Below are positions 1 to 64,000 of a stretch of DNA of 64,000 bases, one piece after another. Below the pieces are notes generated by a model that was given only the letters and a program-made list of their open reading frames with translations, was not told where the DNA came from and ran no database searches. The DNA is from Nocardioidaceae bacterium (GTDB lineage: Bacteria; Actinomycetota; Actinomycetes; Propionibacteriales; Nocardioidaceae): positions 30,873 to 94,872 of the forward strand of contig JBIOUF010000014.1 of assembly GCA_044866695.1 (NCBI GenBank), given 5' to 3'. Numbering within the stretch: the first letter of the stretch is position 1; every line of letters begins with the position of its first letter. The position numbers and the translations under genes are program-made.

Positions 1-7316: not shown

Positions 7317-9422
7317 TCAGGCTTCGGAAACGGATGCCCCGCTGGGCTGCTGGCCGACGACGATCTTGATCGTCTCCGCAGGCAGCGAGGGGTAGAAGTA
7401 GACCTCCACGGTGAGCAGGCCCTGTTGCACCGCGTCGGGTGGGTTGTTGGTCTCGTCCACGATCACCGTGAACGTCTGCTCGGGAGTGCCCGTCCCGAAG
7501 GCTCCCTGCCGCCACAGACCGAGCAGGAACGGGGTGACCGTGCTGACCCTGATCGAGCGCCACAGCGTGTCCCTGTTGGGCTCCTGGCGCGCCCAGCGCA
7601 GACCGTCGCGCAGGCTGGACTTCACGTAGTTGAACAGCAGACGCACGTTGACATAGCGCCAGCGCGGGTCGCTGCTGAGCGTGCGCGACGCGTCGACCAC
7701 GATGCCGGACCGAGGCACGGCTCTGATGCCGTTGACGGCGCCCATGGTGACCAGGGCAGTGTGGTCGGCGTCCGAGAGGTTCCTCTCGACGTCCAGCACG
7801 CCACGGAGGTTCGCCTCGTCGCCGGCCGGCGCCTTCCAGATGCCGCGGGTCGTCTCGATGCGGGAGTAGACGCCCATTACGTGACCTGTCGGCGGGATGT
7901 CGATCCGCGGGTTGTCGCCCACCCCGATCGGGTCCGGGACCCTGATCCAGGGACCGTAGAGAGCGCCGTAGACCTTCTTGGCCTGGAGCTTGACGCCGTA
8001 CTCGATAGCCTTGTCGAGGTCGAGGATCGCGTGGTACGGCAGGGCGCCCACGTACATCGCGTCGCCGCGGCCCTCGCAGTACGCGAGCGCGTCTCGCGCG
8101 ACCTGGTCGTCGAGGTCGCAGCACAGCAGCTGGATGGCATGGGGATCGAACGCCGACAGGCCCGTCTGCTTGGCCGGGTCCCCCACGACGTGGAAGCGCG
8201 TGGGAGAGCCGTCCGTGCCGCCGTTGGCGAGGCCGACCCACGTGGCGTCGTCCATGGTCTGGGGTCGTTCGGCGCCGCCCGCGGGGATGTCGTCGAGCAC
8301 GACGAACCGCGAACCCGTGAGCGAGTGGTTGACCCTCGCCAGCGCGTAGTTGTCGAGCCGGGGCTGCATCGACAGGCCGCTATGGGTCTCGACCAGGTGG
8401 TCCTCGTCGGGGGCGCCCTGCGCGACCAGCAGGTCGAACTCGGCCGTCGCCACCGTGATCTGGCTGGCGTCGGTGTACTTCGCCGGGTCGATGTCCGGCC
8501 GCCAGGTCACGGCGCCCGTGTCCAGCTTCACCGAGACCAGCGTGACGTCGGTGGTGATGGTCGCCCCCTCGGTGCCCGGGCCGCTGACCACCACGGCGTC
8601 GCCCGGGGTGAAGTTTCCGGGAGCGGCCAGCCGTGCGCCGCCCTTCTCGGGCGCGTCCACCTTGCCGGTCGTGGCTGCCGCACTCGCACCGAGGTTCAGC
8701 TTGTTGTGGGCCTTGGTGACCTGGAGCCTGGTCGGCTCGTTGCGGTCGGCGGCGCGCTCTCCCGTCGAGGTCAAGACCAGCTTGGAGTCCTCGGCGAGGC
8801 TGGCGCGCAGCAGGCGGGTCTTGCGGTTGATCGCGCTGACGATCTCGTGGCGCTTGGCTTTCTTGGCCTCGACGGCGAACTCGTCGGCGAAGAAGGGAAT
8901 CTCCTCCGCCTCGCCGCCGTCGACGGCCACGGTCAGGGGCTGGAGCGCCGACATGTCGGTGGTCTCACCCAGCGGTGCGTCGGCGGAGACGCTCGCCGGC
9001 TCCTCCACCAGCTTGCTGACGGCCGAGGAGCTGTGCCTGACGTGCACGTACAGGCCCCTGCCCCAGGCGCCAGGGTCCTCCTCGCCGCGGAAGCCGGCGG
9101 TCACCGCCAGGGTGTCCCTGTTGCCCGCGCTCTGGAGCGACGTCGTCGCCGGCTCGGCCGCGGCGTCGGCCACCCGGTTGACGTAGGCGACCCTGCCGCC
9201 GTTGTCGAAGAAGCCGCGCACCAGGTAGGCGCCCTTCCCGCCGCCGAAGTAGCCGCCGAACCGCTCGACGAACTGCGGGAAGCTGGTCACCCTCACCGGC
9301 CGGTTGGGCACGCCCCGCTGGGTGAGGATGTTGAAGCCCGCGACCGACGTCGCTGCGCCGGTGATCGAGGGGGACGCCGAGCCGTCCACCTCGATGACGT
9401 TGATGCCGATGTCTAGTGCCAT
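7317..9422 (-). CDS. Contractile tail sheath protein (Afp2/Cis2-like) with a large central insertion
   Basis: 701 aa. The N-terminus (MALDIGINVIEVDGSASPSITGAATSVAGF...) and C-terminus (...IWKAPAGDEANLRGV...RYVNVRLLFNYVKSSLRDGLRWARQEPN...LTVEVYFYPSLPAETIKIVVGQ) match conserved sheath blocks. Residues ~100-330 look like an inserted surface domain. Confidence 0.92.
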   Translation of the reverse strand: MALDIGINVIEVDGSASPSITGAATSVAGFNILTQRGVPNRPVRVTSFPQFVERFGGYFGGGKGAYLVRGFFDNGGRVAYVNRVADAAAEPATTSLQSAGNRDTLAVTAGFRGEEDPGAWGRGLYVHVRHSSSAVSKLVEEPASVSADAPLGETTDMSALQPLTVAVDGGEAEEIPFFADEFAVEAKKAKRHEIVSAINRKTRLLRASLAEDSKLVLTSTGERAADRNEPTRLQVTKAHNKLNLGASAAATTGKVDAPEKGGARLAAPGNFTPGDAVVVSGPGTEGATITTDVTLVSVKLDTGAVTWRPDIDPAKYTDASQITVATAEFDLLVAQGAPDEDHLVETHSGLSMQPRLDNYALARVNHSLTGSRFVVLDDIPAGGAERPQTMDDATWVGLANGGTDGSPTRFHVVGDPAKQTGLSAFDPHAIQLLCCDLDDQVARDALAYCEGRGDAMYVGALPYHAILDLDKAIEYGVKLQAKKVYGALYGPWIRVPDPIGVGDNPRIDIPPTGHVMGVYSRIETTRGIWKAPAGDEANLRGVLDVERNLSDADHTALVTMGAVNGIRAVPRSGIVVDASRTLSSDPRWRYVNVRLLFNYVKSSLRDGLRWARQEPNRDTLWRSIRVSTVTPFLLGLWRQGAFGTGTPEQTFTVIVDETNNPPDAVQQGLLTVEVYFYPSLPAETIKIVVGQQPSGASVSEA

Positions 9423-9444
9423 GGTGGGTCTCCTTGGGTTGGGC

Positions 9445-10479
9445 TCACAGCGTCACCACCAGGTCGGTCGAGACGGCGACCTGCTGGACCTCGCGCACCG
9501 GCGGGCCGACCCGGCCGGGCGCTCGCACACCGAGGCGGTACACGAGGACCGGCTCGTCGCCCAGCGCCCCGCCGGGCCGGTCGGAGCCGGCCGGCGAGAG
9601 GAGCTCGATGGGGTACCGCTCGCCGTCGGCGACCAGCTCGCCTACGGGTGGCAGGCGCTCGAGCAGCGCGTCCAGCAGCTGGGCTTGTTCCTCGCGCGTG
9701 CTCGCGACCGGGGTGATGGCGTAGTCGAGGTCGAACGGCGTCCCGGCGGTCACCTCCCGAAAGCCGAGGGCGGTGTAGTCGCGGCGTGCCGGGACGTCGA
9801 CCACGCGCCGCGGGGCGTAGCGCGCGTCCACCTGCCGGACCTCGATCCCGGGCGCGGGCGTCGCCTCGGCGACAGGTCCGAAGGACAAGGCCACCTGGCG
9901 GTCGCCGACCGTCACCTTGCCGAACGCCGCGGCGAGCGCGAGGTCACACTCGTGCAGCATGCTGCGCGCGGACACCGCGGCGAGGTCGTCGAGGTGGACG
10001 ACGAGGGGGGCGGTCACACACCGCAGCTGGACCGTCGTGACGGCTTCCGCGACGTCCGCGGGCAGGTCGTCGAGGGAGAAGCAGACCCGCTCCCACGAGC
10101 CCGGCACCGCGACCGGCACGAGCCGGTGCCATGCGCCTGGGGAGCTCTCGACGGGACGGGCCGCCGAACCCAGCCGCAGCTCGAGGACGAACCGCGACGG
10201 CACAGCCGGCGTTCTGGGGACCCGCACCCACAGGCACAGCTCGAGCATGTCGGTGACGTCGACCCGGTCCAGCGTGCGACGCAGCGCGTGGCCCGCTGCG
10301 GCCTCCGAGGCGGTGACGACGACGCCGGCGCGGCCGTCCGTGACGTCCGGGCCGACGGAGGGTGGCTCGTCGGCGGGATGGGCCGAGACGGTCACCTCGG
10401 TGGACGGGCTGGCACCGTCGGGCCCGACGGCCGACCAGACGGTGGCGTCGTCCATCGCGTCGATGACCCGCACGTTCAT
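9445..10479 (-). CDS. Putative tail terminator/sheath cap (DUF4255/Afp16-like C-terminal half) with an extra N-terminal beta-rich domain
   Basis: 344 aa, first gene of the structural operon. The C-terminal half (FDLDYAITPVASTREEQAQLLDALLERLPPVGEL...) resembles the Pvc16/Afp16 N-domain pattern. The N-terminal ~170 aa (WSAVGP...LELCLWVRV...FVLELRLGS...VCFSLDDLP...VQLRCV) looks like a jelly-roll or CBM-type domain. Confidence 0.55.
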   Translation of the reverse strand: MNVRVIDAMDDATVWSAVGPDGASPSTEVTVSAHPADEPPSVGPDVTDGRAGVVVTASEAAAGHALRRTLDRVDVTDMLELCLWVRVPRTPAVPSRFVLELRLGSAARPVESSPGAWHRLVPVAVPGSWERVCFSLDDLPADVAEAVTTVQLRCVTAPLVVHLDDLAAVSARSMLHECDLALAAAFGKVTVGDRQVALSFGPVAEATPAPGIEVRQVDARYAPRRVVDVPARRDYTALGFREVTAGTPFDLDYAITPVASTREEQAQLLDALLERLPPVGELVADGERYPIELLSPAGSDRPGGALGDEPVLVYRLGVRAPGRVGPPVREVQQVAVSTDLVVTL

Positions 10480-10488
10480 CGCACCCTG

Positions 10489-10559
10489 GTCACCGTGGGT
10501 TCGAGGCTCGACTGCACCAGGTGACCATCACCGCTGGGGTGTCACCGGTGCGTCACCGG
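10489..10559 (-). promoter_or_regulatory. Array of GGTGAC repeats upstream of the eCIS structural operon (candidate SARP box)
   Basis: Read on the minus strand, CCGGTGAC occurs at 10559-10552 and 10548-10541, exactly 11 bp apart. A third element, GGTGATGGTCACC, is a dyad at 10520-10532. A fourth, CGGTGACC, lies at 10489-10496. All sit in the 108-bp gap between the SARP gene and the cap gene. Confidence 0.3.
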
Positions 10560-10587
10560 GGTGGCCTGGCACCTGAGCCTGAGCCAG

Positions 10588-11349
10588 TCAGCGCACCACG
10601 ACGAGGGGCGCGGAGCGCGCCGAGGTGAACCCGGTGATCAGCGAGGACATCAGAGGTGACAGGGGAGCGCCGAGCTCGCGGGCGAGCAGGTCGCGATAGG
10701 CCTCGCGGGCGCGGTGTGCCTCCACGAGGTTGCCCTCGGCAAGGTGCGCCTCGACGAGGGCCTGCTGGGCGCTCTCCCGGAACGGATCGGTCGCGACCGC
10801 GATCAGCGCTGCCTCCACGGCCTCGGCGAACCGGCCGGTCTGGTAGAGCCGACGGCTGAGGATCTCGATGGCCCGCAGCAGGCACTGCCGCAACCTCTCC
10901 CGCGCGATGATCACCCAGTCGTCGTACCAGCTGGGCAGCACGCAGAGCGCCTCCTCGATGCGAGGAGCCAGCTGCAGGTCCTCGGAGCGGGTCCGGCCGG
11001 TGATCACCCGCGTCGTCCAGGCCTCGACGACGTGCACGTCGACGGCCAGCCCGCGCTGGAGCGCGAGCGTGTCGGCGTCGCAGGCGACGAGATCGAGGTC
11101 CGCCCGCTGCAGCCTCCACAGCGCCGTGCGCAGGTTGCCGTCGGCGCGATGGCTGTCGGCGCCCGGCCACAGCTGCCCTGCGGCGCGGTGTCTCGTGATG
11201 GTGCTGGCGTGGAGGGCCAAGAACGCCAGCAGCCTCTTGCTGCCGTCCGGCAGGTCGATGCGGCCGACCGGGGAGCTGAGGAACGGGCCTCCGACCAGGT
11301 GCAGGAGCAGGGGCTGTTCGTGCTTGTCGCGCGGCGGACGAACGTCCAT
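10588..11349 (-). CDS. SARP-family transcriptional regulator (OmpR-type wHTH + BTAD)
   Basis: I trimmed track ORF 10588..11448 to ATG 11349 (MDVRPPRDKHEQPLLLHLVGGPF...). The wHTH signature is GNLRTALWRLQR. The BTAD-like C-terminus is LPSWYDDWVIIARERLRQ...AVATDPFRESAQQALVEAHLAEGN...YRDLLARELGAPLSP. Confidence 0.8.
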   Translation of the reverse strand: MDVRPPRDKHEQPLLLHLVGGPFLSSPVGRIDLPDGSKRLLAFLALHASTITRHRAAGQLWPGADSHRADGNLRTALWRLQRADLDLVACDADTLALQRGLAVDVHVVEAWTTRVITGRTRSEDLQLAPRIEEALCVLPSWYDDWVIIARERLRQCLLRAIEILSRRLYQTGRFAEAVEAALIAVATDPFRESAQQALVEAHLAEGNLVEAHRAREAYRDLLARELGAPLSPLMSSLITGFTSARSAPLVVVR

Positions 11350-11440
11350 GGGAGTGGTCCTCGACGGTCTCATGGGGAGGGCGCACCGTACGTCGGCGCT
11401 CGTCACGCAGGCGTCACGAGGGCGGGCGGGACTCCTCGCC

Positions 11441-12274
11441 TCACCCATCGCCGGAGATCAGCCGGGCCGGTGGCGGCAGGGACATCAGCTCCCCCAGCCG
11501 CGGTGACGGGTCGACGCCGAACACCCGGCGATGCAGGCGGCGGTAGTCCTCGCACACCCGGCGGGCCGCGGCCACGTCGTCGGCGGCCAGGTACGCGCTC
11601 GCCAGCGCACACTGGGCGCTCTCGCGCAGCGGGTCCGCATCGACCACCAGGCGAGCTGCCCGGATGCCCTCGGCCGGCCGGCCGGCCTCGCCCAAGAGCC
11701 GGCTCAGCAGCTCGAAGGCGTGCAGCATCCGGTGCCGGAGGCGTTCGCGCTCCAAGACGGCCCAGTCGTCGTCCCATCCGGGGGCCATGGCGATCGACTC
11801 GGCGAACCATGGCATCACCGCCAGGTCGCCCGTCGCCACCGAGCCACTGATGAGGCGCTGGGCCCAGTCGGCAGCCACGTGCGCGTCGACCGTGACGTCG
11901 TCGCGCAGCGCGAGCGAGGCGGTGGTGGCCTCGACCAGGTCCAGGCCGCAGCTGCGCAGCCGCCACAAGGCCGAGCGGAGGTTTCCCGATGCCCTGTGGT
12001 CGTCGACGGTGGCCCACAGGACGCCGGCCGCCACGCTGCGGTCGACGCGGGTACGTCGCAGGGCCAGCCAGACGAGCAGCCGTCGGCAGGAGTCGGGGAC
12101 CGCTCGCCGCTCGCCGGCCACGGTGATCGCCACGTCGCCGAACAGGTGGAGCACCGGCCCTTGGACCCCGCTCTCCCACGTCGCCCGGGCACCGGGCAGT
12201 GACCCGTCGGCGCGGAGGAGGCCTTCGGGATGGGACCAGCCGTTCGGTCGCGCGGGTCGGATGTCAGCGGGCAT
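11441..12274 (-). CDS. SARP-family transcriptional regulator, paralogue of the downstream gene
   Basis: 277 aa with the same architecture: VLHLFGDVAITVAGERRAVPDSCRRLLVWLALRR...GNLRSALWRLRS...GWDDDWAVLERERLRH...DADPLRESAQCALASAYLAADD...YRRLHRRVFGVDPSPRL. Confidence 0.8.
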   Translation of the reverse strand: MPADIRPARPNGWSHPEGLLRADGSLPGARATWESGVQGPVLHLFGDVAITVAGERRAVPDSCRRLLVWLALRRTRVDRSVAAGVLWATVDDHRASGNLRSALWRLRSCGLDLVEATTASLALRDDVTVDAHVAADWAQRLISGSVATGDLAVMPWFAESIAMAPGWDDDWAVLERERLRHRMLHAFELLSRLLGEAGRPAEGIRAARLVVDADPLRESAQCALASAYLAADDVAAARRVCEDYRRLHRRVFGVDPSPRLGELMSLPPPARLISGDG

Positions 12275-12467
12275 GCCGCGTCATCCCGTCACGTCCGAAG
12301 GTCAGCAGGAACTCGCGCACAGCCGCCACCGCTTCCTCGACATCCCTGAACTCGCCGGGGGCGGGGCGGACCGATCCGTCGTGGTAGTCCGTGACCACGG
12401 TGAAGCGCAGCCCGCACGACTGCACCTCGACCCGAACCAGGCACACGCCCGACGTCGCGGCATTCAT
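12264..12467 (-). CDS. Small hypothetical protein (67 aa) at the head of the SARP/eCIS gene string
   Basis: The ORF has high third-position GC when translated by hand. Its 3' end overlaps the SARP start by 11 nt, which suggests coupling. I recognise no family. Confidence 0.4.
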   Translation of the reverse strand: MNAATSGVCLVRVEVQSCGLRFTVVTDYHDGSVRPAPGEFRDVEEAVAAVREFLLTFGRDGMTRHAR

Positions 12468-12832
12468 GCCGCCACCCTTGCGCGGCCGGCGTCACCCAGG
12501 CGTTGTTGCCACGGGGATCACCCCGATCATGCGGGCAGGCCGATCGTGGCATGGCTTGACACCGTCCTCCCGTTGCGGGGAGCGACGGGCCTGACCTGGA
12601 CAGCCGCCGGTCGCCACGCATCGGCTGCATCCATGCAACTCCAATTGCCGACGGCGCGCCAGACATGCGGACGAACCTGGCCGACGATCCGACCTGCACG
12701 GTGGGCCTCGGGCAGAGACCGGCCGAAGCCATCGCCGTCACCGCCCGCGATCTCGATCTCGACGCGGGCCTCGTCGAGTCCGCCGCGGCGCTGCGCCCGT
12801 GACCGGCCATCAGCCAGGAGGGGATGCTCTCG

Positions 12833-13372
12833 TCACCAGTTCCAGTGGCGGCGTTGGGCATCGATCGCCCATGCGCTGACCCGGTCCAGGTCCGCGATAT
12901 CGGGAAGGGGTGAGCGGTCTTCGTCAAGCAGGGTCCGCACCGCGCCTTCGAGGCGCGAGATCTCCGATGACACGTCGTCACGGTCGACCTCACCACGTTC
13001 GACCGCGAGCACGCGCCGCCGCTCCTCAGCCGGCAGGGGCAGGCTGAGACTGCCGGTGCTTGCGATCTCGAAGCCTTGGTAGGCGAGTCGGAGGGCGTGG
13101 CTGCCGTACTTCACGTCCCAGCCGTACTTCGCGATCAGCTCGGGCCGGTTGGGAACATGGCGCGCGGACTGGCCGAGCATGCGCTCGTGCTGGGAGCGCA
13201 TATGGCCGAGGAATCTCTCAACCGCTACCCGCGACAGGAACGCCGACCGCAGGTCGCGGACCTCCTCTCCGAGCGGCGTCACGACCACCAGGGACCCCTC
13301 CGGGGCGAACAGCGGCAGCATGACCGTGGGGTGCCCTTGATCGCCAGCCGCAGGCACGGGTCGTGAGGACAA
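12833..13372 (-). CDS. RlaP-like nucleotidyltransferase-family protein, apparently lacking the N-terminal catalytic part
   Basis: 179 aa. The block ELIAKYGWDVKYGSHALRLAYQGFEIASTGSLSLPLPAEERRRVLAVERGEV resembles the C-terminal region of DNA-polymerase-beta-superfamily (PF10127-type) proteins. The usual N-terminal GS...D.D motif is not present. Confidence 0.5.
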   Translation of the reverse strand: MSSRPVPAAGDQGHPTVMLPLFAPEGSLVVVTPLGEEVRDLRSAFLSRVAVERFLGHMRSQHERMLGQSARHVPNRPELIAKYGWDVKYGSHALRLAYQGFEIASTGSLSLPLPAEERRRVLAVERGEVDRDDVSSEISRLEGAVRTLLDEDRSPLPDIADLDRVSAWAIDAQRRHWNW

Positions 13373-13442
13373 ACATGCAGGTCAGCGGCGTGCGGGGGGT
13401 CTGTGGGGCCTGATTCGTGTAGGCACACGACTTGGGGTGTGT

Positions 13443-13559
13443 CGAGACGCGGCAGGCGGGCGCTCCATCACCGTGCACGTGCCCGACGAGGTCGACCTGA
13501 AGATCGAGGTCGAGATCGGCGACGACGAGAAGGAGCTCGACATCGAGCTCACCCGGTGA
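13443..13559 (+). pseudogene. C-terminal relic of an amphi-Trp-domain-like small protein
   Basis: A hand-translated frame gives ...DAAGGRSITVHVPDEVDLKIEVEIGDDEKELDIELTR*. This matches the ...VPDEVELEVEVE...ELEIEL(K/S)W tail of that family as I remember it. There is no plausible N-terminal part or start codon. Confidence 0.3.
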
Positions 13560-13667
13560 CGGCAGAGTGTCGATCCCACGAAGGGTTCGGCGCGCGTCGT
13601 CGCCTGATCCGTTTGGCGCGCGCCGATGTCAGTCGTCCTCGACAGAGCTCGCGGTGGGTCGGCACCT

Positions 13668-14876
13668 TCAGCCGCCCGCCGAGGCCGCCCCCTCGCGCGC
13701 GGGGATCCGGCCCGCGTTGGCGTGGTCGACGGTGAGGTTGTCCCCGGAAGCCGGGTCGAAGAGGTGGATCTGCGTCCCGTCGACCCAGATCTCGGCCTCC
13801 TCGCCCTCCCGGATCTGGCTGGCGCCGTCGAGCGACACGACGAGCTGGGTGTGCAGCGACTCCCCGTCCAGGTCGCGCTCGAGCTGGCGCAGCTGCTGCT
13901 CGACCTCGTGCGGCGCCTCGAACGGAATGTACGCGTAGGTCTCGTTGCCCAGCCACTCGACGACGTCGACCTGCGCCCGGAACGTCGAGCCCGCGTCCCG
14001 GCCAGTGCCCACGGACGCGTCCTCGAAGTGCTCCGGACGGATGCCGGCCATCAGCAGCCCCTTGCCGGCAGCCTTCTCCGCCCGCTCGGGCGGTATCTTC
14101 ACAGTGCCGAACGGCAGCTTCACATCAGTGCCCTCGACCGTGGCGGGCAGGAAGTTCATCGGCGGGGAGCCGATGAAGCCGGCCACGAACAGGTTGCCGG
14201 GGTTCTCGTAGAGCTCGCGTGGCGTCGCCAGCTGCTGCAGCACGCCACGTTTGAGCACCGCCACCCGGTGGCCCAGCGTCATCGCCTCGGTCTGGTCGTG
14301 GGTGACGTAGACCGTGGTGATGCCGAGTCGCTTCTGGAGCCGCGAGATCTCGGTGCGCATCTGCCCACGCAGCTTGGCGTCGAGATTCGAGAGCGGCTCG
14401 TCGAAGAGGAAGGCGTCGGCCTCGCGCACGATCGCGCGGCCCATCGCCACCCGCTGCCGCTGCCCCCCCGAGAGGTTGCCCGGCTTGCGGTCGAGGTGCT
14501 CGTCGAGCTCGAGGGTCTTCGATGCCACGCGGACCTTCTTGTCCACTTCCTCGTCGGAGGCGTGGGCCAGCCGCAGTGGGAACGCGATGTTCTCGTAGAC
14601 GCTCAGGTGCGGGTAGAGCGCGTAGTTCTGATAGACCATCGCGAGGTTGCGGTCCCGTGGGGCGAGGTCGTTGACCACCCTGTCGCCGATCTTCATCTCG
14701 CCGGAAGTGATGTCCTCCAGGCCGACGATCATCCGCAGCAGCGTCGACTTCCCGCAGCCGGACGGTCCGACCAGGATCATGAACTCGCCGTCCTGCACGT
14801 CGATGCTGACGTCGTTCACCGCCGGGAACCCGTCGCCGTACAGCTTGACGATGTTCTTCATCTCGATGGTGGTCAT
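13668..14876 (-). CDS. Sugar ABC transporter ATP-binding protein (MalK/UgpC/MsiK type)
   Basis: 402 aa with Walker A GPSGCGKST, LSGGQRQRVA, Walker B FLFDEPLSNLD, and a MalK-like C-terminal regulatory domain. Confidence 0.95.
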   Translation of the reverse strand: MTTIEMKNIVKLYGDGFPAVNDVSIDVQDGEFMILVGPSGCGKSTLLRMIVGLEDITSGEMKIGDRVVNDLAPRDRNLAMVYQNYALYPHLSVYENIAFPLRLAHASDEEVDKKVRVASKTLELDEHLDRKPGNLSGGQRQRVAMGRAIVREADAFLFDEPLSNLDAKLRGQMRTEISRLQKRLGITTVYVTHDQTEAMTLGHRVAVLKRGVLQQLATPRELYENPGNLFVAGFIGSPPMNFLPATVEGTDVKLPFGTVKIPPERAEKAAGKGLLMAGIRPEHFEDASVGTGRDAGSTFRAQVDVVEWLGNETYAYIPFEAPHEVEQQLRQLERDLDGESLHTQLVVSLDGASQIREGEEAEIWVDGTQIHLFDPASGDNLTVDHANAGRIPAREGAASAGG

Positions 14877-14880
14877 CGGG

Positions 14881-15717
14881 TCACCCCTTAACAGCGCCGG
14901 AGGTGAGCCCGGCGACGATCTTTCTCTGGAACAGCAGGACGATGATGATGATCGGGACGGTGACCACCACCGAGGCGGTGGCCAGCTGTCCGTACGGCGG
15001 GTTGAACGGGTCCGGCCCGACGAAGTAGGACAGCTGCGCCGGGACCGTGCGGGACGCGGTCGTCGACGTCAGGGAGAGCGCGAGCACGAACTCGTTCCAC
15101 GCGAAGAAGAAGGTCAGGATCGCGGCGGTGAAGACGCCCGGTGCCGCGAGCGGCACGATCACCTTGCGGAACGCCTGCCACGAGGTCGCGCCGTCGACCT
15201 GGGCCGCCTGCTCCATCTCCCAGGGGATCTCGCGGAAGAACGCCGACAGCGTCCAGATCGCCAGCGGCAGAGTGAACGACATGTACGGGATGATCAGACC
15301 TGGCCAGGTGTTGAACAGACCGAGCGTCCGCCACAGGTCGAACAGCGGTCCAACGAGCGCGACCACGGGGAACATCGCGATCGCCAGCGCGATCGACAGC
15401 ACGAGTCGTTTGCCCCTGAATTCCAGGCGGGCGATCGCGTACGCCGCGAGGGTTGCCAGGATCACGGACAGCAGCGTCGAGATCGCCGCGATCCCGAAGG
15501 AGTTGACGAGCGAGTCCCTGAAGTCGGTGTTGTTGAAGATGTCGCTGTAGTTCTGGGTGGTCGGCTCCTTGGGCAGGAACTGCGGGCTGCCCGCGGCCGT
15601 CTCGGTCGGCCCCTTGAAGGACAGCGAGATGATCCAGACCACCGGTAGCAGGCACCAGACGAGGATGAGCGCGAAGCCCACCCAGGTGCCGATCTTGGTC
15701 CGTGTCTCGGTGTTCAT
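14881..15717 (-). CDS. Carbohydrate ABC transporter permease (MalG-like)
   Basis: 278 aa, multi-TM, with an EAA-loop-like QVDGATSWQAFRKVIVPLAAPG. Confidence 0.9.
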   Translation of the reverse strand: MNTETRTKIGTWVGFALILVWCLLPVVWIISLSFKGPTETAAGSPQFLPKEPTTQNYSDIFNNTDFRDSLVNSFGIAAISTLLSVILATLAAYAIARLEFRGKRLVLSIALAIAMFPVVALVGPLFDLWRTLGLFNTWPGLIIPYMSFTLPLAIWTLSAFFREIPWEMEQAAQVDGATSWQAFRKVIVPLAAPGVFTAAILTFFFAWNEFVLALSLTSTTASRTVPAQLSYFVGPDPFNPPYGQLATASVVVTVPIIIIVLLFQRKIVAGLTSGAVKG

Positions 15718-16676
15718 CAGCCCTCACCCCTCGCCTGTGCGAGGTCGACCTTGAAGAGCCTGACGATCAGGAAGGCCAGCAACAGCACGGAGATGAACAA
15801 GAGCACCGAGAGCGCGGACCCGAGACCGAGCTGCATCTGCTCGATCACCTGCCGATAGGTCAGGAAGGACGAGGACTCGGTGTCCTGCGCTCCCCTTGTC
15901 ATCACGTAGATGTTGTCGAAGATCCGGAAGGCATCGAGCGCCCGGAACAGGACCGCGACCATGATCGCGGCTTTCATGTTCGGCAGGATCACCTTGTAGA
16001 GCCGCTGCCACCACGTGGCGCCGTCGACCTTCGCGGCCTCGAGCATGTCCTCGGAGATCTGCGCCAGTCCCGCGAGCAGGAGCAGCGCCATGAACGGCGT
16101 CGTCTTCCAGATCTCCGAGACCATGATCGCGAACATCGCGGGCCAGTGGCTGCCGAACCAGTTGGTGTCGGCCTCGAGCCATGGCAACCAGTCGAACCAC
16201 GAGTTCACCCAACCATTGTTGAGGCTGAAGGCGAACTGCCAGGCGTAGGCCGAGACCACGGTCACGATGCCGTAGGGGATCAGGATCGCCGTGCGGACCG
16301 CGCCGCGGGCGAACACGATGCGGTGCATCACCATCGCGAACGCGAACCCGATCACGAGCTCCACCGCGACCGTGACCACCATGATCAGCAGGGTGTTCCA
16401 GGTGTCCTGCCAGAACAGCCCGTCGGTGAGCACCGTTCCGTAGTTGCGAAGCCCGACGAACTCCTTGTCGTCTGGCGAGGTGAGCCGATAGCGGAACAAC
16501 GACAGATACAGAGCCTGGAACATCGGCCACGCCGTAACGGCCAGCATCACGACCACGGCGGGTGCGACAAGGCGCCGGCCGAGCTGGTTCTCGGCGCGTG
16601 CACGGTCGCTGCGCTTCTTGGGCGCCGTCGGCTTGTCGCCCGCCTTCTCGGCCGCGGTGGTGCTCACGGTGCTCAC
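15717..16676 (-). CDS. Carbohydrate ABC transporter permease (MalF-like)
   Basis: I trimmed the track ORF to GTG 16676, which overlaps the SBP stop (GTGA). The product starts VSTVSTTAAEK... and carries KVDGATWWQRLYKVILPNMKAAI. Confidence 0.9.
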   Translation of the reverse strand: MSTVSTTAAEKAGDKPTAPKKRSDRARAENQLGRRLVAPAVVVMLAVTAWPMFQALYLSLFRYRLTSPDDKEFVGLRNYGTVLTDGLFWQDTWNTLLIMVVTVAVELVIGFAFAMVMHRIVFARGAVRTAILIPYGIVTVVSAYAWQFAFSLNNGWVNSWFDWLPWLEADTNWFGSHWPAMFAIMVSEIWKTTPFMALLLLAGLAQISEDMLEAAKVDGATWWQRLYKVILPNMKAAIMVAVLFRALDAFRIFDNIYVMTRGAQDTESSSFLTYRQVIEQMQLGLGSALSVLLFISVLLLAFLIVRLFKVDLAQARGEG

Positions 16677-17938
16677 AGGAGGCTCCTTCCGTGTAGCACG
16701 TCCTCGATGAACTGCTGCGAGTCCGGCGGGGTCTGGTCGTCGACTCCGTCCGGTGGGTGCCAAGAGCTCTGGAGGGCGCTGGAGATGTCGCTCCAGTACG
16801 GCGTGACCGTGCGCGGTGCCGCCGCGTCGAGGCTCTCCTGGAAGAGGGCGAGCAGCGGCGGCGGGTAGATCTTGGCCAGTGCCGGGTAGCGGTAGCCGGC
16901 GGCGCTGGCCGGCATGTTGCCGGTGAGCTCGGCGTTCACGCCTTGGTTCTCTGGTGAGGTGATGCACTCGATCGCCTGCATCGCCTCGTCCTTGTGGTTG
17001 GAGTACTCGCTCACGCCGACGCCGATGCCGCCGTACGGCGGGCGGGACTCCTCGCCCTGTGTTGACCGCGGGTACCGGGTGAAGCCGAGGTCGTCCTTCA
17101 CCTCGGGCTGGGTGGCGTCGTAGTTCGTCCAGATATAGGTCCAGTTGACCATGAACGCCCCCTGGGGACCCCCGAACGTGGCGCCCGCCGTGCCCTCGTT
17201 GGAGACCGACAGGTCGGCCGGGGCGGCAGCGGAGCCGGCGAGCTTCTCGATGATCTTCGCCGACGTCTCACCCGCGGGGGAGTCGACCTCGAGGGTGAGG
17301 TCGACACCCCTGTCGGTGTTGGTGGCGATGGCGCCGCCGGCGCCAGAGATCAGCGCGTTGATCCACACCGGGTAGCCCTCGTACTTGTTCGCCTGCACGG
17401 CGACCTTGCCGTCGTTCTTCGCGGCGGCGTCGATGATCTGGTCCCACGTGACCGGCTTGGTCATGTTCAGTCCGGCCTTCTGCGCGAAGGACTTGCGGTA
17501 CCAGAGCACCTGGGTGTTGGACCAGAACGGCGCGACGACCAGCCGGCCATCCCAGGTGGCGGCGTCCACTGCTCCCTTGAAGGACTGCTGCTTCAGCTTG
17601 CTCTGCAGGTCGTCGGGGATGGCGGCCAGGAACCCCGCGTTCGCGAACTCAGCGGTGTAGGGCGGGTCGATGCTCATGATGTCGATCTCGGGGTCCTCCG
17701 CCGCGAGTCGCCGGGCGAGCTGGATGCGCTGCTCGCTGGCGTTCTGCGGCAGTACCTGCACGTCGATCGTGTAGTCGTCCGTGCTGCAGTTCTCCGCGAC
17801 CTTGGCCTGGCCCCCGGCATCGGGATTGATGTACCAGGTCAGCGTGTCGCCGGAGCCGCCGGATGAGCAGGCGGCGAGCAGCCCCGAGGCTGCCACGAGT
17901 GCCGCTGCTGCGGCGAGACCCCGGCGTAGGCGATCCAT
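16673..17938 (-). CDS. Extracellular solute-binding lipoprotein of the sugar ABC transporter
   Basis: There is a lipobox, LLAACSSGG, after MDRLRRGLAAAAALVAASG. I placed the start at the Met preceded by AGAGAGG; the track ORF begins 21 nt further upstream. Confidence 0.9.
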   Translation of the reverse strand: MDRLRRGLAAAAALVAASGLLAACSSGGSGDTLTWYINPDAGGQAKVAENCSTDDYTIDVQVLPQNASEQRIQLARRLAAEDPEIDIMSIDPPYTAEFANAGFLAAIPDDLQSKLKQQSFKGAVDAATWDGRLVVAPFWSNTQVLWYRKSFAQKAGLNMTKPVTWDQIIDAAAKNDGKVAVQANKYEGYPVWINALISGAGGAIATNTDRGVDLTLEVDSPAGETSAKIIEKLAGSAAAPADLSVSNEGTAGATFGGPQGAFMVNWTYIWTNYDATQPEVKDDLGFTRYPRSTQGEESRPPYGGIGVGVSEYSNHKDEAMQAIECITSPENQGVNAELTGNMPASAAGYRYPALAKIYPPPLLALFQESLDAAAPRTVTPYWSDISSALQSSWHPPDGVDDQTPPDSQQFIEDVLHGRSLL

Positions 17939-18029
17939 GCGCACCTCTCTCATGATCAACGTATCCCACTTCTAGACCTCTGCGGCGACACTTGTAAACC
18001 GGCAGGGGTCTCGATCGCGGACTCAGATG

Positions 18030-18290
18030 AACGCACATGGAGCTCCTGCCGCTCATCGGCTCGCTCACCGACTCCGAGCGTCACGGCGGCAGGGCAGCCC
18101 GATGCGTTCGACGCCGTCATCCCGTCCAGGCCAGGCTTCGGGTTCTCCACCCCGGTCCTCCTCGACGGGGTCGAACGATCGAAGGGGTCGCCCGCACCTG
18201 GGCCACGTTGATGCGCCGCCTCGGGTAGGCGTCCTACGGCGTGCGCGGCTCGGCGTTCCAGCAGGCAGCTGCCCTTTCGCAACAGGTCGT
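18030..18290 (+). pseudogene. Decayed fragment of an epoxide-hydrolase-type alpha/beta hydrolase
   Basis: One frame gives ELLPLIGSLTDSERHGG. A second frame gives DAFDAVIPSRPGFGFSTP, which is the classic PGFGFS block. The first frame then resumes with TWATLMRRLG*ASYG. Together these show frameshifts and an in-frame stop. Confidence 0.4.
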
Positions 18291-18310
18291 AGGAGTCCCG
18301 GTCGCGGGAG

Positions 18311-19354
<1,044 letters not shown>

Positions 19355-20254
19355 TCAGGCCTCGGGGATCGGCCGGCCGAAGCTCTCCAGCGTGATGTCG
19401 GTGGGCTCGGGGCCGCCGCGCCGGCCGGTGTCCAGCGCGTCGACGGCCGCGAGCTCGTCGCCGGTGAGGTCGAAGTCGAAGACGGCGAAGTTCTCCGCGA
19501 TCCGGTGCGGCTTGGTCGACTTGGGGATGACCGAGCGGCCCTGCTGCAGGTGCCAGCGCAGCATCACCTGGGCCGGCGACTTCGCGTGGGCCGCGGCGAT
19601 CTGGCCGATGACCGGGTCCTCCAGGGTGCTGCCGTGGTTGCCGTCGCGGTAGAAGGTGATGCCGCCGATGGGCGACCACGCCTGGGTGACGATGTCGTGC
19701 TCGGCACCGAACGCCTGGACGTCGCGCTGCTGGAAGTACGGGTGCACCTCGATCTGGTTGACCGCGGGCACGACCTCTGCGGTCTCGAGGAGCCGGGTGA
19801 GGTGGTCGACCATGAAGTTGCTGACCCCGATCGCGCGGACCTTGCCCTGCTCGAGCAGGGTCTCCAGGGCCCGGTACGCCGCGAGCGTCTTGTCGAACTC
19901 CGAGGGCAGTGCCTGGTGCAGGATGAGCAGGTCGATCTGGTCGACGCCGAGCTTGGCGGCGCTCTTCTCGAAGCCGTGCAGGGTCTGGTCGTAGCCGTAG
20001 TCGCTGATCCAGATCTTGGTCTCCAGGAACACCTCGTCGCGACCCAGGCCGGAGCCGCGGACCGCCTCGCCGACGCCGGTCTCGTTCCCGTACGCCGCGG
20101 CGGTGTCGATGTGGCGGTAGCCCGTCGCAAGGGCGGCCTCGACCACCTCGCGGGTCTCGTCAGGCGGGGTCTGGAACACCCCGAACCCCAGGGCGGGCAT
20201 CTCGACGCCGTTGTTCAACGTCAGGTTCTTCATCTGAGTGGTCTCCTCGGTCAT
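19355..20254 (-). CDS. Aldo/keto reductase (DkgA-like)
   Basis: LNNGVEMPALGFGVFQ...GYRHIDTAAAYGNE.... The start may be the internal Met at 20233 (MKNLTLNNG), which has better RBS spacing. Confidence 0.9.
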   Translation of the reverse strand: MTEETTQMKNLTLNNGVEMPALGFGVFQTPPDETREVVEAALATGYRHIDTAAAYGNETGVGEAVRGSGLGRDEVFLETKIWISDYGYDQTLHGFEKSAAKLGVDQIDLLILHQALPSEFDKTLAAYRALETLLEQGKVRAIGVSNFMVDHLTRLLETAEVVPAVNQIEVHPYFQQRDVQAFGAEHDIVTQAWSPIGGITFYRDGNHGSTLEDPVIGQIAAAHAKSPAQVMLRWHLQQGRSVIPKSTKPHRIAENFAVFDFDLTGDELAAVDALDTGRRGGPEPTDITLESFGRPIPEA

Positions 20255-20503
20255 GTCCTCGACAGTAGGCAGGTTGCCGGTGCCGTGGGAGGGGCTGTCG
20301 GAGCCCCCTTGGTCATGGGCGACGGCGCGCGCCTAGCCGCGTCAGGCGAGGCCGATGCCGCTGAGCCAGTCCGTTCGCACGTGCGATCCGGTTCCCGGTT
20401 CCTCGTCGAGGAAACCTCGCTCTCGAGCGGTGCGGCAGTGCCCGTTGTTCCGGGTAGTGACAGACCCTCCCTCTCCCCGGGTGGTCCACGTACCGTCGGT
20501 GGC

Positions 20504-21379
20504 ATGGACCACCGGACCGAGGTGCGCGACTTCCTGGTCTCGCGCCGGGCGCGGATCACCCCTGAGCGGGCCGGACTTCCGCTGTACGGCACCAACCGCC
20601 GGGTCGCCGGTCTGCGCCGTGAGGAGGTCGCCCTGCTCGCCGGGGTGAGCACCGACTACTACACCAAGCTCGAACGCGGGAACCTCTCCGGCGTCTCCGA
20701 GTCCGTCCTCGATGCCGTCGCCGCGGCTCTCCAGCTCGACGAGTCCGAGCGGACCCACCTCTTCGACCTCGCCCGCACGGCCGGCACCGGGACCGGTGCT
20801 CGGCAGCGCGGCAGCGTTCCCAGGCAGAGCGTCCGCCCGAGCGTGCAGCGCGTCATCGACTCCATCGGCGCGCCCGCCTACGTGCGGAACAGCCGACTCG
20901 ACCTCCTCGCCGTGAACCGGCTCGGCCGAGCGTTGCTGTCCGACCTCTACGCCGAAGAGACGAGTCGACCCAACCTCGCCCGGTACATGTTCCTCGACCC
21001 ACGCTCCCGCGACTTCTACGTCGAGTGGGCGGCCGTCGCCAAGGACATCGTCGCGGCCTTGCGCATCGAAGCCGGCCGCAACCCCTACGACCGCGGCCTG
21101 ACCGACCTCGTCGGCGAGCTCTCCACACGCAGCGAGGAGTTCCGCACCTGGTGGGCCAGCCACAACGTAGGAGTGCACCTCACCTCAACCAAGAGGATGC
21201 ACCACCCCGTCGCCGGAGAGCTCGAGCTCACCGGCGAGGCGCTCGTGCTCCCCGGAGACACCGGGCTCACCATCATCACCTACACCGTGGAGCCCGCTAC
21301 GTCGTCGGCCCAGGCGCTCCAGTTCCTCGCCAGCTGGGCGAGCGCGCACGAACCGTCGAGCGCGGTCACGTCCGACTGA
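20504..21379 (+). CDS. MmyB-like helix-turn-helix transcriptional regulator
   Basis: This is the C-terminal 291 aa of track ORF 18803..21379, starting at ATG 20504. It carries LRREEVALLAGVSTDYYTKLERG plus an MmyB-type C-terminal domain. It is divergent from the AKR genes. Confidence 0.85.
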   Translation: MDHRTEVRDFLVSRRARITPERAGLPLYGTNRRVAGLRREEVALLAGVSTDYYTKLERGNLSGVSESVLDAVAAALQLDESERTHLFDLARTAGTGTGARQRGSVPRQSVRPSVQRVIDSIGAPAYVRNSRLDLLAVNRLGRALLSDLYAEETSRPNLARYMFLDPRSRDFYVEWAAVAKDIVAALRIEAGRNPYDRGLTDLVGELSTRSEEFRTWWASHNVGVHLTSTKRMHHPVAGELELTGEALVLPGDTGLTIITYTVEPATSSAQALQFLASWASAHEPSSAVTSD

Positions 21380-21470
21380 CCTCGAGGTCCCTGCCGAGAT
21401 CCGGGCGCCTGGACTGCGCGGCGGCGGCTTCGTGAGATGGCTCGCGGCTCGCGGTTGTCGGCGCGGCGGA

Positions 21471-22262
21471 TCAGGCCGGGACGGAGAGCCCCTGCAGCCA
21501 GGCCCGCCAGGCCGGCTCCTCGCGCCGCACGTAGTCCGCGGCGTCGGCGGAGAACAGGTACGCCCGTACGCCCACCGTCGCCTTGCCGTCGCCCTCGCCG
21601 TGGGCGAAGACGTTGAGCATCCCGGGCACCGGCGCGGTGAGCCGGACCAGGGCCTGCCGCTCGCCGACCCGCTCGACCGTGCCGATGGTGCCGCGCACGT
21701 CGACCGTCGAGCCCTCGTCGCCGAGCCCGAGCGCGTCGTGCAAGGTCGACCAGAGCGCCTTCGCGTCGCCGGGCTGGGAGGCGCTGACCTCGAGCTGGGT
21801 GGCCTCCTGGCCGGGGAACCGGGACAGGTAGAGACGCAGGTTGTCGAAGAACGGCATCCAGCTGGGACCCATGTCGTCCCAGAACTCCGACTCCCAGGCG
21901 GCGCCCGTCCCGAAGCCGCTGCTGGTGACGCGCACCACGCAGGTGCCGCCGGACCGCGCCTCGACGAGGAACTCCGACGTCAGCGGGCTGAGCGCGGCGG
22001 GGTCCTTGCCCATCAGGGCGGCCCAGTCCTCCTCGTACACGATGCGGCGCGGCGGGTCCCAGCCGGTGACCCGGCCGTCCGAGCCCATCTCGGGGCCCAT
22101 GGCGAAGTGCAGGGAGCCGCCCTCGCGCTCCTCCATCTCGGTCGGCAGGAACCAGGCGCTCATGCCCTTGGCGGTGGCGATGGCCTGCCAGACCTGTTCC
22201 GGGGTGCCCGGGACCTCGACGCTGAACTCCAGGCGGTACGGGACGTTCGGGGTCGTGCTCAT
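21471..22262 (-). CDS. SRPBCC (Aha1/START-like) domain protein, two-domain
   Basis: Trimmed to ATG 22262: MSTTPNVPYRLEFSVEVPGTPEQVWQAIATAKGMSAWF.... It is typically paired with ArsR. Confidence 0.85.
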   Translation of the reverse strand: MSTTPNVPYRLEFSVEVPGTPEQVWQAIATAKGMSAWFLPTEMEEREGGSLHFAMGPEMGSDGRVTGWDPPRRIVYEEDWAALMGKDPAALSPLTSEFLVEARSGGTCVVRVTSSGFGTGAAWESEFWDDMGPSWMPFFDNLRLYLSRFPGQEATQLEVSASQPGDAKALWSTLHDALGLGDEGSTVDVRGTIGTVERVGERQALVRLTAPVPGMLNVFAHGEGDGKATVGVRAYLFSADAADYVRREEPAWRAWLQGLSVPA

Positions 22263-22837
22263 GGGTTCTCCTCGGGGAGGGGGTGGGCGGCGACGACGAG
22301 CCGGTGCGGGCGCCCGTCGTCGTGGTGGTAGCGAGCGGCCAGGTCGAGCACCGCGGCGGTGAGGTCGTCGGCGAAGGCGGCCCGGTCGGCGGCCGACCGG
22401 AAGCCGATCTGCGTGTCGATGGTCAGCGTGGGCAGGCGCTTGCCGGACGCGCCGGCCCGGCGCGCCAGCGCGCCGACCTCGCGCACCAGCCGGCCGGCCA
22501 GCGCGACGAGGTAGCCGGCCGACAGGTGGTCGGCGTTGGCGTCCGGGTCGGCGGCGGACGCGCTGACGGCCGCCGGCGACACGACGTACGACGCCGCCGA
22601 CGCCTGCAGCACCCGCTCGGTGAGGCCCCCGTGCCGGCGCTCCTCGGACAGCTGCACCAGGCCGTGCGCCTCGAGCGCCCTGAGGTGGTAGTTGACCTTC
22701 TGGCGCGCGATGCCGACCCGGGCAGCGAGCCCCGCGGCGGACGCCGGGACGGCCAGCTCGCCGAGCAGCCGGGCCCGGACCGGGTCCAGCGCGGCGCTGG
22801 CTGCCTCCGCGCTCTCGATCACCTCGACGTCCCGCAT
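22259..22837 (-). CDS. ArsR-family winged-helix regulator
   Basis: Trimmed to ATG 22837: LDPVRARLLGELAVPASAAGLAARVGIARQKVNYHLRALEAHGLV. It has a 4-nt overlap with the SRPBCC gene. Confidence 0.85.
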   Translation of the reverse strand: MRDVEVIESAEAASAALDPVRARLLGELAVPASAAGLAARVGIARQKVNYHLRALEAHGLVQLSEERRHGGLTERVLQASAASYVVSPAAVSASAADPDANADHLSAGYLVALAGRLVREVGALARRAGASGKRLPTLTIDTQIGFRSAADRAAFADDLTAAVLDLAARYHHDDGRPHRLVVAAHPLPEENP

Positions 22838-22852
22838 GACGCCACCCTGCCT

Positions 22853-22872
22853 TTGACAAAGAATATTGTCAA
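22853..22872. promoter_or_regulatory. AT-rich perfect inverted repeat TTGACAA-N6-TTGTCAA (candidate ArsR operator / -35 box)
   Basis: On the minus strand, TTGACA is followed by a 17-nt spacer, CAGGGT, 6 nt, and then the ArsR ATG. This suggests a leaderless transcript. It is the only A/T-rich patch in this intergenic region. Confidence 0.45.
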
Positions 22873-22935
22873 GAGGCCGAGCCGAGCAGGGCCGCGTCGG
22901 CCCCTCCAGGACGAGTGCATCGTCCAGGCGCGAGG

Positions 22936-23406
22936 TCACAGCCAGCGACGCACCCGCCGCGTGTAGTCGTCGTACGGCGCACCGAACCGCTCGTGCAGGA
23001 ACCGCTCCTCGGGACCGATCGCGCCCCAGAGGACCAGCAGCACCGCAGCGGGGAAGAGCACGAGCCCCCAGAACGTAGGGGCCAGCAACGCCAGCCCGAG
23101 GTAGAGCGCGAGCAGGCCGACGTAGAGCGGGTTGCGGGAGAGGCGGTACGGCCCCTCCTCGATGATCGCGCGGGTCGCCTGTCCGGGCAGCAGCCCGGTC
23201 TCGTGCCGGTGGAACAGCCACAGCGACCAGCCGTTCCACACCGCGAACACCAGCACGAGCGCCCAGCCGAGCCGAACCCGCCACCCGCCGAGTCCGACGG
23301 GGTCGCCCCAGGACTGCGTGGCCAGCCAGCCGGCCAGCAAGGGCGCGCCGACCGCGACCGGCGGCCAGAGCCGGAACGCGACGGTGGCCTCGGGCCCGTG
23401 CGCCAT
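22936..23406 (-). CDS. Isoprenylcysteine carboxyl methyltransferase (ICMT)/phospholipid methyltransferase-family membrane protein
   Basis: Trimmed to ATG 23406. It carries GPYRLSRNPLYVGLLALYLG...EERFLHERFGAPYDDYTRRVRRWL. Confidence 0.8.
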   Translation of the reverse strand: MAHGPEATVAFRLWPPVAVGAPLLAGWLATQSWGDPVGLGGWRVRLGWALVLVFAVWNGWSLWLFHRHETGLLPGQATRAIIEEGPYRLSRNPLYVGLLALYLGLALLAPTFWGLVLFPAAVLLVLWGAIGPEERFLHERFGAPYDDYTRRVRRWL

Positions 23407-23478
23407 GGCCTCATTGTCGCGGGTGGCGCCGCCGCCGCCGTGGACTCCACCTCCGCCAGGCAGACCTACTGTGGAGCG

Positions 23479-26169
23479 ATGGAGACGCCGCTGCTGGCCA
23501 CGAAGCTCTTCGTGCCGGCTCTCCCTTCCCACGGCCTGCCACGCCCGCGGCTGCTCCGACGCCTCGACGACGGGCTGGCCCCGCACTGCCGGCTGACGCT
23601 GGTGTCGGCGCCTGCCGGGTTCGGCAAGACCACTCTGCTGGGTGAGTGGGCCGCCCACTGCGGCGCCCGCAGACCGTCGGCCCGGTTCGCATGGCTCTCC
23701 CTCGACGAGGCGGACGGTGACCCCGCGCGCTTCCTCGGCTACGTCGTCGCGGCGCTGCAGGACGCCCATGCCGACCTCGGCCCGGACGCCTTCCGGCCAC
23801 GTCCCGGCGGGCAGACGGCCTCCCACGACCCGGCTCTCACCGACCTGGTCAACGACCTGGCGGCCACGCCGGGCGAGACCGTCCTGGTGCTCGACGACTA
23901 CCACGTGGTGGCCGCGCGGGCCGTTCACGACATCCTGGCGTTCCTGGTGGGCCACGCGCCACCGCAGCTGCACGTGGTCGTCGCCACCAGGTCCGACCCG
24001 CCGCTTCCCCTCGCCCGGCTGCGGAGCCGCGGCGGTCTGACCGAGCTGCGCGCATCGGACCTCCGGTTCACCGCCGAGGAGGCGGGGGACTTCCTCAACG
24101 ACACGATGGGCCTGCGCCTGTCCGCAGACGACGTCGCGGCCCTCGAACGGCGCACCGAGGGCTGGATCGCCGGCCTGCAGCTGGCGGCGGTGTCCATGCG
24201 CGGACGTGACGACGTCTCGGGCTTCATCGGGTCCTTCACCGGCAGCCACCGCTTCGTCCTCGACTACCTCGCCGAGGAGGTGCTCCAGCGGCAGCCCGAG
24301 CACACCCGCCGCTTCCTGTCGGCCACGTCGGTGCTCGAGCGGATGACCGGTCCGTTGTGCGATGCGGTCACCGGGTCAGCGGGGAGTGGCGAGGTCCTGG
24401 AGTCCCTCGAACGCGCCAACCTGTTCGTCGTCCCCCTCGACGACCGCCGTGAGTGGTACCGCTACCACCACCTGTTCGCCGACGTGCTGCGGTCGCGGCT
24501 CCGCCAGGAGCAGCCCGGCCTGGTTCCGCGGCTCCACCGGGCCGCCAGCGAGTGGTTCGAAGCGAACGGCCTGCCGGAGGAGGCCGTACGCCACGCGCTC
24601 GCCGCAGGCGACCACGACCGGGCGGCCTCGCTGGTCGAGCTGGCCCTTCCGGTGATCCGCCGAGACCGGCAGGACGCCACGCTCACCGGCTGGCTCGACG
24701 CCATCCCCGGCGACGTGGTACGCCGCCGGCCGGTCCTCAGCGCCTTGTACGCCTTCGGGCTGCTGGTCGCCGGCGACCTGGAGGGCGCCGAGTCCTGGCT
24801 GCGCGACTCCGAGCGGGCGCTGCGCGACCGGGAGCACCGGTCGACCGACGCCGAGGAGCTCCGCCGGCTACCCATGACGATCGCGGTCTACCGGGCCGCG
24901 CTGGCGCAGGGACGAGGCGACCTGGACGCCATCCGGGGACACGCCCGGCATGCTCTGGAGCTCGCTGGTCCCGACGACCACCTCGCCCGCGCCGGTGCCG
25001 CCGGGTATCTCGGACTCGCGTCGTACGCGCAGGGGGACATCGCGGCAGCGCTGCGCACCTTCCCCGAGACGTTGCAGAGCCTGCGTGCCGCCGGCAACCC
25101 CGCCGAGGAGCTGAGCAGCACCGTCGTGCTCGCGGACATGTGGATCGTCCGGGGCCGGCTGGCCGAGGCGCGCAGGCTCTACGACGCGGCCCTTCGCAGG
25201 GTGACCGCCCGGGGCGCAACGCTCACCGGAGCGACGGCGGACCTGCATGTCGGGTTCAGCGAGCTGATGCGCGAGCTCGGGGACCTGCCCGCGGCCCGGC
25301 ACCACCTGCAGGTCGGCAGCGATCTCGGCGAGAGAGCCTCGCTCACCGAGAACCGGCACCGCTGGTTCGTCGCCACGGCGCTGGTGCGCCAGGCCGAAGG
25401 CGACCTGGCCGGCGCCAGCGCCCTGCTGGACGAGGCCGAGCGTCTCTACCGCCGAGGCTTCCTGCCCGAGGTGCGGCCGGTCGCCGCCGTGAGGGCCCGG
25501 ATGTGGATCGCGCGAGGCAGCCTCTCCTCGGCGCAGACCTGGTCGCGCGGCCGAGGCCTGGCCGGCGCAGACGACCTGAGCTACCTGCGTGAGTACGAGC
25601 ACCTGACCCTGGTGCGCCTGCTCATCGCGCAGGGTCGGCTGCACCGGGACTCCGAGGCGACCGACGATGCGGTCGGACTGCTGGACCGCCTCCTGGAGGC
25701 GGCCCAGGACGGCGGCCGGCAGGGCAGCGTGAACGAGATCCTGGTCCTGCGAGCGCTCGCCCACGACGTGCGGGGCGACCGCGACCAGGCGCTGGCGACC
25801 CTGGAGGAGGTCCTGGTCGCGACCGAGCCGGAGGGACACGTCCGGCTGTTCCTCGATGAGGGCGCACCCATGGAGGCGCTGCTCCGGGCCACCGACCTGT
25901 GCCGGGTCGCGCCGAGCCGGGCGACCGCACTGCTGCGCACCGCCGGCGGCGCAGCGGCCGAGCCGCCGGCCCTTCCGGACCCGCTGAGCGACCGGGAGCT
26001 CGAGGTGCTCAGGCTGCTGGACACCGCGATGAGCGGGCCGGAGATCGCCCGGGAGCTGTTCGTGTCGCCGAACACGCTGCGCACGCACACCAAGCACATC
26101 TTCAGCAAGCTCGGGGTCAACAACCGCCGGGCGGCGGTCCAGCGGGCCGCCGAGCTGGGCCTGACGTAG
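23479..26169 (+). CDS. LAL/MalT-type large ATP-binding LuxR-family regulator
   Basis: 896 aa from ATG 23479. It has Walker A APAGFGKTTLL, a TPR-like central region, and a C-terminal LuxR HTH (LSDRELEVLRLLDTAMSGPEIARELFVSPNTLRTHTKHIFSKLGV). Confidence 0.9.
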   Translation: METPLLATKLFVPALPSHGLPRPRLLRRLDDGLAPHCRLTLVSAPAGFGKTTLLGEWAAHCGARRPSARFAWLSLDEADGDPARFLGYVVAALQDAHADLGPDAFRPRPGGQTASHDPALTDLVNDLAATPGETVLVLDDYHVVAARAVHDILAFLVGHAPPQLHVVVATRSDPPLPLARLRSRGGLTELRASDLRFTAEEAGDFLNDTMGLRLSADDVAALERRTEGWIAGLQLAAVSMRGRDDVSGFIGSFTGSHRFVLDYLAEEVLQRQPEHTRRFLSATSVLERMTGPLCDAVTGSAGSGEVLESLERANLFVVPLDDRREWYRYHHLFADVLRSRLRQEQPGLVPRLHRAASEWFEANGLPEEAVRHALAAGDHDRAASLVELALPVIRRDRQDATLTGWLDAIPGDVVRRRPVLSALYAFGLLVAGDLEGAESWLRDSERALRDREHRSTDAEELRRLPMTIAVYRAALAQGRGDLDAIRGHARHALELAGPDDHLARAGAAGYLGLASYAQGDIAAALRTFPETLQSLRAAGNPAEELSSTVVLADMWIVRGRLAEARRLYDAALRRVTARGATLTGATADLHVGFSELMRELGDLPAARHHLQVGSDLGERASLTENRHRWFVATALVRQAEGDLAGASALLDEAERLYRRGFLPEVRPVAAVRARMWIARGSLSSAQTWSRGRGLAGADDLSYLREYEHLTLVRLLIAQGRLHRDSEATDDAVGLLDRLLEAAQDGGRQGSVNEILVLRALAHDVRGDRDQALATLEEVLVATEPEGHVRLFLDEGAPMEALLRATDLCRVAPSRATALLRTAGGAAAEPPALPDPLSDRELEVLRLLDTAMSGPEIARELFVSPNTLRTHTKHIFSKLGVNNRRAAVQRAAELGLT

Positions 26170-26338
26170 CCGGTCGGCACCGGTCGTGCCCGGCCGGCGG
26201 GCCGGCAGTCACCCGCGGGACGCGGCGGGCGTCCTCGCCACCGGTCCCGGTCGTCGTGGGGCCGCTGATCGGGTGTTCCGATCGGCCGGGAGGTCGGCGG
26301 TGGGTCTCACCAGATGATCCGGTAGCGGCCTGGCGAGC

Positions 26339-27046
26339 TCAGTCGCGGAGCAGGTCGCACAGGTCCGACATCTGCCCTGCCGAGTATCGGTCACCCGGCG
26401 TCGCCGGGTTGCTCGGGAAGAAGGTCTTGACCGAGCTGTCGGACTCCCAGACGATGCCGTTCCCGCCGTTGTCGTTGAGGTCCCCGACCAGTGCCTCAAG
26501 CACGTCCTCCTCGGTGGTGCCCACCGGCCAGAACGTGTGCACCTCCTTGATGTCGAACTCGTCCATGTGGGCGTAGCTGTGCTGCATGACGTGGTGCCAG
26601 GGGACGTACACCGCTCCCGGCGCAAGGGCCGCCACGTTGGGGTCGGTGGTGAAGGCGCCGACGTCATAGACGCCGTCGCCGTCGGGCAGCAGGTAGAAGT
26701 CGTCCCCGTAGTCCAGCGGGGTCCGGGTGAACCGGTCGGCCTGCAGAAGGTGCCGGCCGGTCGGTCCCTGCTGCATGTCGACGAACTCGGTCGTGCCGAC
26801 GGCCACGTAGCACGAGGGCATCGAGGAGTGCCACAGGTACTGTCCGTCGCCGAAGCCCTGGACGCGGTCGCTGGACGGGTCGAGCTCCCCGTACTGGTCG
26901 GCCAGACTGGCGGTCGCGGGCTGGTCCGCGTCCATCGGCTCCTCGTCGCTGTCGACCGTGGGGTAGCGGGGGTCGTAGTCCTCGTCGGGGTTGGTGGTGG
27001 GGTAGCGCGGGTCGTACGGCTCACCTGAGTACGGTTGCTGGCTCAT
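26339..27046 (-). CDS. Acidic hypothetical protein with duplicated (Y)DPRYPT motif
   Basis: 235 aa: MSQQPYSGEPYDPRYPTTNPDEDYDPRYPTVDSDEE.... I recognise no family. Composition looks coding. Confidence 0.7.
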   Translation of the reverse strand: MSQQPYSGEPYDPRYPTTNPDEDYDPRYPTVDSDEEPMDADQPATASLADQYGELDPSSDRVQGFGDGQYLWHSSMPSCYVAVGTTEFVDMQQGPTGRHLLQADRFTRTPLDYGDDFYLLPDGDGVYDVGAFTTDPNVAALAPGAVYVPWHHVMQHSYAHMDEFDIKEVHTFWPVGTTEEDVLEALVGDLNDNGGNGIVWESDSSVKTFFPSNPATPGDRYSAGQMSDLCDLLRD

Positions 27047-27183
27047 GGCTTCCCCCTGGGTGGCGTCGTTCCAGGCTAGGGCGGCGGCCCCTGGTGGCGA
27101 CGGCCTGCTCGTGCCGCCGGCGGTGCCGAGCCACTTCCCGTTCAGGCAGCCGTGGCAGGGCTTGGCCCGACGTGGAGCCGGGG

Positions 27184-27972
27184 TCAGCCGGTCTTCGTGC
27201 CGGCGGCCTCGACGTCCACCACGAGCGCGCGGTGGTCCGACAGCCCGAGCGCGGGCGCGTCGGCCCGTGCCACCTCGCCCAGGTCTCCGCGCAGCAGGAT
27301 GTGGTCGAGCTGCCGGGTGGGGGGGTCCAGGGGGAAGGTGGGCAGTGCGGCCAGCGACCGGTAGCCGGTGATCCGCTCGGGCAGCGGGTTCGCCATGTTG
27401 AGATCACCCATCAGCAGGACCGGCCCGGGGACCGGCCGGAGGTCCCGCCTGATCCGCTGCAGCTGGACCCGCCCCCACCCGGGTACGAACGACAGGTGCG
27501 TGTTGGCGACGACGAGCTGTCCGGCCGGGGTGTCGATGTGACCGATCACCACCGAGCGGGGCTCCTCGTGGACGACGACCATCCGGCGCGCCTCACGCAG
27601 CCACACCGGGAAGCGTGGCCGGATCCTCGGCAGCCGCAGCACCTGCCAGGTCCGCACCGGGTACCGCGACAGCAGGGCGATCCCGTACGCCGCGTCGCCC
27701 GGCACGTCGTCCTCGGTCGCGGCGATCCAGGTCGCGCCCGGCGTACCGGAGAGGGCCGCCACGAACCGGTAGGCGGCCGCCCCCATCGCTTCGGCGCAGA
27801 CCTTCGTGAGGTCGGCCAGGTGAGAGCGCGGCTGGTCGCGGTCCACCTCCTGAAGGGCCAGGACGTCGGCGTCGAGCGTTCTCACCGCCCCGGCGAGCCG
27901 GTCGAGGTCGACCAGGCCGTCGTGCGTCGACCGGCCATGCAGGATGTTGAATGTGGCCAGCCGCACGAGCAC
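27184..27972 (-). CDS. Endonuclease/exonuclease/phosphatase (EEP) family protein
   Basis: ATFNILHG...LALQEVD...ANTHLS...GDLN...SDHRALVVDV. Confidence 0.85.
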   Translation of the reverse strand: MLVRLATFNILHGRSTHDGLVDLDRLAGAVRTLDADVLALQEVDRDQPRSHLADLTKVCAEAMGAAAYRFVAALSGTPGATWIAATEDDVPGDAAYGIALLSRYPVRTWQVLRLPRIRPRFPVWLREARRMVVVHEEPRSVVIGHIDTPAGQLVVANTHLSFVPGWGRVQLQRIRRDLRPVPGPVLLMGDLNMANPLPERITGYRSLAALPTFPLDPPTRQLDHILLRGDLGEVARADAPALGLSDHRALVVDVEAAGTKTG

Positions 27973-27983
27973 AAGGTACCGAC

Positions 27984-28565
27984 ATGACCGTTGACGACCA
28001 GTCCGAGGACACCGTCTTCCAGCCGCCCCAGCTGCGGACCGCGCTCAAGCGGTCGGCCTCGGCGCTGAAGGCCGACCGCATCCCGTTCGCCCTGGCCGGG
28101 AGCTACGCGCTGTGGGTGCACGGCGCCCCAGAGCCCGAGCACGACGTCGACTTCGTCGTGCCCGAAGCCAACATCGAGGCGGCCGCCGAGAGCCTCCGTC
28201 AGGCCGGCTTGGACGTCGAGCGCCCGCCCGAGGACTGGCTGTTCAAGGTCGACGTCGACGGCGCTCTCGTCGACGTGCTGCACCGGCTGAACGGCGTTCC
28301 CGTCTCCGAGGAGCTGGTCGCGAGGTCGGAGGAGTACGAGATCCTGGGGATCCGGCTGCCGGTGCTGCCCGCCACGGACGTGGTGCTCACCAAGCTCCAG
28401 GCGCTGACCGAGCACTACTGCGACTTCGCGTCCCTCCTGGCGATCGCCCGCGCCGTCCGCGAGCAGCTGGACTGGGGCCTCCTCCGCGACCGGACGGCGG
28501 AGAACCCGTTCGCCGAAGCGTTCCTCTTCCTCGTCGAGCGGCTCGAGATCAGTCCCGGTGGGTGA
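27984..28565 (+). CDS. Nucleotidyltransferase-family protein (MNT-like)
   Basis: FALAGSYALWVHGAPEPEHDVDFVV is a G-S...D-x-D type motif. I chose the start at the second ATG; track ORF 27951 would overlap the EEP start. Confidence 0.7.
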   Translation: MTVDDQSEDTVFQPPQLRTALKRSASALKADRIPFALAGSYALWVHGAPEPEHDVDFVVPEANIEAAAESLRQAGLDVERPPEDWLFKVDVDGALVDVLHRLNGVPVSEELVARSEEYEILGIRLPVLPATDVVLTKLQALTEHYCDFASLLAIARAVREQLDWGLLRDRTAENPFAEAFLFLVERLEISPGG

Positions 28566-28572
28566 GTGCCGG

Positions 28573-28890
28573 GGTGGTTTCGAGGCTCGCAGGCTCGCAC
28601 CTCAACCACCGGTGACCGGCGGTTCCCCCAGGAGCGCGTGGCCGTGTGGGCGACCTGCCCGCCCGGTGGTGTGTTCACCACCCGGTGGTTGAGGAGGGCG
28701 AGCTTGCGAGCCCCCCGGTGGTTGAGGAGGGCGAGCTTGCGAGCCCGTCTCGAAACCACCGGTACCTGGGCTGGGCCCTGCCACGGACCCGCTGGTTTCG
28801 AGACGCCTCCGCTGATCGCTCCGGCTCCTCAACCAGCGGTGCCGGTGGTTGGGTGCGAGCCCGTCTCGGCCTGGCTGAGGGGCGACCTTG
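28573..28890. repeat. Cluster of palindromic ~40-nt intergenic repeat units, including a 33-bp tandem duplication
   Basis: The forward unit is GGTGGTTTCGAGGCTCGCAGGCTCGCACCTCAACCACCGG (28573-28612). Imperfect reverse-complement units CCGGTGGTTGAGGAGGGCGAGCTTGCGAGCC occur twice in tandem (28682-28712 and 28715-28745), followed by GTCTCGAAACCACCGG. More degenerate copies extend to about 28890. Confidence 0.65.
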
Positions 28891-28899
28891 CGAGGGGCG

Positions 28900-30117
28900 T
28901 CAGGAGCGTTCGGAGCCGTGGACGCTCTCGAGGTCGTCGTCGGTCCTGGGCATCAGGACGGCAAGGCCCGCGATGGCCGCGCACAGGACCGCCGGGCCGG
29001 CCATGGCGTGGTGCAGGCCGAGGTGGTTGACCAGGAAGCCCACCACCGCCGGGCCCATCAGGAAGGCGGCGTACCCGAAGGTCACCACCACCGCGAGCAC
29101 CCGGCCGCCGCCGACGTGACCGGCCACGGCGTACACCTGCGGGGCGATCATGCCCACGCCGAACCCCACCAGCGCCCAGCCGGCGAGCAGGAGCGGCAGG
29201 GCGCTCACCAGCGTGACGACGACGTACCCGACCGCGGCGCAGAGGCCGCCGCTGCGGACCACCGCGCGGCGGCCGAACCGCACGACCAGCCGGTCGCCGA
29301 GCAGCCGGATCAGGACCATGGAGCCGCTCACCGCCACCAGTCCGAGCGCGCCGGTGGTGGGGTCGACCTGGGCGACGTCGGTGACGTGCAGCGCGGCCCA
29401 GTCGGTGGCGGTCCCCTCCGAGAGCCCGAAGGCCAGCGCCATCACCGCGAGCAGCCAGGCGATTCTTGGGATCGGGGTCCGCACCCCGTCGACGTGGTGC
29501 TCCACGACCGCCGCCTCCGGGGTGATCCTGAAGGCGACCACCAGCACCACGGCCGCGATGCCGGCCAGGGTGAGCATCAGCGGCATCACCACCGCCGCGC
29601 CGTGGGCCCCCAGCGCTCGGGCGAGCAGGAGGACGAAGCCGGCGCCGAGCAGGCCGCCGACGGACCACAGGGCATGCAGGGTGCTCATGATCGGACGTCT
29701 GCGCGCCGCCTCGACCTGCACGCCGAGCGCGTTCATGGCGACGTCCATCGCGCCGTTGCCGAGACCGAGGAGCAGCGCGCCCAGCACCGCCAGCGGGTAC
29801 GTCGTCGCGAACGCGAAGGTCACCGCCGCGGCGATCATGAAGGGCAGGCTGGCCAGCGCGACCTTGCGCGCGCCGATCGAGTCCGACAGCCGTCCGCCGA
29901 CCTGCATCGAGGCGATCCCGGTCAGGCCCGCGCAGAACAGCAGCACCGCGATCTCGGTCGCGGAGAGGCCGATCCGCTCGCGGATCGACGGCAGCGCCCC
30001 GCCGTACCCGCCGAGGACGAGTCCGTTCACGGCGAACAGCACTGCCACGGCGACCGCGGCCCGGCGCCGGGCCAGGGCAGCGGTCAACACGCTCGGGGAT
30101 GAGGCCGGGGGGGTCAT
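28900..30117 (-). CDS. MFS transporter
   Basis: 405 aa, about 12 hydrophobic segments, with a GGRLSDSIGARK motif. Confidence 0.85.
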   Translation of the reverse strand: MTPPASSPSVLTAALARRRAAVAVAVLFAVNGLVLGGYGGALPSIRERIGLSATEIAVLLFCAGLTGIASMQVGGRLSDSIGARKVALASLPFMIAAAVTFAFATTYPLAVLGALLLGLGNGAMDVAMNALGVQVEAARRRPIMSTLHALWSVGGLLGAGFVLLLARALGAHGAAVVMPLMLTLAGIAAVVLVVAFRITPEAAVVEHHVDGVRTPIPRIAWLLAVMALAFGLSEGTATDWAALHVTDVAQVDPTTGALGLVAVSGSMVLIRLLGDRLVVRFGRRAVVRSGGLCAAVGYVVVTLVSALPLLLAGWALVGFGVGMIAPQVYAVAGHVGGGRVLAVVVTFGYAAFLMGPAVVGFLVNHLGLHHAMAGPAVLCAAIAGLAVLMPRTDDDLESVHGSERS

Positions 30118-30231
30118 TGGGTGGTCCTGGATCGCGTTCTCGAACGGCTCAGGGTACGGCAGCCGGACGCCTCCTCTGCCCGCTGGCGAGTCGGGTGCGA
30201 GGGCAGCACCTGCGTGAGCCTGCGCGGGCGG

Positions 30232-30954
30232 TCACTCCGCGCCGACGGAGTCGAACACCTCGACCCGCGGCCTGAGCCGGACCTGGACGGCTCCGGGGAA
30301 GCCGTCGACGAAGCCGACCACGACGTCGTACTCGTCGGCACCCGGAGCGCGGAGGGCGACCCGCCAGGAGCCCTCGGCGGGCCGGTGCTCCTCCGCGCTC
30401 AGCGACAGGCTGTCGGGGTCCAGCTCGTAGACGGCCGCGGCGCTGCGGCGAGCGCGCAGGATCGCGGCCTCCCGGGGCGCCTCGGTCGGCTGCTCACCGC
30501 CGACGCTCGCGAGTACGGCGCGGAACGCGCCCGTCACGCTCTCGGTCGAGGCGGCAGAGAGCCGGGAGGACCTGGGCCCGGTGGTGACCAGGAGGCCGAG
30601 CTCGAGGGCTCCTGGGCTCGCCCCCCAGCTGGAGTGTCGCCGATGCTGGTGCAGCGAGTAGTGCCGCGGCACGTCGGAACCGGCGTACAGCGTCGGCTCC
30701 AGCGCCGAGAGGATGCTCTGCTCGTCGAGATCGGGCTGGTCTGCGCCGGGCGACTCGGGGACCGGAAGGTCGAGCAGGAACCACTCGTATGCCGGGGCTT
30801 CCGGAGCGGTTCGGTAGCCGACCTGGATGCTGAGCAGGTCCACCCGGCCGAGGGTGAGGAGGGGCGGGGTCCCGCGCTGGTCGACCGCGTCGCTCACCAC
30901 CGCCTCAGCCTCGGACGTCGCGGGTGGCACGTCAAGGACCTCGCGGGGCGGCAT
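30232..30954 (-). CDS. Hypothetical protein (240 aa), no recognised family
   Basis: This is the C-terminal part of track ORF 30232..32256, starting at ATG 30954. Third-position GC is high when read by hand. It occupies the space where the 5' half of the adjacent NhaC relic should be. Confidence 0.55.
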   Translation of the reverse strand: MPPREVLDVPPATSEAEAVVSDAVDQRGTPPLLTLGRVDLLSIQVGYRTAPEAPAYEWFLLDLPVPESPGADQPDLDEQSILSALEPTLYAGSDVPRHYSLHQHRRHSSWGASPGALELGLLVTTGPRSSRLSAASTESVTGAFRAVLASVGGEQPTEAPREAAILRARRSAAAVYELDPDSLSLSAEEHRPAEGSWRVALRAPGADEYDVVVGFVDGFPGAVQVRLRPRVEVFDSVGAE

Positions 30955-30970
30955 GGCGGGCAGGCCCCAG

Positions 30971-31363
30971 CCGCTGTGGCTGAGCTTCGGCGCGGTCACG
31001 TTCGGCACGCTGCTGGAGCAGTCCGTGCTCCTGTGCGGGTTCGGGCTCAACGTCGTCGCCGGCGACCAGTACATTGCCCTGGTGCTGCCCTTGCGGACCT
31101 TCCGTGCCGTGTTTGCGCGACGCGGGCTGGCGCCGACCAACCTGTCGCGGCTCGCCGCCCACCGCGGCACTGTCACCTCCCCGCTGGTGCCGTGGAGCTC
31201 CTGCGGCGCCTTCATGGGGGCGACGCTCGGCGTGGCGACCCTGCTGTATGCGCCGTACGCGATCTGCTGCTGGGCCAGCCCCCTGCTCAGTGTGCTGTAC
31301 GGCGTTACCGGCTTCCGCATCGAGAGGACCAGTCCCGTGCCCGTCGAAGGAGGCAGCGGATGA
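30971..31363 (+). pseudogene. C-terminal relic of a Na+/H+ antiporter NhaC-family gene, with an internal deletion
   Basis: LWLSFGAVTFGTLLEQS ... AGDQYIALVLPLRTFRAVFARRGLAPTNLSRLAAHRGTVTSPLVPWSSCGAFMGATLGVATLLYAPYA...LYGVTGFRIE matches conserved NhaC C-terminal blocks. About 350 N-terminal residues are missing. Confidence 0.6.
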
Positions 31364-32862
31364 CCGCGTCCCCGAGCTCTCGGCCCGCCAGCACCTCGCC
31401 CGGCGCGGACGGCCCCGCCGAGTCGGCCGAGACGGTGTCGGCAGCCGGCAAGATGACCCTGCCGACCCTCACCGCCATGGTGGTCGGCGGGATGGTCGGC
31501 GCAGGGGTCTTCTCCCTGCCGGCCAGGTTCGGGGTGGCGACGGGGATCCTGGGGTCGCTGATCGCCTGGGCGGTGGCCGGGGCCGGCATGCTCATGCTCG
31601 CCTTCGTCTTCCAGAGCCTCGCGATCCGCAAGCCCGAGCTGGACTCCGGGGTGTTCATCTACGCCAAGGCGGGCTTCGGCGACTACGCCGGCTTCAACTC
31701 CGCCATCGGGTTCTGGGCCAGCGCCGTGGCGGGCAACACCTTCTACTGGGTGTTCATCTCCGCCACGCTCGGCGCGTTCTTCGACAGCTTCGGCGACGGC
31801 GACACCGTGCTCGCGGTGGCACTGTCGACGGCCGGCATCTGGGTGTTCCACATCTTGATCGCCCGCGGCGTCCGGGACGCGGCGGTGATCAACCGGATCG
31901 TGACGGTCTTCAAGATCCTGCCCATCCTCGTCTTCATCGTGGTGCTGCTGGTCTCGATCGACACCGGCGTGTTCGCCGACAACTGGCTGGCCTACGGCTA
32001 CGGCGACCTCGGAACCCTCGACGAGCAGGTCCGCAACACGATGATCATCACCACGTTCGTGTTCCTCGGCATCGAGGGCGCCAGCGTCTACTCCCGGTAC
32101 GCCAAGCGGCGCGAGGACGTGGGCAGGGCGACGGTGATCGGCTTCCTGAGCGTGCTCTCGGTCTTCGCCCTGGTCACCCTCTCCAGCTACGGGGTGCTGT
32201 CCCAGCCCGAGATCGCCGACACGCGGCAGCCGTCCATGGTCGGCGTGTTCCAGCACGTCGTCGGCGACTGGGGCGAGTGGTTCATCAGCGCGGCGGTGAT
32301 CGTGTCCGTGCTCGGGGCCTACCTGGCCTGGACGCTCATGGCCGCGGAGGTCATGTACATCCCGGCCCGCAGCGAGGACTTCCCCCGCTTCCTGGGTCAG
32401 GAGAACGAGAACGGCACCCCCATCACGGCCCTCGTGGTGACCTCGATCGCGGTGCAGTCCCTGCTCGCCCTGACACTGGTGGTGTCCGACGCGCTGAACT
32501 TCATGCTCGACCTGTGCACCAGCCTGGCGCTGGTGCCGTACGTCCTCGCGGCCGCCTACGCGCTGAAGCTCGGTCTCACCGGGGAGTCCTACGAGGGGGT
32601 GTCACGGGCGGTCCAGCGGAGGGAGACGGTGGTCGCCGGCGCCGCGACGGTCTACACGTTGTTCCTGTTCGACGCGGCCGGGCTGAAGTTCCTGCTGCTG
32701 TCCGCGGTCATCCTCGCGCCGGCGACGCTGCTGTACGTCAAGGCCCGCAGCGAGCGAGACCGTCGGCTGTTCACCCCCACCGAGCTCGGTCTGTTCCTGG
32801 TCATCCTCGGCGCCGGCATCTTCGGCGTCGTGAGCCTGTGGACCGGCCGGATCACCCTCTGA
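31360..32862 (+). CDS. arcD: Arginine/ornithine antiporter (APC family)
   Basis: Starts at ATG 31360 with GAAGGAGG upstream. It carries LTAMVVGGMVGAGVFSLP...AGMLMLAFVFQSLAIRKPELDSGVFIYAKAGFGDYAGF and lies immediately upstream of arcA. Confidence 0.85.
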   Translation: MTASPSSRPASTSPGADGPAESAETVSAAGKMTLPTLTAMVVGGMVGAGVFSLPARFGVATGILGSLIAWAVAGAGMLMLAFVFQSLAIRKPELDSGVFIYAKAGFGDYAGFNSAIGFWASAVAGNTFYWVFISATLGAFFDSFGDGDTVLAVALSTAGIWVFHILIARGVRDAAVINRIVTVFKILPILVFIVVLLVSIDTGVFADNWLAYGYGDLGTLDEQVRNTMIITTFVFLGIEGASVYSRYAKRREDVGRATVIGFLSVLSVFALVTLSSYGVLSQPEIADTRQPSMVGVFQHVVGDWGEWFISAAVIVSVLGAYLAWTLMAAEVMYIPARSEDFPRFLGQENENGTPITALVVTSIAVQSLLALTLVVSDALNFMLDLCTSLALVPYVLAAAYALKLGLTGESYEGVSRAVQRRETVVAGAATVYTLFLFDAAGLKFLLLSAVILAPATLLYVKARSERDRRLFTPTELGLFLVILGAGIFGVVSLWTGRITL

Positions 32863-32898
32863 CCCCGACTCCTGACAGCCGGGACGAAAGGCACTGAC

Positions 32899-34152
32899 AT
32901 GACTGAGACGGTCTCCGCGTCGTACGGCGTGCACTCCGAGGTGGGCCGCCTGCGCAAGGTGCTCGTGTGCGCGCCGGGGCTCGCGCACCGCCGGCTCACA
33001 CCTACCAACGCCGACGACCTGCTCTTCGACGACGTGATGTGGGTGGAGAACGCCCAGCGCGACCACGCCGACTTCGTCAACAAGCTCACCAACCGCGGGG
33101 TCGAGGTGGTCGAGCTGCACGACCTGCTGACCGAGACCTTGCAGGCGCCCGGTGCCCGGGACTGGCTGCTCGACCGCAAGATCGTCGCGAACCAGGTCGG
33201 TCTCGGCCTGGTGGACGGCACCCGCGCCTACCTGGAGAGCCTGGACGCGCGCCGGCTGGCCGAGTACCTCATCGGCGGCCTGGCCACCAGCGACCTGCCC
33301 GACGAGGTCCGCAGCCGCGAGTACCTCAGCCTGGCCAGGGAGTCGCTCGGCGCCCAGGAGTACCTGGTGCGCCCGCTGCCGAACACCCTCTACACCCGCG
33401 ACACCACCTGCTGGCTGTACGGCGGGGTCACCCTGAACCCGCTGTACTGGCCGGCGCGGCACGACGAGACCCTGCTGTACAGGGCGATCTACGCGTTCCA
33501 CCCCGACTTCGTCGGCTCGCGGACGTGGTGGGGCGACCCCGAGCTGGACTGGGGCCAGGCCACCATCGAGGGCGGCGACGTCATGCCGGTCGGCAACGGC
33601 GTGGTGCTCATCGGCATGAGCGAGCGGACGTCTCGTCACGCGATCACCCAGCTCGCCGCGGCGCTCTTCGAGCAGGAGGCTGCCCGGCATGTGGTCGTGG
33701 CCGGGATGCCCAAGCTGCGCGCCGCGATGCACCTCGACACCGTCTTCACCTTCGCCGACGTCGATCTCGCCACGTACTACCCCACCATCGTCGACCACAT
33801 CCACCCGTTCTCCCTGCGTCCGGACGACAAGAGAGCCGTCCACGTCACCGACGAGGCGGGCACCCCGTTCGTCGACGTGGTCGCCGGCGCCATGGGGCTG
33901 AAGGAGCTGCGCGCGGTCGAGACCGGCGGCGACGTCTACGCCTCCGAGCGGCAGCAGTGGGACAGCGGCAACAACGCGGTCGCGCTCGAGCCCGGCGTCG
34001 TGTTCACCTACGACCGCAACACGGTCACCAACAGCCTGCTCCGGCGGGCCGGCGTCGAGGTCATCACGATCGTCGGCGCCGAGCTGGGCCGCGGCCGTGG
34101 CGGCGGCCACTGCATGACCTGCCCCATCATCCGCGACCCCGTCGACCTCTGA
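32899..34152 (+). CDS. arcA: Arginine deiminase
   Basis: 417 aa: [17 protein letters not shown]...MWVE.AQRDH..F...LYTRDT...[10 protein letters not shown] (catalytic Cys). Confidence 0.95.
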
Positions 34153-34178
34153 TCTGATCTGACGAGCGGAGCCCCACC

Positions 34179-34288
34179 CGCCGACCCGTCAACCCTGGTC
34201 GGCCGAGCCGTCAATCCTGGTGGGCCGAGCCGTCAATCCTGGTGGGCCGAGCCGTCAATCCTGGTGGGCCGAGCCGTCAATGGTGGTG
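34179..34288. repeat. 22-bp tandem repeat, about 5 copies (GGCCGAGCCGTCAATCCTGGTG)
   Basis: Exact copies begin at 34201, 34223 and 34245. Degenerate copies lie at 34179 and 34267. Confidence 0.85.
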
Positions 34289-34318
34289 GGTCGGGTAGAG
34301 GGTGGATGTCTCGGCGCC

Positions 34319-34396
34319 TTGGTTTCGAGGCTCGCTCCGCGGTTCCTGAGGAGGGCGACGAAGGAGCCCGTCTCGAAGGGCGCACCTCACCAGCGG
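34319..34396. repeat. Copy of the palindromic repeat family seen at 28573-28890
   Basis: GGTTTCGAGGCTCGC...GGTTCCTGAGGAGGGCGACGAAGGAGCCCGTCTCGAAGG...GCACCTCACCAGCGG shares both the forward and reverse unit types with the 28.6-kb cluster. Confidence 0.55.
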
Positions 34397-34434
34397 CGGG
34401 GGGTCGAGCCGGTCCGGCTCGCCGTACCCTCCAC

Positions 34435-35391
34435 ATGGAGCCCGCACCGGAGTGGGCCCAGGAGGACGACGAGACCGACGTGACGCTCAGCCTGGTCCAT
34501 CTGGCGACGCTCAGGGAGTTCTGCCGCCGCGGCACGCTGGCCGCCGCGGCAGAGGCGCTGGGTTACACGGCCGGGGCAGCGTCGCAGCACGTCGCGGCGC
34601 TGGAGCGCGAGGTCGGGGCCCCGGTGCTGGCCCGAGCCGGTCGCCACATGGTGCTCACCGACGCCGGTCGGGTGCTGGCCGAGCACGCCGAGGAGCTGCT
34701 CGCTGCCGAGGAACGGGCCCGGCACGCGGCGGCCTCCGGCGGCGACGGCGTGTCCGGCCGGGTCGTCCTCGGCATCTGGGGGAGCTCGGCGGCCGCGCTG
34801 CTGGGCCCGCTACTGACCGCCACGGCCGGGCGACATCCCGAGCTGGTGGTCACCAGCCGCGAGGTCTCGGTCGACGTGGCCGCCCGTGCGGTGCGCCGGC
34901 GCGAGGTGGACCTGGCGTTCGGCCTGGACTACCCCGACGACCCCATCCCCCGGGACCGTGACACGACCGTGCGGCCGCTGCTGCAGGAGCGGTTCTGGGT
35001 CGCCGCCGGGCCCACCGGGCGCAAGCGCCCGCGCGCGCGGTCGCTCGCCCAGCTCGCGGACGAGCCGTGGATCCTGCCCTCCGCCGCCACGGTGATGGGG
35101 CATGTCCTCCGGGTGGCCTTCCGGCGCGCCGGGGTGGAGCCCGACGTCGTCCACGAGGTCGACGACTCCGCGGCCTCGCTGCAGCTGGCCTCCCAAGGTC
35201 TGGGACTCACGCTGGCCACCGACCTCATGCAGCGGCTCGCCCACGACCCACCGCTCGACCGGGTGCCGCTCGAGGAGGAGCTGCTGCGCGACCTGGTCCT
35301 GGTCGCCCCCGCGTCGATCGCGTCGAGAGCGGTCACCGCGGTCGCCGACCTGGCCGTGGAGGTGGCCGCGCGGCTGCTACGCAGAGTTTAG
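34435..35391 (+). CDS. LysR-family transcriptional regulator
   Basis: Starts at ATG 34435. It carries LATLREFCRRGTLAAAAEALGYTAGAASQHVAALEREVG. Earlier track starts run through the repeat region. Confidence 0.85.
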   Translation: MEPAPEWAQEDDETDVTLSLVHLATLREFCRRGTLAAAAEALGYTAGAASQHVAALEREVGAPVLARAGRHMVLTDAGRVLAEHAEELLAAEERARHAAASGGDGVSGRVVLGIWGSSAAALLGPLLTATAGRHPELVVTSREVSVDVAARAVRRREVDLAFGLDYPDDPIPRDRDTTVRPLLQERFWVAAGPTGRKRPRARSLAQLADEPWILPSAATVMGHVLRVAFRRAGVEPDVVHEVDDSAASLQLASQGLGLTLATDLMQRLAHDPPLDRVPLEEELLRDLVLVAPASIASRAVTAVADLAVEVAARLLRRV

Positions 35392-35459
35392 GAATCCTCA
35401 ATGGTGTTGTGCAGAAACCATCGCTGTACCTCTATCGAGGCCCGCGGGAGAATCGGGTC

Positions 35460-36980
35460 ATGACCTCTCACGACCACCTGCTCGCCCGCGCCGAGGCCGC
35501 TCTCGCCGCCTGCGGCGTGAAGCTCCCGGCGGCGGACACCACCACCGGCTGGACCGCCCGGTCGCCCATCGACGGCAGCACGCTGACCACGGTGCAGTCG
35601 GCGGACGCGGCCGACGTGGCCGAGGCCGTCGACGCCGCTCACGCCGCCTTCCTGACCTGGCGCTCCGTGCCGGCCCCGCAACGCGGTGCGCTGGTCAAGC
35701 GGCTGGGTCGGCTGCTGGAGGACCACAAGGAGCACCTGGCCGACCTGGTCACCGTGGAGGTCGGCAAGATCCGGTCCGAGGCCCTCGGCGAGGTCCAGGA
35801 GATGATCGACATCTGCGACTTCGCGGTCGGGCTCTCCCGGCAGCTCGAGGGTCGCACGATGCCCTCGGAGCGCCCCGGCCACCGGCTGATGGAGACCTGG
35901 CACCCCGCCGGGGTCGTGGCGGTCATCTCGGCGTTCAACTTCCCGGTCGCCGTGTGGTCCTGGAACACCGCGATCGCCCTGGTCTGCGGCGACAGCGTGG
36001 TCTGGAAGCCCAGCGAGCTGACCCCGCTGGCCTCCATGGCCTGTACGGCGCTGCTGGACCGTGCCATCGCCGACGTCGGGGCGCCTCGCGACGTACACCG
36101 CCTGCTGCTCGCCGACCGCGAGGACGCGGCGGGGCTGCTCGACGACAGGCGGGTCGCGGTGGTGAGCGCGACGGGCTCGGAGCGGATGGGCGCGCAGGTG
36201 GGCCCGCGGGTCGCCGCCCGGTTCGGCCGGACGATCCTGGAGCTGGGCGGCAACAACGCCGCGGTCGTCACCCCCTCGGCGGACCTCGACCTCGCGCTGC
36301 GCGGGATCGTCTTCGCCGCCGCCGGCACCGCCGGCCAGCGCTGCACCACGATGCGCCGCGTCATCGCGCACCGGACCGTCGTCGACGGGCTCGTGGAGCG
36401 CGTCGCCGCGGCGTTCGAGGGCTTGGCCGTCGGCGACCCGTTCGACGAGGGCACCCTGGTGGGACCGCTGGTCAACGCGGCGGCGTTCGAGCGGATGCAG
36501 ACCGCCCTCGCGCGCGCGAGGGACGCGGGCGGCACCGTCGTCGCCGGCGGTGAGCGCGTGGACGTCGCCGGCCCGGACTCCTACTACGTGCGGCCCGCGC
36601 TGGTCACCATGCCGGCCCAGGCCGACGTCGTCCGCGAGGAGACCTTCGCGCCGCTCCTCTACGTCTTGTCCTACGACGCGCTCGACGACGCGATCGCACT
36701 GCACAACGACGTGCCTCAGGGCCTCTCCTCGAGCATCTTCACCCTCGACCAGCGCGAGGCGGAGACGTTCATGTCCGCGGCCGGTTCGGACTGCGGCATC
36801 GTGAACGTCAACATCGGCACGTCCGGCGCGGAGATCGGCGGCGCGTTCGGCGGCGAGAAGGCCACCGGCGGCGGGCGCGAGTCCGGCTCGGACGCCTGGC
36901 GCGCGTACATGCGCCGGGCCACCAACACGGTCAACTACTCGGCCGAGCTGCCGCTCGCCCAGGGCGTGAGCTTCGGATGA
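35460..36980 (+). CDS. Aldehyde dehydrogenase, ALDH7/piperideine-6-carboxylate dehydrogenase-like
   Basis: 506 aa from ATG 35460: ...ISAFNFPVAVWSWN...WKPSE...ELGGNNA...GQRCTT...EETFAPLLYV...GIVNVNIGTSGAEIGGAFGGEKATGGGRESGSDAW. Confidence 0.9.
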   Translation: MTSHDHLLARAEAALAACGVKLPAADTTTGWTARSPIDGSTLTTVQSADAADVAEAVDAAHAAFLTWRSVPAPQRGALVKRLGRLLEDHKEHLADLVTVEVGKIRSEALGEVQEMIDICDFAVGLSRQLEGRTMPSERPGHRLMETWHPAGVVAVISAFNFPVAVWSWNTAIALVCGDSVVWKPSELTPLASMACTALLDRAIADVGAPRDVHRLLLADREDAAGLLDDRRVAVVSATGSERMGAQVGPRVAARFGRTILELGGNNAAVVTPSADLDLALRGIVFAAAGTAGQRCTTMRRVIAHRTVVDGLVERVAAAFEGLAVGDPFDEGTLVGPLVNAAAFERMQTALARARDAGGTVVAGGERVDVAGPDSYYVRPALVTMPAQADVVREETFAPLLYVLSYDALDDAIALHNDVPQGLSSSIFTLDQREAETFMSAAGSDCGIVNVNIGTSGAEIGGAFGGEKATGGGRESGSDAWRAYMRRATNTVNYSAELPLAQGVSFG

Positions 36981-38151
36981 GCCGCGACCCGCTACCCGAG
37001 CACGCCTCGGTCGTGGTCGTCGGCGGTGGTGTCATGGGCGCGAGCGCGGCGTTCCACCTCGCCGAGGCCGGCGTCCCCGGCGTCGTACTGCTCGAGCGCG
37101 ACTCCCTCGCCTGCGGGTCGACCTCCCGGTCCGCCGGGGGCGTCCGGGCCCAGTTCTCCGACCCGGTGAACATCGCGCTCGGCGCGAGGAGCCTCGAGGC
37201 ATTCGAGCGCTTCGGGACCCGCCCCGGCGGCGACATCGACCTGCACCAGGTCGGCTACCTGTTCCTGCACACCGACCCGGCGGCGCTCGCCGCGGCGGAG
37301 CAGGCCGTCTCGCTGCAGCGCTCGCTGGGCGTGGACACCCGGCTGCTGACCGCGGACGGGGCGGGCCGGCTCAGCCCGGGCGTCGACACCTCCGACGTCC
37401 TCGGGGCGACCTACCATCCCCGGGACGGCTTCTGCAGCCCCGAGAACGTCGTGCAGGGCTACGCGCGGGCGGCCCGCGCGCTCGGCGCCGCGGTCCACAC
37501 CGGAGTCGAGGTGACCGGGGTCGAGACGAGCGGAGGCGAGGTGACCGCGGTGACCACGTCCGCCGGCACCGTGCGCACCTCGACGGTCGTGTGCGCCGCG
37601 GGCGCGTGGGCGCGCCGGCTCGGCGAGTGGGTGGATGTGGAGCTGCCCGTCGACCCGCTGCGGCGGCAGATCGTGGTGACCGAGCCGCTCGGCGCGGACC
37701 TGCTCCCCTCGTTCCCGCGGTCGGCGCCGATGACGGTGGACGCGGAGTCCACGTTCTACCTGCATCGTGAGGGGCCGGCACTTCTTGTCGGAATGAGCTA
37801 CCGCGGCGAGCGGGCCGGCTTCCGCAGTGGGTACTCCGACGAGTGGCTTCCCGACCTGCTCGAGGCGATGGAGCGCCGAGCGCCTGCCCTGCTCGACGTG
37901 GGGATCGCACACCGCTGGTGGGGCTACTACGAGGTGACTCCGGACGACAACGCGGTCATCGGGGAGGCGTCGTCGGTGTCGCGGTTCCTGTACGCCGCCG
38001 GGTTCTCCGGCCACGGGTTCCTTCAAGGTCCGGCCGTCGGCGAGGTCATCCGTGACTTGTACCTCGGACAAGAACCGGTGGTCGACGTGCGCTGCCTGTC
38101 CGCCGAGCGGTTCGCGTCGGGTGCCCGGGTGCTCGAGCGCGGCATCGTCTG

Positions 38152-38152
<1 letters not shown>
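36977..38152 (+). CDS. FAD-dependent oxidoreductase (DAO family, sarcosine/pipecolate-oxidase-like)
   Basis: VVVVGGGVMGASAAFHLAE...GGVRAQF.... It has an ATGA overlap with the upstream gene. Confidence 0.9.
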
Positions 38153-39549
<1,397 letters not shown>

Positions 39550-39715
39550 GGGGGACCGCCGGCTCACCTTCCATCGGCTGCCCGGCGGGGGTCTCCGGCC
39601 CCGGCCGACCCGGCTCCCCGTCGAGCCGGCCCGCCCGCGGCTCGGCCCGGGTGGTCTCCCCCGGTGACGACAGGTATAGGTTCGGTCACTCCGCAGGCCG
39701 ATAGGGGAGGCGCCG

Positions 39716-40765
39716 TTGATCCCGCCCGCAGACACCGACGTGGCGGGACGGCCACCGGGACTCGACCTCGCCCGGCTGCGCGGGTACCTGGACCAGACGT
39801 TGCCCGGGCTGGTCGCCGGGGACCTGACCGCCGAGCTCATCGCCGGAGGCAGGTCCAACCTCACCTACACCGTCGAGGACGGCCGGAGCCGGTGGGTGGT
39901 GCGGCGCCCTCCGCTGGGTCACGTGCTGGCCACCGCGCACGACATGTCCCGGGAGGTCCGGGTGATCCGGGCCCTGGCCGGCACCGGGGTGCCGGTCCCG
40001 ACCGTGGTCGACCTGTGCGAGGACCCGGCCGTGCTCGGCGCGCCGTTCTACCTGATGGAGCACGTGCCCGGCCGTACCTACCGCTCCGCCGCGGACCTGC
40101 GGGCCCTGGGCGAGCGGCATACCGAGGCGCTGTCGCGGCGGGTCGTCGAGACGCTGGCGGAGCTGCACGCGGTGGACCCGGCCGAGGTGGGACTGGCCGA
40201 CTTCGGCCGCCCGGAGGGGTTCCTCCCGCGCCAGGTCCGCCGCTGGGGGACCCAGCTCGACGCCTCGCGAAGCCGGCCGCTGCGCGGCATCGACGAGCTG
40301 CGAGCCGGCCTGGCCGCGCGGCTGCCCGCGGAGCAGCCTGCGGCGGTCGTGCACGGCGACTACCGGCTGGACAACCTGCTCGTCGACAGCGACCGCGGGC
40401 AGGACCGCGTCGCCGCCGTCCTGGACTGGGAGATGGCCACCCTCGGCGACCCGTTGACCGACCTCGGGCTCCTGCTCGTCTACGACCTCGTCGCCTCCGA
40501 CGCCCCCGACCTCGCCGACGCGTCGCTCGCCCCCGGCTTCCTGCGGGGCGAGCAGCTGCTCTCCGCGTACGCCGCCGCGAGCGGCCGCTCGCTCCCGCCG
40601 ATGGGCTTCTACGTCGCCCTCGCGTCCTTCAAGCTCGCCGTGATCCTCGAGGGCATCCACTACCGGCACTCGCTCGGGCAGACCGCCGGCGAGGGCTTCG
40701 ACGCCATCGGCGACGCCGTCGACCCCCTCGTCTCCCACGGCCTGGATGCCCTGCGGGACGCCTGA
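39716..40765 (+). CDS. Phosphotransferase (APH/choline-kinase-like) family protein
   Basis: GGRSNLTYTV...FYLMEHVPG...VVHGDYRLDNLLV...VLDWEMATLGDPLTDL. TTG start as given in the track. Confidence 0.85.
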   Translation: MIPPADTDVAGRPPGLDLARLRGYLDQTLPGLVAGDLTAELIAGGRSNLTYTVEDGRSRWVVRRPPLGHVLATAHDMSREVRVIRALAGTGVPVPTVVDLCEDPAVLGAPFYLMEHVPGRTYRSAADLRALGERHTEALSRRVVETLAELHAVDPAEVGLADFGRPEGFLPRQVRRWGTQLDASRSRPLRGIDELRAGLAARLPAEQPAAVVHGDYRLDNLLVDSDRGQDRVAAVLDWEMATLGDPLTDLGLLLVYDLVASDAPDLADASLAPGFLRGEQLLSAYAAASGRSLPPMGFYVALASFKLAVILEGIHYRHSLGQTAGEGFDAIGDAVDPLVSHGLDALRDA

Positions 40766-40795
40766 CCCGGGGTCGAGTCTGCGGGTCGGTCGGCG

Positions 40796-40883
40796 TGGTT
40801 GTGGCCGATGGCCGCACGAGTCAGCGGTTGTGGCCCCAGCCCGCAGCGACACGCCGATCGGGGGTGCGGTCTTCGGCCACAAC
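40796..40883. promoter_or_regulatory. GGTTGTGGCC direct repeats plus an inverted copy upstream of amrS (candidate operator or structured leader)
   Basis: GGTTGTGGCC occurs at 40797-40806 and 40826-40835. GGCCACAAC occurs at 40875-40883. A nested CCGCA...TGCGG pair lies between them. Confidence 0.3.
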
Positions 40884-40945
40884 GCCGCCGCCGGCGCCTC
40901 TGGACGCGCGACGGTCCGGCGTACCGTGGAGGCTGGAGCCGACGC

Positions 40946-42052
40946 ATGGACCAGACGCTCACCCTCGACGACCCGTGGACTGTGCCGACGAGGCACTGGC
41001 ACCGCCTCGACGACGGCCGCGTCCAGTGCGACGTCTGCCCTCGTGCCTGCCGCCTGCACGAAGGACAGCGCGGGCTGTGCTTCGTCCGGGCGCGCGCGGC
41101 GGACCAGATCGTGCTCACGTCGTACGGACGCTCCAGCGGCTTCTGCGTAGACCCGGTGGAGAAGAAGCCGCTGAACCACTTCCTGCCCGGGTCGGCGGTG
41201 CTCTCGTTCGGGACGGCGGGCTGCAACCTGGCCTGCAAGTTCTGCCAGAACTGGGACATCTCCAAGTCCCGCGAGACCGACACGCTGGCCGACGCGGCGT
41301 CCCCGGAGACCATCGCCAGGACCGCCGAGCGGCTGGGCTGCCGCAGCGTGGCGTTCACCTACAACGACCCGGTGATCTTCTGGGAGTACGCCGCCGACGT
41401 CGCCGATGCCTGCCACGAGAGGGGCATCGCCGCGGTCGCGGTGACGGCCGGCTACATGTGCCCCGAGCCGCGCGCCGAGCTCTACCGGCACGTCGACGCT
41501 GCCAACGTCGACCTCAAGGCGTTCACCGAGGAGTTCTACCACCGGGTCTGCGCGGCCGGCCTGGGCGCGGTGCTGGACACTCTGCGGTACCTGCGCCAGG
41601 AGACCGGCGTGTGGTTCGAGATCACCACGCTGCTGATCCCCGGACGAAACGACTCCGACGACGAGATCGACGCGGAGACCCGGTGGGTCGCCGAGGAGCT
41701 GGGCCCCGACACGCCTGTGCACTTCACCGCTTTTCATCCGGACTACAAGATGCGAGACGTGCCCCCCACGCCCGGGTCGACGCTGACGAGGGCCCGGCGG
41801 ATCGCCGTGGCCAACGGGCTCCGGTACGTCTACACGGGCAACGTCCACGACACCGAGGGCGGCACGACGTTCTGCGGCGAGTGCGGCAACCCCGTCGTCG
41901 TCAGGGACTGGTACCACATCGAGGCCTACCGGCTCGACGACCGCGGCCACTGCCGCACGTGTGGTCACCGGGTCCCTGGGGTGTACGACGGTCCCGTCGG
42001 TCGGTGGGGCGCACGGCGGCTGCCGGTGGTCCTCGGCGAGCGCGGTCGATGA
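40946..42052 (+). CDS. amrS: AmmeMemoRadiSam system radical SAM enzyme
   Basis: Starts at ATG 40946. It carries VQCDVCPRACRLHEGQRGLCFVR...GCNLACKFCQNWDISK (CxxxCxxC)...C-terminal CGECGNP...CRTCGH. Confidence 0.9.
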   Translation: MDQTLTLDDPWTVPTRHWHRLDDGRVQCDVCPRACRLHEGQRGLCFVRARAADQIVLTSYGRSSGFCVDPVEKKPLNHFLPGSAVLSFGTAGCNLACKFCQNWDISKSRETDTLADAASPETIARTAERLGCRSVAFTYNDPVIFWEYAADVADACHERGIAAVAVTAGYMCPEPRAELYRHVDAANVDLKAFTEEFYHRVCAAGLGAVLDTLRYLRQETGVWFEITTLLIPGRNDSDDEIDAETRWVAEELGPDTPVHFTAFHPDYKMRDVPPTPGSTLTRARRIAVANGLRYVYTGNVHDTEGGTTFCGECGNPVVVRDWYHIEAYRLDDRGHCRTCGHRVPGVYDGPVGRWGARRLPVVLGERGR

Positions 42053-42059
42053 ACCGGCG

Positions 42060-42884
42060 ATGAGCGACGTCCGGACCCCGGCGGTGGCCGGGTCCTTCTA
42101 CGCCGGCGACCCGGCGGAGCTCGCCGCGACGGTCGACGCGCTGCTGGGCCGCGCCGACGGCAGCGAGCCCGCCCGCGGCCCGGTGGCGCTGGTCGTGCCG
42201 CACGCGGGGCTCCGCTGCTCGGGCCCGGTCGCGGCGTCGGCGTACCGGCTGGTCCGCCGGCACTGGCCGGGCCGCGTCCGCGCAGTCGCGGTGTTCGGGC
42301 CGGCACACTTCCGGGACGTGGGCGGCATGGCCGTGCCGGCCGGTCGGGCCTGGTCGACGCCGCTCGGCGAGGTTCCCGTCGACGCGCGGCTGCGCGCCCT
42401 GCTCGTGCGGCGTGGGCTGGCGCGGGCCGACGACGGCTGTCATGCCGGCGAGCACTCGGTCGAGGTGCAGCTACCGTTCCTGCAGCAGGCCCTGGCCGGC
42501 GACTGGTCGCTGCTCCCGGTGGTGGCGCGCTCGGTCCCGGCGGAGCTGGTCGCGGACTGCATGGACGCGCTGGCCGACGACGACGTGGGCGTCGTGGTCA
42601 GCACGGACCTGTCGCACTACCACGACGTGTCCACGGCGCAGGCGCGGGACCGCCGTACCGCGGCGGCAGTCCTGCGACTCGACGTCGACGCGGTCCGCGA
42701 CGAGGACGCCTGCGGAGCAGAGGTGTTGAGGGGCGTCCTGGTGTGGGCGCGCCGTCGCGACCTCCGGGTCGGGTTGCTCGACCTCGGCACGTCCGCGGAC
42801 ACGTGCAGCGGTCCCGAACGGGTGGTGGGGTACGGCGCCTTCGCCCTGGCGAACCGCCCAGCTCTCGGCGAGGACCGAGGCTAG
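42060..42884 (+). CDS. amrB: AmmeMemoRadiSam system protein B (Memo-like)
   Basis: Starts at ATG 42060. It carries PAVAGSFYAGDPAEL...VVPHAGL.CSG...EHSVEVQLPFLQ...STDLSHY. Confidence 0.85.
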   Translation: MSDVRTPAVAGSFYAGDPAELAATVDALLGRADGSEPARGPVALVVPHAGLRCSGPVAASAYRLVRRHWPGRVRAVAVFGPAHFRDVGGMAVPAGRAWSTPLGEVPVDARLRALLVRRGLARADDGCHAGEHSVEVQLPFLQQALAGDWSLLPVVARSVPAELVADCMDALADDDVGVVVSTDLSHYHDVSTAQARDRRTAAAVLRLDVDAVRDEDACGAEVLRGVLVWARRRDLRVGLLDLGTSADTCSGPERVVGYGAFALANRPALGEDRG

Positions 42885-42924
42885 AGTGCGGGCCTGAGCG
42901 GTCACGTGGCGCATCGGAGGGGTC

Positions 42925-43695
42925 GTGCAGGTTTCGGACAAGGTCTGGGTGGTCACCGGCGCGGGAAGCGGGATGGGCCGCGAGCTCGTGCTGCTGATGC
43001 TCCGCCGCGGCGCGCGCGTCGCAGCCGTCGACGTCAGGGCCGAGGCCCTCCAGGAGACCGCATCGCTCGCGGCGGTCGGCGACCGGATGTCTCTCCATGT
43101 CGTCGACATCACCGACCGCGCGGCGGTCGGATCGGTCCCGGAAGCCGTCGTGGACGCGCACGGCCGCGTCGACGGGCTGGTCAACAACGCCGGGATCATC
43201 CAGCCCTTCGTGCCGGTGGCCGACCTCGACTACGCCGTGTTCCGGCGCGTCCTCGACGTCAACCTCATGGGCACGGTCCACATGGTCAAGGCGTTCCTCC
43301 CTCTGCTGCTCGAACGGCCGGAGGCGCACGTCGCCAACGTGTCGAGCATGGGCGGCTTCTTCCCGTTCCCGGGCCAGACGGTGTACGGCGCCAGCAAGGC
43401 GGCCGTCAAGCTGCTCACCGAGGGCCTGTACGCCGAGCTGCTCGACACCCGCGTCCACGTCACGGCGATCATGCCCGGAGCCGTCGCCACCGCCATCTCG
43501 GAGAACTCCGGGGTCGCGGCCCCGGCCGGTGCGGCGCAGAGCGCGGCCGTGCGCGCCACCCCCGCCGACAAGGCGGCCCGGATCATGCTGCACGGCATCG
43601 AGCGGAACCGCCTGCACGTCTATGTCGGCAGGGATGCCCAGCTGATGAGCCTTGCGCGATCCGGGTCGCCCCGGCCCCGGCGATCCGGTTCGTGA
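42925..43695 (+). CDS. SDR-family oxidoreductase
   Basis: VVTGAGSGMGRE...NNAGI...YGASKAAVK. Confidence 0.9.
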   Translation: MQVSDKVWVVTGAGSGMGRELVLLMLRRGARVAAVDVRAEALQETASLAAVGDRMSLHVVDITDRAAVGSVPEAVVDAHGRVDGLVNNAGIIQPFVPVADLDYAVFRRVLDVNLMGTVHMVKAFLPLLLERPEAHVANVSSMGGFFPFPGQTVYGASKAAVKLLTEGLYAELLDTRVHVTAIMPGAVATAISENSGVAAPAGAAQSAAVRATPADKAARIMLHGIERNRLHVYVGRDAQLMSLARSGSPRPRRSGS

Positions 43696-46600
43696 AGAAG
43701 CAGATGACCAAGCGTCTCAGCACCGCCGTACCCGCCCCTTCGCGTTGAGCCGTCAGATCCGGTCGGCGCACCAGGACTGACGGGTCGAGGCACCAACATT
43801 GACGGCTCGGCGCGCCAGCATTGACGGTTCGGCGTGGGTCAGGGGTCGTCGAGGGGGTCGGGTCCGGTGTCGAAGGTGCGCAGCGGGGGGGCGGTCGAGG
43901 TGGTGGCGGGCGGGCCGGTCGCGGCGGGTGCTGTCGAGGTGGGGGTCGTCGAGGTGGGGGTGGTGGCGGGCGGGGGGACGACGGTGGCGTCGGTGGCTCC
44001 TCGCCCTCGATGGACACGTGGGGGAGGATGCGGTCCAGCCAGGCGGGCAGCCACCAGGCGGCACGGCCGAAGAGCACCAGGGCCGCCGGCGCGAGGGTGA
44101 CCACGAGGATGCCCGCGAGCAGCACGGCGACGGACAGCCCGACGCCGAACTGCTTGATGGTCGGGTCGCCCTCCAGGATGAAGCTGGCGAACACCGAGGC
44201 CATGATGAGGGCGGCTGTCGTGGTGATCCGACCGCTCGAGGTCAGCGCGGACCGCACGCTGTCACTGGCCTCCTCGCCGGCATGGTGGTGCTGCTGGACG
44301 TGGCTGACCAGGAACACCTCGTAGTCCATGGACAGCCCGAAGAGGCCTGCGAACATCATCAGTGGCACGTAGCTCGCGATCGGCACCGACGAGTCCGCGG
44401 TGTCGATGCCGAGCAGGGATATGCCCCAGCCCCACTGGAAGGCCGCGGTCAGGACGCCGAACGCCGCGGCCGCGGAGAGCAGGTTCGTCACCGCTGCCTG
44501 GAGCGGGATGAGCAGCGACCGGAAGGCCACCATCAGCAGGAGGAAGCCGAGCAGAATGACAGTGCCGATGACAAGAAGTAGCCGGGCCGAGATCAGCGAG
44601 GCGAGGTCGACGTACGACGCGGTGTACCCGCCGACGTACGACGTGATGCCCCCGCCCTGGTTGGTCTCCGGAAGGACCGTGCCGCGGACGTCCCTGACCA
44701 GGTCGGCCGTCGTGTCGGACGCCGGCGCGGTCGAGGGCACCGCCGACAGCAGGACGACGTCGCCCTTCTTGTTGATCTGGGGCGGCGTGAGCGAGACGAC
44801 CCCGTCGGTCCCGGACAGCCCCTTCTGGAGGTTGACCACGCGAGGGTCGGTGCCGCGGTCGTCACCGCCGGCCTGCGTGAGCATGTCGGTCAGCTCCTTC
44901 TTGAGCTGCTCGGCCTGCTTCTGCTCCTGCTGCGCCTGCTTCTGCTCGGCCTTCAGCTCGTCGGCCTGCTGCTGCAGCGCGTCCCCCTGCGCCTGCAGCG
45001 CGGCCGCCTGCTGCTGCAGCTGCTGAGCCTGGCGCTGCAACGCGTTCGCCTGCCGGCGGAGGCTGGCCGCACGGCTCTGGAGCTGGTCCCCCTCCCGCCT
45101 CAGCCGAGCCGCGGTCTGCTGCAGGGCGGTCTTCTGCCGCTCGAGCGAGCCGGCCTGGCGCTGAAGGGTCGCGGCCTGCTGCCGCAGGTGGTCGGCCTGC
45201 GACTGGAGCTGGCGGGCCTCGCGAGCGAGCCGGCGCGCCTGGGCCTCGAGCGGCCTGAGCTCCTGGCGCACCTCGGCCTCGCGCTGACGGACCTCGGCCA
45301 GCCGCCGCTTCAGCCGGGCCACCTCGTCGGCGTCGCCTCGCGCCTCGGCGCGCTGGATGCGGCGCTGAAGGACCCGTTCGCGCACGAGCAGCCTGCCCAG
45401 CTCGCGGGCCAGCGGGCGGATCTTCGCCGCGAGCGCCCGGGCCTGGCGCTCCAGCGCCTGCTTGCGATGCTCCAGCCGGGACTGCTCGGCCTCCAGCCGG
45501 CGCTGCTCACGCTCGAGTGTGGTCGCGCGCCGTTCGAGCGCGCTCTGCTGGGCGCGGAGCCGGTCGGCCTGCTGCTGCAGTCTCGCCTGCTGCCGCTCCA
45601 GCTGCGCCTGCTGGCTCTCCAACGACCGTTGCTCCGCCTGGAGCTGCTGCTTCTCCCGTTCCAGCTGTCGCTGTTGGGCCCGGAGCTGCTTCTGCTCGGC
45701 CTGGAGCTGCTGCTTCTGCTTCGGGAGCTCCTTCTGCTTCTCGTCGAGGTCCTTCTTCAGCGACTGGGCCTTGTCGTACTTCTTGGTGTACTCCTCGCTG
45801 GGCGCCGCCACCGGGTCGAGCTCGGAGGCGACCTGGAGCGGCCCGTTGTAGCCGACGCCGAACCCGGCCGAGATCAGGTCGTAGGCCTGGCGCTCGGTGG
45901 TGTCGGGCGAGGTGGCGCCGACGTCCTCCTGGCCCAGCTCGAGGGAGAACACCGGCACGATGAGCGGGGCCAGCGCCGCCAGGGAGACACCGGCCACGAC
46001 CAGCGGATGTCGTCGTACGACGCCGGCCCACCGGGCCCAGATTCCGCTGCCAGCCGGCCGCTCGGGACGCATGAACGCCGGCAGCGACAACCAGGCGATC
46101 CGGTGTCCGAGCAGGCCGAGGAACGCGGGCAGGAGCGAGATCGCGACCAGCACCGCCGCGACGACCGCGATCGCGGAGGCCAGGCCGAGGGCGCTCACCA
46201 GGGGGATGCCCGCGACTCCCAGGGACAGCAGGGCGATGACCACGGTGCACCCGGCGAAGACGATGGCGCTTCCCGAGGTCGCCACGGCGTTGGCGATCGA
46301 GTCCACCATGGGCATCCCGGCGCGCAGCTGGTCCTGGTGGCGGGTGATCAGGAACAGCGCGTAGTCGATGCCGACGCCGAGCCCGATCATCGTGGCGAGC
46401 GTCGGTCCGCTGGACGGGATCGCGAACAGGTGCCCGGCGAGGCCGACGATCGCGAGGGCGATGCCGAGGCCGACGACGGCGGTGACGATGGGCATGCTCA
46501 TCGCCACCAGGCTGCCCAGCACCAGGCTCAGGATGACCATCGCCGCGACGATGCCGACGACCTCGCTGGTCTCGGACTGGTCGTCGGACAGCGCCGAGCC

Positions 46601-47107
46601 GATCGACCCCGCGGCGGCGGTCGTGATGCCGGCTCGCTGTGCCGGCTCGGTGGCGTCCAGGACGCGCTGGGCGGTCTCGTCGGTCAGGTCGCCGGAGCCG
46701 ACGTCCAGCAGCACCGGCGCGAACGCGGTCTGCCCGTCCTTCGACAGCAGGCCGGCGGTCTGGCCGTCGCTGCTGACCGGGTTGGTCACGCTGTAGACGT
46801 GCGGCTGCTTCTCGATCGCCTTCACCGAGTCGGTGACGGCCTTCTGGTTCGCCGAGTCGGTCAGCTTGCCCTCGGCGACGTCGAAGACGATCGGGTTCAC
46901 GCCGTTCTGCTGAGGCGGGAACCGTTCGGTGAGCAGGTCCTTGACGCTCTGGCTGCCGGTCCCGGGCAGGGACAGGTCGTTGTTGGTCTGCGCGCCGAAC
47001 ACCGACACCGCGCCGATGACCGACGCCGCCACCACCACCCAGATGGCGACCATGAGCAGGCCGTGGCGCGCGCTGAAGGAGCCGAGCCTGCGCAGCAACC
47101 GAGCCAC
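43583..47107 (-). CDS. MMPL-family (RND-type) transporter with a long coiled-coil insertion and a Pro-rich C-terminal extension
   Basis: I trimmed the track ORF to GTG 47107, which has GGAGAGGGG upstream. There are two 6-TM bundles (GIDYALFLITR..., GLSMDYEVFLVSH...). Between them, an extracytoplasmic domain carries about 300 aa of Q/R/L/A/E heptad-like sequence. The last ~140 aa are Pro-rich and overlap the SDR gene. Confidence 0.85.
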   Translation of the reverse strand: MARLLRRLGSFSARHGLLMVAIWVVVAASVIGAVSVFGAQTNNDLSLPGTGSQSVKDLLTERFPPQQNGVNPIVFDVAEGKLTDSANQKAVTDSVKAIEKQPHVYSVTNPVSSDGQTAGLLSKDGQTAFAPVLLDVGSGDLTDETAQRVLDATEPAQRAGITTAAAGSIGSALSDDQSETSEVVGIVAAMVILSLVLGSLVAMSMPIVTAVVGLGIALAIVGLAGHLFAIPSSGPTLATMIGLGVGIDYALFLITRHQDQLRAGMPMVDSIANAVATSGSAIVFAGCTVVIALLSLGVAGIPLVSALGLASAIAVVAAVLVAISLLPAFLGLLGHRIAWLSLPAFMRPERPAGSGIWARWAGVVRRHPLVVAGVSLAALAPLIVPVFSLELGQEDVGATSPDTTERQAYDLISAGFGVGYNGPLQVASELDPVAAPSEEYTKKYDKAQSLKKDLDEKQKELPKQKQQLQAEQKQLRAQQRQLEREKQQLQAEQRSLESQQAQLERQQARLQQQADRLRAQQSALERRATTLEREQRRLEAEQSRLEHRKQALERQARALAAKIRPLARELGRLLVRERVLQRRIQRAEARGDADEVARLKRRLAEVRQREAEVRQELRPLEAQARRLAREARQLQSQADHLRQQAATLQRQAGSLERQKTALQQTAARLRREGDQLQSRAASLRRQANALQRQAQQLQQQAAALQAQGDALQQQADELKAEQKQAQQEQKQAEQLKKELTDMLTQAGGDDRGTDPRVVNLQKGLSGTDGVVSLTPPQINKKGDVVLLSAVPSTAPASDTTADLVRDVRGTVLPETNQGGGITSYVGGYTASYVDLASLISARLLLVIGTVILLGFLLLMVAFRSLLIPLQAAVTNLLSAAAAFGVLTAAFQWGWGISLLGIDTADSSVPIASYVPLMMFAGLFGLSMDYEVFLVSHVQQHHHAGEEASDSVRSALTSSGRITTTAALIMASVFASFILEGDPTIKQFGVGLSVAVLLAGILVVTLAPAALVLFGRAAWWLPAWLDRILPHVSIEGEEPPTPPSSPRPPPPPPRRPPPRQHPPRPARPPPPRPPPRCAPSTPDPTPSTTPDPRRTVNAGAPSRQCWCLDPSVLVRRPDLTAQREGAGTAVLRRLVICFFTNRIAGAGATRIAQGSSAGHPCRHRRAGGSARCRAA
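43769..43834. repeat. Three copies of the 22-bp repeat seen at 34179-34288, in the opposite orientation
   Basis: The copies read CACCAGGACTGACGGGTCGAGG / CACCAACATTGACGGCTCGGCG / CGCCAGCATTGACGGTTCGGCG. The reverse complement of the consensus matches GGCCGAGCCGTCAATCCTGGTG. Confidence 0.75.
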
Positions 47108-47243
47108 GACGGTCCCCTCTCCTGCCCCTGCCGCACTGTACCGGCGTTCAATCCACGGCGGCCAGGCCTCCCTGGGACGCTGATGCCTGGTATCGGCCCG
47201 ACCGGCGTTCTCGCCGACGACGTCTCGGTGGTTGGCTGGCGCC

Positions 47244-49865
47244 ATGGAGACGCCGGGTCCGTCCCGGCCCGAGGGCCTGCGCGCGGAACACCGAGACCCG
47301 TTCGGCATCGGCGAACGGCGTCCTCGGCTGTCCTGGCGGCTGCCCGCAGGTGCGCGGCGGCAGACGGCGTACGAGCTTCGGCTGGACGACGAGACGACGC
47401 GCGGGGCCGGCGAGGACACGGTGCTGGTGCCGTGGCCCGGCCGGCCGCTCGGCTCCGGTGAGCGCCGCACGGTGCAGGTGCGGGTCTGGACCGACCTCGG
47501 CCGGAGCGAGTGGTCGGAGCCCCTCGAGGTCGAGGCGGGCCTGCTGGAGCCGTCGGACTGGCAGGCCTCGTGGGTGTCGCCGGCGTCCGAGCCGGGCGCT
47601 CCCGGGTCGCGTCCGGCATACCGCCTTCGTGGCCAGCTGGTCGTGGAGCGGCCCGTGCGGCGGGCCCGGGCGTATGCGACGGCGCACGGCGTCTACGAGC
47701 TGTACGTCAACGGGACCCGGGTGAGCCAGGACGAGCTGACGCCGGGTTTCACCGAGTACGACCGCCGCACGCAGGTGCAGACCTACGACGTGACCGGCCT
47801 GCTCGGCCAGGGGCCGCACGTCGTGGGCGCGTACCTCGCCGACGGCTGGTACCGCGGCCAGGTGGGCATCACGCGCGCCGCCGGCCAGTGGGGGAACGAG
47901 ACCGCGCTCCTGGCGCAGGTCCACCTCGAGCACGACGACGGCACCGTCACGGTGCTCGGGACCGACGCCGCCTGGCGATGGTCGGCCTCCCACATCGTGG
48001 CCGCCGACCTGATCGAGGGGCAGCGGGAGGACCGGCGGCTGGTCGAGCCGGAGTGGTGCACCCCGTCGTACGACGCCGCCTCCTGGACGCCCGTCGCGCT
48101 CACCGACGACGGGTACGACGCCCTGGTCTGCTCACCGGCGCCGCCGGTGCGGGCGGTGCAGGAGCTCCGGCCGGTCGCGGTGACCCAGCCGCGCGCCGGC
48201 GTCCAGGTGGTCGACCTCGGCCAGAACGTCAACGGCCGGGTGCGGCTGACCGACCTCGGGCCCCGGGGCACGGAGATCCGCCTGACCCACGGTGAGGCGC
48301 TCGACCAGCACGGCGACGTGACCGTCGAGCATCTGCGCCCGGCCGTTCCGTTCCTGGCCGAGCCGCTCTCCGCCGGCCAGGTCGACTCCGTCGTGTCCGC
48401 GGGCCTCGAGGGCGACGCGTTCGAGCCGAGGTTCACCACGCACGGCTTCCGGTACGTCCGCGTCGAGGGCCATCCCGGCCGGCTCGACCCCGCAGACGTC
48501 ACGGGCGTCGTGGTGCACACCGACCTGGAGCGACGCGGCGGCTTCCAGTGCGACGTGGAGCGGCTGAACCGGCTGCACGACGCCGCGGTGTGGAGCCTGC
48601 GCGACAACGCCTGCGACATCCCGACGGACTGCCCGCACCGGGAGCGCGCCGGGTGGACCGGTGACTGGCAGCTCTACGTCCCCACGGCTTCGTTCCTGTA
48701 CGACGTCGCCGGCTTCTCCCGCAAGTGGCTGCGCGACGTCGCGGTCGGGCAGTGGCCCGACGGGACCGTCGGCAACATGGCCCCGATGCCGCGTGCGGAG
48801 CGGACCGGGTTCCTCGAGAGGCTGAACGGGTCGGCCGGCTGGGGCGACGCCGTGGTGCTGGTGCCGTGGGAGCTGTTCTCCGAGTACGGCGACACCGACG
48901 TGCTCGACGAGATGTGGCCGGTGATGGTCGCGTGGCTGGGCCGCGCCGAGCGGATGGCCGCGACGGGCCGCCATCCCGACCGCGTCTCGCGCGCGGCCGG
49001 GGCCGCCCCGCACGAGCGGTTCCTCTGGGACACCGGCTTCCACTGGGGCGAGTGGCTCGAGCCGGGCGCGGAACCGACCGACTTCCCGGCGTTCATGGCC
49101 GCGGACAAGGCCGACGTCGCGACCGCGTACTTCGCCTGGAGCGCGGACCACCTGGCGCGGGTCGCAGCGGTCCTCGGCCGCGCCGCCGATGCCACCCGCT
49201 ACGCCCGGCTGAGCCGCAGGGTCGTCGCCGCGTGGCGGGCCGAGTTCGTCCGGGCCGGACGGGTGGAGCCGCGCACGCAGGCCAACCTGGTGCGCGCGCT
49301 GCGGTTCGGCCTGGTGCCCGAAGACCTGCGCCAGCCCGCCGCCGACGACCTCGCGGCGCTGGTGGTCGCCGCGGACACCCACCTGGCGACCGGGTTCCTC
49401 GCCACCCCCGACCTGCTCCCCGTGCTGGCCGACAACGGCCATCTCGACCTCGCCTACGACCTGCTGCTGCAGGACAGCGCCCCGTCGTGGCTCGCGATGG
49501 TCGACCGCGGCGCCACCACCATGTGGGAGCGGTGGGACGGGGTCGACGAGCACGGTACGCCGCACGAGTCCCTCAACCACTACTCGAAGGGAGCGGTGAT
49601 CTCGTTCCTGCATCGGTACGTCGCGGGCCTGGAGCGGCTCGCGCCCACCTGGCGGCGGTTCCGCGTGCGACCGCGCCCGGGCGGTGGCGTCCGACGGGCG
49701 TCGGCGTACCACGAGACACCGCACGGCACCGCGGCCGTCGAGTGGCGGCTCGGTGACGAGCTCGAGCTGACCGTCACCGTGCCGCCCGGGTGCACCGCCG
49801 AAGTCGTGCTGCCGTCGGGTGCGACGGCTCCGGTGGGACCGGGCCGCCACGAGCTGCGGGGGTGA
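47244..49865 (+). CDS. Alpha-L-rhamnosidase (GH78 family)
   Basis: RPRLSWRL...TAYELRL...AHGVYELYVNG.RV....LTPGFT.Y..R...QTYDVT.LL...DCPHRERAGWTGD...TMWERW. I placed the start at ATG 47244; the track uses TTG 47232. Confidence 0.9.
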   Translation: METPGPSRPEGLRAEHRDPFGIGERRPRLSWRLPAGARRQTAYELRLDDETTRGAGEDTVLVPWPGRPLGSGERRTVQVRVWTDLGRSEWSEPLEVEAGLLEPSDWQASWVSPASEPGAPGSRPAYRLRGQLVVERPVRRARAYATAHGVYELYVNGTRVSQDELTPGFTEYDRRTQVQTYDVTGLLGQGPHVVGAYLADGWYRGQVGITRAAGQWGNETALLAQVHLEHDDGTVTVLGTDAAWRWSASHIVAADLIEGQREDRRLVEPEWCTPSYDAASWTPVALTDDGYDALVCSPAPPVRAVQELRPVAVTQPRAGVQVVDLGQNVNGRVRLTDLGPRGTEIRLTHGEALDQHGDVTVEHLRPAVPFLAEPLSAGQVDSVVSAGLEGDAFEPRFTTHGFRYVRVEGHPGRLDPADVTGVVVHTDLERRGGFQCDVERLNRLHDAAVWSLRDNACDIPTDCPHRERAGWTGDWQLYVPTASFLYDVAGFSRKWLRDVAVGQWPDGTVGNMAPMPRAERTGFLERLNGSAGWGDAVVLVPWELFSEYGDTDVLDEMWPVMVAWLGRAERMAATGRHPDRVSRAAGAAPHERFLWDTGFHWGEWLEPGAEPTDFPAFMAADKADVATAYFAWSADHLARVAAVLGRAADATRYARLSRRVVAAWRAEFVRAGRVEPRTQANLVRALRFGLVPEDLRQPAADDLAALVVAADTHLATGFLATPDLLPVLADNGHLDLAYDLLLQDSAPSWLAMVDRGATTMWERWDGVDEHGTPHESLNHYSKGAVISFLHRYVAGLERLAPTWRRFRVRPRPGGGVRRASAYHETPHGTAAVEWRLGDELELTVTVPPGCTAEVVLPSGATAPVGPGRHELRG

Positions 49866-49873
49866 GCAGCCGG

Positions 49874-50434
49874 TCAGTCGCGGGGGCCGCCGTGCATCAG
49901 GCCGGAGAGGCCGCCGGGGATGGTGGCGGCCAGGTCCTCGTCGAGCCGGCCGTCGACCAGGACGAAGACCACGCGGGCGGTGCGGTCGCCGCGGTTGGCC
50001 CAGGCATGGTCGGTGCCGCGCTGGACGACGACGTCACCGGCGCGCAGGGTGACCTCCGAGTCGTCCAGCACCAAGGTGATCTCGCCCTCCAGGACGATGC
50101 CGTAGTCGATGGACGCGGTGCGGTGCACGGGGGACTGCAGTCCCCGCGCGTCGAGGTGGCCCGGGCGGAACTCGTTGATGCGGATCTTGGTGCCGCATGG
50201 CGGCGGCGGCACCGCGAGGGTGCGCTCGGTGGGCTCGTTCGGCTCCACTGCCGTGATCGGCGCCGGCGCGCCCTCGGTGTTCCAGATCTCGTGGAACGCC
50301 ACGCCGTCGTCGGGGAGCTCGCGGCTCACCGGCACCGGCCCGTCGGACAGCACGACCGAGACGCCCGACGGCGTGTGGCCCGTGACCACCCGCCGGGGAA
50401 CCACCTGCCGGGGATCGGGGGCGCCGGAGCTCAT
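49874..50434 (-). CDS. Cupin-domain protein
   Basis: Trimmed to ATG 50434, which has an ATGA overlap with the MBL gene. It carries HRTASIDYGIVLEGEITLVLDDSEVTLRAGDVVVQRGTDHAW. Confidence 0.8.
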   Translation of the reverse strand: MSSGAPDPRQVVPRRVVTGHTPSGVSVVLSDGPVPVSRELPDDGVAFHEIWNTEGAPAPITAVEPNEPTERTLAVPPPPCGTKIRINEFRPGHLDARGLQSPVHRTASIDYGIVLEGEITLVLDDSEVTLRAGDVVVQRGTDHAWANRGDRTARVVFVLVDGRLDEDLAATIPGGLSGLMHGGPRD

Positions 50435-51360
50435 GCGTGGCAGGGGATCGGGCCGCCGTGGAAGGTGACCATGTCCGGCCACACCGACGGGACGGTGAGC
50501 CGGGTGTCCATCGGGTTGCCGGACAGCTCGGAGTAGGCGCGGTGCAGGTTGCCGACGAACCGTTCGGTCTCCGCCCACCCGCTGAAGGCGTTGTCGCGAT
50601 GCTTCTGCGCGGCCTCGAGGGGCGTCATGCCGGCGGCGTACGACACCTCGGCGACCTCGGCGACGTACGCGACGTAGGCGTCCAGGTCGTCCAGCAGCCG
50701 GCCCACCTCGTCGCCGCGACATACCTGGCCGTGGCCCGGAGCGAGCACCTCCGGCTCCAGCACGCGCATCTGCGCGATCGCACTCCTGAACCCGGCGACC
50801 GAGCCCTCGAGCAGGAAGGGCTGGCCGCCGGAGAAGGCCAGGTCGCCGGCGAACAGCACCCGCTGCTCGGGTAGCCAGACGACCACGTCGTTGCTGGTGT
50901 GGGCGCGGCCCACGTGCCGCAGCTCGACGGGGAACCCGTCCAGGTGCAGCGTCATCCGGTCGGAGAAGGTCAGCTCCGGCGGGCGGAGCACCAGGTCCCC
51001 GTAGTCGGGCGCGGTGATGACCTTGGTGGCCTCGAGGCCGGCCGCGAGCACCTCGTCACGGCACCGGTCGTGGCCGATGACGAGGGTCTCGGGCGGGAGG
51101 AAGCCGTTGCCGTAGGTGTGGTCCGGGTGGTGGTGGGTGTTCACGAGGGCCCTGGGCGAGCCGGTGCTGACCCGGGCGACCTCTGCCAGCACGGCACGGT
51201 TGCGCCGCTCGGTGGACGTGGTGTCCACCATCACCGCGGCGCCGCTGCCGTCGACGACGACACCGCAGTTGTTGACCATCCAGCCTCCGTCGGGCTGCAC
51301 GTAGGCGTAGACGCCGTCGGCCAGCTCGTCCACGTAGGGGTTGCCGTCGTCCCAGGTCAC
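50431..51360 (-). CDS. MBL-fold metallo-hydrolase
   Basis: NTHHHPDHTYGN is the HxHxDH motif; also ...GHG.... Confidence 0.9.
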   Translation of the reverse strand: MTWDDGNPYVDELADGVYAYVQPDGGWMVNNCGVVVDGSGAAVMVDTTSTERRNRAVLAEVARVSTGSPRALVNTHHHPDHTYGNGFLPPETLVIGHDRCRDEVLAAGLEATKVITAPDYGDLVLRPPELTFSDRMTLHLDGFPVELRHVGRAHTSNDVVVWLPEQRVLFAGDLAFSGGQPFLLEGSVAGFRSAIAQMRVLEPEVLAPGHGQVCRGDEVGRLLDDLDAYVAYVAEVAEVSYAAGMTPLEAAQKHRDNAFSGWAETERFVGNLHRAYSELSGNPMDTRLTVPSVWPDMVTFHGGPIPCHA

Positions 51361-51456
51361 CGCTGCTCCGTTCTCCTCGGGCCGTCAACGTCAAGCAAGC
51401 ACCACCGCGACCCCCGAGGACAACCCCCGCGACCATCGCGAGGGCCGATCGCTGGC

Positions 51457-52719
51457 ATGCCGGATGACGCCGTTCCCGGTGAGCACGGCTGCTGGTTGAC
51501 TGCGGCGGTGTCCCGTCCGTCGCCCGCCAGCGCCCCGGCCACGCCGTCCGCGCAGCGGGTCGGGTGGCCGCTCCTGGTGGTGCTCGCCTCGCTCGCGGCG
51601 GTGGCGCCGGTGGCGACCGACCTCTACCTGCCCGGCTTCCCGGCCATGGCCGAGGCGCTGGACGCCGACGCCAGCGGCGTGCAGCTGACCCTCACCTCGT
51701 TCCTGGTCGGGATGGCGGTCGGGCAGCTGGTCATGGGGCCGCTGTCGGACCGGTACGGGCGACGTCGACCGCTCGTCGCCAGCGCCGCCGTCTGCGCTGC
51801 CAGCGCGGTCGTCTGCGCGATGGCCTCGACGCTTCCCCTCCTCGTGGCCGCCCGGCTGCTCCAGGGCCTGGCCGGCGCGGGCGGCATGGTGATCGGCCGC
51901 GCGGTGATCTCCGACGTCGTCACCGGGCGGGCCGCCGCGAAGGCGTTCACGATGATGCTCACGGTCGGAGGCGTCGCGCCGGTCCTCGCGCCCCTGGTCG
52001 GGGGCCTGCTGGCCGGCCCGGTCGGGTGGCGCGGCATGCTGTGGACCGTCGCCGGCCTCTGCGCGGCCATGCTGGCCGGGGTCGTGCTGGTGGTGCGGGA
52101 GACCCGCCCGGTGGAGGTGCGTGCTCAGCACTCCACCTCGTGGCCGGCGGCGATGCGGACCGTGCTCGGGTCACGCTCCTACCGCGGCCCGGTGGCGGTG
52201 TTCGCGTTGTCGTTCGGGGTGATGATGGCCTACATCTCCGCCTCGCCGTTCGTCTACCAGAACGTCGTCGGGCTCTCGGAGGTGGGCTACGGGGTCGCGT
52301 TCGGCGTCAACGCCGTCGGCCTGATCGCCGCCGGCGCGGTGGCCGGCAGGCTGGTCGACCGGGTCTCGCCGCAGCGGCTGCTCCGCGCGACCGTGACCGC
52401 CCAGGTCGTCGCCACCGTGGCGTTCCTCGCGCTCGCGGTGACCGGAGCGCCCGCGTGGACCTATCCCGTGCCGATCTTCGTCGCGGTGGCCACGAACGGC
52501 GGGATCATGGGCAACGCCGCGGCGCTGGCGATGGCCGAGGTGCGGCCCGTGGCGGGCACCGGCAGCGCGGTGCTCGGGTTCGCCCAGTTCGCGGTCGGCG
52601 CGGTCGTGTCCCCCCTGGTGGGCCTCGGTGGGGAGGCGTCCGCGGTCGTGCCCGCCCTGGTGATGGCGACCGCGTCGCTGCTCGGCTTCACCGTGAGCCG
52701 GGTCGGCCTGCCTCGCTGA
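51457..52719 (+). CDS. MFS transporter, Bcr/CflA-type drug-resistance family
   Basis: ATDLYLPGFPAMAEAL...GPLSDRYGRRRPL...LLQGLAGAGGMVIGRAVISD. Confidence 0.85.
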   Translation: MPDDAVPGEHGCWLTAAVSRPSPASAPATPSAQRVGWPLLVVLASLAAVAPVATDLYLPGFPAMAEALDADASGVQLTLTSFLVGMAVGQLVMGPLSDRYGRRRPLVASAAVCAASAVVCAMASTLPLLVAARLLQGLAGAGGMVIGRAVISDVVTGRAAAKAFTMMLTVGGVAPVLAPLVGGLLAGPVGWRGMLWTVAGLCAAMLAGVVLVVRETRPVEVRAQHSTSWPAAMRTVLGSRSYRGPVAVFALSFGVMMAYISASPFVYQNVVGLSEVGYGVAFGVNAVGLIAAGAVAGRLVDRVSPQRLLRATVTAQVVATVAFLALAVTGAPAWTYPVPIFVAVATNGGIMGNAAALAMAEVRPVAGTGSAVLGFAQFAVGAVVSPLVGLGGEASAVVPALVMATASLLGFTVSRVGLPR

Positions 52720-52730
52720 ACCCCCGAGCC

Positions 52731-52883
52731 GGCCCATCTTCTCTCGGGTGGCCCGTCGAGGCGGCGGGTCGTGGGCCGGGTGGGTGGTCGAGTGGGCGGG
52801 TCTTGGGCCGGGTGGGTGGTCGAGTGGGCGCATCTTCCGCCGGGTGGGCCCGTCGCGTCATCTGGAGGCCGGGCCATCTTCCC
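52731..52883. repeat. G-rich degenerate tandem repeats (32-bp period core GGGCCGGGTGGGTGGTCGAGTGGGCG x2)
   Basis: Core copies lie at 52773-52798 and 52805-52830. Flanking CATCTTC...GGGTGG(G)CCCGTCG motifs lie at about 52735, 52831 and 52875. Confidence 0.65.
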
Positions 52884-53082
52884 GGGACGGCGGCACGGGC
52901 AACCACCCCTCCGCTCGTTCCTCGCTCCGGGGGGCCAGTCCCATCCACGCCCGCGCCGCCGCCCCGGTCCGGCGCCCCGGCCTCCGGGATCACGCCAGGG
53001 GGGACTTCCCGGCCCACCGAGTGGGGTTGCATGCCTCGCCGGTGCCCGTGGGGAGGCCACAGGCGTGACGTCGGCGGAGGTT

Positions 53083-53197
53083 GCGCCGGGTGGGGCCCCC
53101 AGGCTGGGGACGTTGCGCCGGGTCGGCGGGGGATGCGGGGGAGGTTGTGCCGGGTGGGCGGGGGATGCGGGGGAGGATGCGCCGGGTGGGCGGGGGG
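53083..53197. repeat. 32-bp G-rich tandem repeat, about 3.6 copies (GYGCCGGGTSGGCGGGGGATGCGGGGGAGGWT)
   Basis: GCGCCGGGT / GTGCCGGGT begin at 53083, 53115, 53147 and 53179. The array abuts the LysR stop codon at 53198. Confidence 0.8.
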
Positions 53198-54136
53198 TCA
53201 GGACGTGACGGCGTCGTCCTCGACGGCCACGGCGACGTCGTGGAGGAGGCGGCGCAGCCACACGACCGCCGGGTCGGTCTCGCGGCGGGGGTGCCAGTGC
53301 GCGGCCTCGACGATCCGCACCGGCTCCAGCGGCGTCTGGGCAACCACCAGGTCCAAGACGTCCAGGCAGCGGCGGGCCAGGCGGGCCGGGACGAACGCGC
53401 ACATGCCGGTCCCCCCGACGGCGAACGGCACGGTGAGCAGGCTGGTGACCTGGACCAGGACGGTGCGGTCGGCCAGCCCCTTCCGCTCCAGCTCGACCTC
53501 CAGCGGCCGCCGGCGCTCGCCCGCCGCCCCGAACTCGGCCACGGCGTGCGGGAGGGCACGAAGGTCGTCGAGGGTCAGGGTGCCGCCGTGCAGCCGGGGG
53601 TTGTCGCGCGCCACCACGCACACCAGGTGGTCGGTGAACACCGGCTGGGTGCGGCCGGGGAGGTCGAAGCCGAGCGGGCCGATGACCAGGTCGCGTCGCA
53701 TCAGCTGGGTCTCCAGCCGCGCCGGCGCGTCGAGCGGGTCGAGCGCGACGGAACACCCCGGCGCCTGTTCGCCGAGGAGTCGCATGAGCGGCTCGGCCAG
53801 GACCGTCATGGCGTACTCCGACATGCTCACGGTGAACGCCCGCGCACTGCTCTGCGGGTCGAACTCCCGCTCGTTGCCGAGCAGCGCCTCGGCGGCCTCG
53901 ACCGCCTCGGCCACCTGCGGGCGGAGCCCTTCGGCGAGCGGGGTGAGCTCGAACCCGCGGCCGACCCGGACCAGCAGCTCGTCGTCGAAGTGCCTGCGCA
54001 GCCGGGCCAGTGCGCCGCTCATCGCGGGCTGGCTCATCGTCATGCGCTCGCCGGCGTGGGTGAGGTTGCGCTCCTCCAGCAGCGCGTGCAGGGAGAGCAG
54101 CAGGTTCGCGTCCACGTCGCGAAGCCGCTCCCGCAC
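53198..54136 (-). CDS. LysR-family (NodD-like) transcriptional regulator
   Basis: I trimmed track ORF 53198..55120 to GTG 54136, which has GGGAGG 8 nt upstream. It carries DANLLLSLHALLEERNLTHAGERMTMSQPAMSGALARLRRHFDDELLVRVGRG. Confidence 0.85.
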   Translation of the reverse strand: MRERLRDVDANLLLSLHALLEERNLTHAGERMTMSQPAMSGALARLRRHFDDELLVRVGRGFELTPLAEGLRPQVAEAVEAAEALLGNEREFDPQSSARAFTVSMSEYAMTVLAEPLMRLLGEQAPGCSVALDPLDAPARLETQLMRRDLVIGPLGFDLPGRTQPVFTDHLVCVVARDNPRLHGGTLTLDDLRALPHAVAEFGAAGERRRPLEVELERKGLADRTVLVQVTSLLTVPFAVGGTGMCAFVPARLARRCLDVLDLVVAQTPLEPVRIVEAAHWHPRRETDPAVVWLRRLLHDVAVAVEDDAVTS

Positions 54137-54204
54137 GGTCAAGACCTCCCGGTTCGCAGCGCCGCCACGTCGCTCGGACTCTAGTGTGTGAAGGGCCACG
54201 AGGG

Positions 54205-54223
54205 GTGGTGATCGCGACCACCT
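54205..54223. promoter_or_regulatory. Inverted repeat GGTGGT-GATCGCG-ACCACC in the divergent LysR/LysR intergenic region
   Basis: Perfect 6-bp arms sit in the 120-bp gap between the two divergent LysR starts. This is compatible with a T-N11-A type LysR box. Confidence 0.35.
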
Positions 54224-54256
54224 GGATGCGGGTGGAGGCAAAGGAGCGGTTCGCGG

Positions 54257-55174
54257 ATGGCGCTGGGAGGCACCGACCTCAACCTGCTGCTGTCGCTGAA
54301 GGTGCTGCTGGAGGAGGCCAACGTCACCCGGGCCGGCCAGCGGCTGGACCTCAGCCAGCCGGCCATGAGCGCCGCGCTCGCCCGGCTGCGGCGCCGCTTC
54401 GACGACGAGCTGTTGGTGCGGTCCGGCCGTGACCACGTGCTCACCCCGTTCGCCCGCGACCTGCTGCCGGAGGTGCAGCACGCCGTGCGGCTGACCGCCC
54501 GCGCGCTGCAGCTGGAGGACGAGTTCGACCCCGCCACGAGCGACCGGGTGTTCCGGCTGGCGATGAGCGACTACGCGATCGCCGTCGTACACGAGCCCCT
54601 GATCCGTCTGCTTGGCGCCACCGCACCGGGAGTCGGGCTGGCCATCGCCCATCTGGGTCCCGACGCGCGCACGTCGGACCGGGTGCTGCTCGACCACGAC
54701 GCCCTGATCGCGCCGCTGGGGTTCGGGTTCCCCGGAGAGTCCCGGCCACTCTGGCGCGACCGGATGGTGGTCATCGCGGACCGCGCGCACCCCCGGCTGC
54801 GGAACGGCGCCTTCACGCTGGAGGACCTCGCCGAGCTGCCCCATGCGGTCGCCGGCTTCGGGCCAGGCGTGCTGACCCCCGTGGACCGGGTCTTCGGCGA
54901 GCTGGGCATCGACCGCCGGATCGCCTTGCAGGTGGCCGGGTTCCTGCCGCTGCCGTTCGTGGTCGAAGGAACCGGGATGGTCGCGGTCGTGCCGGAGAAG
55001 CTGGCCCGCATCCACCTGCGCCCGGGCGGCCCGGTCGCCATGGTCGAGCCGCCGTTCGCCGACGTGGTGCTGGCCGAGGGCTACTGGTTCGCCGCGGACC
55101 GGCTCTCCGACCCCGCCCACCGGTGGCTGTTCGCGCGGATGGACCAGCTGGCCGCGGAGCTGGCGAAGGACTGA
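54257..55174 (+). CDS. LysR-family (NodD-like) transcriptional regulator, paralogue of 53198..54136
   Basis: DLNLLLSLKVLLEEANVTRAGQRLDLSQPAMSAALARLRRRFDDELLVRSGRD is collinear with its divergent neighbour along the whole length. Confidence 0.85.
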   Translation: MALGGTDLNLLLSLKVLLEEANVTRAGQRLDLSQPAMSAALARLRRRFDDELLVRSGRDHVLTPFARDLLPEVQHAVRLTARALQLEDEFDPATSDRVFRLAMSDYAIAVVHEPLIRLLGATAPGVGLAIAHLGPDARTSDRVLLDHDALIAPLGFGFPGESRPLWRDRMVVIADRAHPRLRNGAFTLEDLAELPHAVAGFGPGVLTPVDRVFGELGIDRRIALQVAGFLPLPFVVEGTGMVAVVPEKLARIHLRPGGPVAMVEPPFADVVLAEGYWFAADRLSDPAHRWLFARMDQLAAELAKD

Positions 55175-55183
55175 GCGCGAACC

Positions 55184-56563
55184 TCAGGGCTCCCAGTGGT
55201 TGCGGTTGGCGGCGCCGCCGGGGCCGGCCAGGTAGCCGACGAACCGGCCGCCCTCGTCGCGGACCGCGCGGATCTCCTCCAGACGGCGCCACGCGTCGTC
55301 GGACAGCACGCGGAGCTGGCGACGGGAGAGGTCGCTGTCGCCCAGGTACTGCCCGACCGTGACCGGCTCGAGGTCGGCCATGGCGGACGCCAGCCAGGCC
55401 TGGTGCGCGTCGTCCTCCGCCGGGTCCTCCCACAGCACGTAGCTGGCCAGGTAGATCTCCGACTGCAGCGAGAAGGCCATGTCGGGCAGCTCCCGCAGCG
55501 GCGCCATGCTGAACCAGATCGTGAAGCTCTTGGCGTTCGGCAAGGTGGTGTACGCGCGCCGCATCGCGGGCACCACCTGGCCGGCCGAGCCGGACAGCCA
55601 GGCGTTGTCGACGGCCCAGCGGTGCCCCTCGGGGTTGTCGTGCAGCTGGCGCTTGCGTTGCTCGTCGAGCGTGGTCGGCACCGCGTCGTGCACCAGCAGC
55701 GCCCGGTCGAGGGCGGGGCAGGAGCGGAACGGCGCCAGCGCCCGGTCGGCCTGCGCCGGGTCGGCGACGAAGGCGAGGCCGGTGACGACCAGCACCGGCC
55801 CGGGCGCGAGGGTGGGGTCGGTCTTGGTCAGGGCGACGATCTCGACCGTGTCGGCCACGGCCGAGTGGGTCTCGTGCAGCCAGGTCATCACCTCGTCGAA
55901 GTCGTCGAGGGAGTACGCGTGGACGGTCTGGGCCAGATGCCCGGGCGCCGGCATGGTGCGCAGGTGGAACCGGGTGACCACGCCGAAGAAGCCGGGCCCG
56001 GCGCCCCGGGCGGCCCAGAACAGGTCGCTGTTGGTGCGCGCGTCCGCCCGGACCAGCTCGCCGTCGGCCGTCACGACGTCGACCGCCTCGACGTGCTCGG
56101 CGGCCCAGCCCCAGCCGCGGGCGTTCCAGCCCTGCCCGCCTTGCAACAGGAAGCCGCCGATGCCCACCGTGGGGCAGTGGCCGCCGACGAAGAACCGGCC
56201 CCGGGACTCCAGGTACGGCGCCAGCTCGGCACCGCCCCGGACGGCGGGGGACGCCGTCGCGATGCCGGTCGCCTCGTCGTACCCGATCTCGCGCAGCCCG
56301 CCCAGGTCGAGCACCAGGGTGTCCTCGCGCAGCGACCAGTGGGCCCAGCTGTGCCCTCCGGAGCGCACGGCCACCTGCCAGCCGCGCTGCCCGGCCAGCC
56401 GGACGCCGCGGACGACGTCCTGCTCGCTGGCCACGCGCAGGACCGCGGCCGGGACCCGGCCGGGCAGGCGGCGGTTGAAGATCCGGTCGACGCTGGCGAC
56501 CTCGAAGCCGGGCTCCCCACGCAGCAGCAGCTCGCCGTCGAGGTCCGGGAGCCCGGAGGTCAT
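55184..56563 (-). CDS. FAD-linked oxidase (PCMH/BBE-like)
   Basis: Trimmed to ATG 56563, which has an ATGA overlap with the upstream gene. It carries AVRSGGHSW...GGHCPTVGIGGFLLQGGQGW...DLFWAARGAGPGFFGVVT. Confidence 0.9.
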   Translation of the reverse strand: MTSGLPDLDGELLLRGEPGFEVASVDRIFNRRLPGRVPAAVLRVASEQDVVRGVRLAGQRGWQVAVRSGGHSWAHWSLREDTLVLDLGGLREIGYDEATGIATASPAVRGGAELAPYLESRGRFFVGGHCPTVGIGGFLLQGGQGWNARGWGWAAEHVEAVDVVTADGELVRADARTNSDLFWAARGAGPGFFGVVTRFHLRTMPAPGHLAQTVHAYSLDDFDEVMTWLHETHSAVADTVEIVALTKTDPTLAPGPVLVVTGLAFVADPAQADRALAPFRSCPALDRALLVHDAVPTTLDEQRKRQLHDNPEGHRWAVDNAWLSGSAGQVVPAMRRAYTTLPNAKSFTIWFSMAPLRELPDMAFSLQSEIYLASYVLWEDPAEDDAHQAWLASAMADLEPVTVGQYLGDSDLSRRQLRVLSDDAWRRLEEIRAVRDEGGRFVGYLAGPGGAANRNHWEP

Positions 56564-57693
56564 GCCGGCTCGGTCAACGCGTGCAGCGTCTGGCCCATGA
56601 TCCGGCCGGGGTCCGCGCCAGGAGTGTCGGGGTGGATCTCCCACTCGGCCAGCTGCAGGCTGTTGTCGAGCACCATCTTCACCCGCGGGAACCGGCGGGC
56701 CATGAACGCCTGCAGCGCCTCGTCGACCGGGTCCCCTCCGGTGAGCAGCTCGGCGAGCACGACCGCGTCCTCGGCGCACATCGCGGCGCCCTGGGCGATC
56801 AGCGGCGGGCAGGCGTGCGCGGCGTCCCCGATGATGATGGTCCGGCCGCGGTACCACGGCGACTCCACGCAGACCGACTCGATGTACTGGTAGTTGACCA
56901 CCGCGTCGTCGGCGAGGCCGTCGCGCACCTGGCCCCAGACCCCGCCGTACCCCTGTCCGTGCTCCTTGAGGACCTTCCCGTTGGGGTGCTCGCCGACGTA
57001 GGACCGGTCGAGGTTCTCCTCGAGGAGGAACGCGTAGCACAGGTCGTCGGAGATCGGCGTGTAGCCGGCCTTGTACTTCGGCCCCCCGTAGTACAGCCCG
57101 GAGCTGTCCAGCGCCTCCGGCCGGTCGGCGACCACGCGCCAGATGCCCATGCCGACCGTCCGCGGCTCGTCGTGGATGCCGATCATCCCGCGGACCTTCG
57201 AGCGGATGCCGTCGGCTCCGACCAGCAGGTCGACGGTCTCGGTCGAGCCGTCGGAGAGGGTGACGGTGACCGAGTCGCCGTGGTCGGCGATGTCGCTCAC
57301 GGTGGTGCCGAGGCGTACGTCGACGCCGGCCTCCGCGATGTGCCGGGCCAGCACGTCGGCGACGTGGGACCGCAGGGCGCCCATCGTGGGTGGGACCTCC
57401 GAGCCCCCCATCGGCGGGGTCGGGATCGCCATGATCTCGGTGCCGTCGGCGGCGAACATCCGCAGCTTGTCGAACCCGTACCCGTGCTCGGCGATCTCGT
57501 CGTAGACGCCGACCTGGTGGAAGGCCTTGAGCGCGTTGCCCTGCAAGGTGATGCCGTGGCCGATGCCGCCGAGCTCGGAGCGCAGCTCGACGAGCACCAC
57601 CTCGACGCCGCGCTGGGCCAGCGCGAGGGACAGGACGCCGCCGCTGATGCCGCCGCCGACGATCAGGACGCGGCGGACCTGGGACTCAGGCAT
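56560..57693 (-). CDS. FAD-dependent aromatic-ring monooxygenase (class A flavoprotein hydroxylase)
   Basis: VLIVGGGISGGVLSLALAQRG...LVGADGIRSKVR...IGDAAHACPPLIAQGAAMCAEDA. Confidence 0.9.
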   Translation of the reverse strand: MPESQVRRVLIVGGGISGGVLSLALAQRGVEVVLVELRSELGGIGHGITLQGNALKAFHQVGVYDEIAEHGYGFDKLRMFAADGTEIMAIPTPPMGGSEVPPTMGALRSHVADVLARHIAEAGVDVRLGTTVSDIADHGDSVTVTLSDGSTETVDLLVGADGIRSKVRGMIGIHDEPRTVGMGIWRVVADRPEALDSSGLYYGGPKYKAGYTPISDDLCYAFLLEENLDRSYVGEHPNGKVLKEHGQGYGGVWGQVRDGLADDAVVNYQYIESVCVESPWYRGRTIIIGDAAHACPPLIAQGAAMCAEDAVVLAELLTGGDPVDEALQAFMARRFPRVKMVLDNSLQLAEWEIHPDTPGADPGRIMGQTLHALTEPA

Positions 57694-57720
57694 GGTGGGC
57701 TCCTCGTGGGTGAGCAGGGG

Positions 57721-58533
57721 TCAGGCGGGGGCGGGGACGGGGAACATGGAGGGCCGGGCGCCGGTGATCCAGCCGACGACGTGGTCGGTCTCGGTGTCGG
57801 CGACCGCCACGTCGGCGACCTTGCGGCCCCGGTTGAGGACGACCACGCGGTCGGCCACGGCCTCGCAGAGCGGCAGGTTGTGGGTCACCAGCACGATGGC
57901 GATGCCGTGGTCGGCCATGCGCCGGATCAGCGCCTCGACCTGCCTGGTCTGCTCGTAGCCGAGCGCCGCGGTCGGCTCGTCCAGGAGCAGCACGCCCTGG
58001 GACTCCCCGCCCACCCGGATCGCGCTGCGGGCCAGGGCCACGACCTGGCGCTGGCCGCCGGAGAGCATCTCGACCGGGCGGGTCATCGGCGCGGTGCGTA
58101 CGCCGAGCCGGTCGAGCTCCTGCTCGGAGGCGCGCCGCATCGCCTTGTGGTCCACGAAGCCGAGCCAGCCGAGGAACCCCGGCCGCAGGCGTTCGCGTCC
58201 GAGGTTGAGGTTGGTCGAGATGTCCTGGGCCTCGACCAGCGCGAGGTCCTGGTAGACCATCTGGATGCCCGCCGCGGCGGAGTCGCTTGGCGCGTGGAAC
58301 GCCTTCTCCTCGCCGCGGACGCGGATCGTGCCGGTGGAGGGCCGGTGCGCGCCCGACATGACCTTGAGCAGAGTGGACTTGCCCGCCCCGTTGTCGCCGA
58401 GCAGGCCGACGACCTCACCGGGCATGACCCTGAAGTCGATCCCGTCCAGGGCGCGGACGAAGCCGTAGTGCAGCTCGATGCCGCTGAGCTCGAGGGCCGG
58501 GGTGGTGGCGGCGGAGTCTGTCGAGGCCATCAC
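57721..58533 (-). CDS. ABC transporter ATP-binding protein (single NBD, sugar/CUT2-like)
   Basis: GDNGAGKSTLLK...LSGGQRQVVALAR...LLLDEPTAAL. Confidence 0.9.
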   Translation of the reverse strand: MMASTDSAATTPALELSGIELHYGFVRALDGIDFRVMPGEVVGLLGDNGAGKSTLLKVMSGAHRPSTGTIRVRGEEKAFHAPSDSAAAGIQMVYQDLALVEAQDISTNLNLGRERLRPGFLGWLGFVDHKAMRRASEQELDRLGVRTAPMTRPVEMLSGGQRQVVALARSAIRVGGESQGVLLLDEPTAALGYEQTRQVEALIRRMADHGIAIVLVTHNLPLCEAVADRVVVLNRGRKVADVAVADTETDHVVGWITGARPSMFPVPAPA

Positions 58534-58536
58534 GGC

Positions 58537-59622
58537 TCAGACCTTCCTCTGGTGGACGGACAGGTTCGCGGTCGCCATGAGGCGCTCGGAGACGCTGGTC
58601 TGGATGACCCGCTCCAGGGCCAGCGAGCCCAGCAGCAGCGCGCCGGTGCACACGGTGGCCCAGTACGGCTGGATCCCGCGGATGGTCAGGCCGTTGGCGA
58701 TCGTGGCGAGGATCAGCGCGCCGACCAGCACGCGGGGCAGGCTGCCCCGGCCGCCGGTCAGCGCGACGCCGGCGAGGGCCACCGCGGTCAGCGCGTTGAA
58801 GATGATGGCCGGGCTGGCCTCGGGGCTGGCCTCGGTCACCACTGCCGTGCTCACCAGCCCACCGAGCGCCGCGAGCAGGCCGGAGATCACGAAGCCGAGC
58901 ACCTGGTAGCGAGGGCTGTGGATCCCGGACCGCCGCACCGCCTCGGCGTTGCCGCCGACCGCCATCAGCCGGATCCCGTCCCGGGTGCGGGTCAGGAAGA
59001 CCGTGCCGACGAGGAACACGACCGCGACGATGTACACCGGGGCGGGGACGCCGAAGTAGCGGTCGGTCCCCATGAACGTGAGCTGGGTGAGGCCGGGGAA
59101 GGTGTACCCGCCGGCCACGACCGCGGCCAGGCCGGACAGCACCGACAGGGTGCCGATGGTGACGATGATCGGGTTGAAGCCGCGCAGCGCGATCAGGCCG
59201 TTGACGATGCCGACCACGACACCGCAGGCCAGGCCCGCGGCGAGCCCGAGCCAGGTCGGCTGGCCGTGGGTGAGCAGCCAGCCGCAGACGCAGGCGGCGA
59301 TCGCCGCGGTGCCGGGCAGGGACAGGTCGAGGACGCCGGTCATGATGCCGATGCCGACGCCGGCGGCGAACAGCGCCGTGATCGCGGCGGCGTTGCCGAT
59401 CAGCAGCGCGTTGTCGACGGTGAAGAAGTACGGCGCGCACCAGAACGCGAACACCACGATCAGCAGCGCCCACAGGATGAAGATGCCGCGGTCGCGGAGG
59501 AACACCAGCACCGACACGGCGCGCGGGACGTCGTGACCGGTCGGGACCGGCGACCCGCCACGGCTGGTCGCCTCGGGGACCTTCGGTGCCGTCCCGGGGC
59601 TCGTCGGCGTCGTCATGGTCAT
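58537..59622 (-). CDS. ABC transporter permease (ribose/xylose-type, BPD_transp_2)
   Basis: 361 aa, about 10 hydrophobic segments, with the typical GGIDLSVG-like block TGVLDLSLPG. Confidence 0.9.
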   Translation of the reverse strand: MTMTTPTSPGTAPKVPEATSRGGSPVPTGHDVPRAVSVLVFLRDRGIFILWALLIVVFAFWCAPYFFTVDNALLIGNAAAITALFAAGVGIGIMTGVLDLSLPGTAAIAACVCGWLLTHGQPTWLGLAAGLACGVVVGIVNGLIALRGFNPIIVTIGTLSVLSGLAAVVAGGYTFPGLTQLTFMGTDRYFGVPAPVYIVAVVFLVGTVFLTRTRDGIRLMAVGGNAEAVRRSGIHSPRYQVLGFVISGLLAALGGLVSTAVVTEASPEASPAIIFNALTAVALAGVALTGGRGSLPRVLVGALILATIANGLTIRGIQPYWATVCTGALLLGSLALERVIQTSVSERLMATANLSVHQRKV

Positions 59623-60629
59623 CAGCCCTCCGCCTTGACGACCTCTTGCGGCACGGTGAGCTGCACGCCCTCGGCGGTCGGGTCGTCGATCATCGCGACC
59701 AGGGCGTCGAAGGACTGGGTCATGTCCTTGTCGAACTGCAGCACGACGGACGCGTAGATCTTGCCGTCCTTCACCGCGGCGAGGACCTCGTCGTTGCCGC
59801 CGGCCTCGGTGAGGCAGGTCAGCTTCTTGCCGGCCGCCGCGAACGCCCCGAGCGCGCCGAGCGCGCCCTCGTCGTTGTTGCCGAGCACGGCCTGCACGTC
59901 GGGGTTGCCCTGCAGGGCGTTGCCGACGTCGGTCTGTGCCTTCTGCCGGTCGGTGACCACGACGGTGGACACGATCTTCGCCTCCGGCGCGGTGGCGGCG
60001 AGGGCCTCCTTGGCCGACGTCTCGAGCTGCTCCTTGCCGGCGGTGCCCGGGCTGTTCTCCTGGAAGATCACCTCCGCCTTGCCGTCCAGCCGCTCGTTGA
60101 TGCAGTTGCCGAGCTCCTCGCCGATCGCCTTGCCCTGCGCCTCGTAGTCGATGGTCGAGAACGACACCAGCGGGGCGAGGCCGTCCAGGCCGTAGTCCTG
60201 CGGCGTCCCGTTGAGGATCATCGGCACCTCCTCCTCCTGGGCCTTCTTCACCAGCGCCGACAGCGAGGACGGCTGGACGGCGATCACCCAGGCGCCGGCC
60301 GCGCGGCCGGACTCGATGACGCTCTGCAGGTCGGTCACCTGCTTCTGCGGGTCGAGGTCGGGGTCCTGCACGATCACCTCGTAGCCCTTGCTCTCGCCGT
60401 ACTTCTGGACTCCCTCGGAGAGCCCCTTCATGGCGGGGATCTTGAGCGCGAGGGGCGAGAAGACGATGGTCTTGGATGCGGAGTCGCCGCCCGAGTCGGA
60501 CCCCGATGCGCCGGCGGGCTGGGTGTCACCGGAGCCGCACGCTGCGAGCAGCGTCAGGCCTCCGACGGCGAGGGCGGCCAGGGCAGTCCTGGTGGTCGAC
60601 CTGGCGCGCCTAGCAGAGTGGGACGTCAC
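59622..60629 (-). CDS. Periplasmic-binding-protein (PBP1, sugar-type) lipoprotein of the ABC transporter
   Basis: Trimmed to GTG 60629, which has AGGAGAG upstream. The lipobox is LTLLAACGSG. Confidence 0.85.
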   Translation of the reverse strand: MTSHSARRARSTTRTALAALAVGGLTLLAACGSGDTQPAGASGSDSGGDSASKTIVFSPLALKIPAMKGLSEGVQKYGESKGYEVIVQDPDLDPQKQVTDLQSVIESGRAAGAWVIAVQPSSLSALVKKAQEEEVPMILNGTPQDYGLDGLAPLVSFSTIDYEAQGKAIGEELGNCINERLDGKAEVIFQENSPGTAGKEQLETSAKEALAATAPEAKIVSTVVVTDRQKAQTDVGNALQGNPDVQAVLGNNDEGALGALGAFAAAGKKLTCLTEAGGNDEVLAAVKDGKIYASVVLQFDKDMTQSFDALVAMIDDPTAEGVQLTVPQEVVKAEG

Positions 60630-60848
60630 GTTTCTCTCCTGCGGGTCGCGGCGGCCGGGCCGCCTGTGGGTTCGGTCACAGGAAACACGGCGGGCGGTGC
60701 CGCCGGAACCCCGATCGCGGTGATGCCTGGCATCGGCGGGCGCACTTTCCCCGCCCGCGCGCACCCGCCTAGCGTGTCTGGCACGAACACCACATCCTGG
60801 TCTCACCGCCGAACCCGTACCAGACATCGAACCCGAACAGGAGCTCCC

Positions 60849-61139
60849 ATGGCCTACGTCGTCTCCGCGGTCTGGACCGCCCAGCCCGGTCAGGAGGACG
60901 TCGTCCGCGACGCCATCGAGAAGCTGACCCCGCCGTCCCGGCAGGAGCCGGGCAACCGGTTCTACCAGGCCTACCAGGACCCCGCCGAGCCCTCGGTGTT
61001 CCGGCTCTTCGAGATCTACGACGACGAGGAGGCCTACGCCGCCCACGGCGCGTCGGACCACTTCGCCGAGCACGCGCTGGGCCGGGCCATCCCGGTGCTC
61101 GCCGAGCGTGAGCGGGCCTTCTACGAGACGATCGGCTGA
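60849..61139 (+). CDS. Antibiotic-biosynthesis-monooxygenase (ABM) domain protein
   Basis: 96 aa from ATG 60849: ...FYQAYQDPAEPSVFRLFEIYDDEEAYAAHGASDHF. Confidence 0.85.
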   Translation: MAYVVSAVWTAQPGQEDVVRDAIEKLTPPSRQEPGNRFYQAYQDPAEPSVFRLFEIYDDEEAYAAHGASDHFAEHALGRAIPVLAERERAFYETIG

Positions 61140-61147
61140 GGCAGGTC

Positions 61148-62131
61148 ATGCGCCTCGCCGCCTTCCGCACGGCTGGGGAGCCCGAAGGGGTCCGCCGCGT
61201 CGGCCTGGTGGTCGGAGACGGCCCGGACTGGTGGCTGCACGCGTTCCCCGAGGGCACCGACCTGGTCGGCCTGCTGGCGGCGGATCCCGGCGACCGCGAG
61301 GCGGCCGCCGACGCCGCCGCCCAGACCGACGGCCTGCGCCCCGCCCAGGTCGTGCTGCTGCCGCCGGTCTACCCCGTCGCGATGCGGGACTTCCTGACCT
61401 TCGAGGCCCACGTCGAGGGCGTCGGCAAGGGCATGCAGGGCCAGGCGTCCGTGCCGCCGGAGTGGTACGCCGCCCCCTCGTTCCTGTTCATGGCGCCGCA
61501 CGCGGTCACCGGCCCGTACGACGACGTGGCCATGCCACCGGACACCGAGCGGCTCGACTACGAGCTGGAGATCGCGGCCGTCGTCTGCCGCGACGTGCGC
61601 AACGTGAGCCCGCAGGAGGCCCGCCGGGCCATCGGCGGCTACTGCGTCATGAACGACTGGTCCGCCCGCGACGTGCAGGGACGGGAGATGAAGCTCGGCC
61701 TCGGCCCGTCGAAGGGCAAGGACTTCGCGACCACGATCGGCCCCTGGGTGGTCACCGCCGACGAGCTCGAGCACTGCCGCGACCGGGACGGCTTCCTGGA
61801 CCTGGAGATGTCGGTGCGGGTCAACGGCGTCCGGACCGGTGGCGACCGGTCGGGCCACATGGGCTGGTCCTTCGAGCAGATGGTCTCCTACGCGTCGCGG
61901 GCCTCGTGGGTGAAGGCCGGCGAGGTGCTGGCCTCCGGCACCTGCGGCTCCGGCGCCCTGGCGGAGCTCTGGGGCCGCAGCGGCTCCCTTACCCCGCCGC
62001 CGATCCAGGTCGGGGACGTCGTGGAGATGTCGGTCGAGCGGGTCGGCACCGTGCGCAACCGGGTGGTCCGGGGCACTGAGCAGGTCCCGCCCGTCGTGCC
62101 CGCCCGTCGTCGCGTCCGCGAGGAGGTGTGA
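61148..62131 (+). CDS. Fumarylacetoacetate hydrolase (FAH) family protein
   Basis: LDYELEIAAVV...GYCVMNDWSARD.Q..E...GLGP.KGKDF. Confidence 0.9.
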   Translation: MRLAAFRTAGEPEGVRRVGLVVGDGPDWWLHAFPEGTDLVGLLAADPGDREAAADAAAQTDGLRPAQVVLLPPVYPVAMRDFLTFEAHVEGVGKGMQGQASVPPEWYAAPSFLFMAPHAVTGPYDDVAMPPDTERLDYELEIAAVVCRDVRNVSPQEARRAIGGYCVMNDWSARDVQGREMKLGLGPSKGKDFATTIGPWVVTADELEHCRDRDGFLDLEMSVRVNGVRTGGDRSGHMGWSFEQMVSYASRASWVKAGEVLASGTCGSGALAELWGRSGSLTPPPIQVGDVVEMSVERVGTVRNRVVRGTEQVPPVVPARRRVREEV

Positions 62132-62610
62132 GCGTGGCTTCGGCACCGGGGCCGGCCCTGGACCACGTCGGCCTCACCGTCGGCGACCTGGCCGCCATGC
62201 GCTCCTGGTACGTCGAGGCGCTGGGCCTCGAGGTCGAGTTCGAGTTCGCCCTTCCCCAGCACGACTTCCGCGGGTCGATGCTGCGCGGTCCGGCGTACCG
62301 CGTCGAGCTGCTCGAACGGGCCGGCAGCGACGCCGGCCTGCAGGCGTCCGGCCCCGTCGAGGCCGCGCTGACCCGCGGGTTCGGGCACGTGGCCTTCGAC
62401 GTGCCCGACGTGGACGCGGCCTACGACCGCCTGGTCGGGCTCGGCGCCACCGACCGGATGTCGCCGCGGCCGTCGCCGGAGCCGGGCGTCCGGATGGCGT
62501 ACGTCGCCGACCCGGAGGGCAACCTGGTGGAGCTGCTGGACCGCAGCGCCGCACAGTCCCGGCCGCACCCCCCACACGTCAGCCGTTCGGAAGGAAGGGC
62601 AGAGCAGTGA
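62128..62610 (+). CDS. VOC (glyoxalase/bleomycin-resistance/dioxygenase) family protein
   Basis: LDHVGLTVGDLAAMRSWY...GFGHVAFDVPDVDAAYDRL...DPEGNLVELL. The start may be GTG 62134, which has better spacing from AGGAGG. Confidence 0.85.
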   Translation: MSVASAPGPALDHVGLTVGDLAAMRSWYVEALGLEVEFEFALPQHDFRGSMLRGPAYRVELLERAGSDAGLQASGPVEAALTRGFGHVAFDVPDVDAAYDRLVGLGATDRMSPRPSPEPGVRMAYVADPEGNLVELLDRSAAQSRPHPPHVSRSEGRAEQ

Positions 62611-63560
62611 CGAACAGCCACCTCAACGAGTTCGGGATCACCCACCTGCGGCACGTGGACCTGGCCGTCCCCGACTACGACACCCAGCGCCGGTTCTACA
62701 AGGAGACCTGGGGCCTGTCGGAGGTCGGCACGGACGGCGACCTGTCCTACCTGGCCGCCGAGGGGTCGCCGGAGCAGTACATCGTCCGGCTCCGCCGGGC
62801 CACCGAGAAGCGCCTGGACCTGGTGTCCTTCGGCGCCGAGAGCGAGCCGGCCGTCGACGCGCTCGCTGCGAAGCTGGGCTCCGAGGGCGTGCAGCTGGTC
62901 AGCCAGCCGGTCGAGCTGCAGACGGCAGGAGGCGGCTACGGATTCAGGTTCTTCGACATCGACGGCCGCACGGTCGAGGTGTCCGCGAGCGTGGAGACCC
63001 GGCAGCACCGGCCGATCGAGGAGGGAGAGGCCATCCCCGTGCGGCTGTCGCACGCGGTGATGAACTCCCAGGACCCCAACGCCACCCGCGACTGGTACGT
63101 GGAGCACCTCGGCTTCAAGCTCAGCGACAGCCTGTGGAGCCAGCACATGGGCGAGATGATGCACTTCATGCGCTGCAACGACTGGCACCACAGCCTGGCG
63201 GTCGCCCGCGGCCCGCACACGTCGGTGCACCACGTGTCGTTCGAGATGCGCGGCCTCGACGAGTACATGCGAGGCACCGGGCGGGTCATGCGCGCGGGCA
63301 TCAAGAAGGTCTGGGGGCCCGGCCGGCACCTGGCCGGCAACAACACGTTCTCCTACTTCATCGACCCCAGCGGCAACACGATGGAGTACACCACCGAGCT
63401 CGAGCGGCTCGAGACCGACGAGTGGCACCCGAGCCTGTACGACATCGGCGACCCGAACGTCCAGGACCAGTGGGGCACCGCCGACCCGATGAGCGAGCTC
63501 ATCGCCCGGGAGAGCTTCAACAGCCCGGACAAGGGCGTGTTCGTCGCCCCTCCGGTCTGA
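62607..63560 (+). CDS. Type I extradiol ring-cleavage dioxygenase (two-VOC-domain, catechol 2,3-dioxygenase-like)
   Basis: THLRHVDLAVPD...RLSHAVMNS...HHSLAV...VHHVSFEM...GRH..GNN.FSYF.DPSGN.MEY. Confidence 0.85.
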   Translation: MTNSHLNEFGITHLRHVDLAVPDYDTQRRFYKETWGLSEVGTDGDLSYLAAEGSPEQYIVRLRRATEKRLDLVSFGAESEPAVDALAAKLGSEGVQLVSQPVELQTAGGGYGFRFFDIDGRTVEVSASVETRQHRPIEEGEAIPVRLSHAVMNSQDPNATRDWYVEHLGFKLSDSLWSQHMGEMMHFMRCNDWHHSLAVARGPHTSVHHVSFEMRGLDEYMRGTGRVMRAGIKKVWGPGRHLAGNNTFSYFIDPSGNTMEYTTELERLETDEWHPSLYDIGDPNVQDQWGTADPMSELIARESFNSPDKGVFVAPPV

Positions 63561-63580
63561 GCCGCCGGTCCGGACGCGTC

Positions 63581-64000
63581 ATGGTCAACCTGACCGGAAA
63601 GCTCGCGGGCAAGGTCGTCGTCGTCACCGGCGGTGCCCGTGGGCAGGGTGCCGCGGAGGTGACCGCGCTGGCCACCGAGGGCGCGAAGGTGGTCGCGGTC
63701 GACGTGCTCGACGAGGCCGGCAAGGAGCTCGGCATCGCCGCGGAGTACGCCGGCCACGACGTCACCTACCGCCACCTCGACGTGCGCGAGGCCGACGCCT
63801 GGGCCGAGCTCGCCGAGTGGCTGGGTGCCGAGCACGGCCGCGTCGACGCGCTGGTCAACAACGCCGGCGTGGCCGGCCGGGACCGGCTGCCGCACGTCGA
63901 CCTGGACACCTGGCGGCGCACGTTCGACGTCAACGTCACCGGCCCGCTGCTCGGCATCCAGGCGCTGGTGCCGCTCATGCCTCGCGGGTCCTCGATCGTC
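63581..64000 (+). CDS. SDR-family oxidoreductase, 5' part; continues beyond window end
   Basis: GKVVVVTGGARGQGAAE...LVNNAGV.... Confidence 0.85.
   Translation, partial: MVNLTGKLAGKVVVVTGGARGQGAAEVTALATEGAKVVAVDVLDEAGKELGIAAEYAGHDVTYRHLDVREADAWAELAEWLGAEHGRVDALVNNAGVAGRDRLPHVDLDTWRRTFDVNVTGPLLGIQALVPLMPRGSSIV

What the first reader, a model, noticed from the sequence alone, without database searches (positions are those of the whole stretch)
44880..45800. MMPL transporter with a ~300-residue Q/R/L/A/E coiled-coil insertion
Between the two 6-TM bundles, the second extracytoplasmic domain is interrupted by about 300 aa of uninterrupted heptad-like sequence: ...KQQLQAEQKQLRAQQRQLEREKQQLQAEQRSLESQQAQLERQQARLQQQADRLRAQQ....

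A possible turn lies near RRIQRAEARGDADEVARLKRRL. If so, the two ~150-aa arms could form an antiparallel hairpin on the order of 20 nm (about 1.5 A per residue). That is long enough to span a thick Gram-positive wall.

As I recall, some mycobacterial MmpL proteins (the MmpL4/5 group) have a much shorter coiled-coil at the equivalent position. The DNA is also internally repetitive (CAGCAG/CTGCAG-rich), making it prone to length variation.
Basis: partly seen in the sequence, partly recalled or inferred. Interest (0 to 1): 0.6.

Follow-up and report, generated by a model that had tools for sequence, protein, structure and literature searches.

The report
MMPL transporter with built-in coiled-coil stalk
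A Nocardioides membrane transporter of the MMPL family carries a predicted rigid two-helix hairpin about 23 nm long on its outer face, a design that resembles the stalk recently found on tuberculosis drug-efflux pumps but seems to have arisen separately, in bacteria that have no outer membrane.

Summary
Window 43583-47107 (minus strand) encodes a 1174-aa MMPL/RND transporter. Residues 437-745 (window 45799-44873) are a strict heptad repeat that is 77% Q/A/R/L/E.

AlphaFold2 predicts two helices, 438/462-589 and 593-745, joined by a three-residue turn (R590-G591-D592). The predicted hairpin is about 22-23 nm long.

Comparative evidence supports the hairpin:
- Among 120 homologues, insertion length moves in steps of 14 residues (262 to 458 aa).
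- The two arms change together, 7 residues each (r = 0.99).
- The arm registers fit an antiparallel a-d' core.

One part of the reading fails: this is not the MmpL4/5 stalk at the equivalent position.
- The Nocardioides hairpin replaces the beta1-alpha1 loop of periplasmic domain 2. The mycobacterial one sits between beta2 and beta3.
- A tree nests this clade among stalk-less MMPLs, far from the mycobacterial clade.
- The genome has no MmpS.
- The hairpin has no Cys pair and a polar surface, so it looks like a two-helix strut rather than a hydrophobic tube.

The same-site design is widespread in soil Actinomycetota, where it is annotated only as "MMPL family transporter". Its function as a wall-spanning stalk is inferred.

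The parts
43583..47107 (-). Whole MMPL gene: 1174 codons plus stop, GTG start at 47107. It stands alone as a single gene.
   Evidence: The ORF and RBS are. Pfam finds MMPL twice. The neighbours are a convergent SDR gene and a divergent alpha-L-rhamnosidase gene.
45944..47107 (-). Residues 1-388: TM1, extracytoplasmic domain PD1, TM2-6, the cytoplasmic loop and TM7. This part includes the TM4 Asp248-Tyr249 pair (46361-46366).
   Evidence: Secondary structure comes from the AF2 model. The region aligns to MmpL3 structures. D248 and Y249 are invariant.
45800..45943 (-). Residues 389-436: first part of PD2, with helix 404-416 and strand beta1 424-430 (GPLQVAS), then the linker ELDPVAAPS.
   Evidence: From the AF2 model. 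Stalk-less relatives align up to about residue 431-438.
45341..45799 (-). Residues 437-589: ascending (N) arm of the hairpin. The heptads have Leu at d and Gln/Lys at a.
   Evidence: AF2 models helices 438-458 and 462-589 in the full-length protein and a single helix 438-589 in the isolated segment. Heptad table.
45332..45340 (-). Residues 590-592 (Arg-Gly-Asp): the hairpin turn.
   Evidence: This is the only non-helical stretch between 462 and 745 in both AF2 models.
44873..45331 (-). Residues 593-745: descending (C) arm of the hairpin. The heptads have Leu at d and Ala/Gly at a.
   Evidence: AF2 models helix 593-745 or 593-748. Heptad table.
45251..45415 (-). Residues 565-619: conserved tip module bounded by two Pro-Leu pairs (P565, P619). 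It is Arg-rich, with net charge +6.
   Evidence: Conservation and charge are. Pro spacing is 52-54 residues in most of the 120 homologues. This is the most confident part of the full-length model (pLDDT 88-91).
44627..44872 (-). Residues 746-827: rest of PD2, with alpha1 750-765, beta2 770-773, beta3 784-791, alpha2 798-815 and beta4 821-826.
   Evidence: From the AF2 model. Stalk-less relatives align again from about residue 745-760.
44027..44626 (-). Residues 828-1027: TM8-TM12. This part includes the TM10 Asp928-Tyr929 pair (44321-44326).
   Evidence: From the AF2 model and the MmpL3 alignment. D928 and Y929 are invariant.
43586..44026 (-). Residues 1028-1174: Pro-rich C-terminal tail, predicted disordered. 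It is unusually long, and its last 113 nt overlap the convergent SDR gene.
   Evidence: pLDDT is below 50. Homologues end 20-60 aa after SIEGE. ORF table.

Best explanation
**What it is.** The gene encodes a proton-driven MMPL (RND superfamily) exporter. Its second extracytoplasmic domain has turned one short loop into a stalk. In stalk-less relatives that loop, between strand beta1 and helix alpha1, is 8-12 residues. Here it is a roughly 310-residue, two-stranded antiparallel coiled-coil hairpin about 22-23 nm long.

**How the hairpin is built.** Each arm has one Leu per heptad, at position d. The ascending arm has Gln/Lys at position a and the descending arm has Ala/Gly. Around the turn at 591/592, each Leu therefore faces the a position of the other arm.

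**What is conserved.** The base and a basic, Arg-rich tip are conserved. The arms keep only their heptad Leu. Arm length changes in matched heptads, roughly 1 nm at a time, giving about 18-33 nm across relatives.

**Inferred mechanism.** In this outer-membrane-less actinobacterium, the transporter core moves an amphiphilic cargo out of the membrane. The hairpin acts as a rigid strut threaded through the peptidoglycan. It holds the conserved tip at a set distance from the membrane, where the tip docks to a wall polymer or a partner protein.

**Origin.** The stalk appears to have arisen independently of the mycobacterial MmpL4/5/10 coiled coil.

**Shown versus inferred.**
- Supported by models and comparison: family membership, extracytoplasmic location, hairpin geometry, arm co-variation, the different insertion site and the separate phylogenetic position.
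- Inferred only: that it spans the wall, that it is a strut rather than a tube, and that the tip docks to something. The cargo is unknown.
For: **Transporter core**
- Pfam finds MMPL twice.
- The best solved relatives by sequence are MmpL3 structures (E 1e-47).
- The Asp-Tyr pairs of TM4 and TM10 are invariant.

**Location**
- With the insertion removed, the protein aligns straight through PD2 of MmpL3.
- Stalk-less relatives align to residues 1-431 and again from about 745-760.

**Hairpin models**
- The full-length AF2 model has helices 462-589 and 593-745, a loop at 590-592, and pLDDT 88-91 at the tip.
- The isolated segment, folded without an alignment, has mean pLDDT 91.3 and the same break.
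- Its Foldseek neighbours are antiparallel hairpins: chemoreceptors, Rad50 and the SMC arm 5nnv (TM 0.62/0.77).
- For the full-length model, the top Foldseek hits are the MmpL5 and MmpL4 structures with resolved coiled coils.

**Comparative test of the hairpin**
- Insertion lengths fall in classes of 262, 276, 290, 304, 318, 332, 430 and 458 aa, and the first tip Pro moves by 7 per step.
- N-arm and C-arm lengths correlate with r = 0.99 and slope 0.98 over 119 homologues.
- In the longest variants, each arm carries its own 14-aa tandem duplications.
- The Leu and a-position coordinates show that pairing residues i + j = 1183 puts N-arm Leu opposite C-arm Ala, and C-arm Leu opposite N-arm Gln/Lys.

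**Independent origin**
- A profile-profile alignment of the insertion-deleted PD2 (probability 97.5%) and a MAFFT alignment both place the mycobacterial insertion 33 residues downstream, between beta2 and beta3.
- That site matches the published statement that the MmpL4 coiled coil sits where AcrB's funnel domain is inserted (PMC11850643).
- In the IQ-TREE tree the clade is sister to a stalk-less MMPL. Branches with support 100/100/100/92 separate it from the mycobacterial coiled-coil clade.
- The insertion-deleted query scores 380-470 bits against stalk-less paralogues but 72-116 bits against mycobacterial coiled-coil MmpLs.

**No adaptor**
- The genome has no MmpS (PF05423) match.
- MmpS occurs in only 4 of 151 sampled Actinomycetia genomes, all of one genus.
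- No neighbouring gene is conserved.
Against: - Everything structural is prediction and comparison. There are no experimental data for this protein.
- The full-length model is mediocre overall (mean pLDDT 63.5, pTM 0.42), although the hairpin part is good.
- Only monomers could be modelled, so a trimer of hairpins is not excluded. RND pumps are often trimers, and the mycobacterial hairpins do assemble into a tube.
- Wall thickness in Nocardioides was not found in the paper library, so "spans the wall" rests on general knowledge of Gram-positive walls.
- Nothing identifies the cargo or what the tip binds. Gene neighbourhoods give no hint.
- One homologue, P0104, lacks about 79 residues of one arm only.
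- Independent gain is more parsimonious, but many losses of an ancestral insertion that later moved cannot be formally excluded.
Confidence: 0.7

Rival explanations
1. The protein trimerises as MmpL5 and MmpL10 do. The three hairpins would pack into a six-helix tube, and the cargo would travel through its lumen across the wall.
For: - Mycobacterial MmpL5 and MmpL10 hairpins form trimeric needles or tubes of 12.5-14 nm that are needed for function (PMC12346298; PMC12501195; PMC12183618).
- The best Foldseek hits of the full-length model are those structures.
- RND transporters are commonly trimers.
Against: - A helical barrel needs two hydrophobic seams per helix. Here each heptad has one Leu, and its a position is Gln/Lys or Ala/Gly. 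All other positions are polar or charged.
- There is one Met in the insertion, whereas the MmpL5 lumen is Met-lined.
- About 33% of residues are hydrophobic even counting Ala. In the MmpL10 coiled coil it is about 50% (128 of 255).
- The MmpS clamp that stabilises the mycobacterial needle is absent.
- AF2 folds the lone segment confidently as a two-helix hairpin.
Confidence: 0.2
2. The insertion is the same ancestral coiled-coil domain as in mycobacterial cluster-I MmpLs. It would have been inherited and then lost in the many stalk-less relatives.
For: - Both are helical hairpins in PD2 of MMPL proteins of Actinomycetota.
- HMMER aligns part of the C-arm to the MmpL5 coiled coil.
Against: - The insertion loops differ: beta1-alpha1 here, beta2-beta3 in mycobacteria.
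- The clades are separated by strongly supported branches and by many stalk-less lineages.
- Insertion-deleted similarity to mycobacterial coiled-coil MmpLs is the lowest of all paralogues tested.
- The C-arm match is compositional. The best PDB match of the segment alone is an archaeal S-layer stalk.
Confidence: 0.05
3. The segment is a low-complexity, disordered linker or a single stable alpha-helix (ER/K type), not a paired coiled coil.
For: The composition is very biased: 77% Q/R/L/A/E, with many charged residues.
Against: - Leu recurs strictly every seventh residue and is conserved.
- There is a single central break, and both ends are anchored in the same small domain. A fully helical insertion must therefore fold back on itself.
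- The arms co-vary 1:1 in heptad units, which neither a linker nor a lone helix would require.
Confidence: 0.03

Closest known systems
Mycobacterial cluster-I MmpL transporters with a coiled-coil or PD3 hairpin (MmpL4, MmpL5, MmpL10)
   Same: - They belong to the MMPL/RND family.
- A long all-helical antiparallel hairpin grows out of the second periplasmic domain and points away from the membrane.
- They are the best Foldseek matches of the full-length model (9mvz_D and 9syt_A).
   Different: - The insertion loop differs: beta2-beta3, the AcrB funnel site, rather than beta1-alpha1.
- They are shorter: 196-255 aa and 12.5-14 nm, against about 310 aa and about 23 nm.
- Their surface is hydrophobic, with a Met-lined lumen and a Cys-Cys tip, and they form a trimeric tube clamped by MmpS. 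Here the surface is polar, there is no Cys and one Met, and no MmpS is in the genome.
- The two clades are distant in the tree.
- The hosts are mycolate diderms, whereas Nocardioides lacks mycolic acids (general knowledge).
MmpL3 (trehalose monomycolate exporter) and the stalk-less MMPLs of Nocardioidaceae
   Same: - They are the closest relatives by sequence. MmpL3 structures match at E 1e-47. Stalk-less family members are 44-49% identical over the C-terminal half.
- They share the 12-TM core, the Asp-Tyr relay and the PD1/PD2 topology.
   Different: At the site of the hairpin they have only an 8-12 residue loop. MmpL3 also has a cytoplasmic C-terminal domain of its own.
AcrB-type RND pumps with a docking (funnel) subdomain, and Clostridia RND pumps with built-in coiled-coil stalks
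   Same: An RND porter subdomain carries an inserted element that extends the pump outward. In the Clostridia notes, the bacteria are also single-membrane and the pumps have no adaptor.
   Different: They belong to another RND family (PF00873). Their insertions lie in the docking subdomain between the two beta-alpha-beta motifs. I did not examine those pumps here.
Long antiparallel two-helix coiled coils: chemoreceptor cytoplasmic hairpins and SMC/Rad50 arms
   Same: They have the same fold as the isolated segment model. They act as rigid spacers and carry a conserved tip or hinge.
   Different: They are cytoplasmic, unrelated in sequence, and most work as dimers or four-helix bundles.

Membership tests
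MMPL family (Pfam PF03176; RND superfamily) | Two homologous halves, each with a large extracytoplasmic loop followed by a TM bundle (12 TM in all) | tested here: met
   Pfam MMPL matches in two stretches, E 9.7e-78. The AF2 secondary structure shows TM1, PD1, TM2-6, TM7, PD2 and TM8-12. The protein aligns to MmpL3 structures.
MMPL family (Pfam PF03176; RND superfamily) | Asp-Tyr pairs in TM4 and TM10 that form the proton relay | tested here: met
   GIDYALF (D248, Y249) and SMDYEVF (D928, Y929) are present. They are invariant in 60 sequences.
Mycobacterial cluster-I MmpL with coiled-coil domain (MmpL4/5/10 type) | Hairpin inserted between the two beta-alpha-beta motifs of PD2, the site of AcrB's funnel domain | tested here: not met
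   Profile-profile and MAFFT alignments place the mycobacterial insertion after beta2 (query residue 778). The Nocardioides insertion comes after beta1 (residue about 436). The published location is in PMC11850643.
Mycobacterial cluster-I MmpL with coiled-coil domain (MmpL4/5/10 type) | MmpS adaptor encoded with the transporter | tested here: not met
   PF05423 has no match in the genome at E <= 0.1. No small partner gene is conserved beside the gene, either here or at three homologous loci.
Mycobacterial cluster-I MmpL with coiled-coil domain (MmpL4/5/10 type) | Hydrophobic, Met-lined barrel heptads and a disulfide-bonded tip | tested here: not met
   Residues 431-750 contain one Met and no Cys. 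Each heptad has one Leu and the other positions are polar.
Mycobacterial cluster-I MmpL with coiled-coil domain (MmpL4/5/10 type) | Groups phylogenetically with the mycobacterial coiled-coil clade | tested here: not met
   In the IQ-TREE tree built on 684 shared columns, the clade is sister to a stalk-less MMPL. Branches with support 100/100/100/92 separate it from the mycobacterial clade.
Mycobacterial cluster-I MmpL with coiled-coil domain (MmpL4/5/10 type) | Three hairpins assemble into a trimeric needle | not testable with these tools
   Only single chains can be modelled here.
Two-stranded antiparallel coiled-coil hairpin | Heptad periodicity with a conserved core position on both arms | tested here: met
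   The period-7 peak has power 115 against a shuffle maximum of 61. Leu holds one position in 33 of 36 heptads. Many of these Leu columns are invariant or at least 90% conserved.
Two-stranded antiparallel coiled-coil hairpin | A single central turn, equal arms, and registers in phase for a-d' packing | tested here: met
   The turn is at 590-592, at the midpoint of 437-745. Pairing i + j = 1183 puts each arm's Leu opposite the a position of the other arm (coordinates).
Two-stranded antiparallel coiled-coil hairpin | The arms change length together in evolution | tested here: met
   There are eight length classes spaced by multiples of 14 aa. Arm lengths correlate with r = 0.99 and slope 0.98, with one exception among 120 homologues.
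Single alpha-helix (ER/K) domain | Mostly Glu/Lys/Arg and no recurring hydrophobic seam | tested here: not met
   Leu makes up 14% of the segment and recurs every seventh residue. Gln and Ala are the commonest residues.

The most novel reading that the evidence does not exclude
Outer-membrane-less Actinomycetota independently evolved their own envelope-spanning stalk on an MMPL transporter. It uses a different loop of the same domain than mycobacteria use. In this reading:
- The stalk is a molecular ruler whose length (about 18-33 nm, adjustable in steps of about 1 nm by matched heptad gain or loss) is tuned to each species' wall thickness.
- Its interchangeable tip (basic in Nocardioides, Cys-bridged or Gly-Pro tipped in other soil lineages) docks to a wall component.
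- The docked tip lets cargo be released at or beyond the outer face of the peptidoglycan.

Together with the mycobacterial tube and the Clostridia RND stalks noted earlier in this scan, built-in coiled-coil stalks would then be a recurrent way for RND pumps to reach across a thick envelope.
Probability: 0.35. Interest if true: 0.75.

Novelty: new variant of a known kind. Interest (0 to 1): 0.64.

Why it matters
**What was known.** Coiled-coil stalks on MMPL transporters were recognised only in 2024-2026, in mycobacterial MmpL4, MmpL5 and MmpL10. There they are essential for siderophore export and for efflux of bedaquiline. How they pass cargo across the envelope is still debated: tube, anchor, or a missing outer-membrane partner.

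**What this protein adds.** It offers a natural comparison:
- It has the same kind of transporter core and a longer stalk.
- The stalk arose at another site.
- The bacteria have no mycomembrane and no MmpS.
- The stalk surface is polar and unlikely to line a lipid-conducting lumen.

If such a stalk is still needed for function, the role of these stalks cannot simply be to reach an outer membrane or to form a hydrophobic pipe.

**Further uses.**
- The strict pairing of heptad gains and losses on the two arms gives a clean, testable rule for how long hairpins evolve.
- It also gives a ready series of natural length variants for asking whether stalk length tracks wall thickness.
- The family is common in soil metagenomes. 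It is annotated only generically, and sometimes mis-named after its coiled coil.

Tried and rejected
1. **Whole-genome search with the full protein.** The genome search with the full-length protein failed twice at order and family level. I used the C-terminal 301 aa instead.
2. **Long open frames in paralogues.** Open frames of 1010-1209 aa around MMPL paralogues of other Nocardioidaceae genera looked like further stalked pumps. The four I could read (L001-L004) have no coiled-coil segment. They are just long open frames in high-GC DNA.
3. **PDB sequence search with the coiled coil alone.** It gave only generic coiled-coil hits. The best was SlaB, the Sulfolobus S-layer stalk, so I read nothing functional into it.
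4. **Conserved partner or cargo-synthesis gene.** Neighbours differ at every locus examined.
5. **MmpS.** It is absent from this genome. It is confined to one genus among 151 sampled Actinomycetia genomes.
6. **Locus search with a tip alignment.** The alignment was not conserved enough to search with. The single-protein pattern search returned only 8 loci.
7. **Literature.** A search for this architecture outside mycobacteria found nothing relevant. Nothing was found on Nocardioides wall thickness.
8. **Disordered linker or single alpha-helix.** Considered and rejected; see the rival explanations.
9. **Extended, domain-swapped helix.** Rejected because both ends of the insertion join adjacent elements of one small domain.
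Full report
**The gene and the observation**

The longest frame over the finding runs from 47470 to 43583 on the minus strand. A GTG at 47107, preceded by GGAGAGG, gives the start that matches all homologues (MARLL...), for a product of 1174 aa. Pfam finds the MMPL family in two stretches (E 9.7e-78). NCBIfam's best models are the MMPL RND subfamily and MmpL3.

The finding's coordinates, 44880-45800, map to residues 436/437-743. That segment is 77% Q/A/R/L/E. Residues 431-750 have no Cys and one Met, and residues 461-745 have no aromatic residue.

The repeat is not a chance effect of composition:
- Hydropathy has a period-7 peak of 115. In 500 shuffles the mean was 14 and the maximum 61.
- The DNA shows 21-nt tandem periodicity.
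- Leu holds one heptad position in 33 of 36 heptads.
- Many of those Leu columns are invariant or at least 90% conserved in a 60-sequence alignment.

**Organism and relatives**

Every named close homologue (64-80% identity) is from Nocardioides. The genome has about a dozen MMPL paralogues, and only this one carries the insertion. Orthologues occur in 6 of the 59 other Nocardioidaceae genera sampled, plus a second genome of the same genus.

**It is a hairpin**

*Structure models.*
- The full-length AlphaFold2 model has mean pLDDT 63.5, and 88-91 at the tip. It gives helices 438-458, 462-589 and 593-745, with one break at R590-G591-D592.
- The segment 431-750, folded alone without an alignment, gives the same two helices and the same break at mean pLDDT 91.3.
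- The Foldseek neighbours of that model are long antiparallel hairpins: chemoreceptors, Rad50 and the SMC arm 5nnv (TM 0.62/0.77).
- Both ends of the insertion join adjacent elements of one small domain. A fully helical insertion with one central break must therefore fold back on itself.

*Comparative evidence, which does not depend on the predictor.*
- I measured the insertion between two conserved anchors (GYNGPLQ and GGDxRxTD) in 120 homologues. Apart from small variations at the tip, the lengths fall into classes of 262, 276, 290, 304, 318, 332, 430 and 458 aa.
- These are steps of 14 or multiples of 14, and the first tip proline shifts by 7 per step.
- Locating the turn by alignment, N-arm and C-arm lengths correlate with r = 0.99 and slope 0.98 over 119 sequences.
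- In the longest variants each arm carries its own 14-residue tandem duplications, yet the arms still match.
- One metagenomic sequence, P0104, lacks about 79 residues of one arm only. It is the sole large exception.

*The core.* Taking Leu as position d, the ascending arm has Gln/Lys at a and the descending arm has Ala/Gly at a. With residues paired so that i + j = 1183, centred between G591 and D592, every N-arm Leu faces a C-arm a position and vice versa. That is the a-d' layering of antiparallel coiled coils.

*Length.* At 0.148 nm per residue the hairpin is about 22-23 nm. Across the family it ranges from about 18 to 33 nm.

**Where it is inserted**

PD1 and PD2 share the order helix, beta1, alpha1, beta2, beta3, alpha2, beta4 in the model. 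In PD2 the hairpin sits between beta1 (424-430) and alpha1 (750-765).
- With the insertion removed, the sequence aligns straight through PD2 of MmpL3.
- Stalk-less relatives align to residues 1-431 and again from about 745-760. In place of the hairpin they have an 8-12 residue loop.
- PD2 lies between TM7 and TM8 and is periplasmic in all solved MmpL structures. The insertion is therefore extracytoplasmic.

**Comparison with the mycobacterial stalk**

*What is published.*
- MmpL4, MmpL5 and MmpL10 carry a 196-255 aa coiled coil in PD2.
- It forms a 12.5-14 nm trimeric needle or tube, which is Met-lined in the MmpL5 model. In MmpL5 the tip is disulfide-bonded and the needle is clamped by MmpS5.
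- It is essential for function (PMC12501195; PMC12183618; PMC11850643; PMC12346298).

*Comparison set.* I fetched 14 of the MMPL genes of an MmpS-bearing genome from the same class. Nine of them have the coiled coil.

*Insertion site.* MAFFT places their insertion after query residue 778, between beta2 and beta3. A profile-profile alignment of the insertion-deleted PD2 regions agrees (probability 97.5%):
- The Nocardioides junction aligns to ...ESD|HDL..., between beta1 and alpha1 of the mycobacterial proteins.
- The mycobacterial junction aligns to ...PPQIN|KKGD..., between beta2 and beta3 of the query.

This matches the published statement that the MmpL4 coiled coil sits where AcrB's funnel domain is inserted, that is, between the two beta-alpha-beta motifs.

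*Phylogeny.* A maximum-likelihood tree on 684 shared columns makes the Nocardioides stalked clade sister to a stalk-less MMPL of another Nocardioidaceae genus. Branches with support 100/100/100/92 separate it from the mycobacterial coiled-coil clade. The insertion-deleted query scores 380-470 bits against stalk-less paralogues and only 72-116 bits against the mycobacterial stalked ones.

*Adaptor.* The genome has no MmpS. No neighbouring gene is conserved.

*Conclusion.* The protein is an MMPL. It resembles MmpL4/5 in design but is not a member of that group. The stalk most likely arose independently.

**Strut or tube?**

A six-helix barrel needs two hydrophobic seams per helix. Here there is one Leu per heptad, and all other positions are polar or small. 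About a third of residues are hydrophobic even counting Ala, and there is a single Met.

I therefore favour a two-helix strut over a lipid-conducting tube. Only single chains could be modelled, so I give the tube 0.2.

**What is conserved, and the inferred mechanism**

- The base is well conserved. On the way up it reads PSxEYTKKYDKAxSLKKDL. On the way down it reads LKAEQKQAQQEQKQAE..LTxM.T.AGGD.
- The tip is also well conserved. It is 52-54 residues between two Pro-Leu pairs and is Arg-rich. Net charge is +6 here and +6.8 on average over the 53 homologues in which a tip motif was found.
- The arms keep little beyond the heptad Leu.

This is the pattern expected of a spacer that presents a functional tip at a set distance.

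My best reading is as follows. A proton-driven exporter (the Asp-Tyr relay is intact) has a hairpin threaded through the peptidoglycan of a bacterium without an outer membrane. The hairpin places a basic tip where it can dock to an anionic wall polymer or a partner. The cargo is unknown. These last steps are inference.

**How widespread it is**

- A pattern search found the same-site insertion on a short contig of a MAG labelled Gaiellales. It has the same base motifs but a different tip.
- Searching with that sequence found 420 proteins at E <= 1e-10. They fall into several subfamilies of about 1000-1146 aa, mostly from metagenomes.
- Many of their insertion lengths again differ by 14 (221, 235, 249, 263, 277, 291). 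Some tips carry a Cys pair.
- Among representatives clustered at 50% identity, about ten full-length clusters and a dozen fragments carry the stalk. They stand against thousands of stalk-less relatives at similar identity.
- Sources call these proteins "MMPL family transporter" or a YdfJ-type membrane protein. Some partial products are named after their coiled coil ("CwlO-like", "chromosome segregation ATPase").
- I found no paper describing this architecture outside mycobacteria.
- Earlier notes of this scan describe coiled-coil stalks built into AcrB-type pumps of Clostridia. I did not check them. If they hold, such stalks recur in RND pumps of single-membrane bacteria.

**Verdict**

The equivalence with MmpL4/5 is not. 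This is a new variant of a recently recognised kind, and it is useful as a natural contrast for the debated role of MmpL stalks.

Noticed in passing
window 43586-44026 (-): The MMPL frame continues about 135-145 codons beyond the usual end (...HVSIEGEE) as a Pro-rich tail that is predicted disordered. Its last 113 nt overlap the 3' end of the convergent SDR gene (42925-43695 +). Homologues end 20-60 residues after SIEGE.
   Followed up: partly
P0104 (ENA metagenome protein, 929 aa): This is the only one of 120 homologues with grossly unmatched arms. About 79 residues of the ascending arm are missing while the descending arm is complete. It could be a real deletion or a repeat-collapse assembly error.
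   Followed up: no
L030 (MAG labelled Gaiellales, 2.1-kb contig) and proteins P0122-P0228: Other soil Actinomycetota carry the hairpin at the same beta1-alpha1 site, with the same base motifs but different tips. Tips include ANTPGIS, AAAGNPVAE and a Cys pair (AADGCAAHPNRLRCRAL). Some partial products are mis-named after the coiled coil (CwlO-like hydrolase, chromosome segregation ATPase).
   Followed up: partly
window 44858-45817 (-), residues 431-750: The best PDB sequence match of the coiled coil alone is SlaB (8qox_B, E 7e-5). SlaB is the trimeric coiled-coil stalk that anchors the Sulfolobus S-layer. The match is probably compositional.
   Followed up: partly
window 40799-42884 (+): A radical SAM gene and a Memo-like gene overlap each other just upstream of the SDR gene. 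They look like an AmmeMemoRadiSam pair with no AMMECR1 gene next to them among the ORFs I scanned.
   Followed up: no
class-level sample of 151 Actinomycetia genomes: MmpS (PF05423) was found in only 4 genomes, all of one genus. The MmpS-clamped stalk therefore seems confined to a narrow lineage, while stalked MMPLs without MmpS are spread more widely.
   Followed up: partly
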